Positions 1 to 53,636 of a DNA stretch of 53,636 nucleotides are shown one piece after another. The notes beneath the pieces are model-generated. The model did no database searches, was not told the origin of the DNA, and worked only from the letters and a program-made list of their open reading frames with translations. Every line of letters starts with the position of its first letter. Position 1 is the stretch's first letter. Origin of the DNA: Promethearchaeota archaeon (GTDB lineage Archaea > Asgardarchaeota > Lokiarchaeia > Sigyniarchaeales > SOKP01); NCBI GenBank assembly GCA_048939015.1, contig JBHLPW010000034.1, positions 1-53,636 on the forward strand. The letters run 5' to 3'. The position numbers and the translations under genes were made by a program.

Positions 1-491
1 TTTTTAGGTTCTAACTTTCAATTTTACTATAAATTAATTAATAATTAGAATTAACATTCTTAGCAATTGGTGATGTGATATATATAATTTTCTTAATTTT
101 ACTATCCGTTCTGTGTGGTTCTGATGTAGAAATAATAATTTATTTATTTATTTTTCTTATACTTTTCCTTCTAGGTCTTATTTTTCTGTTAAAGAATTTT
201 CTTCAAAAATGGATATTAAACAGCTAACAGTAATCTATTCTATAGATATCCTATAATTAATTGGGAAAAATTATACCTATTTCTTTAAAAGTAAATTGAA
301 TCAAAATATATTATCATCTCATTTTTATTTCAACTCAAAATAGGATGGAGAATGTGGAGATTAATGGTTAAACAATTAGTTTAACCACTCCAACTATTCT
401 TTACAAATTACAAATTTAACCTTCTTTTTCATCCATATTAATTTTACATTTTATTAGAATGCGTTCTTCATATAAATTAGGAAATATATAA

Positions 492-872
492 AACAAAAAT
501 GAGAAATTAAAAGCTGGAATATATCATTATAATATTGAAAAACAAATGTTTGAATTGTTGAGAGAGGGAAATTTTCGGGCTGAAATTGCCAAAGCGTGTT
601 TAGATCAGCAAATAGCATATGATTCAGCTGTGAATCTTATGTGGACAGCAGTAATAGAAAGGTCTAAATGAAAATATCTACAAAGATGCTATCGTTATAT
701 CTATTTAGATGTAGGTCATATTGGACTAAATTTCTATTTGATTGCTGAGGCATTAGGATTAGAGACCTGTACAATAGGGGCAATTTATGACGATGAAATT
801 AATGATTTATTAAAACTTGATGACCTTGATGAAACCACTATCTATGTAGGGGTTGTTGGAATAAGAATTTAA
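492..872 (+). pseudogene. SagB/ThcOx-type nitroreductase pseudogene (C-terminal half only, in-frame TGA at 669-671)
   Basis: Manual translation [31 protein letters not shown]...[49 protein letters not shown]...YVGVVGIRI* aligns with the C-terminal half of 7652..8398. The stop replaces a Trp and the 5' half is missing. Confidence 0.9.
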
Positions 873-1675
873 TAAAAAAAGATCAAATCTACCGAAATTA
901 TAGCAGCAGCCGCCCCAAATGCGATTATTATAGTAGACCAGTTGAATTTTGAGGTATCTGTATGTGATATTCTGTCTAAGTATGGAAATATGGGTTTATA
1001 TATTGATGCGAACAATAGAGTGAGTCCAATTGTTGTTAATAAGGCAATCAATCTATTAGTAAGAACATCTGGATCGAAGATGAATACATATGTTACTGAA
1101 ATTATGAAGTATAGGGGAAATCCAGATAGTATAATTAGCAATTTCCAAAAAGAATTATGAGTAGAGATATTTTCTAATGGGAATAGTAGGAGGAGCATTA
1201 TAATCCCAGTAATCGTAAAAATAGCACCAATTATGCCTATTATTATAGGAGATACTCCACCCATGATAATTACTTGCCCCCAATCAGTTAATAGAGGGAG
1301 CTGTGCTAAACTCATAAAAATTGCCACACCTTCTGAGGTAAGTGCAGTTCCTCCACACATAAGTAGCGGCAATAGTTTTGGGTTACGTTTACGCCAAACT
1401 ACTAGAGTAATAATGCATGAACATAAAATATTAAAAAGTGGACCCATACAACCGGTAAATGCCATTACTTCTGGGAGGAGTGGTTCACCTGAAGCGTGTG
1501 ATAATGCAAAAGGGTGAACATATATTCTTATATTAGAAGCACCCACAATTGCGAGAGCAATAGCATGTCCTGTTTCATGTAATGTAAGTCCCAAGCAATA
1601 ACTAAAAGCATATGCCCCTAGTACTAATAACATTGATTTTAACGTAGAATTCTTAAATTTTGAGGGTTCAGACAT
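869..1675 (-). CDS. Membrane zinc metalloprotease-like protein (peptidase M50-like)
   Basis: HETGH (HExxH) in the first hydrophobic segment, GP motif (MGPL), TDW downstream, multiple TM helices. Confidence 0.7.
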   Translation of the reverse strand: MSEPSKFKNSTLKSMLLVLGAYAFSYCLGLTLHETGHAIALAIVGASNIRIYVHPFALSHASGEPLLPEVMAFTGCMGPLFNILCSCIITLVVWRKRNPKLLPLLMCGGTALTSEGVAIFMSLAQLPLLTDWGQVIIMGGVSPIIIGIIGAIFTITGIIMLLLLFPLENISTHNSFWKLLIILSGFPLYFIISVTYVFIFDPDVLTNRLIALLTTIGLTLLFASIYKPIFPYLDRISHTDTSKFNWSTIIIAFGAAAAIISVDLIFFY

Positions 1676-1806
1676 ATATTAAACTATTAAAGTATGATTA
1701 TTTATAACAAAAAAGGAGTCCAAAATTTGACATAAAAATATTATAAACGTAGAAAAGAGATTTGTAAAAAAATAATATAAAAATGTAAAAAATAGTAAAT
1801 TATTAA

Positions 1807-2208
1807 TTAAATTGAATCTAAGAAAGCAAGGAATATTTGTTTGGACACATCTGGTAAATCTTCAACGTATTTTTTTACTTTTTCAATGAATTCGTCCTTA
1901 GATTTGGCGTCTTTTAATACATAATTATCAATATCTCTAAATTTATTAGTGATTTTTTCATACGCATGAGTTAAAGAATCAAGATTCTTACTAATAGATA
2001 ATTTCCATTCTTGATCCATATAACTTTTATCCTTTTTGTCCTTATCTTTATCCTTTTCTTTTTTATCTTTGTCTTTCTTTTCCTTTTCTTTATCTTTCTC
2101 TTTTTCCTTCTCTTTTTCCTTTTCTTTTTCCTTCTTTTCTTTCTTCTCCTTCTCTTTATCTTTATCTTTTTTATCTTTCTCTTTTTCCTTCTCTTTTTCT
2201 TTTCCCAT
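1807..2208 (-). CDS. Hypothetical protein with N-terminal KE/KD low-complexity tract
   Basis: About 60 residues of mostly alternating K and E/D followed by a normal helical C-terminal domain; the opposite-strand ORFs are shadows. Confidence 0.7.
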   Translation of the reverse strand: MGKEKEKEKEKDKKDKDKEKEKKEKKEKEKEKEKEKEKDKEKEKKDKDKKEKDKDKDKKDKSYMDQEWKLSISKNLDSLTHAYEKITNKFRDIDNYVLKDAKSKDEFIEKVKKYVEDLPDVSKQIFLAFLDSI

Positions 2209-2707
2209 AAAAAGTCAACTACGTAATAAAGTGATTTAACTCAAATATAAAACTGAAGATATTTAAAATTTTTGAGATTTTCACTTAACACATAAAAAAG
2301 GATGTGAGATAATCATGAATATGCTTGCTTCAAATAGAGTTAAATTTAATAATTTTAATGTTAGCGTCATAATATAATTATATTTTATCAAATAGGAATT
2401 TGAAAATAAATAAAATTGAGTAAATTCTGATAAGAGAATTTAGTTGAATTAAGCAAATGAAATGTTTCAAGGAATTAATACATATAAAGGATTTGATGAA
2501 GAAGATTGCATTGGGATAGAACAATAGAATACCATTTCACTTTTCCCTCAATTAGTCCATGATTACAGAGTACAAAGTTTGCATTTATACTGTTTTATTA
2601 GATTAAATTATAATTATTATTAGATATATATTCGAAAAAATGAGAAATTTATATGCTGAGATTTTCATATTAAATCTTAGACTAATAGAAAATAAGTGTA
2701 GAAGAAC

Positions 2708-3502
2708 ATGATTGTTATACTATCACATTTTCATACTAAAATAGGTCCCTCTATCTTTTATTCCTTTCCACAATCTCAGATAGACTCAGAAATTTTAGAA
2801 AGAATATGTGACGTTATGGATCAACCAAATAAAGAAGAATTTCTAATCCAAACATTCGAAAATGTAAAATTATTGAATTATTATTTTCAAGTAGAATCAG
2901 ATTGGGCTCGAGGTAAAGAAGAAATGGTAATGGTTTCAATTTTGATAAACCAGCAAATTTCTCCTGAGATTGAACAGACGATTTCCCAATTAAGCAAAAA
3001 ATTCTCAGAGAAGATGCAATCGAATGAAGAAATTTTTACAGGATTCCATATAAAGGAACTTGATAATTTTAATGAAAGTGATAGAAATGCTATAATAAAA
3101 AACGATTCTATAATTAAGGAAGAAGTCCAAGATTTATATTGGGAAATACTGGAGGACACAAGGAAGAAGTCAGAAGAAGAAAAAATTACATTGTTATTAA
3201 ATGACCGTTATATTTTTGAATCCTTAGAGGAAATGTCAAGAGAGGTAAAAACAATAAGTAGGGAGATTAGTTTAGAAAAGGGGTCACTAAAAGAGAATTC
3301 TAATGTACACAATGCAATTTCAAATTTAAATCGAATAATTGATGATTTATATGAAGGATATATGGAAAAAATGACAGGGCTGGATATTGAGGATGAAAAT
3401 GGTTTTTTAGTTGCTGATGAAGGATTAGATGTTGATATTCAAAGAAGTAAGGAAGAATTAATGCGACTTTTAGAAGGAGAAGTTTCTAGGAAAAAAGAAT
3501 AA
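2708..3502 (+). CDS. uDENN/longin-like domain protein with acidic helical C-terminus
   Basis: N-terminal ILSHFHTKIGPSIFYSFP matches the hhhxxF-xxxGP-h start typical of uDENN/longin domains; ARG followed by a hydrophobic strand. Confidence 0.6.
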   Translation: MIVILSHFHTKIGPSIFYSFPQSQIDSEILERICDVMDQPNKEEFLIQTFENVKLLNYYFQVESDWARGKEEMVMVSILINQQISPEIEQTISQLSKKFSEKMQSNEEIFTGFHIKELDNFNESDRNAIIKNDSIIKEEVQDLYWEILEDTRKKSEEEKITLLLNDRYIFESLEEMSREVKTISREISLEKGSLKENSNVHNAISNLNRIIDDLYEGYMEKMTGLDIEDENGFLVADEGLDVDIQRSKEELMRLLEGEVSRKKE

Positions 3503-3514
3503 AATAGTGGAATA

Positions 3515-4219
3515 CTAAATTCTCTTAAATTCTTCTAAATTATCTGGTGGCCATGCTCGAGGTGTATTGTCCTCTTTTATATACCTAAAATCACATAATG
3601 GAGCGCCATTTCCAATTGTCTGAGTACGTTTTAAACCATACCCATACTCTCGAGCTTTAGCATAATCGGCGATACATACTATTGGCATAAAATGTTCTGC
3701 TCCTTGACTTTTATATAATTTATATACACCACATTCAGTATAATCTACTCCAAATGTAAAAGTTTTAGTATCACCTTCAACAAAATCAAATACCCAATCA
3801 CCTGGATATTTGCGTAATTTGGAAGTTTTTGCATGTTCTTTTTCTCTTTTAAAATATTCTTCTGAAAAAATATCTTCCATCTGGGGTATCATCTTATAGA
3901 AAGTTTCAAATAATTCATAAGTTAATTTACCGATCTCATTGAAATCAAGCCCTTCCTTTTCGAAGATTTTAAGGAGTGGTAAGAGGAATGCAGCATTGAT
4001 TAGTTCATTAGTTAAACGATTACCATTACCTCCTATATAAGGAATTTTGGGGAGAAGTGCTTCAAATTGCTTATTTGCTTGATTAGAAATTTCCTTAGAT
4101 TTTTCTTCCCCGAATTTATCTACAAGTATTTGCGATGATAACTTAATTACCGCATCAAAAGTCCTCATCAAGGTTCTTTTTTTCTTAATATAATAATTGA
4201 TTTCTTCTTTATCAGTCAT
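3515..4219 (-). CDS. L-2-amino-thiazoline-4-carboxylic acid hydrolase (ATC hydrolase) family protein
   Basis: EC..., CIAD, RTQTIGNGAPLCDFRY pattern. Confidence 0.8.
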   Translation of the reverse strand: MTDKEEINYYIKKKRTLMRTFDAVIKLSSQILVDKFGEEKSKEISNQANKQFEALLPKIPYIGGNGNRLTNELINAAFLLPLLKIFEKEGLDFNEIGKLTYELFETFYKMIPQMEDIFSEEYFKREKEHAKTSKLRKYPGDWVFDFVEGDTKTFTFGVDYTECGVYKLYKSQGAEHFMPIVCIADYAKAREYGYGLKRTQTIGNGAPLCDFRYIKEDNTPRAWPPDNLEEFKRI

Positions 4220-4309
4220 TTTTATTTTGAACCTTAAAAATATATTAAATTTATTGAATATGGTTTGAAATAAAAATGGATTAATAAATTTTAATAAAAA
4301 AAAAAAAAT

Positions 4310-4846
4310 TTATGCGAAACCAAAGCCAACAAATATAATTATGCCCATAGTAAGACACATAAATCCATAAATATAATAGGCCCGGAGGTATTTATCACTG
4401 AGGAACATTATATCAGTCATGTACCAACTCACACATCCTCCAATACCCCAGATAATTATATCAGTTATTATATTTGCTGGACCATCGGGTCTCACTTTCA
4501 TACCTGCAAGAAGAAGTAACGTGTTCTCTATAAGTTCCCAAATGCCTGCAATTATAAAAATAATTACCCAATAAAGAACAAAACTTTTAAATTCTGGTTC
4601 ATTAATCGGATCAGTTGCAGTACCAGTTCTATTTTTCCATATCCACCCAATGGTGAAAGCAACAACAAATAACGCAACACCCCAGAGGAAGTGTGCAATT
4701 GTCCAAAAATCAAATGATGCAATCGAGAGTTCTAATTCATTGGTGGCTACTACAGGAACATTAAATAGTGCTGCTATTATGGCAGTTAATATCAATGCTA
4801 TGAATAATCCCAGCATTATTAATAGAGGTATATTTCTTTTTTCCAT
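4310..4846 (-). CDS. Membrane protein (DUF2585-like, possible metal-binding H/E/D residues)
   Basis: DFWTIAHFLWG, WELIEN, NIITD motifs in TM segments. Confidence 0.6.
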   Translation of the reverse strand: MEKRNIPLLIMLGLFIALILTAIIAALFNVPVVATNELELSIASFDFWTIAHFLWGVALFVVAFTIGWIWKNRTGTATDPINEPEFKSFVLYWVIIFIIAGIWELIENTLLLLAGMKVRPDGPANIITDIIIWGIGGCVSWYMTDIMFLSDKYLRAYYIYGFMCLTMGIIIFVGFGFA

Positions 4847-4995
4847 AATTAAAACCGTCTAATTATTTTTATTTGATTAGAATTTCAATTTTAGTAATAT
4901 CGAATAAGATACCTTAAAATATATAACTTAAGTTTTTTAAGATAATCAAATCGTTGGAAAAGGAATGAATAAAATTAATAATTAAAAATAGATTT

Positions 4996-5475
4996 TTATA
5001 AGAACGGGTTATATTGACTATTTCTCTTTTCTACATATTGCTGATGGTATTCTTCAGCTTCCCAAAAGTCTGAAGCAGGAACTATTTGGGTTACTATTGG
5101 TCTTTTAAAACGTTTAGATGCTTCTATTTTAGCTTTAGACATCTCTGCTTTTTGCTTTTGCTCTAAATCTACATAAAAAATTGCTGAACGATATTGTGAG
5201 CCTAGATCAGGTCCTTGTCGATTTAATGTAGTTGGATCATGAATAGACCAGAATACATCTAATAGAACATCATATGATATTTTAGATGGATCATATGTAA
5301 CTTCTACAGCTTCAGCATGGCCTGTTTTATGAGAACATACTTCTTTATAAGTTGGATTTGAAAAAGAGCCACCGATGTATCCTACGCGTGTTGAGATAAT
5401 CCCGTCTAATTTACGAAAATTAGCTTCTACACCCCAAAAACAACCAGCAGCAAAAATTGCTTTTTGAAGATTCAT
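4996..5475 (-). CDS. msrA: Peptide-methionine (S)-S-oxide reductase
   Basis: GCFWG active site, GHAEAV, HDPT, QYRSAIF, AEEYHQQY. Confidence 0.97.
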   Translation of the reverse strand: MNLQKAIFAAGCFWGVEANFRKLDGIISTRVGYIGGSFSNPTYKEVCSHKTGHAEAVEVTYDPSKISYDVLLDVFWSIHDPTTLNRQGPDLGSQYRSAIFYVDLEQKQKAEMSKAKIEASKRFKRPIVTQIVPASDFWEAEEYHQQYVEKRNSQYNPFL

Positions 5476-5626
5476 ATGTTTACTAGAAAAATAAGAAAGT
5501 TAAACGTAGGGCTAATTTTCTATAAATTTAAGGTTATAATCAAATTTTTTTTATAAGTAAGAAGCTGTAAAGCTTTTCAAGAGTATAAGGCGTGCATTAT
5601 AATATTCACAATTATTTGTTAATTGT

Positions 5627-6016
5627 ATGGAATCAAAAATAACTGAAGATAAATGGAAAAAAAAGTTAATGAAAGAGCAGTATAAAGTTCTCCGTGAAAA
5701 AGGAACTGAAACGCCATTCACAGGAAAGTATGTAAATCATCATGAAAATGGTATATATAAATGTGCAGGATGTGGTGCTCCTTTATTCTCCTCTGATGAT
5801 AAATTCAATTCTGGAACTGGATGGCCCAGTTTTTATGAACCTATGAATAAAGATGATATAGAAGAAAAAAGAGACACTAGTCATGGTATGATTCGCACCG
5901 AAATACTATGTAAAAAATGTGGCGGACATCTTGGGCATGTTTTTGATGATGTTCCAAAAAATAAAGGATGTCGCTATTGTGTCAATTCGATTTCTTTAGA
6001 CTTTGAGAAGAAATAA
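5627..6016 (+). CDS. msrB: Peptide-methionine (R)-S-oxide reductase
   Basis: GTE.PF, CxxC pairs, [21 protein letters not shown]; divergent from msrA. Confidence 0.97.
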
Positions 6017-6037
6017 TTATGTATTAATATTATTGTA

Positions 6038-6604
6038 ATGATGCTTGAACAGATAAAAGAAAAGCTGGGAGAAAAATTTCGTCGTGATGCCGATTTCTTA
6101 GACTTAATAATAGATGATCTAAAATTAGATAAAAAATCAAAAATCTTAGATGTTGGTACTGGTTGGGGTTTTATGGCAATCACTCTTGCCCTTCATGATT
6201 ATGAAGTTATTACCGGTGAACCTGAAGGTGCGAAATGGGCAGATTGGAGATCAAGAGCCGAATTAGTTAATGTAGAGGATAAAATAACTTTTAAATCATT
6301 TAATGCAGAGAATTTACCATTTGGAGATGCATCCTTTGATGCTGTATTTCTTTATACTTCGCTCCATCATATTAGTAATAAATCCCGTGCTATAAGTGAG
6401 ATATTACGCGTCCTGAAGTATGATGGTTATTTATTAATAATTGAATTAACAGAAGAGGGCGTTGAAAAAATAAAAGCGAGACACATTTCTCATCCTAATG
6501 CCATTGATCCAAGAGAATTTACGAAAAAATTTAATCTTGAAGCAAAATTAATACATAGTAAGTTTCTTAATGCTTATATTTATAGAAATAAGGTTATAAT
6601 GTAA
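6038..6604 (+). CDS. Class I SAM-dependent methyltransferase
   Basis: ILDVGTGWG motif I, LPF.D.SFD, LHH, RVLK..G. Confidence 0.9.
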   Translation: MMLEQIKEKLGEKFRRDADFLDLIIDDLKLDKKSKILDVGTGWGFMAITLALHDYEVITGEPEGAKWADWRSRAELVNVEDKITFKSFNAENLPFGDASFDAVFLYTSLHHISNKSRAISEILRVLKYDGYLLIIELTEEGVEKIKARHISHPNAIDPREFTKKFNLEAKLIHSKFLNAYIYRNKVIM

Positions 6605-6677
6605 CAATTTCCTTTTAATAGATCGACTAGATTTCCTCTTCTTTTAATGGTAAAACACGACTACTTTACATTTTCAC

Positions 6678-6959
6678 TTAATTTGTATTCCATTCTGAAA
6701 AACCTAAAATACTTCCACATAATGGGCAATACCACATCTTTTTTCTTTTAGTGTATTCACCCTTAAATCCTCTGAATTTTTTACGTCCTTTTTTATCTAT
6801 CTCAGTCGCATAGAAATCATTGATGTGAAGTTCTTTTTTACAATATGGGCATTTTGGTTTTACATGAGAAGTAGAATTGAAATCATATTTACAACTGGGG
6901 CATATTTGTTGATTAAGATCAAGATCTAATCCACATTTCCAACAACCTTTAAGAAACAT
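6678..6959 (-). CDS. Small double zinc-ribbon protein
   Basis: Four CxxC motifs (CWKC, CPSC, CPYC, CPLC). Confidence 0.7.
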   Translation of the reverse strand: MFLKGCWKCGLDLDLNQQICPSCKYDFNSTSHVKPKCPYCKKELHINDFYATEIDKKGRKKFRGFKGEYTKRKKMWYCPLCGSILGFSEWNTN

Positions 6960-7147
6960 GAGTTATCAAATTTAATTATTTAAGTTTTGAATTGTTATTT
7001 GTTATGATTAAGAATATAGCTTTTAGGACTTATATAGATTTCAATTGGTTTAGTTCCATAGTTTAGATTCTTAAATTTGTATAGATTTTTTAATGTTAAA
7101 AGTTTTTAATTTTAATGATTGAATATATATAAAACAAAGAAAAAATT

Positions 7148-7543
7148 ATGTCTGACGAAGAACTTCGAGATCAAATCAATAAAATAGCAATAGAAATTGA
7201 AAGTGTTGAAGAAACTGCAAAAAAAAAAGAAGAATATGTACGAAGTAGGATTAGTGAGGAATTTGATCCAAAAATTCAAGAAGTTGAATCCAAGTTGCAA
7301 AGAGAACAATCAATACTTGATGAAATACTAAAAAGTCTTGAAGAGTTAGAAGCAAATAAGAAAAATATGATACCTGTTATCAAAGAATTAGAACAAAAAT
7401 TAAATGATTTGAAAAAGGAAAAGGAAAAATACATTACTGAACAATGTAAAGCAATTTCTAAGGAAAAGAAATTAAAAACTAAAGAGATTGATAGAAACAT
7501 TAAGCTACTCGAAAAAGAGTTAAAACAAGGAGATAAAAATTAA
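7148..7543 (+). CDS. Coiled-coil protein (paralog of 17679..18014)
   Basis: E/K-rich heptads; EE.AKKKE.Y...EF.PKI.E.ES.L shared with 17679..18014. Confidence 0.75.
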   Translation: MSDEELRDQINKIAIEIESVEETAKKKEEYVRSRISEEFDPKIQEVESKLQREQSILDEILKSLEELEANKKNMIPVIKELEQKLNDLKKEKEKYITEQCKAISKEKKLKTKEIDRNIKLLEKELKQGDKN

Positions 7544-7651
7544 CTTTTCTATATTACCTGTTCTTGGAGGTTAATTCTATAATATGACTTCTTTTATTGA
7601 CTTTTAAAATATTAATTTAAACCTTTTATGCTTTATTGATCTAATTCTCGT

Positions 7652-8398
7652 ATGAATAATCAATTCGAGAAATATGGAGATAATTTTCAGCAAAAATCTA
7701 AATATATTAGAAACCATCTACCACATCATCAATTGGATTGGTCAAAAAAGCCAGAATCTTTTAAAACATATCCAAATGTAAAAAAGACCCTTAAATTACC
7801 TGATCCTGAATTTGAAAAAGAAATCAGTTTCTGGCAAGTAATATTAAATAGACAGTCTATACGTAAGTTTAAAAATGAACCAATAACTCTCATGGAACTC
7901 AGTCTATTAATGATTGGAATGACTGGTTTAACCCGTATTTATCCTCAAGTTGCATTCAGGACAGTACCCTCAGCAGGAGGGTTATACCCAATTGAAACCT
8001 ATCCTGTAATTAATAATGTTGAGAATATAGAACAAGGGATATATCATTATAACATTGCTGAACATAGCTTAGAATCATTAAAGGAGGGAGATTTTAGAGG
8101 TGATATTGCGAAAGCGTGTTTAGATCAAGTTATGGCTTTTAATTCAGCTATTAATTTCATATGGACAGCAATGATAGAAAGATCAGAATGGAAGTATCTC
8201 CAAAGATGCTATCGATATATCTATATGGATGCAGGTCATATTGGTCAAAACTTCTACTTAATTGCTGAAGCCTTGGGTCTTGGTGCATGCACTATTGGTG
8301 CTATATACGATGATGAACTTAATAATCTGTTAGATATTGATGGTTTTCATGAAACAGCAGTATATGTTGGAGTTATTGGAAAAAAAGTAGGAAATTAA
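7652..8398 (+). CDS. SagB/ThcOx family nitroreductase-like dehydrogenase
   Basis: [40 protein letters not shown].IGA. Confidence 0.9.
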   Translation: [248 protein letters not shown]

Positions 8399-8484
8399 GA
8401 AAGAAAGATTAAATCTATTGAATGTTTCGATAGTATTGCTTCAAGCGCGATCATAATAGCAGCCTAACTAACTTTTGATGTTTC
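8395..8484 (-). pseudogene. 3' remnant of an M50-like membrane protein gene (paralog of 869..1675)
   Basis: Reverse strand reads ETSKVS*AAIMIALEAILSKHSIDLIFLS* versus DTSKFNWSTIIIAFGAAAAIISVDLIFFY* at the end of 869..1675; same TTAA stop overlap with the nitroreductase. Confidence 0.75.
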
Positions 8485-8530
8485 TAATTTTATAAAACAA
8501 TTTTAAAACTAAAATATTATAATTACTATT

Positions 8531-9007
8531 ATGAATAATTTAGAAAATGAAGTTCGAAGCATTTTAAGGAAGAAAAATTGGTTAGTTTTGGGTACTGTAG
8601 ATGAGAAAAATAACCCTCATAGTTCTGTAGTTGTCTATCAAAGTGATGGTAATGTGATTTATTGCACAACAGGAAAAGATACATTGAAGGCAAGAAATAT
8701 CAGGCACAATAGTAAGGTTTCTGTAACCCTACCATTTAGGAAAAATTTTTTCCATAAAATAATACCTGCCCCTCCTGCGGAATTACATTTCACAGCGGAA
8801 GCAGAAATTAGACCTTTCGAAGATGAACAAGCAAGAAAAATATTTGCAAAATATCTAAAGTATAATGAAAATGTAGAAAATCAGGAGGAAAGTATTTGGA
8901 TAAAAATTACACCTTCTAGGAAAATTTCGACTTATGGAGTTGGTGTAAAATTATTAAAGATGAGAAATCCAGAGAAGGCGAGAAACCTTGTTGAACTACA
9001 ATCGTAA
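8531..9007 (+). CDS. Pyridoxamine 5'-phosphate oxidase-like FMN-binding split-barrel protein
   Basis: VLGTVD...PH, IYCTT...KARNI..N.KVSV. Confidence 0.85.
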   Translation: MNNLENEVRSILRKKNWLVLGTVDEKNNPHSSVVVYQSDGNVIYCTTGKDTLKARNIRHNSKVSVTLPFRKNFFHKIIPAPPAELHFTAEAEIRPFEDEQARKIFAKYLKYNENVENQEESIWIKITPSRKISTYGVGVKLLKMRNPEKARNLVELQS

Positions 9008-9372
9008 AATTAAATCTTTGATTTATTTTTTTTAACTGATTTCTCACAAAAAATTAAGGATCATATGTAATATATAGACACAATAAAATATTTATAAGAT
9101 GTTCCAAAATTAAAAAGAAATTGCTTAATTCTTAGATTTCTTCTATTATGCTAATATTCCTAGTGTATATTAATAATTAATTTATCTTTAACGTTAGAAT
9201 TTATGAAGATTGATTAGAAAAAAAGCTACAAAGGCTTTAGATAAAGTATTATGTAAAATAAAGTCATAGTTGAATCTTTGAGGTACTAAAAAGGAAATCT
9301 TTAAAAATAAATTAAACAAATTTAACAATAATATAAAATTATGTTAAAAAACTTTAAGGAGACGTAATAAAA

Positions 9373-9471
9373 ATGGCAAAAAAAGCTGCACCAAAAAAGA
9401 AAGCTCCAGCTAAAAAGAAAGCACCAGCTAAAAAGAAAGCACCAAAAAAGAAAGGACCTGCAAAAAAATAA
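9373..9471 (+). CDS. 32-aa Lys/Ala/Pro-rich peptide, histone H1-tail/HC2-like (MAKKAAPKKKAPAKKKAPAKKKAPKKKGPAKK)
   Basis: Absent from the ORF track (too short). AAGGAGA at 9356-9362, synonymous codon variation between repeats, T-rich tracts downstream, sits alone in a ~750-nt gap. Confidence 0.75.
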   Translation: MAKKAAPKKKAPAKKKAPAKKKAPKKKGPAKK

Positions 9472-9753
9472 TTAAAATAATCAAAATAATAAAAATAATA
9501 AAAATCGAACATTTTTTTTACTCTCTATTTTTTTTAATAGAATCTTTAATAAACATAAGCTAATAAATCATTGATTTTTATTTTGTAGAAATATACATAG
9601 TTCTATTGTACTATTAATAATACAGAAAAAAAAATTGTCATCAGGCTAATAATTGTATTTTGTTTTTGATAAAAAATAACTTGAAACATAAAAATTAAAA
9701 ATAAATTCTATTATATTAAGGAAAACAAAGATAAAATCAATCATTAAAGACTT

Positions 9754-10137
9754 ATGATTAAATCAATATTAGTTTGTGATTCCCAAGGTTATCCTTTCTA
9801 TTCTAAGAATTTCGATTCCGATTTGGGTGATATAGATCCTACAATTTTTAGTGGATTAATATCTGCTATCGGAGCTATAGGAAAACAATTATTTAAAGAG
9901 GAGATTGCTACAATATCTTATGGTGATAAATACGAAATAGCGATTATAACCAAAGAGATATTCGGAACCCAAAAGTCTATATATTTTGTCTTTATAATTG
10001 AAGGTGAACCGGATTTAAAATTAATGAAGCAGTTGAGTACGAATATTTTTATTGAAACAAAGCAGGTCTTAAAAGATCCTGATACAGCTAAATTAGACAT
10101 TAAGCAAAAAGTGGATAGAATTTTAGCAAACTTATAA
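9754..10137 (+). CDS. Stand-alone longin/roadblock-like domain protein
   Basis: MIKSILVCDSQGYPFYSK...DPTIFSGLISAI pattern typical of Asgard longin-like proteins. Confidence 0.7.
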   Translation: MIKSILVCDSQGYPFYSKNFDSDLGDIDPTIFSGLISAIGAIGKQLFKEEIATISYGDKYEIAIITKEIFGTQKSIYFVFIIEGEPDLKLMKQLSTNIFIETKQVLKDPDTAKLDIKQKVDRILANL

Positions 10138-10191
10138 TGAATAAAAAAGATTAATTGAATCAAATTTTCTAAATTCCGAGAGAAATTATAC

Positions 10192-10422
10192 ATGAAGAAA
10201 AAAGAATTAAATAAATTTTTTAATCGGTTAGAAGAATTATTAGAAGTTAATGGCTGCAATGGAAGAGATTTAACTAATGCAGAAATAGTTCTAGAGGAAA
10301 TGAACATCCCTATAGATGAGAGAAAAGAATTTTTAGAAAATTGCAGAAAATCTGGTGGATTTTGTGATTGTGAAATTTTTTTAAATTCTGAAGAATATTT
10401 AAGAGAAATATATGATAAATGA
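10192..10422 (+). CDS. DUF2695-like small protein
   Basis: GGFCDCEI motif plus an upstream Cys. Confidence 0.75.
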   Translation: MKKKELNKFFNRLEELLEVNGCNGRDLTNAEIVLEEMNIPIDERKEFLENCRKSGGFCDCEIFLNSEEYLREIYDK

Positions 10423-10596
10423 AATATAGTCTGGATTTCTAAAAAGGAAGATTGTTAATAATATGTATGGAGTAAAAGGAGTTAATTATATAATAAATTA
10501 GATATTTATTCTGTTTATTTTGTAAAAAAAAAATTCGGTTTTCCCATTTTAACTTTATTAACTATCCCTATAAATAATTATAATTGATATTCTCTA

Positions 10597-11487
10597 TTAA
10601 AACCATTTAACTTTAAGAGGTTTACGTGCTGGAATTCGATAATAATGTGCTTTTGGATATCCTATAGCTAGTGTGTATCCTGCAATATGTTTTAATGGAA
10701 GTTTTACAATTTTTCCAACAGGTCTAAATTCATTAAAAAAAGCCGTAATATATCCAAGTGAACATGTTCCTAAACCTAAGGTTTCAGCTGCTAACATAAT
10801 ATGACAAGCTGCTAAGCTACAATTTTCTATTGGAGTTAAAGCATCTTTAGGGGTATGAATTATAATAATTTCAGTGTTCCAACGCCAAACTTCCATTCCC
10901 GATTGAATTCTTTTTAGATTCCTTTTGAATGAAGGAAGGACATCTTCAATCTTTTTTATCATAGCTGGAGGAAATGTTGTTTCTAAGGTTTTTCTAGCTT
11001 GAGGATCTTCAAAAGTCTTGACTAGATTTGTAACTTGATTTGTGCATTCTTCTGATAAATTTTTTAGAATTTCTCGATCTTGTACTACTGTAAAATGAAC
11101 ATTCTCTTGGTTATGTCCTGTAGGTGAGTATTTAGCCGCGAACTCTAAAATTTTCTCAATTAATTCTTTTGGAACTGGTTTATCTTTAAATTGTCTTCGA
11201 GATCTTCTTGTTATGAACAAATTCGTTAATGAATCAAATGATGGTAAGTTGTTTTTTGAAGGAATAGCTTTAAGTGTTTCATCCTCATGGCTTTTTAGTC
11301 TTATTGCATTTACTGGACAAACCGCTACACATTTTCCACATTCAATGCAATATTCTTCCATTTCTTCTCTGAATCTTAAATTATCTGACTCAAAATAATA
11401 AAAATAACACTCATCAGCGCAAGCTTTGCATTTTGTACAAGAATCTATATCTATTATTACTTTAGAATTTTCCAATACCATTTTCAA
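10597..11487 (-). CDS. Nitroreductase with N-terminal 4Fe-4S ferredoxin domain
   Basis: CTKCKACADEC and CIECGKCVAVCP; RRSRRQF; PTGHN.E; LAAETLGLGTC. Confidence 0.92.
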   Translation of the reverse strand: MKMVLENSKVIIDIDSCTKCKACADECYFYYFESDNLRFREEMEEYCIECGKCVAVCPVNAIRLKSHEDETLKAIPSKNNLPSFDSLTNLFITRRSRRQFKDKPVPKELIEKILEFAAKYSPTGHNQENVHFTVVQDREILKNLSEECTNQVTNLVKTFEDPQARKTLETTFPPAMIKKIEDVLPSFKRNLKRIQSGMEVWRWNTEIIIIHTPKDALTPIENCSLAACHIMLAAETLGLGTCSLGYITAFFNEFRPVGKIVKLPLKHIAGYTLAIGYPKAHYYRIPARKPLKVKWF

Positions 11488-11603
11488 AATGCACCTACTA
11501 AGATGTTATTTTAAACAGTATGTAGAATCTTTAATAATAATTTCTATAAAGAATTATTAAAAAATTATAAAATTTATAAAGTTTGAAATAGAATTGAATA
11601 ATC

Positions 11604-13670
11604 ATGAATTCCATTAAAAATCTACATAAAAAAGTAAATTCTGAACTTGCATTATTAACGGTGATGTTTTTATTCTTTTTCCAATTAGTTGGCGATCTAT
11701 TTGAATCGATATATACGTTTGAACTTTTAGGGATGGGAATGGATGAAAAAGTGTTAGGAGTATTATTCCTTTTAACCCCAGTTATCATGTTAGTATTTAG
11801 ACGTAAGATTCCTAACTATTTTTATGAAGTTCTAGCAGTAGCTACTATAGTAACACGCTTGATCTCTCCATTTTTAGACTCTGCTAGTAAAATTATTATT
11901 TCAGGTTTAGGCGTTGGATTTTTCTTGTTATTTCTTCCTTCGTATTACTTTCAAGGAATAAATAACTATAGTACAGCAAATGAAGAAAAGGTAAGTTTAA
12001 AATTTGGTGCTGGGATTACTTCGGCTGTTCTTCTTTCGATTACTTTAAGAACGCTAAATTCTACGTCGGATATTTCTACTTATGGAATATTCCAGATAAT
12101 TGGATGGGTTCTTGCTTTAATCGCCATTCTTACAATTTATAACCAAATAAGGGAAAAAAGAGTAAGTGATTCTGCTAATACACCAATAGAAAGTTCCCTG
12201 AACTCTCACAATGAAGAAGAAAAGAGAAAAGGACGTTTTAAAGGTGTTAAGTTACTTTCACTTGGGCTTTTTGGAGTTTTGACACTCAATTATTTTGCTT
12301 TCACTAGTCCAACTGTTATTTCAAGATGGACAGAAGGAGACTATATTACAATTACAATAGCAATTGCAGTTATTATAGCACTAACTTTATTAGTACTAAC
12401 ATTCAAACCAAATCTTATTGGTAAATTAAATTCACGTATACTTTGGATATGGAATGGTTTATTTATAATTTCACTCGTTTTAACTATAGCAGTTCATACA
12501 TTTCCATTTCCAGCTAGTCCTGCTTCAAATCCAGTGATTATAAATCGACCAATTGGGTGGTACTATTATATTCCATTAGTAATAATGGTAGCATTAATTC
12601 CTATTGTATTTATTGATTTTACACTTTTATCTCGAGAAATTATTAGGCAAAAACCCACTCCATCGAAATTAGGTGCAGGTTTTGCTGTTGGAGGACTTTT
12701 TCTCATGTTAATGTCATTTGTACTTATCTTTACAAATGTGTGGGGGTACGTAGAACCAGTAAGTAATCTATTTCGCAATTTATTCTGGCTTCCTTTCTTA
12801 CTTGTTGGTGTTTCACTCCCAATTATGGGAAAATCGATATTTAAAAAACGACAATTAGAATTCAAGATAATACTTACTAATATACGAGATAAAAAAATAG
12901 TAGCATCATTCATAGCATTACTTTTAATTGGAACAAGTGTTTCAGCTTTGGTATGGGAATTACGACCAAAAGTACAAGATACGACAGGAATTACTTCTAT
13001 TACTATTATGGCATATAATATTCAGCAAGGAGTTAATGCTGCAGGGAATAAGAATTTTGATAATCAGTTGGCGGTTATTAAAGCAGTTAACCCAGATATT
13101 ATAGGTTTGTCAGAATCTGACACTGCAAGAATTTCATATAACAATTTAGATATTACACGTTATTTTGCTACTCACTTGAATTATTATTGTTTTTATGGAC
13201 CGAGAACAGTGACAGGAACTTTCGGCACTGCAATTCTATCGCGATATCCCATTTCAAATGCGAAAACAATTTTTAGTTACAGTAATGTTGATGAAATAGG
13301 CACAACTGAAGTTCAAATCCGAATAGGAGCTACAATTCTTAATGTTTTTTTAAATCACCCTGATGGAAATGCTGATGCTAAATCAACACATATGCAAACT
13401 TTATTAGATCAAATGAGCGGTAAAACGAATATAATTTCGTTAGGTGATTTCAATTTTAAAAATAGTACAGTCTATTATGATGATATAGTGGCAGAGTTAC
13501 AAGACGCATGGGTAAATGCAACATCTCGAGGAGTTGATGGTACAAGTTTTGATTTAGCTGATAGAATCGATCACATTTTCGTATCTCCTACTTTTACAGT
13601 GATAGAAACACGTTATATCAATAATCTTGAATCAGATCATCCAGCTGTATGGACAGAAATTCAAATTTAA
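11604..13670 (+). CDS. Multi-pass membrane protein with C-terminal endonuclease/exonuclease/phosphatase domain (CWH43/PGAP2IP-like)
   Basis: Many TM helices then YNIQQG, GLSESD, ILSRYPI, GDFN, RIDHIF, SDH EEP motifs. Confidence 0.8.
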   Translation: MNSIKNLHKKVNSELALLTVMFLFFFQLVGDLFESIYTFELLGMGMDEKVLGVLFLLTPVIMLVFRRKIPNYFYEVLAVATIVTRLISPFLDSASKIIISGLGVGFFLLFLPSYYFQGINNYSTANEEKVSLKFGAGITSAVLLSITLRTLNSTSDISTYGIFQIIGWVLALIAILTIYNQIREKRVSDSANTPIESSLNSHNEEEKRKGRFKGVKLLSLGLFGVLTLNYFAFTSPTVISRWTEGDYITITIAIAVIIALTLLVLTFKPNLIGKLNSRILWIWNGLFIISLVLTIAVHTFPFPASPASNPVIINRPIGWYYYIPLVIMVALIPIVFIDFTLLSREIIRQKPTPSKLGAGFAVGGLFLMLMSFVLIFTNVWGYVEPVSNLFRNLFWLPFLLVGVSLPIMGKSIFKKRQLEFKIILTNIRDKKIVASFIALLLIGTSVSALVWELRPKVQDTTGITSITIMAYNIQQGVNAAGNKNFDNQLAVIKAVNPDIIGLSESDTARISYNNLDITRYFATHLNYYCFYGPRTVTGTFGTAILSRYPISNAKTIFSYSNVDEIGTTEVQIRIGATILNVFLNHPDGNADAKSTHMQTLLDQMSGKTNIISLGDFNFKNSTVYYDDIVAELQDAWVNATSRGVDGTSFDLADRIDHIFVSPTFTVIETRYINNLESDHPAVWTEIQI

Positions 13671-13687
13671 CTTTTTTTTTCTTTTAA

Positions 13688-14194
13688 TTAATCTTCCCAT
13701 TGATAAGTGCACTTACAGTAATCATTACCCTGCATTATAGTTTTATTACGAATTAACTTAAGTTTTGGGTTAAAGACTTTGGCCATAGCATAATCAGGAT
13801 AACAACACATAGCATAACCCAGACCAGGTTCATTATTTTCTAAGAATGTTTTCGCCCAAAGACATTTAGTAAATTTGAATGTTAATTTATCTGATGTATC
13901 CTCAGTAATTGTAAAATCAAGACATTGTTGCATAAATTCAGAACTCATTTGTTCTTTATATGCTTCTTTAAATTCTTCAAAATTCGCTATTGGTTTTTTA
14001 TTTTTTAAAAGTCTGGCAATCAAAGTCTTGCCTTTTTTTTCATAAAGAGCTTTAATTTTATCTAAGGCTTCCATTTGGTCCATAATTGGAGTTAGTGCTC
14101 TTACCATTTCAGTAATTCCATTAAATCTTGTTCTAAAATAATCTTCATAAGATATTTCAAATTTACCCTTAAATTTATCATTAGGATCTGACAT
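13688..14194 (-). CDS. ATC hydrolase family protein
   Basis: KCLWA, CCYPD, R.KTIMQG...C motifs. Confidence 0.8.
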   Translation of the reverse strand: MSDPNDKFKGKFEISYEDYFRTRFNGITEMVRALTPIMDQMEALDKIKALYEKKGKTLIARLLKNKKPIANFEEFKEAYKEQMSSEFMQQCLDFTITEDTSDKLTFKFTKCLWAKTFLENNEPGLGYAMCCYPDYAMAKVFNPKLKLIRNKTIMQGNDYCKCTYQWED

Positions 14195-14354
14195 AATACA
14201 AATCTCGATGTTTTCTAAGTTCTTTTAAAAATATCTTTTCTCATATACTTTTGCATAATCAAATAAAAGAAATTTGAGAAATAGAATTATTTAAAGTCGA
14301 TGAATAGATTTTTAATACAACGAATTAATTTATCAAAAAAAAGGCGATTTTGAA

Positions 14355-17081
14355 ATGCGAGAAAAAAAGAATATTGTGAAACTCGTAACAGTATTAATTA
14401 TAACTGTAATTGTTATAACAATCTTTTCAATTCCATTGATAAGCATAATAGCACCCCTGGGAGATATAATTTTTCCTAGTAGTGGTATTTGGAATGTTCC
14501 AGCAGAAGTTCCTCAATATGAAAAGATATACATTCCCAGCCTAAATAACTCAGTTACTGCATATCGTGATGAGTGGGGTATACCACATATATACGCTTCT
14601 AATGAGAATGATTTGAGTTTTGCTTTAGGATATATACATGCCCAAGATAGATTATTTCAGATGGATTTAGCGCGACGACAAGTTAGAGGAAAATTATCTG
14701 AAGTAGTAGGGGATTTAGCTTTAGAAGAAGATAAATTTAATTTAGCAATGGGTATGGAATATTGGGCAAACCAAACTCTTCAAGATGCTATTAGAAGACA
14801 AGAATTAGGTGAAATTGATTTTCTCGATGCCTTTTATTCTTATGCTGATGGTGTTAATTATTATATAAATACTCATCAACATGATTTACCTATTGAATAT
14901 GCTCTGTTAGGATTCAAACCAGAAAAGTGGACACCATTAGATACTTTTTGTTATTCAAAGTATATGAGTAAAATGCTTACATGGCAATACGATGATTTAT
15001 ACAGATTACAAACCCTTGAGGCTTTAGGTCCAAGTAATTATAGCGATATTATGTCAGGGTCGACTTATGGACAAATTCCAATATGTCCTAATTATGGAGA
15101 ATATAATGACAGTTCTGAACTTCCTTATGATGGTGGTTCTTTGAAAATTAGTTCTACCGTTATAAAAACCGTTTCAAAATTTCTGAAAGACGTAGAAAAT
15201 ATACCATCTGAAAGCTCATTAATGGAACTTCAAGAGCAAAATATTATTGGCTCAAATAATTGGGTTGTTGATGGTGTAAAGAGTAGTACTGGAAAGCCAA
15301 TATTATGCAACGATATGCATTTAGCTTGGAATGAACCTGGAATTTGGTATGAAGCTCATATGGTTGATGAAAGTACAGGTTTAAATATTTATGGATTTAC
15401 ACTTGCCGGTGTGAATATCCCTATAGTAGGTCATACTGATTCTGTGGCATGGGGTTTTACTAACACAGGTTATGATGTAATGGATTGGTATTACTATGAA
15501 GAAGTTGATGATGATCATTATATTTACAAGGGCGATATAATACCATATGAAAAAAAAATCTATAATATTAATGTAAAAGATGGAGGGACACAGCAATTCA
15601 CTGTGAAAGAAACAGTTCACGGTCCAGTTCTTAGCAATTTTCTAGGAGGTGCAATTCCTGATTCTTTAGATGCTACAAATATAGTATTAGCACCAAAGTG
15701 GACAGCAAATAACGTAACTGGAGAATTTAGAGCATTATATGGATACGCTCATGCGAAAAACCGGGCAGATTTTGATCAAGCTTCAGAATATTTTCATAAT
15801 CCTGCTCAAAATCAAGTTTATGCAGATGTACATGGAACCATCGGCATAAGACCTACTGGGCTAGTACCCATAAGAAATGATACTCTAATTGAACCATGGC
15901 ATTTTGGGAATGGGACATTACCATATAACGGATCTAAAGGTGAAGGTGATTGGATTGGTTACGTTCCATTTAATGAATTACCCAATACTGTAAATCACTC
16001 TCAACATTACTTAGCTTCGGCAAATCAAATAGTGACTGGCCCTGGTTATAAAAAATATGCTCTTCAAAATAGTTATGCTAATGGATATCGAGCAAGAAGA
16101 ATAAATGAATTGCTAAATAATTCTGCTGATGGAACGGTAGGTATAGAAAAAATGAAAGAAATACAACTTGATGTTAAATCTACGGCAGCTAGAGCATTTA
16201 TTCCGTATCTCATTAATGCTACTGAAGAACTGCCTTCTTCTCAAAAGACACCAATGATGCTAGATGTTTTAACACAATTAAAAAATTGGAATTATGATAT
16301 GGATAAAGATTTAGCAGCACCAACTATATATCGTAAATGGCGTGATTATTTTAGCGAATATACCTTTAATGATGAATATTCAGCAGCAGGAGCACCAACG
16401 CGCCCTCAATTGAATGTGTTAGAAAAAATAACAAGGGAAGAACCTAATTCATTATGGTTTGATAATATTAGTTCTGTTATGATAGAGGATAGGAATTATA
16501 TAATGATAAAAGCTTTAAATGCAACAATTGATTGGCTTTTTGAATACTTTGGAACAAGTGAAGTTTCTACGTGGAGATGGGGGGCGCTACATAAACTTAT
16601 TTTTCCTCATCTCGTATTCGAAAGTTTCGACATTGGTCCGTTTGAAGGTGATGGAGAAGGATATACAGTTAATCCGTCAGGAGTGAGCATAAGGAATGGA
16701 GTAGGATATGCTCGAGGTGGAGCTTCTGAGAGAATGATAGTAGATTTCAGTGATTTACAAAACTGTTGGAGTGTTATACCATCAGGACAAAGAGGTGTTT
16801 CAAATTCGAAATATTATTCCGATCAAGTTGAAGAACTTTTCTTACAGGGTAAATACCATCGACAGTATTTCTATGATCAGAAAGAAGATTTTCCAAAAGT
16901 TCATATTGAATCTCAAATCATCTTTATCGCGTCAGAAGATCCTTTATTCCTTATAGAATTAACAACAGGAATAATTGTCGGTTGTTCAGTTGGGATTGTA
17001 GTTGCTATAGGCTGTTGGTATAAAAGAGAAGTACTCCGTTTGAGATTTAAAGAATTAAAAAGGAGATTCAGAGGTGAGTAG
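14355..17081 (+). CDS. Penicillin acylase family (Ntn hydrolase), membrane anchored at both ends
   Basis: RDEWGIPHIYA, HAQDRLFQMD, GSNNW nucleophile Ser, NDMHL, PSGQ; N- and C-terminal TM segments. Confidence 0.93.
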   Translation: MREKKNIVKLVTVLIITVIVITIFSIPLISIIAPLGDIIFPSSGIWNVPAEVPQYEKIYIPSLNNSVTAYRDEWGIPHIYASNENDLSFALGYIHAQDRLFQMDLARRQVRGKLSEVVGDLALEEDKFNLAMGMEYWANQTLQDAIRRQELGEIDFLDAFYSYADGVNYYINTHQHDLPIEYALLGFKPEKWTPLDTFCYSKYMSKMLTWQYDDLYRLQTLEALGPSNYSDIMSGSTYGQIPICPNYGEYNDSSELPYDGGSLKISSTVIKTVSKFLKDVENIPSESSLMELQEQNIIGSNNWVVDGVKSSTGKPILCNDMHLAWNEPGIWYEAHMVDESTGLNIYGFTLAGVNIPIVGHTDSVAWGFTNTGYDVMDWYYYEEVDDDHYIYKGDIIPYEKKIYNINVKDGGTQQFTVKETVHGPVLSNFLGGAIPDSLDATNIVLAPKWTANNVTGEFRALYGYAHAKNRADFDQASEYFHNPAQNQVYADVHGTIGIRPTGLVPIRNDTLIEPWHFGNGTLPYNGSKGEGDWIGYVPFNELPNTVNHSQHYLASANQIVTGPGYKKYALQNSYANGYRARRINELLNNSADGTVGIEKMKEIQLDVKSTAARAFIPYLINATEELPSSQKTPMMLDVLTQLKNWNYDMDKDLAAPTIYRKWRDYFSEYTFNDEYSAAGAPTRPQLNVLEKITREEPNSLWFDNISSVMIEDRNYIMIKALNATIDWLFEYFGTSEVSTWRWGALHKLIFPHLVFESFDIGPFEGDGEGYTVNPSGVSIRNGVGYARGGASERMIVDFSDLQNCWSVIPSGQRGVSNSKYYSDQVEELFLQGKYHRQYFYDQKEDFPKVHIESQIIFIASEDPLFLIELTTGIIVGCSVGIVVAIGCWYKREVLRLRFKELKRRFRGE

Positions 17082-17541
17082 AGTGAAAATCAAAGCTATT
17101 AAAGTTAAAATTAAACCTGAAAATAGGAATTTCCTTATTGCATTCATAATTACTACAATTCTTACTTTTATTCTAACATTTATTCCAATTTGGCAATTGA
17201 TTATAATTCCAGGTATAATAGGAGGTCTTCTAAATAAAACAATGAGACGTGGAATCTATAGTGGTGTTCTTGGAGTTTCAGTTGTGTGGATTTTCTATAT
17301 GATTTATAATATAAGCGTAAAAGGAGCTTATACTAGTCTAGATCAATTTGCGGGACTAATTTTTGGAGGATTGGGCTATGGTTGGGTTATACTAATCCTG
17401 GTACTATTATTAGGAGTATTATTTGGTGCTTTAGGAGGGGCAATAGGGAGTGGAATAACTATTTTGCTCGGACCTAAAATTTTTCATAAAACTTCTGAAT
17501 CAAATACTTCTGAAATAAAGAAAACAAATGTTAATCCATAA
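17074..17541 (+). CDS. Gly-rich membrane protein, translationally coupled to the acylase
   Basis: Overlaps the acylase stop; about 4 TM with GxxxG repeats. Confidence 0.7.
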   Translation: MSRVKIKAIKVKIKPENRNFLIAFIITTILTFILTFIPIWQLIIIPGIIGGLLNKTMRRGIYSGVLGVSVVWIFYMIYNISVKGAYTSLDQFAGLIFGGLGYGWVILILVLLLGVLFGALGGAIGSGITILLGPKIFHKTSESNTSEIKKTNVNP

Positions 17542-17678
17542 GTTTAATTCTTTTTTTATATTTATTCTTTTTTTATTTTTGATAAATAAAATTAAACAAT
17601 AAATTGCACAGATTGAGATAAAAATATATAATTGAAATTATAGAAAGATCATAAGGAGTATTAAAGGGGTATCATAAT

Positions 17679-18014
17679 ATGGAGAATGAAGTCGAAAAAA
17701 TAGAAGAAGGTGCTAAAAAGAAAGAAATCTATATTAAAGATAGAACAGATAAAGAGTTTGCTCCTAAAATTGATGAAATCGAATCACAATTAGGACCTAT
17801 TCGAGATGAATTCAACGCTTGTGAAAAATCTCTTGAGGAGATGAATTTAAGGATGAAGGAGTTAAAAAAGAGAAAGAACGAATTGCTACTTGCTGCACAA
17901 CCACTGATGAAAGAGTTAAAAGGTGTTAATAAGGAAAAAGCAAAACATTTGGAGAAGGAATTAAAATCAATCACTAAAGAAAAGGATACTAGGATTAAGG
18001 CTATTAAAAAATAA
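17679..18014 (+). CDS. Coiled-coil protein (paralog of 7148..7543)
   Basis: Heptad E/K-rich, shared motif with 7148..7543; SD-like GGGG upstream. Confidence 0.75.
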   Translation: MENEVEKIEEGAKKKEIYIKDRTDKEFAPKIDEIESQLGPIRDEFNACEKSLEEMNLRMKELKKRKNELLLAAQPLMKELKGVNKEKAKHLEKELKSITKEKDTRIKAIKK

Positions 18015-18036
18015 AAATTTAAAGTAAATATAGAAT

Positions 18037-19374
18037 CTAATTAATTTTGTACTGACTTTTCAAGAAATTTACTATATAATCTTTCACTTTATCTCGATCT
18101 GGTAAACTAGCAACCATGCCATAAATAGCAGCATCACCATCAGTAGATTCTCCGGGATTCTCAACAACATCATTAACTGTTTCTCTGAGATCTCTCAAGA
18201 AAGTGTCCACTATCTCGACATGGTGAGGATTAACCATCATGTGCAAAGCATTTGGAAATTGAATTCTGTCTAAATGCCAACCTTTCTTATCCATGCGATC
18301 ACCTAATTGATAGATATCTATTTTATCAGATGTAAACGAAAAGACACTCATTACGGGTTTTCCTATAATATATAATTCAGGTATTTGGTTAATCCCATTT
18401 ATTAATTTTTTTGAAGCATCCATAACGATTTTTGCCAATTTCAAATATCCATCCATTCCAAGATGTCTCATTGCTGCCCATGCGGCAGCGATTGCTCCAC
18501 CTGGGCGAGTACCTCTCATAGAGGGGGAAATGTATACGCCACCAGTCCAATCTGTGTATACGGAAAATTGATGTTTCCAAATCCTCTCTTTTCTATATAA
18601 GATTGTAGATGCTCCTTTTGCCCCATAACCATACTTATGAACATCTGCACTAATAGACGTCACACCGGGCACAGAAAAATCAAAGTCAGGAACTTCATAG
18701 CCAAGTTTTTTAACAAAGGGTAACATAAATCCTCCCAAACATCCATCAACATGTAATCCAATACCATGTTCTTGAGCAAGAATTCCCAATTCAGAAATGG
18801 GATCAACAACTCCTCTTGGGAAATCACAAGCTGAACCAACAAGTAATATAGTATTTTCTGTAATAGCATTTTTCATAGCATTTACATCTGCTCGATGAGT
18901 TTCATTATCAACAGGTACTTTAACTAGCTTTACTTTAAAATATTCAGCAGCTTTATCAAACGAGGGATGAGCTGAACTAGGTACCACCATCTCTGGTTCT
19001 CTTATGTTTGGAAACTTCTCTTCTGCCCAGTCTCTATAAGTTTTAACAGCCATAAGAAGGCTTTCAGTCCCTCCAGACGTCATACTTCCACAGCATCTTT
19101 TATCTCCATTAAATAAATCGATGGTCATAGAAATAACCTCGGTTTCAAATTTCCGTAAACTTGGAAACGCCATCGGGCTTAATGCATTCTTGGAAAAAAA
19201 CATTGTATAAGCTTTCTTAAGCATTTCAGTATGTTCATCCGTAGCATGATATACCAAACTCCATACTTTCCCATTTCTCCAGTTAATATCATCTTTACGT
19301 ATATTTTCCATATCTTTCAATAGATCTATTTCATGTATTCCCTTTTCTGGTAAAATAACTTTAGGTCTAGCCAT
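18037..19374 (-). CDS. PLP-dependent group II decarboxylase, sphingosine-1-phosphate lyase-like
   Basis: TSGGTES, AHPSFDKAA, LHVDGCLGGF, DFSVPGVTSISADVHKYG (PLP Lys), GTRPG, C-terminal AAIYGM as in the SPL/Dpl1 clade. Confidence 0.85.
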   Translation of the reverse strand: MARPKVILPEKGIHEIDLLKDMENIRKDDINWRNGKVWSLVYHATDEHTEMLKKAYTMFFSKNALSPMAFPSLRKFETEVISMTIDLFNGDKRCCGSMTSGGTESLLMAVKTYRDWAEEKFPNIREPEMVVPSSAHPSFDKAAEYFKVKLVKVPVDNETHRADVNAMKNAITENTILLVGSACDFPRGVVDPISELGILAQEHGIGLHVDGCLGGFMLPFVKKLGYEVPDFDFSVPGVTSISADVHKYGYGAKGASTILYRKERIWKHQFSVYTDWTGGVYISPSMRGTRPGGAIAAAWAAMRHLGMDGYLKLAKIVMDASKKLINGINQIPELYIIGKPVMSVFSFTSDKIDIYQLGDRMDKKGWHLDRIQFPNALHMMVNPHHVEIVDTFLRDLRETVNDVVENPGESTDGDAAIYGMVASLPDRDKVKDYIVNFLKSQYKIN

Positions 19375-19453
19375 TTTATTTTCACTTAAAACTATATTTT
19401 AATTAAATATGTTTAGTTTTCTGTAAAATAATAACTATTCTAGCTTAGATTTT

Positions 19454-20608
19454 TTAAATTTGCAATGGATATTTCCCATATTCTGAAGTAGCTTCAATCA
19501 TCCATTTTAAGCGATCAACAGATATCTCTGGGTGAAAGTTAGCGGGAGATAACATAAATCCGCCTCCATGACCCATTGCTGTTATTGCATTCTTTACTGC
19601 TTGAATTACTTCATCTTTTTGTGCCTTTACTAATATATGTCTCGTATCGATGTTTCCCGACAGACACAATTTATCTCCTACTTTCTTTTTAACTAAATAT
19701 GGATCTACTAATGGCGGTTCAAGGCATTGAAGTCCATCAAAACGAGAATCAACTATGAAATCTAAAAGACTAGTTATATCGCCATCTGTATGTAAAATGT
19801 ATTTACCACCCAAATCATGAACTAAGTCTGCTACTTCTTGATAACATGGTAATAAATATTTGTTAAAGTATTTGGGATTTATCATTGGCCCTCCACTATG
19901 AGCAATATCTCCGCCTTCTAGGAAAATCTTAGCGCCACAATCTGAGTATGCTTTAAATACTGTTAAAACGAAATCTGTAGTAAATCTGAAACGTTCTTCA
20001 ATTAATTTAGGATCATTTTTCAATGCTCTCACAAAATTTGTCATTCCCATTCCTTGCCAGACAGGGGGAAATACTGAAGTGAGGGCGTTTTGAGCAAATA
20101 TACATATTTCATCCCTAATATCACGACACTTTCTTAAAACTCCCTTATAGAATTTTTTCGCTCTTCTGTATTCTTCTTTTAAATCTGGTTTAAGATATTT
20201 TTCCCAATCATCCCTATTTTTTATATATCCCCCATAATAATCGGGGTAAGGGTTACCATCAATATTTCTTACCTTATGTCTCTTCCCAAATATGTCTGTC
20301 ATCTCAGTTTGACTTTCGAGTAAAAATGGGATATATTGTACACCCACACCATCAAAACCAAGTTTGTAACCTGCTCGAACACACTTTGCAAAGACTCCAA
20401 TTTCAATATCATCAAGGATTTGATTAATTTTGTCTACCCACTCATCTGGGTATTTTTGTTCCATTTCATCGAAAATATCAAAGGCAGTTCTTTCTGGCTT
20501 TCCTAAAATTTTATCTGCAACATTTCCATCAATATTTATTGTATGTGTTGGAATTCTATCTGGTTCTTCAAGATTAAGTGCCATCCAGATTCGATCAAAA
20601 CTATTCAT
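19454..20608 (-). CDS. Uroporphyrinogen decarboxylase/MtaA-like family protein
   Basis: EPDRIP, GDIA, LHTDG, LEP, LSGNID, GGGFMLS. Confidence 0.85.
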   Translation of the reverse strand: MNSFDRIWMALNLEEPDRIPTHTINIDGNVADKILGKPERTAFDIFDEMEQKYPDEWVDKINQILDDIEIGVFAKCVRAGYKLGFDGVGVQYIPFLLESQTEMTDIFGKRHKVRNIDGNPYPDYYGGYIKNRDDWEKYLKPDLKEEYRRAKKFYKGVLRKCRDIRDEICIFAQNALTSVFPPVWQGMGMTNFVRALKNDPKLIEERFRFTTDFVLTVFKAYSDCGAKIFLEGGDIAHSGGPMINPKYFNKYLLPCYQEVADLVHDLGGKYILHTDGDITSLLDFIVDSRFDGLQCLEPPLVDPYLVKKKVGDKLCLSGNIDTRHILVKAQKDEVIQAVKNAITAMGHGGGFMLSPANFHPEISVDRLKWMIEATSEYGKYPLQI

Positions 20609-20789
20609 AATTAATTTTGTATGGTAGCAACAAAATTAAAAGGTTAAGTATTTTGAAATTTACAACAATGGATAAAAAGATTAATATATACAATTAATCT
20701 TAATTTACTAAATATTAGCAGAATAAGAAGTAAATCGGTAATTATGGATTATTTTTTTAACACAACTTATTTTTATGTTATAAAGGTAA

Positions 20790-20852
20790 GCGCTTTTCCT
20801 TGGCAATGTCAATAGTGTCAACGTAACCCTTGAAGGTTACTCCGGAAAACGC
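20790..20852. ncRNA. Candidate structured RNA element (three-way junction)
   Basis: GC-enriched island in an AT-rich intergenic region with three nested stems: GCG(C)TTTTCC/GGAAAACGC, TTGGCA/TGTCAA, GTAACC/GGTTAC. Confidence 0.45.
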
Positions 20853-21112
20853 ATAGATAAGAGAATTGAATGGAGTCTAATTAATAATTTCTTTTGAATA
20901 ATTAGATAATTTATTCTGATAATTGATAAGTATAAGAGTTTCATCAATTCTTGTTTATTAGGTTAGTTATATTTGGATTTATGCTAGCCTAGTTATTGAT
21001 AATAATGTTTAAATAGTGGAGACAATATTTTTATTATATATCATAAAATGTGAATGTTTTTCATAACTGATCAAATAATTATGAGGTGGCTAATTCGCGA
21101 TGACGGATTAGC

Positions 21113-21304
21113 ATGTCAGTATTATACCAACGGCAAAAGAAAAAGAAAAGAAAATATCCACGAAATCGAATTAGCCGGAAGATTATCCACAGGCAGAAAA
21201 TTAAGAAAAGAATCATTAAATCTCGTGGTTGGAAACTCAATTACCCAGAAATATTCGAAATTACTGATGAGTTTCCTTATATTAGAAGAATAAATAAGGA
21301 ATAA
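21113..21304 (+). CDS. Small highly basic (K/R-rich) hypothetical protein
   Basis: 63-aa ORF, QRQKKKKRKYPRNRISRK..., followed by a T-rich terminator-like tract; overlapping frame 21054..21293 is the alternative. Confidence 0.5.
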   Translation: MSVLYQRQKKKKRKYPRNRISRKIIHRQKIKKRIIKSRGWKLNYPEIFEITDEFPYIRRINKE

Positions 21305-21336
21305 ATAATTCCCCTCTTTTTTTTATTTTATTTACT

Positions 21337-23076
21337 TTAATCATTCATCTGATATGCATCTTTTAATGCATGTACTGTGTTCCAGACTCTATTAAATCGT
21401 TCTTCATCTACATTCGGTTTTTTTATCATTTTTAAACACCACTCCATCTGTTCAGGTGTAGCGCTAGATTTTTGATAAAGGTTTAAAGCATATTTCGAAA
21501 AATCTCTCACTAGAAAATCGAATATTTGATCAATAGTATCTTCATCGATGTTATAAATTGGAGCATTTTCTATGATAAGATGAGCATAGACAATAAGAGA
21601 AAAGATCTCACCAATTCCGGAGAGCATAAAATCCATATCTTTTTGTTGTTCAGCGTCTGGAGTAGCTTTGGTTCCTAGAAGATTAAATAGTTTTATTTGT
21701 TCCAAGAAAACCTTAACATTGGGTAAATTATACTTCTCAAAAGCTGGTTTCCAATCGTGAAGGCGGACTCTTCCTAATCCCCGAGCGGGACCTTGATTGA
21801 AAAGGAAATCATCATTCTTTATAGCATCTTGTCTTGGAACTTCTTCATAACTTTTCTGATTCATAAAGAAGCTTAACATAAATTTCAAGATTAAGGCAAT
21901 ATTAACATGAACCGTGCCCTCGAGCTTTGGAAGTGCTCGAATATCTGTAGCTGCATTCTCGAAATACATATCTTTCTCAAACCCTTTTGCTGCTATAACA
22001 TCCCATAAGAGATTAATAACTTCCTCTCCCTGTGTTGTAGTTTTCATTTTCATTACGGGTGCATAAAGTAGATATCGACGATCCTTTTTAGAAGCTACAC
22101 GCATATAATCAGCAGTTCTTAATCCAAATAATTTCATAGCAACTAATCTTGTATACGCATCTACAAAATTCTGTTTAACGTGTTGAAAGTCAGTGACATA
22201 CATATTATATAATCTACGATAAGCGGCATGATGAATAGCTTCATAAAAAGCATGCGTGCAAATACCGATTGAAGCCCATCCTAAATTATATTTCCCAATA
22301 TTCACAGTATTGAGTGAAGCATTCCATGCATTTTCTCCTTTAGAAAGAATGTCATCTTCTGTTATGGGATAATCATGTAAAGCAAAATTGGCTACGTAAT
22401 TTTGGCTGTCGCATACATTTTTTTTCAATTCATAATTTTTGTTTTTATAATTCGCTATGAAAAATACATATTGTTCTTTATTTTTCATGTCATAAGGGGG
22501 TATGTTTCCATCCATATCTGTAAGTTTACCAAAATTAGATACCATCTCCGCTTCGTTACCATTTCCAATATAGTACTTCTCTCCATTAGCTATATAAGTT
22601 TCATCTTCTTGTAATGTAAGTTTCATCTCAGTTCCATAGATATCTGCGCCGTGATCTTTTTCTGAAAGACCAAATGCAAATATAGCCCCTTCTCTAAGTA
22701 ATTGCGCTGCCTTCTTCTTCATGATTTCATTATCGCTCATCCATATGGGTCCAAGTCCCAAAATAGAGACTTGCCAAGTATACCAATAATTAAGCCCATA
22801 AAATGCTAGTACTTCATTATAGTGACTAATACGATAGGTATCCCATCGATAATTGTCATCTTCACTATACTGACGGATAGTGAGAAGCTGAGAAAAAATA
22901 TTATTATTTTTTTGAAACTCAATAAAATCAGAATACCAAACCCTTTCATGATAATCTTCTTTTAATTTAGCTTTCCCCTTATTTTCGAAAAAATCAATAG
23001 TTTTAAGTATTATTTCCTTAGATCTTTCATCAAGATAATAACTATTATACTTCTTAGGGTTTAATAAAATCGTCAT
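21337..23076 (-). CDS. Acyl-CoA dehydrogenase
   Basis: FAFGLSEKDHGAD, NGEKYYIGN, AAKGFE, LPKLEGT. Confidence 0.92.
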   Translation of the reverse strand: MTILLNPKKYNSYYLDERSKEIILKTIDFFENKGKAKLKEDYHERVWYSDFIEFQKNNNIFSQLLTIRQYSEDDNYRWDTYRISHYNEVLAFYGLNYWYTWQVSILGLGPIWMSDNEIMKKKAAQLLREGAIFAFGLSEKDHGADIYGTEMKLTLQEDETYIANGEKYYIGNGNEAEMVSNFGKLTDMDGNIPPYDMKNKEQYVFFIANYKNKNYELKKNVCDSQNYVANFALHDYPITEDDILSKGENAWNASLNTVNIGKYNLGWASIGICTHAFYEAIHHAAYRRLYNMYVTDFQHVKQNFVDAYTRLVAMKLFGLRTADYMRVASKKDRRYLLYAPVMKMKTTTQGEEVINLLWDVIAAKGFEKDMYFENAATDIRALPKLEGTVHVNIALILKFMLSFFMNQKSYEEVPRQDAIKNDDFLFNQGPARGLGRVRLHDWKPAFEKYNLPNVKVFLEQIKLFNLLGTKATPDAEQQKDMDFMLSGIGEIFSLIVYAHLIIENAPIYNIDEDTIDQIFDFLVRDFSKYALNLYQKSSATPEQMEWCLKMIKKPNVDEERFNRVWNTVHALKDAYQMND

Positions 23077-23175
23077 TAGCTTTTTTCCCTTTCTTTAATT
23101 ATACAATTAATTTTAAAAATCGTTAAGAAATTTTAAAAATTTGGATATTTTCTTTTAAATAAGGGTGATGCTCTT

Positions 23176-24132
23176 TTGAATGTTAAAAATGTTGATTTTC
23201 TTCTTACATTTAAATGTCCCGCAAAATGTCAACATTGTAGTTATAAAGCAGGACCAAATCGAGTGGGTTACATAAAACCAAAAGAAGCTTCAAGATATTT
23301 AAAAGAATTGTCAAATATGCACCCTTTAAAATCAGTTTGGGTTCACGGAGGAGAACCATTTCTATATTTCGACTATTTAGTGCATATAATTAAGGAAGCA
23401 AACAAATTGGGTATCATTCGTAAAGGAGTTATTAGTAATAGTTTTTGGGCAAAAAGTATTGAAATTGCTAAAAAAAAATTAATGATATTGAAGAAAGCAG
23501 GATTAATTGCCATAACTTTTAGTTTTGATTTTTTCCATCAAGAATTTATTCCTCTAGAATTTGTCAGAAATGCTTTAATAGCTGCAGTTGATGTTGGATT
23601 TGAAAATATTTATGTGGACAGTTATTTTGTAGATGATATATCTACAGATAATTATTTCAACCAATTTACAAAAAAAAATTTAGAAACTTTAGGGGAAATT
23701 GATGACGTGGAATTTCATAGGTATACTATGGGAGTAGAAGGAAGAGCTACCGAATTAACAGAATATTTAAATCGAAGAGAAAATATACCTTCAGGAAAAT
23801 GTCCAGTCCCATTTTGGATAGAAGGGGACTTTCAAAATCCTGCAACTATTGAAATTGATTGTGAAGGAAATGTTACACTTTGTCCAGGGATTTGTATAGG
23901 GAATACTAATATGCAGTCTCTGACAAGGATTATACAGGAATATAATGTAAATAAACATCCCATTTTATCAATAATTTCAAATGAGGGACCTATAGGATTA
24001 ATAAAACTTGCTGAAGAACACGGTTTTAGTCATGATATAAAGTTTGCTAATGAATGTCATTTATGTTATGAATTAAGGAAATATTTACAACCATTCTACC
24101 CTTACTCTTTAACACCTGAATATTGTTATTAG
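23176..24132 (+). CDS. Radical SAM protein
   Basis: CPAKCQHC (CxxxCxxC), GGEPF, C-terminal CxxC; GGTGA SD before the TTG start. Confidence 0.9.
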   Translation: MNVKNVDFLLTFKCPAKCQHCSYKAGPNRVGYIKPKEASRYLKELSNMHPLKSVWVHGGEPFLYFDYLVHIIKEANKLGIIRKGVISNSFWAKSIEIAKKKLMILKKAGLIAITFSFDFFHQEFIPLEFVRNALIAAVDVGFENIYVDSYFVDDISTDNYFNQFTKKNLETLGEIDDVEFHRYTMGVEGRATELTEYLNRRENIPSGKCPVPFWIEGDFQNPATIEIDCEGNVTLCPGICIGNTNMQSLTRIIQEYNVNKHPILSIISNEGPIGLIKLAEEHGFSHDIKFANECHLCYELRKYLQPFYPYSLTPEYCY

Positions 24133-24258
24133 TCTAATTTCTCAACTTTTAACATATAACTAATTTCAAGAATAATTTCAGCTTTAAAAAATAAATTTAT
24201 TAAAAAATGTTATTTTATGATTTTTGTATAATCCATTTATTATTAAGAGGTAAAAAAT

Positions 24259-24795
24259 ATGTCAAAATCTTCTGGTTTAGCTGTTTTTGCTCTTATAATC
24301 GCATTAGGAGCTTTAGGACTTGGAGTTTACCAAATGTTTTTTGTATCAGCACCCTCCATTGATGAATCTGGAGTGGTACACACATGGCATAATTTATTGT
24401 TGAATACTATAGATGTAAATTCTACCTATGAACCAATAGATCCACTAAATACAACGATTCAAGTTAATTCTGGAGAATGGGTGTATACTTCATTCGCAGG
24501 TAATGCAAAGTTGGATCCTACTGATACATTAAGACATTCACTTATATTTTATTTTGTCGTTGATGGTGACTTTCAAACTCCCGGGTTTGTATATGAAGAA
24601 AATTTAGACAATGCTACTGAAGATGATGTTGATTGGATACCAGTAAGTTTTTATGCAATATTTGATGATTTAGATCCTGGGAGCCATGTAATTTCTGTTC
24701 ACGTTTCAGTCGTTTATAATCCTTGCCCTGCTCAAGTCGGGGGTGTAAATAGCTTTATGGGATCATCCCTACTTATACAAACTCTAATTCCGTAA
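24259..24795 (+). CDS. Membrane-anchored exported beta-sandwich protein (paralog of 24916..25425)
   Basis: N-terminal TM, NxS/T sequons, F.VDG and GSH.I.V motifs shared with the convergent neighbour. Confidence 0.75.
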   Translation: MSKSSGLAVFALIIALGALGLGVYQMFFVSAPSIDESGVVHTWHNLLLNTIDVNSTYEPIDPLNTTIQVNSGEWVYTSFAGNAKLDPTDTLRHSLIFYFVVDGDFQTPGFVYEENLDNATEDDVDWIPVSFYAIFDDLDPGSHVISVHVSVVYNPCPAQVGGVNSFMGSSLLIQTLIP

Positions 24796-24915
24796 ATCCT
24801 ATTTTTTTTTATTTTTAATGAATTGTCATAAAAATTAATTAAACAGAGAATTGATATTTCCAAAATTTACTATTTCTATTTATCTAAAATTATTAAAAAA
24901 AAATAAAATTGAAAA

Positions 24916-25425
24916 TTATGTAAGACTCTGAACAAAGAGAATCTTATCTGATATTTTATTTACATCACTGTTCCCAGATGATACACATACAGTTATGTTA
25001 TGGCTTCCAGCAGTCATGCTTTCTATAAAATGTTGAATATGTACAGAAAAATAATCTTCTGTTGAACCCCCATTTAGATTTCCTACTTCTGTGTATAGGA
25101 TATTATCAAGATTTACTCCATCCACTCTAAAAAAGAAAAATAACGAAGATTTTCCACTTGGAAAAATCACAGCATTACAAGTAAAAGACATATATACAGA
25201 AGCAGTTGAAGTTAATTCAATTGAAATAGTATTATTTATTAATTCAAATACTGTAGCATGGGGATTAACAGTAAATTTAGTATTATCTATCGTGTACCAC
25301 GTTTCAACACTTTCACTTTGTCTCTGTATTGTGTTTAATGAACTCCAAGCAATAAATCCAAATACTAATCCCCCTGCTCCGATTAGAATTCCTATCAAAC
25401 CTAAAACTACTCCAGCTTTTCCCAT
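24916..25425 (-). CDS. Membrane-anchored exported beta-sandwich protein (paralog of 24259..24795)
   Basis: N-terminal TM, FRVDG, AGSHNITV, LFVQSL. Confidence 0.75.
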   Translation of the reverse strand: MGKAGVVLGLIGILIGAGGLVFGFIAWSSLNTIQRQSESVETWYTIDNTKFTVNPHATVFELINNTISIELTSTASVYMSFTCNAVIFPSGKSSLFFFFRVDGVNLDNILYTEVGNLNGGSTEDYFSVHIQHFIESMTAGSHNITVCVSSGNSDVNKISDKILFVQSLT

Positions 25426-25548
25426 TATAATCTACTCTTTAAAATTTTAATTTTTAGTTAATAGTTTTTTGGATAATATGAAGGATTTAAGAAACTCTCG
25501 TTTTAAATATTTATGTTAGAATAATGATAATTTCATCAATTATTAGAT

Positions 25549-26409
25549 TTATTTGAAATCAGGATTCCAATAAATCAGATCAATTTGTTTATCTATGATA
25601 TTGAATCCAAAAGATTTATATAATTCTGTAGCTCGAACATTTTTTACATGTACTCGGAGGCCTGCTTTCTCTTTGCCTAATTTCTTCAATCTTTCAAGAG
25701 CAAATCTCAAAATTATCTTCCCATATCCTTTTGATCTGAATTCTGGTTCAACGCCAATGTTATTTAGATTACTTTGTGAACTTGGAGTTAAATTTAAAAT
25801 TCCAATTCTATCACTCCCTAAATAGGCAAAATAGAGTTCTTGCATATTAGACCATAAATTGAGAAGCATGTCTGGAACTCCAGATAAATTCACAACAGAT
25901 TCTCCCTCATAAGAACCACTTGTAGAAGTGTCTGCTGCTTGTAAAAATTCTCGAACTTTATCTTGTTCAACTTTTTCAAATTTCAGTTGTTCTTGTGGAT
26001 CTGGGATTGTATCTAATCGGCGTTCCATCTTATACCAAGTTGCTTTTTCTTGAAAACCTTGTTCATTGAAAACTTCAATAATTTTATTGTGTTCGCTAGG
26101 TATATTTGGAACAAAAATGTACTTGGGATTAAGACTTTTTCCTTTACTCAAAGCTTTTTTTGCGATTTCATCAATACAAGCCTGTGATTTCTCATTATCT
26201 ATAATCTGTATCATGCAAATTGGAGTTCCAATAGGAGATATTAGATTCACAGGTTCCTTACCATAATAAAATAAGGCAACTGGATTTGATTCACATACTA
26301 AGAGCCAATATTCTAATCCCATAGCTTCATATGTCTGAACAAATTTGACTATTTTATCTCGGAATTGCTCGATTTCAGTTTCTTTATGTGAGATAATTCT
26401 TAAGTTCAT
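25549..26409 (-). CDS. GNAT family N-acetyltransferase (two-domain)
   Basis: IGVEPEFRSKGYGK acetyl-CoA motif, N.RA..LYKSFGF. Confidence 0.9.
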   Translation of the reverse strand: MNLRIISHKETEIEQFRDKIVKFVQTYEAMGLEYWLLVCESNPVALFYYGKEPVNLISPIGTPICMIQIIDNEKSQACIDEIAKKALSKGKSLNPKYIFVPNIPSEHNKIIEVFNEQGFQEKATWYKMERRLDTIPDPQEQLKFEKVEQDKVREFLQAADTSTSGSYEGESVVNLSGVPDMLLNLWSNMQELYFAYLGSDRIGILNLTPSSQSNLNNIGVEPEFRSKGYGKIILRFALERLKKLGKEKAGLRVHVKNVRATELYKSFGFNIIDKQIDLIYWNPDFK

Positions 26410-26492
26410 ATTTATCTAAAAATATTAAAGGAATTTGAAGTTATTTATTATTAAGCGTATTAAAAATAAATTAATAATAATTTCTCAAGACA

Positions 26493-28436
26493 ATGAGTTA
26501 TAATATAATATTAGAAGGAAATCCTGGTGAAGAAAAGTTTTTGTTAGGCAATGAAGCTATTGTTCGTGGTGCCATAGAAAGTGGTGTTGATATCTATACA
26601 TATTACCCAGGTACCCCTAGTTCTGAAGTTGGAGCAACTTTTATGTCTATTTTCAGAAATGCAGGTTTGAAATGGGTAGAATGTAGTATTAACGAAAAAG
26701 TGGCAATCGAAGTTGCTGGTGCTGCATACGCTAGAGGTGCCGCTGCTATGGTCGGTATGAAAAATGTAGGATTAAATGTTGCCTCAGATCCTTTATTTGC
26801 TCTCTCTACAACTCGTCCTAAAAATGAAAATTCAGCTATGGTTATTTTAGTGGCTGATGACCCACAACAATATTCGAGTGCAGTAGAAATGGATTCTCGC
26901 AATTATTTAAAGCTTTTTAAAATACCCGCTTTAGAACCAACTAATCCACAGGAATGTCTGGACTTTACTAAAGAAGCATTTCAGATATCAAGAAAATTAA
27001 AGCTCCCTGTTATATTAAGGACAGTTACGATGGTTTCCCATGCCAGGAGTAATGTTAATATTGGAGAAATAAAAAAGTCTGGACTTAAAGATGATTTTGA
27101 TTTATCAAAAGAAGTAAATGTAGCATCAAGACTCTATTTTTTAGAAATGAAGGAAGATCAAATTTATAATAGAATGAAAAAAGCACTAGAAATGTCTGAA
27201 AGCAGCACCTTAAACAGAATTGAAAATGATGATGGTATAAACGAGTATAAGTTAGGAATTATAACTAGTGGAGTATCCTATAGCTATGTACTCGAAGCAT
27301 TAGAGTTTCTTAAATTAGATGCCCCTATTCTCAAAATTGGGTTTATAAATCCCCTTCCAGAGAAAAAAATTGTGAGGTTTCTTGAAAAATGCAGCCAGGT
27401 ACTTATTGTAGAAGAAAACGATCCATATCTTGAAACTCAAGTTTTAGCAATTGCTCAGAAAAATAATCTCAAAATAGTACTTCATGGGAAAGATCCATTT
27501 TCTTATTCTAAAGATAAATCTTTACTACCTTTTGTGGGAGAATTAAATCCTACTTTAATTGTTATAGCATTAAAAAAAATAACCAATTTAAAAGCTAAAG
27601 TTGATTTAAACGAGATTATCAAGAAAGAATATGACATTTTAGAAAGGAAGCCAATGATGTGTGCTGGTTGTCCCCACAGGACAACAGGATATGCCCTGCA
27701 ACAAGCAGTTAGGAAAATTAAATCAAAATCGGGAAAACTAATCTACTTCTACCAAGATATTGGATGTTATACTCTTTTAGCTCTTCCTCCATATTCTTTT
27801 GCTAATGTTAAGTATTGTATGGGTTCAAGTATCGCCTTAGCCCAAGGAGTTTCTCAAACAAGTGATAGTTTAAATATTGCAATTATTGGTGATGGCACTT
27901 TTTTTCACTCTGGAATTCCAGCGCTCTTAAATGGAATTTATAATAAAGCTGCGATTTTAGTACTAATACTAGATAATGGCTGGATCGGAATGACTGGCCA
28001 ACAAGCTCATCCAGGTAGTGATACTCGTTATTATAAGGAGGGAAATCTTAAAAAAAGGATTGAATTAGAGGATTTCCTAAAAGGAACCGGAGCAGAAGTG
28101 ACAGTAATTCATCATTATGAAGATCTACATGTTGAATATACTTCACAATTAAGAAATCTCATATTTGAAAAAGGTATAGAGGTTTTAGAAAATAAGTCTC
28201 TTCAAGTAATTCTCATAAAAGATGAATGTATTCAAAAAGCAGTAAAAAGACAAACGAAAATAAAAAGATATGTTAATCCTGAATTATGTAATAATTGTGG
28301 TGTCTGTTATAGTCAATATGCATGTTCTGCTATTGAACAAAGAGATAACTGTGCTTTTATAGATTCCAGTTTATGCTTGGGGTGTGGTATTTGTGAAGAA
28401 TTATGTGCTAATAACGCTATTTATAGGGAGGATTGA
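26493..28436 (+). CDS. iorA: Indolepyruvate:ferredoxin oxidoreductase alpha subunit
   Basis: GNEAIVRGA, YPGTPSSE, NEKVA, K.VGLNVA.D, CAGCPH, DIGCY, GDGTF.HSG, LDN..GMTGQQ, C-terminal ferredoxin. Confidence 0.95.
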   Translation: MSYNIILEGNPGEEKFLLGNEAIVRGAIESGVDIYTYYPGTPSSEVGATFMSIFRNAGLKWVECSINEKVAIEVAGAAYARGAAAMVGMKNVGLNVASDPLFALSTTRPKNENSAMVILVADDPQQYSSAVEMDSRNYLKLFKIPALEPTNPQECLDFTKEAFQISRKLKLPVILRTVTMVSHARSNVNIGEIKKSGLKDDFDLSKEVNVASRLYFLEMKEDQIYNRMKKALEMSESSTLNRIENDDGINEYKLGIITSGVSYSYVLEALEFLKLDAPILKIGFINPLPEKKIVRFLEKCSQVLIVEENDPYLETQVLAIAQKNNLKIVLHGKDPFSYSKDKSLLPFVGELNPTLIVIALKKITNLKAKVDLNEIIKKEYDILERKPMMCAGCPHRTTGYALQQAVRKIKSKSGKLIYFYQDIGCYTLLALPPYSFANVKYCMGSSIALAQGVSQTSDSLNIAIIGDGTFFHSGIPALLNGIYNKAAILVLILDNGWIGMTGQQAHPGSDTRYYKEGNLKKRIELEDFLKGTGAEVTVIHHYEDLHVEYTSQLRNLIFEKGIEVLENKSLQVILIKDECIQKAVKRQTKIKRYVNPELCNNCGVCYSQYACSAIEQRDNCAFIDSSLCLGCGICEELCANNAIYRED

Positions 28437-29017
28437 TTATGAATTTTAATAACTTTACTATTGTAATTACTGGTTTGGGAGGACAGGGTTCAATTCGTTT
28501 ATTACAGATTTTAGGTCAAAGCTTGGTATCTAATGGATTTAAAGTCATAACTTCCGAAACTCATGGTTTAAGTCAGAGAGGTGGTAATGTAACATGCTTT
28601 CTACGGTTTGGAAATAAGTTGAATTCTCCAATACCTTTGATAGGATCAGCAGATATGATAATTGCTTTAGAAGAAAGTAGTATTTTAAATGTACTAAAAT
28701 ACGCTAAGGGCGATAAAAGTACTTTATTAGTCATTTCTACTTATGAAAAAAAATTAAGGAGCATAGAATATCCTCCTTTACCATCTTTATTAAAGATTCT
28801 CTTTGAAATCTCAGATAAATTCTATTTTATACCAGCTTCGGAAATAACTTTAAAATTTACAGGAGATCTAAAATATATGAATATTCTTATTTTAGGTTAT
28901 ATCTTAAGATTTTTACCAATTGATAGAGAAAAGGTTGATAACATATTAAGAAAAAGTTTTTCGGGGAAAACGTACCAAACAAATATGGAAATGCTTGATC
29001 AAGGGATAGACTTATAA
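28433..29017 (+). CDS. iorB: Indolepyruvate:ferredoxin oxidoreductase beta subunit
   Basis: TGLGGQG, SETHGLSQRGG; overlaps the iorA stop. Confidence 0.93.
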   Translation: MIMNFNNFTIVITGLGGQGSIRLLQILGQSLVSNGFKVITSETHGLSQRGGNVTCFLRFGNKLNSPIPLIGSADMIIALEESSILNVLKYAKGDKSTLLVISTYEKKLRSIEYPPLPSLLKILFEISDKFYFIPASEITLKFTGDLKYMNILILGYILRFLPIDREKVDNILRKSFSGKTYQTNMEMLDQGIDL

Positions 29018-29243
29018 TTTAAGTATTTAATCTTCACTTTAAAGAATTTATTAAAAGTAAATCAATTATTTAACATTAATATTTATGAGAAGTCTAATTT
29101 GTTCCTTGAAAAAAAGGAATATCCATTAAATTATTATTAGAATATTTAAATATTATTATAAGACACTTAATTTTATAGGTTTGAAATTTTTTTATTATTT
29201 CAAAAATATTATATTCTAATTCTAAGGGTAGATTATCATTTCT

Positions 29244-32200
29244 ATGAATGTAAGAAAAGTAGGAACTATAATATCAGGTTTATTATTCTTTTCCAGTCTA
29301 ATATTTTTATTTAGTTTTAACTCCGCTTTAAACAAAGATTTTAGTAATGTTTCAAATTTAACAGAAGATAACGAATTTGAAGATTTTGAATTAAGATTAA
29401 GTGATTCTCCTTTACTTGATTTTTCTGGAGTCGGACAAGCTCAAAATATTAGTAAATCAGGGAATGGTTACTTTGAAAATAATAATTTGAATATAACTAA
29501 TAATGATAAGGCGTCAATAACAGTACCAGAGTATTGGATAGCCAATGATATTAAATCTAATATAACAAATTTATATGATTATGATACATATTGGATAAAT
29601 AGTACATTTGATTCAGGGTATAATTCAAAGTTATGGTCAAATGATACTAATAATGAAGGTTACGTAACCTTTGGTTGGTATGATGCCTTGATAGGAAGGA
29701 ATGATTCGATATATATGAGATTTGAGGAATCTGGAAGTTCTTGGGCTAATAAATATAGTAATTGGGTTCATACACTTCCAATCCCTAGAGAACATATACC
29801 ATTTGAGGATTGGGAAATAACCTATAATTATCGTGTATTATGTAACAATTTAGAATGGTTAGCCGGGGGGAGTGCTTATCATAGTATATTTCTTGATGTA
29901 GATGGCTCTTCTCGAGAATTTTCTCAACTTAAACTTGATGACTTAGTAAACAATACTTGGTATAGCGCTAACGTTCCTTTATTTCAACCAGAAACATATG
30001 GTTGGGCACTCCCAGGCACAATTTCATTGAAATTTGAGATAAATTATAAAAATTCGGATATTAATCCAACTGGTTGGTTTGAAATGCATTATGATAATAT
30101 AACTCTAAAATTGTCTACAATCCCAAAACCTTCCCAAATTAACCTTACAGTTAATGATGAAACTAATGGGATTGTAACTGAAATTAATGATCTTATTGAA
30201 TTTGGAGAAGGTACAGTCAACTTAAAAGACGTATGGGATGGAGATGATGGGGGAAAATTACATTATTTCTCATACGCCCATAATTCTTCTGGTAATGTAA
30301 TCCTCAGCTCAAATTTCTATTTACATGCATCATCCTCCCGTAAAACAACCACTCATTTGGGTGTTGAAGGAAGTGAATTTACTGTGAGCAACAATACAAA
30401 TGTAAAGTGGACAATGTATTTTACAATAACTCAACCTGGTTCTTATTCTAATGGTTATTATTTCAATATTTCTAAACCTTTAAATTGGATTATTACTGAG
30501 GTAATTGATCCTTATTTAAATAATAAAGTAAATGATACAATAGGGGCAGGATATGGAAACACAACTCTGATTGTCCCTAATGATATTATCACTAATGGAT
30601 TATGGAAATTTGTGGCAGAATCCCCCAATTATGTAAAAGGAGTAGATATCTATAAAAATAGTAGCATTGATTGGATTCAGAACTCAACATTTCAGATCAA
30701 TGATAAATTAAAAATTAATGCATCTATAGATATTGACCAAATACCAGATATTACGGGAACTAAAGGTTTTCTTCAAATCTTTTATCCAAATGGGACTCTT
30801 TTTTATAGTGAAAATGCATCTGTGGGAAGTGATGCTATTTTTGAGTCTTCAGAAATTATACTTGGGGCAAAGAATGCGAGTGCTGGAAATTATACAGTTT
30901 ATGTAAAATGGTGTAATCATGATGTTAATATGTCGCAAGTTGGATTATATGTTTCTAACTTTGTTGTAATTCATCAAACAGAATTAACTGCAATTAATCC
31001 ATATTTCGAATTATATCAGGGTGATCCTCTTTTAATAAGAGTAAAGTTTATTGATTTTAATCTAAATACTTCAATTCCTTTTGCCACTATCACTTATGAA
31101 TCTTCATTCAGTTCCTCTGGGGATATGATTTATCAAGGGTTAGGAATCTATTTTGCTGAAATTGATACAAATAGCTTAGGACTTGGAGATTACTATTTCT
31201 CATTTAATGCTTCGAAAGATTTTTATCAATCTCAAATTAAATACAATTTAATCCATCTAAAAATTATACCCGAACCATTAGTTTTAGAGTTACCAAAAAC
31301 AGCTGTTTCTGCTATTGGTAATGATTATGTTATTTGTCAGATAAATGTTACAGGGTCGTTTTCTGGTAGTTTAATCTGGCCCGCAAATGTAAGTACTGAT
31401 TGGCAAAATCCATATAATGTAATAAATCATAATAATGGCACGTATAGTCTAAACTTTTCGACAAGTAATATACCTGGTGAAGGGATCATCGAGACATTTT
31501 CTGTTTCGATTTTTGCAAATAAAACTAATTATGGAACTACTACTGGTTTTATAACAATTATAGTCTATCCGATAAACACAATAGTATCTGTAAATAGAAC
31601 AATAGTAGATGTCTATTTGAATGAAATTGTTGATATTCAAGTAAATTATTCTGTAGAAGGTTCAGGATCTTTAATAACTGGGGCTAATTGTAGTGTTGAT
31701 TGGCCAGGCTTATATAATGTCAGTCCAGATGGTGATAGTTATATTATAAGTTTAAACACGGCTACATTTTCTACAGATACGTATTTAGCTACAATTAAAA
31801 TGGAAAAAGCAGGATATGAAACCGCCTATAAAACAATAACTGTAATCGTAAGTGAACAAGAGATAAATTTGACTGTTTATATTAATTCTCAAGAAATTAT
31901 GGAAAATTCCTTAATCGAATTGTACTTTAAAGAAGATATCAATATTCTAGTGAGAGCATTCGCAATTGAAGAAGAGAAGTTCCTTTCAGGAGGTTTAGCG
32001 ACATTCGTAAGCGATAATTATGAAGAAAATTTGACAGAGGTTTCACCAAGTTATTATAATGCTACTATAAGAATTGATGGTAATTATTTTGATCCAGGAA
32101 TAAATACTATTTACATTTTATATCAGCAACAAAATTATACTACTAATTTATTTTCTTTTCAGTTTCTTGTTTACGCACAGGAGATTAATTTAACTGTCCA

Positions 32201-33971
32201 TCTTAATTCTCAAGAAATTATGGAACATTCCTTAATCGAATTATACTTTAAAGAAGATATCAATATTCTGTTGAGAGCGTTCGCGATTGAAGAGGAAAAG
32301 TTCCTTTCAGGAGGTTTAGCGACATTCGTAAGCGATAAATATGATGAAAATTTGACAGAGGTTTCACCAACTTATTTTAATACTACTATAAGAATTGAAA
32401 GTGATAAATTCAATCCGGGAATAAATACTATTTACCTATTATATCAACAACAAAATTATTCCAGTGGTGTTTTTTCTTTTCAATTTCTTATTCACGAACA
32501 AGATATAAATCTTTCTGTATACATTAATACACAAAAAATCATGGAAAATAGCCTAATCGAGGTAAATTTTAATGAAGAAATCACTTTATCATGTAGAGCA
32601 TATGCAGAAATTGAAGAGATATATCTAGATGGCGGCAAGTTCACTTTTGTAAGTGGAACATATAAAAAAAATATACCTATTAGTGCAAACTTTTGGTTCA
32701 ACACTTCAATAACTATTGAATCTTCTAATTTTTCACTAGGGATAAATTACATTTATGTTGAATTCGCCCAAGTCAATTACACATCAGAAATTTTTGCATT
32801 TCAAATAATTGTGAATCAAATAGAAATTAATGTGAAAACAATCGGTTTTGAAGATCCCTTTGAAACTCTTCAAGGAAAGACAATCCTTATACAATTAAAC
32901 TTAACGGAATTAGAAAGTAAAATATATATTGATAATGCATCTATTTATTACCAATGTGATTTTGGAAATGGATATTTTGATTATGTTGGAAATGGAATTT
33001 ATGAATTGGAATTAAAAATTCCTGAAGGTTCTAAAGGAAATCATAAAATAACATTAATAATATCAAAGGAAGAATCGATTTACCAAACAAGGGAATTTTC
33101 TTTCATAATAGCAATTACATCTATACCTCAACCAAATTACGTGTTTTTGTATATCATAATTGGACTTATTTTAGGGCTTAGTATATTAGGTATATTAAGT
33201 CTTAGGGCTTATGTAATTGTACCTGCAAAACGGAGAAAAAAAGCTGAGCTTTTGGCTAAAACCCAAAGATTTAAAGATGCTATGAATGTACAAGGTCTTG
33301 TGCTATCTCAAAGAGAAAGTGGTTTAGCATTATTTACTAAAAGTTATTATGCTCTGGAGTCGGCTAAAAAAGATTTACTTTCAGGTTTTATCTATGCAAT
33401 TACTACCATCAGTCAAGAATTCATGCAAAAAGAAGCTGTAGAAGAATTGAAATTAGATAAAGAGAAAATTGAGGTAATTGAAAAGATTATTGAATTAGAT
33501 TTTCAATATTTCAATTTTCTAATTTGCGATTATAAAAGTTTTCGGGCTGTTTTCATCCTTAAAGAGGAAGCTTCTGAAAGACTCAAAAAACACGCGATGA
33601 ATATTTTAATAAATCTTGATACACCGCTTGCCCCACTATTAGACAAATGGGACGGTAGTTTAGATAAATTTGAAGAAATAATACCACCCACAATAAATAA
33701 ATATTGTCAATTATACTATAAAGAACATTTTGTGTTGAATAAACCCAAATATATTAATAAAGTCGTAGCTGAAAACGATTTGAATCCAATGGAATCTCGA
33801 GTTTTAAATGTAATTAAGTCAATGACTCAAAGAGTTCCGGAATTTTACTTGATTGACGTAGTAGAGATGGTTGGTGAGAAAAATAAAGATTTAGTTATAG
33901 TTGGGATTGAATCTATTATCGAGAAAAACTTAATAATCCCTGCTCCAGAGAAAAACCAAATTCCCTTTTAA
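29244..33971 (+). CDS. Giant type I surface glycoprotein: signal anchor, beta-rich/Ig-like repeats, TM, cytoplasmic longin-like plus wHTH-like domain
   Basis: N-terminal hydrophobic segment, very many NxS/T sequons, tandem ~107-aa repeats, TM near 33140-33210 followed by RRKK, then the ESGLAL/LLSGF longin-like module. Confidence 0.85.
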   Translation: MNVRKVGTIISGLLFFSSLIFLFSFNSALNKDFSNVSNLTEDNEFEDFELRLSDSPLLDFSGVGQAQNISKSGNGYFENNNLNITNNDKASITVPEYWIANDIKSNITNLYDYDTYWINSTFDSGYNSKLWSNDTNNEGYVTFGWYDALIGRNDSIYMRFEESGSSWANKYSNWVHTLPIPREHIPFEDWEITYNYRVLCNNLEWLAGGSAYHSIFLDVDGSSREFSQLKLDDLVNNTWYSANVPLFQPETYGWALPGTISLKFEINYKNSDINPTGWFEMHYDNITLKLSTIPKPSQINLTVNDETNGIVTEINDLIEFGEGTVNLKDVWDGDDGGKLHYFSYAHNSSGNVILSSNFYLHASSSRKTTTHLGVEGSEFTVSNNTNVKWTMYFTITQPGSYSNGYYFNISKPLNWIITEVIDPYLNNKVNDTIGAGYGNTTLIVPNDIITNGLWKFVAESPNYVKGVDIYKNSSIDWIQNSTFQINDKLKINASIDIDQIPDITGTKGFLQIFYPNGTLFYSENASVGSDAIFESSEIILGAKNASAGNYTVYVKWCNHDVNMSQVGLYVSNFVVIHQTELTAINPYFELYQGDPLLIRVKFIDFNLNTSIPFATITYESSFSSSGDMIYQGLGIYFAEIDTNSLGLGDYYFSFNASKDFYQSQIKYNLIHLKIIPEPLVLELPKTAVSAIGNDYVICQINVTGSFSGSLIWPANVSTDWQNPYNVINHNNGTYSLNFSTSNIPGEGIIETFSVSIFANKTNYGTTTGFITIIVYPINTIVSVNRTIVDVYLNEIVDIQVNYSVEGSGSLITGANCSVDWPGLYNVSPDGDSYIISLNTATFSTDTYLATIKMEKAGYETAYKTITVIVSEQEINLTVYINSQEIMENSLIELYFKEDINILVRAFAIEEEKFLSGGLATFVSDNYEENLTEVSPSYYNATIRIDGNYFDPGINTIYILYQQQNYTTNLFSFQFLVYAQEINLTVHLNSQEIMEHSLIELYFKEDINILLRAFAIEEEKFLSGGLATFVSDKYDENLTEVSPTYFNTTIRIESDKFNPGINTIYLLYQQQNYSSGVFSFQFLIHEQDINLSVYINTQKIMENSLIEVNFNEEITLSCRAYAEIEEIYLDGGKFTFVSGTYKKNIPISANFWFNTSITIESSNFSLGINYIYVEFAQVNYTSEIFAFQIIVNQIEINVKTIGFEDPFETLQGKTILIQLNLTELESKIYIDNASIYYQCDFGNGYFDYVGNGIYELELKIPEGSKGNHKITLIISKEESIYQTREFSFIIAITSIPQPNYVFLYIIIGLILGLSILGILSLRAYVIVPAKRRKKAELLAKTQRFKDAMNVQGLVLSQRESGLALFTKSYYALESAKKDLLSGFIYAITTISQEFMQKEAVEELKLDKEKIEVIEKIIELDFQYFNFLICDYKSFRAVFILKEEASERLKKHAMNILINLDTPLAPLLDKWDGSLDKFEEIIPPTINKYCQLYYKEHFVLNKPKYINKVVAENDLNPMESRVLNVIKSMTQRVPEFYLIDVVEMVGEKNKDLVIVGIESIIEKNLIIPAPEKNQIPF
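31854..32813 (+). repeat. Three tandem ~321-nt (107-aa) domain repeats within the giant surface protein
   Basis: Units begin near 31854, 32175 and 32496 (xQEINLTV/QDINLSV); units 1 and 2 are highly similar at nucleotide level. Confidence 0.93.
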
Positions 33972-33995
33972 TTCTATTATAAAATTTGTTTAACA

Positions 33996-35369
33996 TTAAA
34001 GATGTTTCTGGAGGTTAGAAACCTTCTTTTCTAATTTTTTGATACGAGATTCATGGCCATTTAAGTCTTGGACATTTTTCATAATCTCTAATCCTTGTTT
34101 ATAATAATTGATAGCTTTGATGTAATCTTTCTTTTTCTCTGCTTTTTCTCCCATTTTCAAAGCATATTCAAGTTCCAATTCCTTAATTTTTTTATCAAGT
34201 TCTAAAACCATAAAAGATATTCTTCCCACTTCATCTTTAAAATCAAACCCAGAGGCTAAATAAAGAGCCATTTCATACTCTTTTTGAGCTTCTTTATAAG
34301 CTAAACCTTTTTCAGCATTTTCAGCTTTCTTTAGATAAGAATTAATTGAAGATCTAACTTCTTCTTCACTCATATGCTTAGCTTTTTCTTTCAATAAACC
34401 AATCTCATTCTCATTAGCAATTATTGAGGAAATTAATTCGTTTCGATCTATTCTTACTGCTCGTGATTCTTGAAAATTATTAATCGATTCTTCAGCAGTT
34501 TCAATGGTAGTGGGAATGATAATATTTCTCTCAATAAGTTGATAGACTTCATAGAGAATCCTATTAGCGTCAATATGAACAATTCTTTGGACTTCATCAA
34601 TTAAATTAATGATAAAAAAGAATGTTTTTGTAGCAAGTAATTCTTTTGCGAAATCAATAATGGCTTTTTGAATTGGATTCTTCTTAATAAGATCTAATTC
34701 ATTTGGTAATAAAGTATGAGTTAAGACCATTGGGAAAACAAGTTTAATATTAAAAGTATCTATTATGTAATCTAGGGTATCTTCGAAATGCATCTTACCC
34801 TTTCTTATATGTTCTTCGATTTTATCTAGATATATGCTCTCATAATCACTTAAAAATTCACTCACAAGAGATTTTAAGCTATCAGAAGCTTTATGATCCA
34901 TAACTAAACAGATTCTAATAAATTGGCCATTTTTAAGTAAGATATTGAAAGTTTCATATTGAAATTCATAAAATTGATAATATATTTCTTGTTCTCCATT
35001 TCCATTAGATGCATTACTTGATTCTGAGAAAGTTATATTAGCTTGGATAAATCCAGTTAATAATTCTGTATTCACTCCTGCTCCTGAAATTGGATAATCA
35101 ATTAAAGCTAATCCAGATTCTTTTGCTACTAATAAAATATGTTTTATATTTAATACATCAAGAAATTTTTGCCATATTAATTCTTGAAATAATTGGATCC
35201 GTTTTTCTTCAGAATCAATAATTGTGAATTTAATGTTATGTGCAAGATTTAGACCAAATTTCTCCAGTTTTATTTTAACACATTCTTTACAAAATTCTGG
35301 ATATTTATCGCATTTATCTTTTTCAATTCCACAGTCAAAACCAATCGGACTAATCTGAAAATATACCAT
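33996..35369 (-). CDS. Soluble protein: Cys-rich N-terminus, longin-like plus wHTH-like module, C-terminal TPR-like helices
   Basis: C-x6-C-x6-CxxC; ESGLAL/LLTGF; IERNIIIP; YKEAQKEYEMAL and YIKAINYYKQGL TPR-like repeats. Confidence 0.8.
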   Translation of the reverse strand: MVYFQISPIGFDCGIEKDKCDKYPEFCKECVKIKLEKFGLNLAHNIKFTIIDSEEKRIQLFQELIWQKFLDVLNIKHILLVAKESGLALIDYPISGAGVNTELLTGFIQANITFSESSNASNGNGEQEIYYQFYEFQYETFNILLKNGQFIRICLVMDHKASDSLKSLVSEFLSDYESIYLDKIEEHIRKGKMHFEDTLDYIIDTFNIKLVFPMVLTHTLLPNELDLIKKNPIQKAIIDFAKELLATKTFFFIINLIDEVQRIVHIDANRILYEVYQLIERNIIIPTTIETAEESINNFQESRAVRIDRNELISSIIANENEIGLLKEKAKHMSEEEVRSSINSYLKKAENAEKGLAYKEAQKEYEMALYLASGFDFKDEVGRISFMVLELDKKIKELELEYALKMGEKAEKKKDYIKAINYYKQGLEIMKNVQDLNGHESRIKKLEKKVSNLQKHL

Positions 35370-35597
35370 TTGTTTCCAATATCTCTTTATTGCCTATTTT
35401 TAACTAATAAAAATTATTAAAATATTATGCTTTTGAATTGTATCTAACTCATAATCCCCGCAATAATATAATAGTTTCATAGTTTTTATTACTTTAGAAC
35501 CTTTTTGATTCTGTGATCCTATAACGAAATATCAAAATTTAAAGGTTTAGATTAGGAAAAGTATATATATCAATTCTGTGAATCTCCGACTATTATT

Positions 35598-36245
35598 TTA
35601 AATAGAAGTTATCAGTATTAAGACTCCTACAAAGACAAAAATCACTGTTGAAACTAGCTTTAAATAGAATTTTGGTACTTTACGTGCAATTAAAGCTCCA
35701 AAAAGTATCCCCAACCAAGCAACAGTTATTAAAGCTAAGAAACTTCCTAACCAGACTTCAATTGGAAATGAATAGATTGAAGCAAGTGTAATAGTTAATA
35801 TTTGAGTTTTATCTCCAAGTTCCATAAGAAATATAAATCCAAAACCAGCTAAATATGGATTTCTTTTTAGTTTCGAAAATTTAGAGGAGATATTTTCTTT
35901 ATCAACTCTTAAGTTCTCACTAGAGGTGTCAGTTGTTAAAGTGTCTTTATTTTTATATTTCTCTAAATAAAGTTGTTTTAGATTTCGTGCTTCTAATAAT
36001 CCTATTATTATAAAAACAATTCCAGAGGCAATTGAAATTATAAAAACTGGAATAAACTGAGTTATAACAGCACCAAAAAATACGCCTATTGTTACTATAA
36101 GAGCAAAACCAAAAGTTACTCCAATTCCAATTTTATAGAATTTTTCATATTCTAAAGCGAGATTAAATACTATTAATTGTGTTTTATCTCCTAATTCACC
36201 AATAAATAATATCCCATAAGTTATGAGTAATGTTGAAATATCCAC
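35598..36245 (-). CDS. TMEM165/GDT1 (UPF0016) Mn2+/Ca2+ transporter
   Basis: Two ELGDKTQ signature motifs in inverted membrane halves. Confidence 0.93.
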   Translation of the reverse strand: MDISTLLITYGILFIGELGDKTQLIVFNLALEYEKFYKIGIGVTFGFALIVTIGVFFGAVITQFIPVFIISIASGIVFIIIGLLEARNLKQLYLEKYKNKDTLTTDTSSENLRVDKENISSKFSKLKRNPYLAGFGFIFLMELGDKTQILTITLASIYSFPIEVWLGSFLALITVAWLGILFGALIARKVPKFYLKLVSTVIFVFVGVLILITSI

Positions 36246-36329
36246 ATTATTTGTAATTAAGAATTTTAAAAAAATTTGTGAGGAATTTAAAATAAAAAAA
36301 AATTAAATTGTCTATGTTAAACATTTCAT

Positions 36330-37364
36330 CTAAATTTGATATCTCTGATCAATAACAGTCTGAAATTGTATGTTTGAACGAGTACTTTCTTGATGTCCTC
36401 CTCTTTTTGAAACGAGATAAAACTGAGCCATAGTTTTCTCATGGACTAAGGTAATTCCTCGCCATTTACCATCATTAGAGTTAAATTCCACTACATTTCC
36501 AAGTGCCACTCCTTCCCTCGAAGAGAAATTAAAATTTAAACGGCTCAAAATCTTAATTAATTCTTCATGGTATTCAGTTACCTTACGTTGAAGTTTATCT
36601 TTAAACCTTAGTGCCTCGATCGAGAAAGCTTTTAGAATATCTTTACTCATTGTCTTCCATACTTCTGAATTAGCATAAAATTCAATGCCAATAAATCCTC
36701 CGTTAATAAACACAGCAATCCCACACTGGTTTTCAACATTCTTAAAATGTTTAACTATATCTTCAGTATGTTTTTCAGATTGCTGTGTCATTTCAAGATA
36801 ACTTTGTGTAGGCGCAATTGAGAGAGCATAGTTCATTTCCGATCTATGCGATTGGATCTCATCCCATACGGCACCTTGACCTGCTGCTGAGATTGCTTCA
36901 TAAGCAACATTAGGGTGAAGGCGAGTATTTGCAGATTTGAATCCTCTACCTTTCTTATAACTCCACCTTGATTGTTCTACACATTTTGCAGGAATTGTAT
37001 ATTTTTGTTTAACAGGTCCAGGATTTTCACTGACTATACTTTGTTTTCCTCCGACAGGGATCAAAATTGGTTCCCATACGGTTCTATCCTGTTTTCCACC
37101 ATGAACTGTCATTCCGAATGGAATTAGAATTTGTTTATTGCTGTTATTAATGACTTCCAACTGTCCAACAGAATCTGTTTCAACTATTTCTATTAATTCT
37201 AATTCTTCCGCTTCTTTAATACTAATGAAATCAATAAATTTATCATCTTGAATAATAATAGGGATAACTGTCATATTCTTATAAACTTGAGGCGCATCTA
37301 GCTTAAGGAAACTTAAAGGATTTTCAAAAATTGATTTTACAATTTGGGTACTTTCATTTTTCAA
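36330..37364 (-). CDS. ARPP-1/DUF6569-like domain protein
   Basis: N....ILIP.G....GGKQDR, CVEQSRW, QGAVW motifs; GGAGG SD before the TTG start. Confidence 0.7.
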   Translation of the reverse strand: MKNESTQIVKSIFENPLSFLKLDAPQVYKNMTVIPIIIQDDKFIDFISIKEAEELELIEIVETDSVGQLEVINNSNKQILIPFGMTVHGGKQDRTVWEPILIPVGGKQSIVSENPGPVKQKYTIPAKCVEQSRWSYKKGRGFKSANTRLHPNVAYEAISAAGQGAVWDEIQSHRSEMNYALSIAPTQSYLEMTQQSEKHTEDIVKHFKNVENQCGIAVFINGGFIGIEFYANSEVWKTMSKDILKAFSIEALRFKDKLQRKVTEYHEELIKILSRLNFNFSSREGVALGNVVEFNSNDGKWRGITLVHEKTMAQFYLVSKRGGHQESTRSNIQFQTVIDQRYQI

Positions 37365-37366
37365 AC

Positions 37367-37810
37367 TTATTCATCCTCCTTTTTTTTATTTTTTTCTTTT
37401 ATACGTTCATCTTTTTCATATCGATTTTCTTCATAAAGTGGATTTATAAACTGATTTACGATATCCTTACCATTTTTCGTAAGTTCAACTCCCTGAGTAA
37501 CTTTTAACTTTCCACTTTTACTAATTCCATTGATTCTTGTTCCTTTTCCTTTTGGTTTCTCATCCTCATCAAATTCTACTCTTCGAGTTTGAACCATTCC
37601 CCCCCGTTTTAATGCGTTTAGGTGATAATTAATATTTTGTTTTTGAAGTCCAACGTTATCTGCAATTTCGCTAGGTCTTTGAGGACTCTCCGAAAGTTCT
37701 CTTAAAATATCCGCTCTTACTGGGCTTCTAAATACAAGTCCAACTTTTTCGAAAATTGGTTTCTTTTTTACTTCCTTTTCCTTTTTTTCTTTTTTTGCCA
37801 TAAATTTCAC
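37367..37810 (-). CDS. ArsR-like winged-helix transcriptional regulator
   Basis: SPVRADILRELSESPQRPSEIADNVGLQKQNINYHLNALKRGGMV...LTKNG; 2 nt upstream of the ARPP-1 gene (operon). Confidence 0.85.
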   Translation of the reverse strand: MKFMAKKEKKEKEVKKKPIFEKVGLVFRSPVRADILRELSESPQRPSEIADNVGLQKQNINYHLNALKRGGMVQTRRVEFDEDEKPKGKGTRINGISKSGKLKVTQGVELTKNGKDIVNQFINPLYEENRYEKDERIKEKNKKKEDE

Positions 37811-37839
37811 ATCACTTTTTATGAAGAAGTAAAAACCTT

Positions 37840-37867
37840 TTTTACTATAAAAATTTTTACTGTAAAA
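37840..37867. promoter_or_regulatory. Tandem palindromic operator-like sites TTTTACT(A/G)TAAAA
   Basis: TTTTACTATAAAA (37840-37852) and TTTTACTGTAAAA (37855-37867), 15-nt period, just upstream of the wHTH gene. Confidence 0.45.
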
Positions 37868-37987
37868 AAAATATTGAAATTCCTATATAAATGTTTGTAA
37901 ATTTGATTTATTAATTTTTTCACATATTTCCCTAATACTTAATTTCTTGCTGACAAAATTGAATTAAAACTAGGTGAGTATAACCCA

Positions 37988-38344
37988 TTACTCCTTCTCT
38001 ACTACTTCTTCATTTTTTTTTTGCTTTAAATCATTAAGTAAGTATCTTAGCAGATTTCCCATGCTATGTGCCTTACTTTTACACTCTGAGATTTGACTAA
38101 ATGTTAAAGTGCTACTCTTTGGAGAAATCAAAAATGTCCAAATATTATTATCTTTTTGTACGATTTGAACTAAACTCTTTTTAGACTTAATTTCTTCAAT
38201 GGAGTCTAATAAAATTTGAACTTGACGATCATCCTTTCCAAAAAATATTAATGCATTATTAATAAGAGAGATGGTTCCATAGTACTTGCCAGATGAAATT
38301 GCATTACGTCCTTCACAAAAATAGCCACTTTCATATAAACTCAT
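37988..38344 (-). CDS. Small PH/GRAM-like domain protein
   Basis: G.h.h....LIF...V.I.L..I..I beta pattern followed by a C-terminal helix. Confidence 0.55.
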   Translation of the reverse strand: MSLYESGYFCEGRNAISSGKYYGTISLINNALIFFGKDDRQVQILLDSIEEIKSKKSLVQIVQKDNNIWTFLISPKSSTLTFSQISECKSKAHSMGNLLRYLLNDLKQKKNEEVVEKE

Positions 38345-38503
38345 TTCATTCTACCTGATCATTCTTATTTATTCACATCCTTTCTATGAAGAGTAAATAC
38401 TTTTTCTACAATAAAAATTTTTGATTATAAACATAATTTCATTGATATTTAACTTTTTAAAAAATCATCAATTTAATAATTAAAAATAAGAAATATTTTC
38501 AAA

Positions 38504-39331
38504 ATGTCAATTATAGGAATAAATCAAGAAAAGTGTTCAAAATGTAAACTGTGTTTGCAAGAATGCAGGCGCAGTCCTTTTTATGTTATGGAAAATGGGG
38601 ATATAGGATTTAATGAGAAAATGTTACCATGCATTATGTGTGGACATTGTATAGCTATATGTCCTGAAAATGCTATTCTAACCAAAAATATGGAAGATAT
38701 TGATACTTACCCTGGAATAGAGTCTCCTGAAATATTTGTAGAATATAATAGGCTTTTTCAATTATTACGGGCAAAACGTTCAATTAGACGTTATAAGAAT
38801 AAAAAAGTTCCGAAAGAACTAATAACTAAGGTTTTTGAAGCAATGAGATATGCTCCAAGCGCAGCTAATAATCGATTATGGCGCTATCTCATTATTTCTG
38901 ATCAAGAAAAATTAAGCGAGTTGAGTACTGAAGTAATAAAAACCAATTACTTATATATGGGGTTTGATTCCGGTGAAAAAGCGATAGAATATTACAAATC
39001 TATAAAGAGAGATCCTATATTTTTCGGAGCGCCACATTTAATAGTTCTCTATTATGAAACAGTTCAAAAAAACATGACGTTACTGGCTTTTAGGGGAAAT
39101 GATGCAGGAATTGCTTTAACATATGGTATGTTAGCGGCTGAAAGTCTCGGATTAGGAACTTGTTGGATGGGAGGTTTTCAAGGATCAATTGCGGGAAATC
39201 ATGGAATTCTGGATATTTTAGGAATAAAGGGTCATGTACTTGGAGCATTCATCTTAGGCTTTCCTGTGGTAAAATATCTCAGAACTACTCCTCGATTACC
39301 ACTTAAGATAAAAGGATTAGAAGATCTATAG
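38504..39331 (+). CDS. Nitroreductase with N-terminal 4Fe-4S ferredoxin domain
   Basis: CSKCKLCLQEC, CIMCGHCIAICP, KRSIRRY, APSAAN, LAAESLGLGTCW. Confidence 0.92.
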   Translation: MSIIGINQEKCSKCKLCLQECRRSPFYVMENGDIGFNEKMLPCIMCGHCIAICPENAILTKNMEDIDTYPGIESPEIFVEYNRLFQLLRAKRSIRRYKNKKVPKELITKVFEAMRYAPSAANNRLWRYLIISDQEKLSELSTEVIKTNYLYMGFDSGEKAIEYYKSIKRDPIFFGAPHLIVLYYETVQKNMTLLAFRGNDAGIALTYGMLAAESLGLGTCWMGGFQGSIAGNHGILDILGIKGHVLGAFILGFPVVKYLRTTPRLPLKIKGLEDL

Positions 39332-39496
39332 TTTTCATATGATTATTACAGAAATTCGATTTTTATTAACAACTTTCTTCAGTTTGAATGATATAACTTG
39401 CTAAATTCTGATGAAAAATGTTATTAACGATTTTGTATTAAATTCTTTAGCCATCTTAAGAAAATCGTTTCCTATTGTAATTCAAGGGGCAAGCTC

Positions 39497-40918
39497 ATGG
39501 ATATTGAAGCTGAAGAGATACTTGCAGACATCGCTGAGAAAGCACACTTAGCAGAGGGTATCGAGGGTGTTCGCTTAATACTTTTAATAATGTATCGTTT
39601 TCCTTCTCTTAAAAATAAAAAGCTAGCTCAAAAAACAGAAATTGCCATCCCCACACTTGCAGCTGTAAGAAGTGAATTAGTTAAATCAGGGATTCTTGAA
39701 AAAAGAAATTTTCTTGGTGAAAAAGGGAGAGAATGGGTAAAAAGTAGATTAAGTCTAAAATTTGAATATGATCCTTTACCTGGGAGTTTTAATAATAGTT
39801 TAGTCGAAATACCTGATGAAGTTTCAGCTTTAAATAATATCAAGGAAATAATACAAAACAGACCAACTCCAGAATTTGCACTTGATCAATCTCATGCAGA
39901 TTTTTCTACTATCGTAAAAAGAACGTTATTTTTGCTTAAGAAGGGAGATATTGAAGGGAGAAAGATTATCTTTCTAGGAGATGATGATAATATATCTCTA
40001 GCCGTAGGGTTGACAGGAATAACGCAAGAGATTACCGTATTAGATGTCGATAAAAGAGTTTTAAATTACATTAAAGAAAAATCAGAAGAATATACATTAC
40101 AGAATTTTACTGTTATCTGTCATGATTTAAGAGATCCATGCCCAAAAGAGATAACTAATAAATATGACGTTGTAGTTATGGATCCCCCTTATACAGAGCA
40201 AGGATTAAGATTATTTTTAAAAAGAGCAGGTCAAGTTTTAAAGTCTAGTATAAGGATTAAAGGTAAAATACATCCAGTATTCGGGAAAAAATGCTTACTT
40301 AGTTTTGGGAACAAACCACCATTAGAAATGCAGAAAATTCAATTAGCAATTTTAGATCATGGATTTATAATCAAACAAATGATTCCTGATTTCAATCGTT
40401 ATAAGGGAGCCAGTATAATAGGTCAATTTAGTCATCTTTTCTATCTAAATTCAATTAAAAATCCACAGAGTAATTATAATCTTGACTTTGCTTCACGTCC
40501 AATCTATACATCGGAAGTTAAAAGAGGAATTATCCCTCCATTTGCTCCAATTGGTTTTCATTTTGTAGGAGAAATGCGATTTGAAACTCAAAATCAAATT
40601 ATGGACAATGATTACATTCGTCGAGTATTTATTGATTCTTTAATATCTTCTGATTTAACAATTTTAGATATTTATAATCATAATTACATTCCTTATGGGT
40701 ATAGTATTATAGCTATTTTAGAAACTAGTCATGCAGCACTCCATACTTGGCCAGAGCATGGTTATATAAGCATCGATATTTTTATATGTGATAAATTTGA
40801 AAAGGGTTTAAATGCATTGAGATTAATAAAATCCAATTTTAAACCTACAGAATCCGAGTTTTTCTATATGGAGCGAGGTAAAGGAGAATTAATAGAATAT
40901 AAACCACTTAAATTATAA
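39497..40918 (+). CDS. bpsA: Branched-chain polyamine synthase A (BpsA/DUF43) fused to a C-terminal S-adenosylmethionine decarboxylase (SpeD-like) domain
   Basis: RP.P...DQ, GDIEGRKIIFLGDDD, DVDKR, HDLR.P, DPPYT (BpsA); then G.H, PYGYS, LETSHAALHTWPEHGYISIDIFIC, ERG (pyruvoyl AdoMetDC). Confidence 0.85.
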   Translation: MDIEAEEILADIAEKAHLAEGIEGVRLILLIMYRFPSLKNKKLAQKTEIAIPTLAAVRSELVKSGILEKRNFLGEKGREWVKSRLSLKFEYDPLPGSFNNSLVEIPDEVSALNNIKEIIQNRPTPEFALDQSHADFSTIVKRTLFLLKKGDIEGRKIIFLGDDDNISLAVGLTGITQEITVLDVDKRVLNYIKEKSEEYTLQNFTVICHDLRDPCPKEITNKYDVVVMDPPYTEQGLRLFLKRAGQVLKSSIRIKGKIHPVFGKKCLLSFGNKPPLEMQKIQLAILDHGFIIKQMIPDFNRYKGASIIGQFSHLFYLNSIKNPQSNYNLDFASRPIYTSEVKRGIIPPFAPIGFHFVGEMRFETQNQIMDNDYIRRVFIDSLISSDLTILDIYNHNYIPYGYSIIAILETSHAALHTWPEHGYISIDIFICDKFEKGLNALRLIKSNFKPTESEFFYMERGKGELIEYKPLKL

Positions 40919-40983
40919 GAATAATTTTATAAATCGTACTTTCTGAATATTTCATAAATTAAAAATAATAAAAAAGAAATGAA

Positions 40984-41823
40984 ATGAAGGAAATAAATAA
41001 CGATAATATAGGGCATTATGATGTTGTCGACTTTCCAAAAGCAAGGATTCCTACTTTAGATTTCCTTACATTAGGAGATGATAATCATTATGTGAAAGGA
41101 TTGATAGAATTTGATGTTACTGAAGGTAGGAATAAAATCCAAGAACACGAGAAGAATACTCAGAAAAGAATCTCTTTTACAGCTTGGCTTCTTAAATGTA
41201 TAGGACAAGCAGCAAGTGAATTCAAGGAAGTACATTCGATGATGCTAGGTAAGAAAAAGATCGTTAAATTTGATGATGTGGATATTTCTATAGTGGTTGA
41301 AAAATCAGTTGATGGTGAGAAAGTCCCAATACCGTTAATCGTACGAAGAACGAATAAAAAGACTGTTATCCAGATAAATGATGAAATAAGAAAAGCTCAA
41401 TCTGAAGACGTTAATAAGGCAGCAATATTAGGAAATCATGAGATGAAAAATGATATTAAGACTTATGTATCTCTACCAAAATTTCTTAGAAAGTATATTA
41501 TTAAAAGAAAATTTAAAGATCCAGTTAGAATTAAGCAACTGATGGGAACCATTATTGTCACATCTGTGGGAATGTTTACTAATCTTCATGGATGGCCAAT
41601 TCCAACCACATCTCATCCACTGGCGTTTGGAGTAGGGAGTATTACAAAAAAACCAGGAGTAATAGATGATAAAATTGAAGTTCGAGAATATTTAGCAATT
41701 ACAGTTTTATTCAATCATGATATTGTAGATGGTGCTCCCGCAACTCGTTTTATTACTCGATTAGGTGAATTATTAGAAAGTGGTTTTGGTCTCCTTAACC
41801 TAGAATCGTTTATTTTCTTTTAA
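40984..41823 (+). CDS. 2-oxoacid dehydrogenase E2-like acyltransferase, catalytic domain only
   Basis: GTIIVTSVG, KPGV...I.VRE, NHDIVDGAPATRF; no lipoyl domain. Confidence 0.88.
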   Translation: MKEINNDNIGHYDVVDFPKARIPTLDFLTLGDDNHYVKGLIEFDVTEGRNKIQEHEKNTQKRISFTAWLLKCIGQAASEFKEVHSMMLGKKKIVKFDDVDISIVVEKSVDGEKVPIPLIVRRTNKKTVIQINDEIRKAQSEDVNKAAILGNHEMKNDIKTYVSLPKFLRKYIIKRKFKDPVRIKQLMGTIIVTSVGMFTNLHGWPIPTTSHPLAFGVGSITKKPGVIDDKIEVREYLAITVLFNHDIVDGAPATRFITRLGELLESGFGLLNLESFIFF

Positions 41824-42062
41824 ACTAAATAATAATAATTTAAAAAATTGAAGAATAATCATTAGAATTAAAAATAATTAATTGAAGTACCAAAAAAACT
41901 TATTTTCTAGCTTGAACTCCTTTCACGTAAAAATTTCTGGTGAAAAATGATAGTTCAGGAAGACAGCTATGTAAATATAGAAATCATAAATTGTCAGTGT
42001 GATTTGAATTTAATAAAATATAAATAAAAAGAACTTGAAATAAACTATACCAAAAAGAAACC

Positions 42063-43121
42063 TTGCATATAATGTCTGATTCTGATAAACCTAAAAAGGA
42101 TGATATTGACCATGAAAAAATATTACAGGGGAAAGCACTTAAGATATATTGGTATCTCTCGACTCACAGACGAGCAGGAGTAAGGAAAATTCAGAGAGCG
42201 TTAAAACTATCTTCCCCAGGAACAGTTTCTTATCAAATTGATAAACTAATGGATGCGGGTTTAATTTCTAAGAATCAAAAAGATGGTAAATACTATGTGA
42301 AAAAAGAAGTGAAAATGGGTATATTAGGGTTTTACTTTCACATAGGAATTTTTATGATACCACGATATTCTTTATACTTAGTTATTAATATTATGGGTTT
42401 TGTTGGATATTTTTTTTATGCGATTTTATATGGCAACGCGTTTATTACCAACCCAGGGAGTTTCCTTTTCCTCTTTTCCTTGATTTTTAGCACAGTTGTA
42501 TTTATTTTCGAATCCAAAAAAGTATGGGAAAGAAGACCTACTTACGTTTCAAATGCAAATGAAATGAAAATTGGACAGCATATGGTTCTTGTTAGTTCGT
42601 TAATAACCCTTCTCTCAACATTCTACTTTTCATTTGCTCAAGTCGTCGATTATGACGGGCGGACACTTAGTTCAGGGATAGGATTTCTATTTAATCTTCC
42701 AAAAATTTGGGGAAATCCACAATATTGGATAGATACATTTCCCTATTACTATCCTGATGATACAATGCTGATCTATCTATACTCGGTATTGTATCTTTTT
42801 TTCATATTTTCAGGAGTTATCCAATTAGTGGGGTTGAAAAGTAAGTATGTTGGAATTTTTGGTTCGTGTCTTACTATAGCTTTTGGTATCGTGCTAATAA
42901 TATATTTTAATGACATTGATATTGGGGATATAGGACGCCTGAATCGATTCTCTGCATTATTCTTAAGCCCACATATCATTGAAGGTATTCTACCGCTCGA
43001 TATAACTATAGTAAATATTAGTTCATTTGCGTATCGAACCATTTCATTAGGAACTATTACTTTATTTATAGGCGGTGGCTTAGGTTTAGTTGGAGGAATC
43101 TTATGTATAATAAAGGTCTAA
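42063..43121 (+). CDS. wHTH membrane-bound regulator fused to a copy of the downstream membrane protein (start probably ATG 42072)
   Basis: GVRKIQRALKLSSPGTVSYQIDKL HTH, 2 TM, then from 42564 a full paralog of 43425..43988. Confidence 0.8.
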   Translation: MHIMSDSDKPKKDDIDHEKILQGKALKIYWYLSTHRRAGVRKIQRALKLSSPGTVSYQIDKLMDAGLISKNQKDGKYYVKKEVKMGILGFYFHIGIFMIPRYSLYLVINIMGFVGYFFYAILYGNAFITNPGSFLFLFSLIFSTVVFIFESKKVWERRPTYVSNANEMKIGQHMVLVSSLITLLSTFYFSFAQVVDYDGRTLSSGIGFLFNLPKIWGNPQYWIDTFPYYYPDDTMLIYLYSVLYLFFIFSGVIQLVGLKSKYVGIFGSCLTIAFGIVLIIYFNDIDIGDIGRLNRFSALFLSPHIIEGILPLDITIVNISSFAYRTISLGTITLFIGGGLGLVGGILCIIKV

Positions 43122-43314
43122 GTTTTTATTGTTAATAATATTATTACAGTCCATTTTGAATTCTATATATGACATTTTATTCTAAAAATCAATTATCTCT
43201 ATATTAACTTATCTATTCATTATTTTTTTAAGAGGAAAGGGCTAATTTTCATTACTTGAAAATGCTCAGAAGTTTTAGTTTCTAATCTAATTGATTTTTA
43301 TAATAGTGTACGAC

Positions 43315-43404
43315 TTTTTGAACAATTTTTTTTTGAGTGTTCGAAAAATAGGATTAAATTTTAGGAAAAGAATTGATAATATAACAAGTTTCAAGCAACT
43401 TGTT
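43315..43404. promoter_or_regulatory. Two inverted repeats upstream of 43425..43988
   Basis: TTTTTGAACA(43315)-N13-TGTTCGAAAA and AACAAGTT(43383)-N6-AACTTGTT. Confidence 0.35.
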
Positions 43405-43424
43405 CAATCAAAAATATAATAGAA

Positions 43425-43988
43425 GTGAACATTATGAAAAAAGGAAAGCTATTGGTTCTTCTTGGAGCAGTTTTAACTCTCATTTCAACATTCCTCTTTT
43501 CTTTTGCACAAACAATCAGTTTTGATGGACGAACACTTAGTTCAGGTATAGGATTTCTATTTAATCTTCCAGAGATTTGGCGAAATCCAGGTTATTGGAT
43601 AGCGACATTCCCATCATACACAGTTGCTGATACACCACTCATTTACCTATTCTCGATATTATATCTAATTTTTGTACTTTCAGGAGTTATCCAATTGGTA
43701 GGAGCAAAGATAAAATATGTCGCAATAGTTGGCTCAGTCCTCACTATAGTTTTTGGGGCTTTATTACTAGTCTACTTTAATGATCTGGGAGGAGATTTAG
43801 AGGCTATGAACAGATTTTCAGCTTTATTTTTAAGTGCACCTATTGCAGAGGGTGTTTTACCATTACACGTTCCTATTATAAACAGCAATTCATTCGCATA
43901 TCAAACAATATCTTTAGGTACGATAATACTTTTTGTAGGTGGCAGTTTAGGATTGGTTGGTGGAGTATTAAGTATAAAAGATATTTAA
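43425..43988 (+). CDS. Four-TM membrane protein
   Basis: Hydrophobic; DGRTLSSGIGFLFNLP identical to the C-terminal half of 42063..43121. Confidence 0.8.
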   Translation: MNIMKKGKLLVLLGAVLTLISTFLFSFAQTISFDGRTLSSGIGFLFNLPEIWRNPGYWIATFPSYTVADTPLIYLFSILYLIFVLSGVIQLVGAKIKYVAIVGSVLTIVFGALLLVYFNDLGGDLEAMNRFSALFLSAPIAEGVLPLHVPIINSNSFAYQTISLGTIILFVGGSLGLVGGVLSIKDI

Positions 43989-44040
43989 AAAATCATTTTT
44001 TTTTTTATATATAATTTGAATTAAAAAAGAAATAATATAA

Positions 44041-45030
44041 TTAGAAATCAATATCTTGACCTATATTCTCTTTTAAAGCTCGGTCATAAACTAGCTTTGC
44101 AACAGCGACATCTTGAGCACTTATACCTACAGATTTAAAAACAGTTATATCTTGGTCTGAAGTTCTACCTGTTTTTCTCCCTAAAATAATTTCTCCAATT
44201 GAGATAATATCATCCTCTTCGATAATTCCTTCATTAATAGGTATAATATAATCTCCCGCCTCAGCTAAACAAGCCTCTTTCAATCCAGCAGTAAGAATAG
44301 ATGCTCTTTCAATAGTTTTAGAGTCTAATTCTCTCGCATCAGGCGCATGAGCTCCTATTGACGATATGTGTACACCTTCAGGAACATCATTTCCGGAAAA
44401 TAATGGCGTAGTACTAGTTGTTGCAGCAACTATTATATCTGTATCACTTAATATCTCATCACCAGAACCAACAATCGCTACCTCTATTCCTAACTCTGCT
44501 TCTAGTTCCTTTTTAAACTCATCAGCTTTAGAACTAACTGGATCAAAAACTAAGCATTTTTCTAGTTTTCCATTTAATCCCCAGTAGACAGCTGAAACTT
44601 GTTTCCTTGCTTGTACTCCAGCACTATATATACCCATAACGTTGCTTTCTTTCCTTGCCAAATATTTAACTGAAACACCTGTAGCTGCTCCAGTTCTCAT
44701 AGCAGTTATTAGCGATCCATCCATTATTCCAACTATATCACCAGTGTTAATATCTTGGATCATAACTTTTGCTAAGACTGTAGGCATCTTATATTTTTCT
44801 GGATTCTGTTTATACACAGATACAATTTTAGTTGCGAGTGCATTCATTTTTCCCCCTATTATACCAGGCATTATTAGTGTTAAACCTGGAGCGGGATCTG
44901 TTATAGCAATTCGTTGCGGTACCAATGCATTTCCTAGAGTTAATTGTTTGTATGCCTCTTCGACATACTCTAATGCATCGGGCATAGTTAATAACTGATT
45001 GACATTTTCTTTTGTTAATAATCTAACCAT
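44041..45030 (-). CDS. Ornithine cyclodeaminase/mu-crystallin family (archaeal alanine dehydrogenase-like)
   Basis: MPG, KIVSV, TAMRTGA, AGVQA, HISSIGA, FKSVG...QD. Confidence 0.92.
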   Translation of the reverse strand: MVRLLTKENVNQLLTMPDALEYVEEAYKQLTLGNALVPQRIAITDPAPGLTLIMPGIIGGKMNALATKIVSVYKQNPEKYKMPTVLAKVMIQDINTGDIVGIMDGSLITAMRTGAATGVSVKYLARKESNVMGIYSAGVQARKQVSAVYWGLNGKLEKCLVFDPVSSKADEFKKELEAELGIEVAIVGSGDEILSDTDIIVAATTSTTPLFSGNDVPEGVHISSIGAHAPDARELDSKTIERASILTAGLKEACLAEAGDYIIPINEGIIEEDDIISIGEIILGRKTGRTSDQDITVFKSVGISAQDVAVAKLVYDRALKENIGQDIDF

Positions 45031-45181
45031 TTGTTTAAATTCAACTCTAATTCTTATTATAATTGAATTTTATTAAGATCTCACTCAGATCTTTCATATA
45101 AAATTATAAAATATAAAAGCATTTAAAAATGAATATAATAAAAAATTGAAATTACGGTATTTATGAGAATAATAAGATTTA

Positions 45182-45220
45182 GGGCTAGAATGAAAGATTT
45201 ATTTCATTCTAGCCCGTTTT
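45182..45220. terminator. Perfect 14-bp hairpin (terminator or processing element)
   Basis: GGGCTAGAATGAAA-gattta-TTTCATTCTAGCCC followed by GTTTT, between the che-like operon end and the cyclodeaminase promoter. Confidence 0.5.
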
Positions 45221-45340
45221 AGGTACGAGAAACATTGGAAGGTCTATAATTACTTAAATGCCAAGATTTTAAAATATCATCATTTTTAAGCTATAGTTTT
45301 CCAATATAATTAAGAGCCTGCACCCTGTTTGCCATTTGTC

Positions 45341-45619
45341 TTATGTTTGAAATTCTCCCCTTAATTTTTCAATAAATATTTTATGTTCTGGGAAATTTAA
45401 CAATTTAACTCGTTTTCCTTTATGATGACAATAGTCCGGAGTATGTATCATCGATAAATTAAGAATCAAAATTAAATAACTAAGATATTCTTTTTTTGAT
45501 ATTTTTTTGAAATGATATCTTGAAATTCTAACCAACAATCTAAGAAGTGGTATTAGGTTAATTTCCCTTATTAATTCATTTTCGTCAAACAATCTTAAAA
45601 TTTCATCATAAACGTCCAT
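45341..45619 (-). CDS. Hypothetical protein
   Basis: 92-aa ORF with a strong GAGGAGG SD, downstream of the receiver gene. Confidence 0.65.
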   Translation of the reverse strand: MDVYDEILRLFDENELIREINLIPLLRLLVRISRYHFKKISKKEYLSYLILILNLSMIHTPDYCHHKGKRVKLLNFPEHKIFIEKLRGEFQT

Positions 45620-45653
45620 TATCTAGTTCCTCCTCTAAAAAGTAATATAAATT

Positions 45654-46052
45654 CTAAGTAGCTAAAGCGTTTGTAATAGATTCTATTATATCGATCATCT
45701 TAAATGGTTTTTTTATAAAGTCAATTGCCCCAGTAGCAAGAGCTTCTTCTTTTATTTGAACATCCCCACTAGTAAAAATGATTTTTACATTTCCATTAAG
45801 TTGTTTTATTTCTTTTGTAGCCTCGATTCCGGTTTTCAAAGGCATATGATGATCCATCAAGATTATATCAGGTTTGTCTGTTGAATTTCCGATAAGACTC
45901 TTATATTTCTCTATTGCTTCGTAACCATTATTAGCGCAATCTACTACTCTAAAACCGTTTACTTTAAGCACTTTTTTAAAAAGAATTTGAGTAGAAATGT
46001 CATCTTCAACTACCATAATATTTGTCATCGTATAGTCTGGATCTTTTGACAT
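45654..46052 (-). CDS. Stand-alone response regulator receiver (CheY-like)
   Basis: VVEDD, PDIILMD..MP..TG, T/S, KPF. Confidence 0.92.
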   Translation of the reverse strand: MSKDPDYTMTNIMVVEDDISTQILFKKVLKVNGFRVVDCANNGYEAIEKYKSLIGNSTDKPDIILMDHHMPLKTGIEATKEIKQLNGNVKIIFTSGDVQIKEEALATGAIDFIKKPFKMIDIIESITNALAT

Positions 46053-46057
46053 ATTAA

Positions 46058-47218
46058 TTAATCCTCATATTGAATACTATCTATTAACTTATTTTGATGT
46101 ATTTCTCCACGATTTTCTGATCTACTTAATAAATTTTTTAAGTCCTCCCCTAGATATCCTAGTTTTCGCGCAGTAGCAGTGATTTCTTCCATTGATGCTG
46201 TTTGTTGCTCTGTTGATGAGCTAATCCCTGTAATAGAATTAAAGGCTAATTTGATTTTATGAATTATATCATTGATTTTTTCTCCTGTAATAATTACTGC
46301 AGATTTCGATTCTTCAGCTAATTTTCGAACTTCATCAGCGACAACGCCAAAACCTCTACCATGTTCTCCAGCCCTTCCCGCTTCGATACTTGCATTTAGA
46401 GCTAATAAGTTAGTTTGCTCAGCTATACTTGTTATTAAATCTATAATATTCTGGATTTCTGTAGACGAAGTCACAACATCTTGAGTCGTATATGTCATTT
46501 CCTGGGTAGATGAAGAAATTTCCTCAGAGGCGGCATTAACTTCACTTGCACTTGAAGCTAATTCAGTAGCGATATTTGAAATGTTAATACTGGCATCAGA
46601 GGCCTTGTCAAGAACTATGGTTAATGTATCGTTAACTCTTCTAATTCTTTCTTCTATTAATGCTACCAATCCAGTAACTAAGAGAATAGTAACAAAAAAA
46701 ATCATTAAGCCTTCTCCGAAATTTTGTAACACTGTTCCCCCAAAAGAAGAATATATTTGATTTATAACTACTATAATAGCTGCTATAATTGTTATTCCTA
46801 AGAATGCATGGGTAGGAGTTTTTTTTCTCTTGTAAATACGTAAAAATAGGAATAAGCTTATTATAAGTAAAATCAACAGAGCTATTTGAATTCCATTTAT
46901 AGCAAGATTTAAAACCGAAACTGAAGCTATGACGGATTGATTTGTTATTTGTCTATATTTAATGAAAGTGGTGTAATATTCTTTTAATACCGCAATAAAG
47001 ATAGAAATAACCGAAAGCATTATAAAAACATAAGAAACTAATGAAATTTCTTCTGATATAGATTCAAAATTCATTAAAAAGAATCCAATTGAAAGTAAGA
47101 CATAAGTTGGGAGCCATGCTATTAGATCTCGTCTTTTTCTACAAACTATAGTAAAAATAATTGTAGCAATTACCATCAGAAATGAGTATTCAAACACCAG
47201 AGGATTTAGTTCTAACAT
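46058..47218 (-). CDS. Methyl-accepting chemotaxis protein with about 6 N-terminal TM helices
   Basis: [38 protein letters not shown] hairpin; EE/QQ methylation-like sites. Confidence 0.95.
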
Positions 47219-47529
47219 AAGATTTTATTCCATCTCCTTATACTAAAATTTTTAATTTTCATTTTTTTAGGAATTTGTATTTTTAACTGTTATTCTATTT
47301 TTATAAATAGCTTTTTGGAATCTTTATTTGAAGATTTACTTTTATAATTTTAATATATGAATTTTTCATATTTAAATTTTATGTTTTCCAGAATTGAAAA
47401 ACTCTACCTTTCAATCTGAGATCATTATATATTAATCTTTACCAAATTACTGGACAATATTTTCCAAATATCAATATTTTATATTCCAAAAGTGAAAAGT
47501 TTATTTAGGTAAATAGTCAATAATACTAT

Positions 47530-48525
47530 ATGGAGAGGGATCAAAAATCAAGAGAAAATGGAACAATTGATACTTTTTTAAATTATTCTATAGCAGATTT
47601 TATTGATCTCTCACTTGTTGAAGTTTTAACTCTACAATTTCTTTTAAGACAATCAGTACCTGTTGTGAGACATACGTTATATTTGGAAGTTTCTCAATTT
47701 CTTCAAAGCGAAAGTTTATCACTTGATACAATCGATACAAGAAAATTATCTTCTAGTGAAAAAAGATATCTGCAATTTCTTCAAAATAGGAAAATAATTT
47801 CAACCTCTAGTTTTTATAATAACCTTTCAAATCTAGAAAAAAGAGGTTTAATTAAAAGTAATTATAACAAAAAGGGAAAAGTTGAGACTATTGAAATCAC
47901 AAATTTAACAAGTCCATTCTTGGAATTAGTTCTCCAACATTTTGTCCGTTTTGGTGTAAGAACTTTATACCCTGCAATGTTAATTATGAAGGAAGCGATT
48001 TTAGAAAAACTTGGGAAAGATAGGTTCGAAAACGTTTTAATAGTCTGGCTTAATGACTATATTGATATCAAATTAATGCGAATAGTATATGATATATGTG
48101 ATTCAATGTTCATTTTGTCTAAAAATAATTTTATTAAGGATCTAGCAAACAACGGAATGAAAAATGTTAAATTTTCTTCAATTTATGGTGAAATGATTCG
48201 TGAACCTAATAAGATTTTTGATTTAGTTTTTTTTCCATTCTATTATCGAAATACAGTTCTTTCCGGGTTAACTATTACTGATCTTCTTAAAGAGGCAGTA
48301 AGAGTTACAAAAAAAAATGCAACTGTTATTATTACAGCACAATCTAAACCTTCTGAAGTCGATTGTAATCTTGCTGGTAAGGTAATAGAAATTTACAAAA
48401 GTGCAAACGAACATACTATTTATGAAATTAGTGAAATTGAGAATGATTTTAAGTCTGCAGGTATCTCAAAATCAGAGATTTTTGACCATAAAGGAGATTT
48501 AATCGGAATTGGATGGGTAGGATAG
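47530..48525 (+). CDS. wHTH (PadR-like) domain fused to a degenerate methyltransferase-like domain
   Basis: SSFYNNLSNLEKRGLI wHTH; FDLVF, LLKEAVRVTKKNATVII resembles the class I MTase C-terminal part, but no GxG motif I. Confidence 0.6.
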   Translation: MERDQKSRENGTIDTFLNYSIADFIDLSLVEVLTLQFLLRQSVPVVRHTLYLEVSQFLQSESLSLDTIDTRKLSSSEKRYLQFLQNRKIISTSSFYNNLSNLEKRGLIKSNYNKKGKVETIEITNLTSPFLELVLQHFVRFGVRTLYPAMLIMKEAILEKLGKDRFENVLIVWLNDYIDIKLMRIVYDICDSMFILSKNNFIKDLANNGMKNVKFSSIYGEMIREPNKIFDLVFFPFYYRNTVLSGLTITDLLKEAVRVTKKNATVIITAQSKPSEVDCNLAGKVIEIYKSANEHTIYEISEIENDFKSAGISKSEIFDHKGDLIGIGWVG

Positions 48526-48678
48526 TCATATTTTTGATTATTTATTTTTAAAGATTAATTAGATCTAAGATTCTGAGATATAGTCATTTTGTTTCATTCA
48601 ATTAATGAAAAAATGATGCCAAGATTTATTAGTAAAATCAACTCATTATTATAATTATAAATAGAATATAGATTAGCT

Positions 48679-49389
48679 TTGGCATTATTTCAACTTGATT
48701 TCACAAGGTTCATAACTGTATATATTGGTCAGGGTATATTTTTCGGTTTTTATTTATTTATTGCATACAATATACTTAAAAGAGAAAAAAGACAATTAAA
48801 TTATGTATTTAGTTGTTTTTATTTATTTATAGTTCTTGCTTTGCTTATTAACTTCATTTATGCTCCTATTCCTTATCCAGAAATTCAGAGAATTTTAAAT
48901 ACTCTTACTAATTTTTTTGTTTTCTTTGGATTGATATTTCTTCCCCTTTTTGATTTACTTTTACTAAAAGAAGAAAAGCTGAAAACCAAATATATTATCT
49001 TGATAATTATTATTTATGCACTATTATTATCTACAATCATGTTTACAAATCCACTTAGTGTTAGAATAGGTCCTAGTACTAATTGGAGACCAGTGTGGAG
49101 TATGACCTATTTTATGCATTTAATTATATTGAAAAGTCTGATGATTGTAATCCCCACTTTTACTTTACAAATTCTTTTATATCGGAAATTTCAAATCAAA
49201 GAATTAAAGAAAAGATGGCTCTATTTTAATATTGGAATTGCTGGTATATTTTCTTTCTCATATGGAATTATGATCGCCAATTTTTTAAATGATCCTCTAT
49301 TTAGAATTATAATTTCAATCTATTCATTATCAATTCTGGCATGGGGCTATTTAACATATTATGGTGTTGGTAAACAGATTGGAAAATAA
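48679..49389 (+). CDS. Approximately 7-TM membrane protein (sensor-like, no cytoplasmic output domain)
   Basis: Seven hydrophobic segments, W.PVWS loop, basic loop ELKKRW. Confidence 0.7.
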   Translation: MALFQLDFTRFITVYIGQGIFFGFYLFIAYNILKREKRQLNYVFSCFYLFIVLALLINFIYAPIPYPEIQRILNTLTNFFVFFGLIFLPLFDLLLLKEEKLKTKYIILIIIIYALLLSTIMFTNPLSVRIGPSTNWRPVWSMTYFMHLIILKSLMIVIPTFTLQILLYRKFQIKELKKRWLYFNIGIAGIFSFSYGIMIANFLNDPLFRIIISIYSLSILAWGYLTYYGVGKQIGK

Positions 49390-49434
49390 AAAAAAAAAAA
49401 GTTTTTAACAAAATCTTAAATTTTTCAATTCATA

Positions 49435-49812
49435 ATGCCAGATTTTGAAAAAATTATGGCGAATAATGAATCCCCAGAAGTAACTGCTAATTTCTTTGTA
49501 TTATATAAAGATGAGGAAGCGTGGATTAATGGTTGGATTTCAATGGAACCTTCATTGGAAGAATTTATCTCCATTCTTCAAGAAGAAATTGAATACTCTT
49601 GGGAGTTAGAACATATTGACATGGAAGATTATTTGATTTTTCATATTGATCTTGAAGATAAAAATAATTTGAAAGAAATTAAAGATGAGAACTATTATCG
49701 GTGGATAAAGTTACTTGATGAGATTTTTATAGTTGTATTGCATAAAGATATAAAATACCGAATAATTGAAAATATTCCACCTGTGTTTGAATGGTTTATG
49801 GGAACCTTATAA
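49435..49812 (+). CDS. Acidic hypothetical protein
   Basis: 125-aa ORF filling the gap, protein-like composition. Confidence 0.6.
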   Translation: MPDFEKIMANNESPEVTANFFVLYKDEEAWINGWISMEPSLEEFISILQEEIEYSWELEHIDMEDYLIFHIDLEDKNNLKEIKDENYYRWIKLLDEIFIVVLHKDIKYRIIENIPPVFEWFMGTL

Positions 49813-49846
49813 AAGAGAGTACAATATTCATTGAGATGAAGAATGT

Positions 49847-50260
49847 TTGATTTTTTGGAAATGTCCTAAATGTAAACGTGAGTTTTCAAAAAGGAACCAA
49901 TGGCATTCATGCGTTTCAATTTCCATTAATGAACATTTCGAAGGTAAAGCCCCATTACAAAAGAAAATCTATAATGTTTTACAAAAAGAAATAGAAAAGT
50001 TTGGGCAAATTAGAATAGATGCTGTCCAAACATCAATAAATATTGGTGGAAAATACCATTTTCTTTCTTTATTTGTATTAAAAGAGAGCTTAAAAATCGA
50101 TTTTATCCTTGAAAGGAGAATCCAAAATCCAAGATTTACTCGTATAAGAGGACCAACAAATGGTTATTTTACTTATACTTTAAAATTAAATGATTTGACT
50201 GATGTTAATAATGAACTAATAAATTGGTTAAGAGAATCATATAATATAAGAAATAAATAA
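49847..50260 (+). CDS. DUF5655-like protein with N-terminal zinc finger
   Basis: WKCPKC.R.F...NQ.HSC; C-terminal EL..WLRESY. Confidence 0.75.
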   Translation: MIFWKCPKCKREFSKRNQWHSCVSISINEHFEGKAPLQKKIYNVLQKEIEKFGQIRIDAVQTSINIGGKYHFLSLFVLKESLKIDFILERRIQNPRFTRIRGPTNGYFTYTLKLNDLTDVNNELINWLRESYNIRNK

Positions 50261-50268
50261 TGTTCCTC

Positions 50269-50802
50269 CTAACTTGATGACTTGTAGATTTGTGATACTA
50301 ATTTTAAAAAAAACTCTTGTACACCAGTACCAACTTTTGCACTTGTTTCATAATAGGCACAGGCGTTCAACTGCTCTCTAATCTCTTCAGTTTCTTTATC
50401 TTGAATTACTTTTTTATTTTCAATTATTAAATCAAGTTTGTTTCCAACAAGCACACTAGAATAATTTTTGATTGCCTTTTCAATTTCTACTTTCCAATTC
50501 AAGAGATCATCAAATGTTTGTTTTCTAGTTAAATCATACACGTATACTATTCCCTTTGCTGCTTTATAAAATTCATGTCTTACCCATTTAAAATGTTCTT
50601 GTCCTGCTAAGTCCCATATTTGTAAGATAACTGGAATTTTAGTATTAGGAATTTTGAGATGTTTTACAAAGAAATTTGAACCTATGGTAGAACTAACATG
50701 GGGGTTAAATCTCCTTTCTAAATATTGATGAAGTAAAGTAGTTTTCCCTACTCCAAAATTACCTACTATACAAATCTTATAAAAAGGAATTTTTGAACCC
50801 AA
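50269..50802 (-). CDS. Rab-like small GTPase (Ras superfamily)
   Basis: G1 GNFGVGKT, G2 TIG, G3 WDLAGQE, G4 NKLD, G5 ETSAK; no C-terminal Cys motif. Confidence 0.95.
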   Translation of the reverse strand: MGSKIPFYKICIVGNFGVGKTTLLHQYLERRFNPHVSSTIGSNFFVKHLKIPNTKIPVILQIWDLAGQEHFKWVRHEFYKAAKGIVYVYDLTRKQTFDDLLNWKVEIEKAIKNYSSVLVGNKLDLIIENKKVIQDKETEEIREQLNACAYYETSAKVGTGVQEFFLKLVSQIYKSSS

Positions 50803-50931
50803 CCTGTTTCCAATAAATGGATATACCTAATTTAGTTTTAATTAAATTTTATAATTTTGTATTATATAGACATAGTATTAGTAGTACAGAAAAAAGCACA
50901 TTTGTTTTGCTAGATAAACCTCACATTAAAT

Positions 50932-51621
50932 ATGGAAAAATTGAATCCCTCATTTGAAATTGATATTGTGTTTGATGATAAATGTCCTAAACAAGGATTT
51001 TTACCTGGTTTTGGATTTTCTGTCTTGATCCAAAATTATTTCACTGGAAATTATTCATTATTTGATACTGGGGGAAATGGAGATGTTTTAGTCCATAATA
51101 TTAATAAATTTAATGTTGAGATTTCCAAAATAAAGAATGTTATAATATCTCATAATCACCATGATCATGCTGGAGGTATAGCAAGAATATTGCAGAAAAA
51201 CCCTTCTATAAAACTATATGTGCCGATGGATGATTTCAAAGCATTTTCTAGAGTATTTTCTAATAATTTAATCCATGGTATCTCCGAAATGATTGAAATT
51301 GAGAAGAATCTTTATACTTCAGGTCAGTTTAAAAGTACTTTTAATTCTGAGCAAGCAGTCTTTCTAAAAACTAAAGAAAACGAATTAGTTATATTGGTAG
51401 GTTGTGCTCACCCAGGGTTAGAAAAATTTATTATAAAAGCTCAGAAAATATCTGAAATTAAAGCTGTAATCGGAGGATTTCATGGTTTTAAAGAATTGTC
51501 CTATTTAGAAAATATTGATTTTATAGGAGCTTGCCATTGCTCAAAATACTATAACTTTATAAGAGAAACCTTTCCAAATCAATTTCAGCGGATATGCGTT
51601 GGGGATAATTTTTTCTTTTGA
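50932..51621 (+). CDS. MBL-fold metallo-hydrolase
   Basis: LFDTG, SHNHHDHAGG, GCAHPG, GGFH, CHC. Confidence 0.9.
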   Translation: MEKLNPSFEIDIVFDDKCPKQGFLPGFGFSVLIQNYFTGNYSLFDTGGNGDVLVHNINKFNVEISKIKNVIISHNHHDHAGGIARILQKNPSIKLYVPMDDFKAFSRVFSNNLIHGISEMIEIEKNLYTSGQFKSTFNSEQAVFLKTKENELVILVGCAHPGLEKFIIKAQKISEIKAVIGGFHGFKELSYLENIDFIGACHCSKYYNFIRETFPNQFQRICVGDNFFF

Positions 51622-51865
51622 AAATACTTTTTTATACTAAATCGAGTATTCATAATTTTGAGTTAAATAATTCAAGGTTAAATCCATAATCTAATATATA
51701 AAAACAAGAATTAGAGCATTAAATTATAATTATTGGTTTACAATTTTTTTATATGAACCTTTAATCTGATTTTAATAGAAAATAATATTTCGCAATTTAG
51801 GTAAGACTAAAAGTTTAAATAAAGTGGTAACTATAACAAATATTAAGAAATCAAGGTGAGAAAAT

Positions 51866-52426
51866 ATAGAATTATTTCCTGCCATGTCAATAGGATGGCT
51901 TAATGGCTGGATTTTCCAAGCAGTATTTTTTATTTTATTTGGAATCTTTTTATTAACTTGTTCTAAAGATGTAATTTCACGCCTTTATGATGAGGAAGGA
52001 TGGAATAAAATGCAGAAAGCATTCACAAAAATCGCTAAAATTCTAGGACTAGTTGTTCTTATTTTATTTATTTTTACTCCATTGAATATAGGCTCTATAG
52101 AATTTATTATTGGAATTGTACTAATAATTATTGGAACAACGGGATTTCTTACAGCGCTAAATAATTTTAAAAATTCAATGCTTAATAAACCAATAACTAA
52201 AGGATTTTATAAAATATCTCGTAATCCACAATTAGTAATGATGTATATAACCACTTTAGGTAATTGTTTAGTAATTGGTTCATGGACCGCATTAGTTATA
52301 TTTAGTATATCAATAATGGCAGGACACTTTCGAATTTTGGGAGAAGAGAAAAGACTTACTGAACAATATGGCGATTCTTATTTAGAATATAAAAGAAAAG
52401 TTCCACGATATTTCATATTTTTTTAA
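51866..52426 (+). CDS. Isoprenylcysteine carboxyl methyltransferase/PEMT-like membrane protein (ATG at 51884; probable ATA start at 51866)
   Basis: T.GFYKISRNPQ, EEKRL..QYG..Y.EY...VPRY. Confidence 0.85.
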   Translation: MELFPAMSIGWLNGWIFQAVFFILFGIFLLTCSKDVISRLYDEEGWNKMQKAFTKIAKILGLVVLILFIFTPLNIGSIEFIIGIVLIIIGTTGFLTALNNFKNSMLNKPITKGFYKISRNPQLVMMYITTLGNCLVIGSWTALVIFSISIMAGHFRILGEEKRLTEQYGDSYLEYKRKVPRYFIFF

Positions 52427-52443
52427 AAAGAGAAAGCGAGAAC

Positions 52444-53004
52444 ATGGATTTTATACCCAAATTTGGTATAGGATGGTTAAATGGTTGGCTTCCTTTAGTA
52501 ATTTATGTATCAATACAATTTATTGTTACATTTACATGTCCAAAAGAAGTAAAGAGAAGATTAATAGATAGAAAAGGATGGACAAAAACACAAATAGTTA
52601 TGACAACAATAGGTAAATCATTTACTCTTATAAATCTTATTTTATTATTTTTTTCTCCGTTAAAAATTGGTTGTGTCGAATTTTTTATTGGGATTATTTT
52701 ATATATAATAGGAATAATTGGTTTGAGCACTGCGATACTTAATTTTAAAAATGCACCTTTAGGAAAACCTATAACTACAGGATTTTATAAAATATCCCGA
52801 AATCCACAACTATTTAGTATATACATTATTTTCGTAGGACATTTTCTTATGATTGGGTCATGGATATCGTTAATTATTTTCTTAATTTCAATTACTGGCT
52901 CACATTTTAGCATTTTAGGAGAAGAAAAAAGGCTAAATGAACAATATGGTAATTTATATTTAGAATACAAAAAGAAAGTTCCACGATATTTTATATTTTT
53001 TTAG
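52444..53004 (+). CDS. ICMT/PEMT-like membrane protein (tandem paralog)
   Basis: Same motifs, close paralog of the preceding gene. Confidence 0.85.
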   Translation: MDFIPKFGIGWLNGWLPLVIYVSIQFIVTFTCPKEVKRRLIDRKGWTKTQIVMTTIGKSFTLINLILLFFSPLKIGCVEFFIGIILYIIGIIGLSTAILNFKNAPLGKPITTGFYKISRNPQLFSIYIIFVGHFLMIGSWISLIIFLISITGSHFSILGEEKRLNEQYGNLYLEYKKKVPRYFIFF

Positions 53005-53049
53005 AAGGTAAAAATCATAAAAGTTAATCAATAAAATAGGTGAATTGTA

Positions 53050-53636
53050 ATAATTGGACCATTATTCATAAAATCTTTTTTTATCATATGTATAGTTTTA
53101 TTTCTAATTGGATTTTTTTGGCCTATAATTTTAGTTAAAAAAAGTGGAAAAGATCCTCATGGCACTCATGAGGGTTCATTATTACTAACAAGATTAAGTT
53201 CAGTTTCTATATTTTTATGGCTTGGGTTAATACTTGTCTATATTTTTTTCAATCGTTTAGTAGAGAACTTATGGTTGTTATATTTCTTATATAATGATAT
53301 TTCAATAATAATTGGAATGATTCTGATTTCAATAGGTTTTATATTTGAAATATTAGGAATAATAGCTCTTGGTATAAACTTTAGGATTGAACTTCCCACT
53401 GATGATACAGAACTTATCACATCTGGAATTTATAGAATAATGAGAAATCCTATAGTTTTTGGTATATTTTTACTAGTTATTGGTTCATTTCTAATTATTC
53501 CAACGATAATTGTATTATTGATATGTATATTTAACATTCTTACGTTTAATTCCAAAGCAATTGACGAGGAAAAATTTCTCCTCCGTAGATTTGGAAAAGA
53601 TTATAAAAATTACATGAATGATGTAGGGAGATATCT
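53050..53636 (+). CDS. Third ICMT/PEMT-like membrane protein, runs off the window end
   Basis: Manual translation, open from 53044: ...ELITSGIYRIMRNPIVFG...EEKFLLRRFGKDYKNYMNDVGRY; absent from the ORF track. Confidence 0.85.
   Translation, partial: MIGPLFIKSFFIICIVLFLIGFFWPIILVKKSGKDPHGTHEGSLLLTRLSSVSIFLWLGLILVYIFFNRLVENLWLLYFLYNDISIIIGMILISIGFIFEILGIIALGINFRIELPTDDTELITSGIYRIMRNPIVFGIFLLVIGSFLIIPTIIVLLICIFNILTFNSKAIDEEKFLLRRFGKDYKNYMNDVGRY

Follow-up and report, generated by a model that had tools for sequence, protein, structure and literature searches.

The window analyzed here, the whole stretch of 53,636 nucleotides of Asgard archaeal DNA, contains a gene of 32 codons (9373..9471, forward strand) that is almost certainly translated and that, judged by comparison with its relatives, is under selection as a peptide, with conserved expression signals and a narrow range of length and charge. 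Its product, MAKKAAPKKKAPAKKKAPAKKKAPKKKGPAKK, is made up of 16 Lys, 9 Ala, 5 Pro, 1 Gly, and 1 Met. By analogy with histone tails and with the C-terminal domain of linker histone H1, we propose that it is a free polycation that binds nucleic acid or chromatin in trans, a reading to which we assign a probability of about one half. What is new is the archaeal instance, the match to a histone tail encoded in the same genome, and the well-defined transcription unit. Asgard chromatin serves as the closest prokaryotic model for the way in which eukaryotic nucleosomes came by their Lys-rich, modifiable tails and linker histones, and published surveys start from annotated histone-fold proteins, so that a fold-less gene of some thirty codons would be missed.

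The peptide gene and its expression signals

The features of the locus, in window coordinates, are the following.

9293..9309, forward strand: BRE/TATA-like box GGAAATCTTTAAAAATA; consensus of the aligned orthologues (A)GAAAnnTTTAAA(a/t)a, some 80 nt upstream of the ATG
9356..9366, forward strand: 5' UTR element AAGGAGACGTA, 11 nt, 7 nt before the ATG; Shine-Dalgarno-like GGAG with a conserved ACGTA
9373..9471, forward strand: CDS of the Lys/Ala/Pro peptide, stop codon included; ATG start, TAA stop, 32 residues
9512-9519 and 9528-9535, forward strand: two T8 runs, a candidate archaeal oligo-T terminator

The sequence-only reading had singled out this ORF, and its description stands: 32 residues on the forward strand, 16 of them Lys and the others Met, Ala, Pro, or Gly, preceded by an AAGGAGA Shine-Dalgarno sequence (9356-9362, 10 nt before the ATG), followed by the T tracts listed above, and lying alone in a gap put at about 750 nt, which measures 746 nt from the upstream stop at 9007 to the downstream start at 9754. 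Tandem Repeats Finder reports an 18-nt unit repeated 4.4 times in the ORF DNA (83% matches). The host genome has a GC content of 29.8% and possesses a single copy of the gene, and no second Lys/Ala/Pro repeat of this kind was found in it at a length of 12 residues or more. After Met1, the peptide is devoid of any hydrophobic residue, as well as of Cys, His, acidic residues, and a signal peptide. A Pfam scan (E ≤ 0.01) returned no family and a PDB sequence search no match, while NCBIfam reports nothing above threshold, the only hit being Rv3852_fam with 9.9-12.7 bits against a cut-off of 100.

The TATA-like part of the box starts 73 nt before the ATG in the window, and a TTTAWA motif is present between -41 and -100 in 38 of the 40 orthologous loci described below, most commonly at -81. 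Read against the archaeal BRE/TATA consensus, the box is a putative promoter from which transcription would start near 9330-9335, giving a 5' UTR of about 40 nt. Beyond the coding sequence, a run of seven or more T occurs within 70 nt of the stop codon in 39 of the 40 loci, as compared with 12.9% (2572 of 20,000) of random 70-nt segments of the host genome with a GC content of at most 0.22. Across the loci, these elements are probably an archaeal BRE/TATA promoter with a leader of 40-50 nt and, at the 3' end, an oligo-T terminator, and the peptide gene appears by these signals to be a self-contained monocistronic unit.

The AAGGAGACGTA element is the best conserved part of the flanks compared: over 13 genes, its mean p-distance is 0.10, against 0.52 for the 6-nt spacer and 0.56 after the stop codon, with 0.40 at codon position 3 and 0.077 at non-synonymous sites for comparison. 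The motif GGAG[AT]CGTA occurs 14 times in the host genome, where 22 occurrences are expected, and only the copy of the peptide gene is in ribosome-binding position before a start codon; the element is therefore specific to this gene and is not the general ribosome-binding site of the host genome. A 16S gene was found neither in the host assembly, searched with two short motifs, nor in the related genome G006, searched with RF01959.

The surrounding genes give no clue to function. In the window they encode nitroreductases, a PNPOx-like protein (ending at 9007), a 127-residue protein (starting at 9754), and a DUF2695 protein, and elsewhere they include TPR, DUF6125, MGS-like, alkyl-sulfatase-like, Rad51-like, radical SAM, methyltransferase, FAD oxidoreductase, and Ras-like GTPase genes, all metabolic or unrelated, variable among species, and without a link to chromatin. 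HU is absent among the neighbors of the peptide gene, both in the window and in the other species read. Since the downstream genes vary and a putative terminator intervenes, the readings of the ORF as a leader peptide or as part of an operon were rejected. The downstream 127-residue ORF (9754-10137) returns no Pfam family; it is 84-86% identical in congeners, and in the genome G010 it and the peptide gene are ordered differently.

Orthologues, selection, and distribution

Forty distinct orthologous Asgard loci, distinct by sequence with the flanks included, were obtained from a DNA search, from pattern scans, and from further fetched loci. The ORF is intact in all of them, with 27-38 residues (mode 37), a Lys content of 45-54%, and a MAKK start in every case. 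By DNA, the segment 9288-9540 of the window was matched in 8 of 12 same-genus genomes (20 relatives searched), and the loci read after this search display an intact ORF of 31-37 codons that starts with MAKK and ends with KK-stop. Another 14 AT-rich contigs bearing this free ORF came from a metagenome scan. Length differences among orthologues are multiples of three throughout, and no syntenic frame-breaking decay was found; frame-breaking indels at orthologous loci had been named at the outset as an observation that would speak against a gene. Damage was seen only in one lineage (G005, G008, and relatives), in the form of a nonsense change: the Lys codon that follows residue 31 has become TAA, which shortens the peptide from 37 to 31 residues (L005:1540-1650 and L004:1588-1700); in L005, the old GPAKK-stop is still readable in frame behind the TAA. 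This change indicates that the C-terminal length is not strictly fixed.

Among the 12 unique genes of 37 codons, which align without gaps, pS is 0.53 and pN 0.042 (pN/pS 0.08), and the variable columns at codon positions 1, 2, and 3 number 4, 7, and 29 of 36, respectively. Selection on the peptide had initially been suggested from the synonymous gct/gca variation between repeat units. This variation is visible but is weak evidence, since the units are copies of each other; it is the comparison across species, with its intact orthologues, low pN/pS, and three-periodic variation, that bears the suggestion out. The repeat unit itself varies by species, being the 6-residue KKKAPA in the window, the 11-residue KKKAPAKKAGP in the common 37-residue form, KKKAAP in others, and KKKPAP in the sister genus, while the start, the length range, and the charge are preserved. 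Changing repeats with a constant start, length, and charge are, as far as sequence can tell, the behavior of a disordered peptide selected for its composition, and a length range that stays narrow despite the instability of the repeats argues for a defined requirement of charge or length. In the peptide genes, AAG makes up 33% of the Lys codons, against 21% in the long ORFs of the host genome, and the longest A run is 7.6 nt, whereas permutation gives an expectation of 9.1 nt; a run below expectation is seen in 32 of the 40 genes. This placement of AAG hints at selection against slippery poly-A, and is taken as a hint because the related genes are not independent. The locus belongs with self-contained genes of at most 40 codons and at least 40% Lys that are under purifying selection among relatives.

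That the region encodes no such protein, and is instead an A-rich repeat RNA, an antisense hydrophobic ORF (9354..9512, reverse strand), or a leader peptide for the downstream gene, is extremely improbable. The antisense frames are open, as follows from the scarcity of T on the sense strand, and one of them shares third positions with the peptide frame, so that it would also exhibit three-periodic variation and periodicity alone cannot exclude it; besides, the predicted RNA fold is slightly better than that of shuffled sequences (z = -1.93). However, 22 of the 25 Asgard sequences checked lack an antisense ORF that starts with ATG and covers the whole region, on which ground ORF 9354..9512 was rejected, and the promoter, Shine-Dalgarno sequence, ATG, stop codon, and oligo-T run are all conserved on the forward strand. 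An Rfam scan of positions 8900-9850 returned no match, and the long-range pairing of the predicted fold, between the Shine-Dalgarno region and the terminator, does not recur in relatives and was likewise discarded.

Regarding distribution, a strict start-anchored pattern scanned over 185,579 species genomes reports 39 stretches, 23 archaeal and 16 bacterial. The archaeal stretches, on AT-rich contigs assigned to Promethearchaeota, Promethearchaeia, other Asgard archaea, or 'uncultured archaeon', are all free ORFs of 28-37 residues. The pattern search in Asgard genomes proposed in the sequence-only reading has thus found intact orthologues in relatives, and its claim of a free-standing gene with its own signals in an Asgard archaeon agrees with the Promethearchaeota and Promethearchaeia contigs on which these orthologues lie. 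The bacterial stretches are mostly N-terminal extensions of longer proteins, the exceptions being a 118-residue all-repeat protein, a 63-residue ORF that looks frameshifted, and a free 28-residue ORF on a GC-rich Dormiibacterota contig. The latter (L056) and a metagenome contig (L201), both GC-rich (0.67-0.69), carry free Lys/Ala/Pro micro-ORFs of 28 and 22 residues, respectively, behind AAAGGAGGTGA, a bacterial counterpart of the Asgard gene. The 118-residue protein (L047:95-448, reverse strand), from a Gemmatimonadetes MAG, is built of KKKAPA/KKKAVA repeats throughout and returns no Pfam family; a similar all-repeat ORF of more than 116 residues is present on the metagenome contig L193.

A looser pattern, M-A-K-K-x-A-[AP]-..-K-K, was run over 400 genomes of the phylum and matched 86, the genome of the window counted: 77 of 134 in the family of the window and 6 of 14 in a sister family; two others gave 1 of 3 and 1 of 12, and the remaining 30 families 0 of 236. 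Searched in reverse as a negative control, this pattern gave essentially no matches, and the forward matches lie far above chance. On reading, the matches divide into free peptides, tailed histones, and a small remainder of proteins with Lys/Ala/Pro-rich N-termini. The free peptide itself was found only in the family of the window, in four genera, and in none of the other 33 families sampled. It is carried by at least 24 of the 54 genomes of the genus (plus one truncated by a contig end), by at least 17 of the 42 genomes of a sister genus, and by one genome each in two further genera, these counts being lower bounds, as the pattern does not capture variants such as MAKKAPKKK in G002. Known carriers such as G080 went undetected in an HMM search of 81 family genomes, whose tallies were therefore taken as lower bounds and not used for absence. 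In the sister family, two broader patterns run on five genomes reported only tailed histones and unrelated proteins.

Within the genus, five congeners that are 95-99% complete (G003, G004, G011, G064, and G076) are devoid of the free peptide according to the start-anchored and UTR patterns run on all five, to DNA searches of G003, G004, and G011, and to a profile and a KKAPxKK pattern applied to G003, G011, G064, and G076. The syntenic site in G003, G004, and G011 holds other genes and no remnant of the peptide gene. By these sequence comparisons, the gene is patchy, lineage-restricted, and dispensable. Five negative near-complete congeners and three sites without a remnant imply that the peptide is not a core component of chromatin, and patchiness argues against a core role of any kind.

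It had also been supposed that gene callers would miss such a gene, which holds only in part. All four exact peptide sequences looked up are absent from a collection of 15 billion proteins, but the ESM Atlas contains clusters of 'hypothetical proteins' of 22-36 residues with very similar features (0.95-0.96; 107-721 members, no taxa recorded), so some gene callers do emit such ORFs. A profile compared with 1.84 billion representative proteins returned three matches, all of 230-359 residues. The literature search yielded no description of the free peptide, and the accessible parts of bioRxiv 10.64898/2026.07.02.735847 and of the review PMC10919886 do not mention it.

Likeness to histone tails and proposed role

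The closest relative of the peptide in its own genome is the N-terminal tail of a tailed histone. This histone comprises 78 residues (L208:1-237, corresponding to G000:C76:43534-43770, reverse strand; PF00808, 40.4 bits against a cut-off of 21.4), and the tail in front of its fold, MAKKKAPAKKKAEG, parallels the beginning of the free peptide. Tailed histones of the genomes concerned score 37-43 bits against the same PF00808 cut-off of 21.4, and about 50 related genomes possess the same histone, with a tail starting MAKKKAPAKK and often with an identical 30-nt 5' end. The first 10-12 residues of the free peptide are those of the tail start, for example in G001 and G080, and the host tail matches the first 12 residues of the G080 peptide; for the peptide of the window, 8 of 12 residues match. 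In some genomes the tail is a longer Lys/Ala/Pro repeat, such as MAKKKAPAKKAAPAKKKAPAKKKGES in L159. Tails measure 13-28 residues in the family of the window, mostly 13-14, and 19-47 residues in the sister family (four genomes). Within the family, their length is alike in genomes with and without the free peptide (median 13 vs 14), and the idea that carriers of the peptide have shorter histone tails fails there.

The shared start may stem from common descent, the tail-coding 5' end having been duplicated or the micro-gene having been fused to a histone fold. It may equally stem from convergence of low-complexity repeats, which would be sufficient for the resemblances: the match is short and of low complexity, the 5' UTRs of the peptide gene and of the histone gene have no recognizable similarity, and MAKK starts are common among the small ORFs of the host genome that are preceded by a Shine-Dalgarno sequence. 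Of the thirteen such ORFs that start with MAKK, three have histone-like sequences and two are small and histone-fold-like; Pfam confirmed one histone.

Several other ORFs of these genomes have similar beginnings. A 65-residue ORF of the host genome, MAKKAAVEALFVKSKVREYIKGKG... (L209:84-281, reverse strand; G000:C10), returns no Pfam family and has a promoter and leader that match the upstream region of the peptide gene at 76% of DNA positions; its relative in L076 gives sub-threshold matches to the histone fold and to DUF1931, and the L209 ORF may be a small histone-fold-like protein. A 420-residue AAA_5 (MoxR/dynein-related) ATPase (L077:10-1269) bears the N-terminal module MAKKKAPAKKKPAP, as do similar proteins in L083 (449 residues) and L145, which indicates that Lys/Ala/Pro heads are found on more than histones in the family of the window. 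Three ORFs of 20, 52, and 44 residues starting MAKKKAP (L129, L119, and L101, respectively) are shortened tailed histones that may be pseudogenes or assembly errors; they run into histone or unrelated sequence and were rejected as members of the free-peptide group. In two sister-family genomes, proteins of 238-251 residues (L073:1501-2214 and L074:1501-2253) start with MAKKKAA and possess a long Lys/Ser-rich N-terminal region.

Regarding function, a fold-less peptide that lacks a signal peptide and has only Met1 as a hydrophobic residue is expected to act by charge. Histone N-terminal tails, the H1 C-terminal domain, protamines, and the PAKK tails of mycobacterial HupB all work by charge on DNA, and the same Lys/Ala/Pro module is found attached to DNA-packaging folds, to histones in the Asgard lineage and to HU in bacteria. 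PAKK-type tails of HupB/MDP1, Ku, and other proteins bind or compact DNA, according to the accessible parts of the reports on them. The product would be a chain of about 31 residues after the probable loss of Met1, intrinsically disordered and with a net charge near +16, that would bind the phosphate backbone of DNA or of histone-bound DNA and neutralize its charge, and this neutralization would compact or bridge the DNA. Here we infer expression, a DNA or chromatin target, and an effect on compaction alike. Given the match between its N-terminus and the tailed-histone tail of the same genomes, the simplest picture would be that of a histone tail supplied in trans. If made and bound to chromatin, the peptide would be an unlisted and probably abundant component of Asgard chromatin, and would make tail function in trans directly testable.

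A bolder form of this proposal, which we consider unlikely, is that the peptide is in the full sense a histone tail encoded as its own gene: trans-acting, possibly acetylatable, and serving both for charge neutralization and as a modification platform for archaeal histone-DNA fibers whose own tails are short. The relevant contrast is that between tails of 13-14 residues in the family of the window and tails of 19-47 residues in the sister family, where the free peptide was not found. If this were true, Lys-rich tails would be autonomous modules, free, fused to histone folds, or split from them, and would offer a concrete route to histone tails and to fold-less linker-histone-like proteins near the root of eukaryotes.

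With a charge of +16, the peptide would be expected to bind polyanions of every kind, of which rRNA is the most abundant in the cell. The peptide could accordingly be an RNA- or ribosome-associated polycation, a counter-ion for rRNA, other abundant RNA, or polyphosphate, in the manner of tiny basic ribosomal proteins or polyamines. A highly charged, unstructured chain would suit such a role, the strong-looking expression signals of the gene resemble those of abundant small proteins, and one of the MAKK-starting ORFs of the host genome presumably resembles a ribosomal protein. However, the patchy occurrence in near-complete congeners speaks against a core ribosomal component, the gene is not adjacent to ribosomal genes, and the peptide has no match among solved structures; we regard this alternative as rather unlikely.

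In cultured Loki archaea, the Lys-rich tails of the HLoB histones of Lokiarchaeia, about 16-32 residues long, are reported to be abundant, methylated, and acetylated, and an acetyltransferase with broad specificity for Lys-rich disordered tails is described together with a sirtuin acting on them (accessible part of bioRxiv 10.64898/2026.07.02.735847). These enzymes, and the identity of the first 10-12 residues of the peptide with a histone tail, would suit a mimic or decoy that competes for or buffers the acetyltransferases, deacetylases, and readers of tails, and so tunes chromatin indirectly. We find this quite improbable: the tail match is short and of low complexity, and the enzymes were reported, so far as the same source goes, from a different family of the order, one in which the searches turned up no free peptide.

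The accessory-gene behavior of the locus, with its patchy spread, variable neighbors, and autonomous mini-gene, would also fit an exported or defensive polycation, antimicrobial or antiviral, that binds foreign nucleic acid or envelopes. Yet the peptide has neither a signal peptide nor a hydrophobic or amphipathic face, no transporter or immunity gene adjoins it, and the pattern search of viral contigs returned five stretches, none of them AT-rich or a short Lys/Ala/Pro ORF, all of which makes a defensive role very improbable.

Relation to known basic proteins

By sequence, the peptide stands outside the H1, Hc2, HU, histone, and protamine families, and it would work like their basic tails. 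The HLoB-type tailed histones come closest, as they occur in the same organisms, start with MAKKKAPAKK(K), and share the Lys/Ala/Pro make-up; with 27-38 residues, the peptide is near the upper end of the 16-32 residues given for HLoB tails in the accessible part of bioRxiv 10.64898/2026.07.02.735847. They differ in that a fold follows the tail, whereas the peptide has no fold, gives no match to the archaeal histone family PF00808, and possesses its own locus, promoter, 5' UTR, and terminator.

The term linker-histone-like, proposed at first sight of the sequence, fits the Lys/Ala/Pro composition but none of the other H1 features that could be tested, and no neighbor of the gene provides a chromatin link. 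Like the C-terminal domain of H1, the peptide is Lys/Ala/Pro-rich, disordered, and highly basic, at about a third of the length of that domain. The winged-helix globular domain of H1/H5, which we take to be Pfam Linker_histone, is absent, as 32 residues leave no room for it and Pfam returns no family. The S/T-P-x-K phosphorylation motifs characteristic of the H1 tail are likewise absent, the peptide of the window being devoid of Ser and Thr and a few orthologues having a single Thr or Ser outside such a motif. Kinetoplastid H1, which has no globular domain, illustrates that a basic sequence can act alone, its mechanism being the neutralization of DNA charge. No sign of common descent with H1 is apparent in the sequence.

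Among free polycations, fish protamines and the Coxiella SCV peptide ScvA are chains about 30 residues long, with no folded domain, that condense DNA. Protamines are Arg-rich, and the two groups together are rich in Arg or Arg/Gln. The peptide resembles them in size and in standing free, but has no Arg and belongs to an unrelated lineage with different regulation.

Bacterial proteins with PAKK or AKKA tails include Chlamydia Hc2 and Pseudomonas AlgP. In these proteins the module is fused or far longer, whereas the peptide stands alone, has 27-38 residues, and is archaeal. It gives no Pfam match to the Hc2-like family PF07382; the nearest named ESM Atlas cluster contains PF07382 in 17% of its members (score 0.90), which is a lead only. 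Mycobacterial HupB/MDP1 and M. smegmatis Ku, as the accessible parts of the reports describe them, have the same repeat chemistry, but with the tail fused to a folded DNA-binding domain. The HU fold PF00216 is absent from the peptide and from the adjacent genes, and is present in the bacterial look-alike L041 (55.7 bits), which bears the same start-anchored pattern as an N-terminal extension. Such N-terminal Lys/Ala/Pro extensions, 40-70 residues long, are found in L041:401-829 and in L023, L033, L034, L037, L038, L042, L044, L048, and L054, with HU confirmed for L041 only. Their hosts are marine gammaproteobacterial lineages (Litorivivens, Spongiibacteraceae, and Pseudomonadales) and a Paracoccaceae MAG, and the extensions begin with the same residues as the Asgard peptide.
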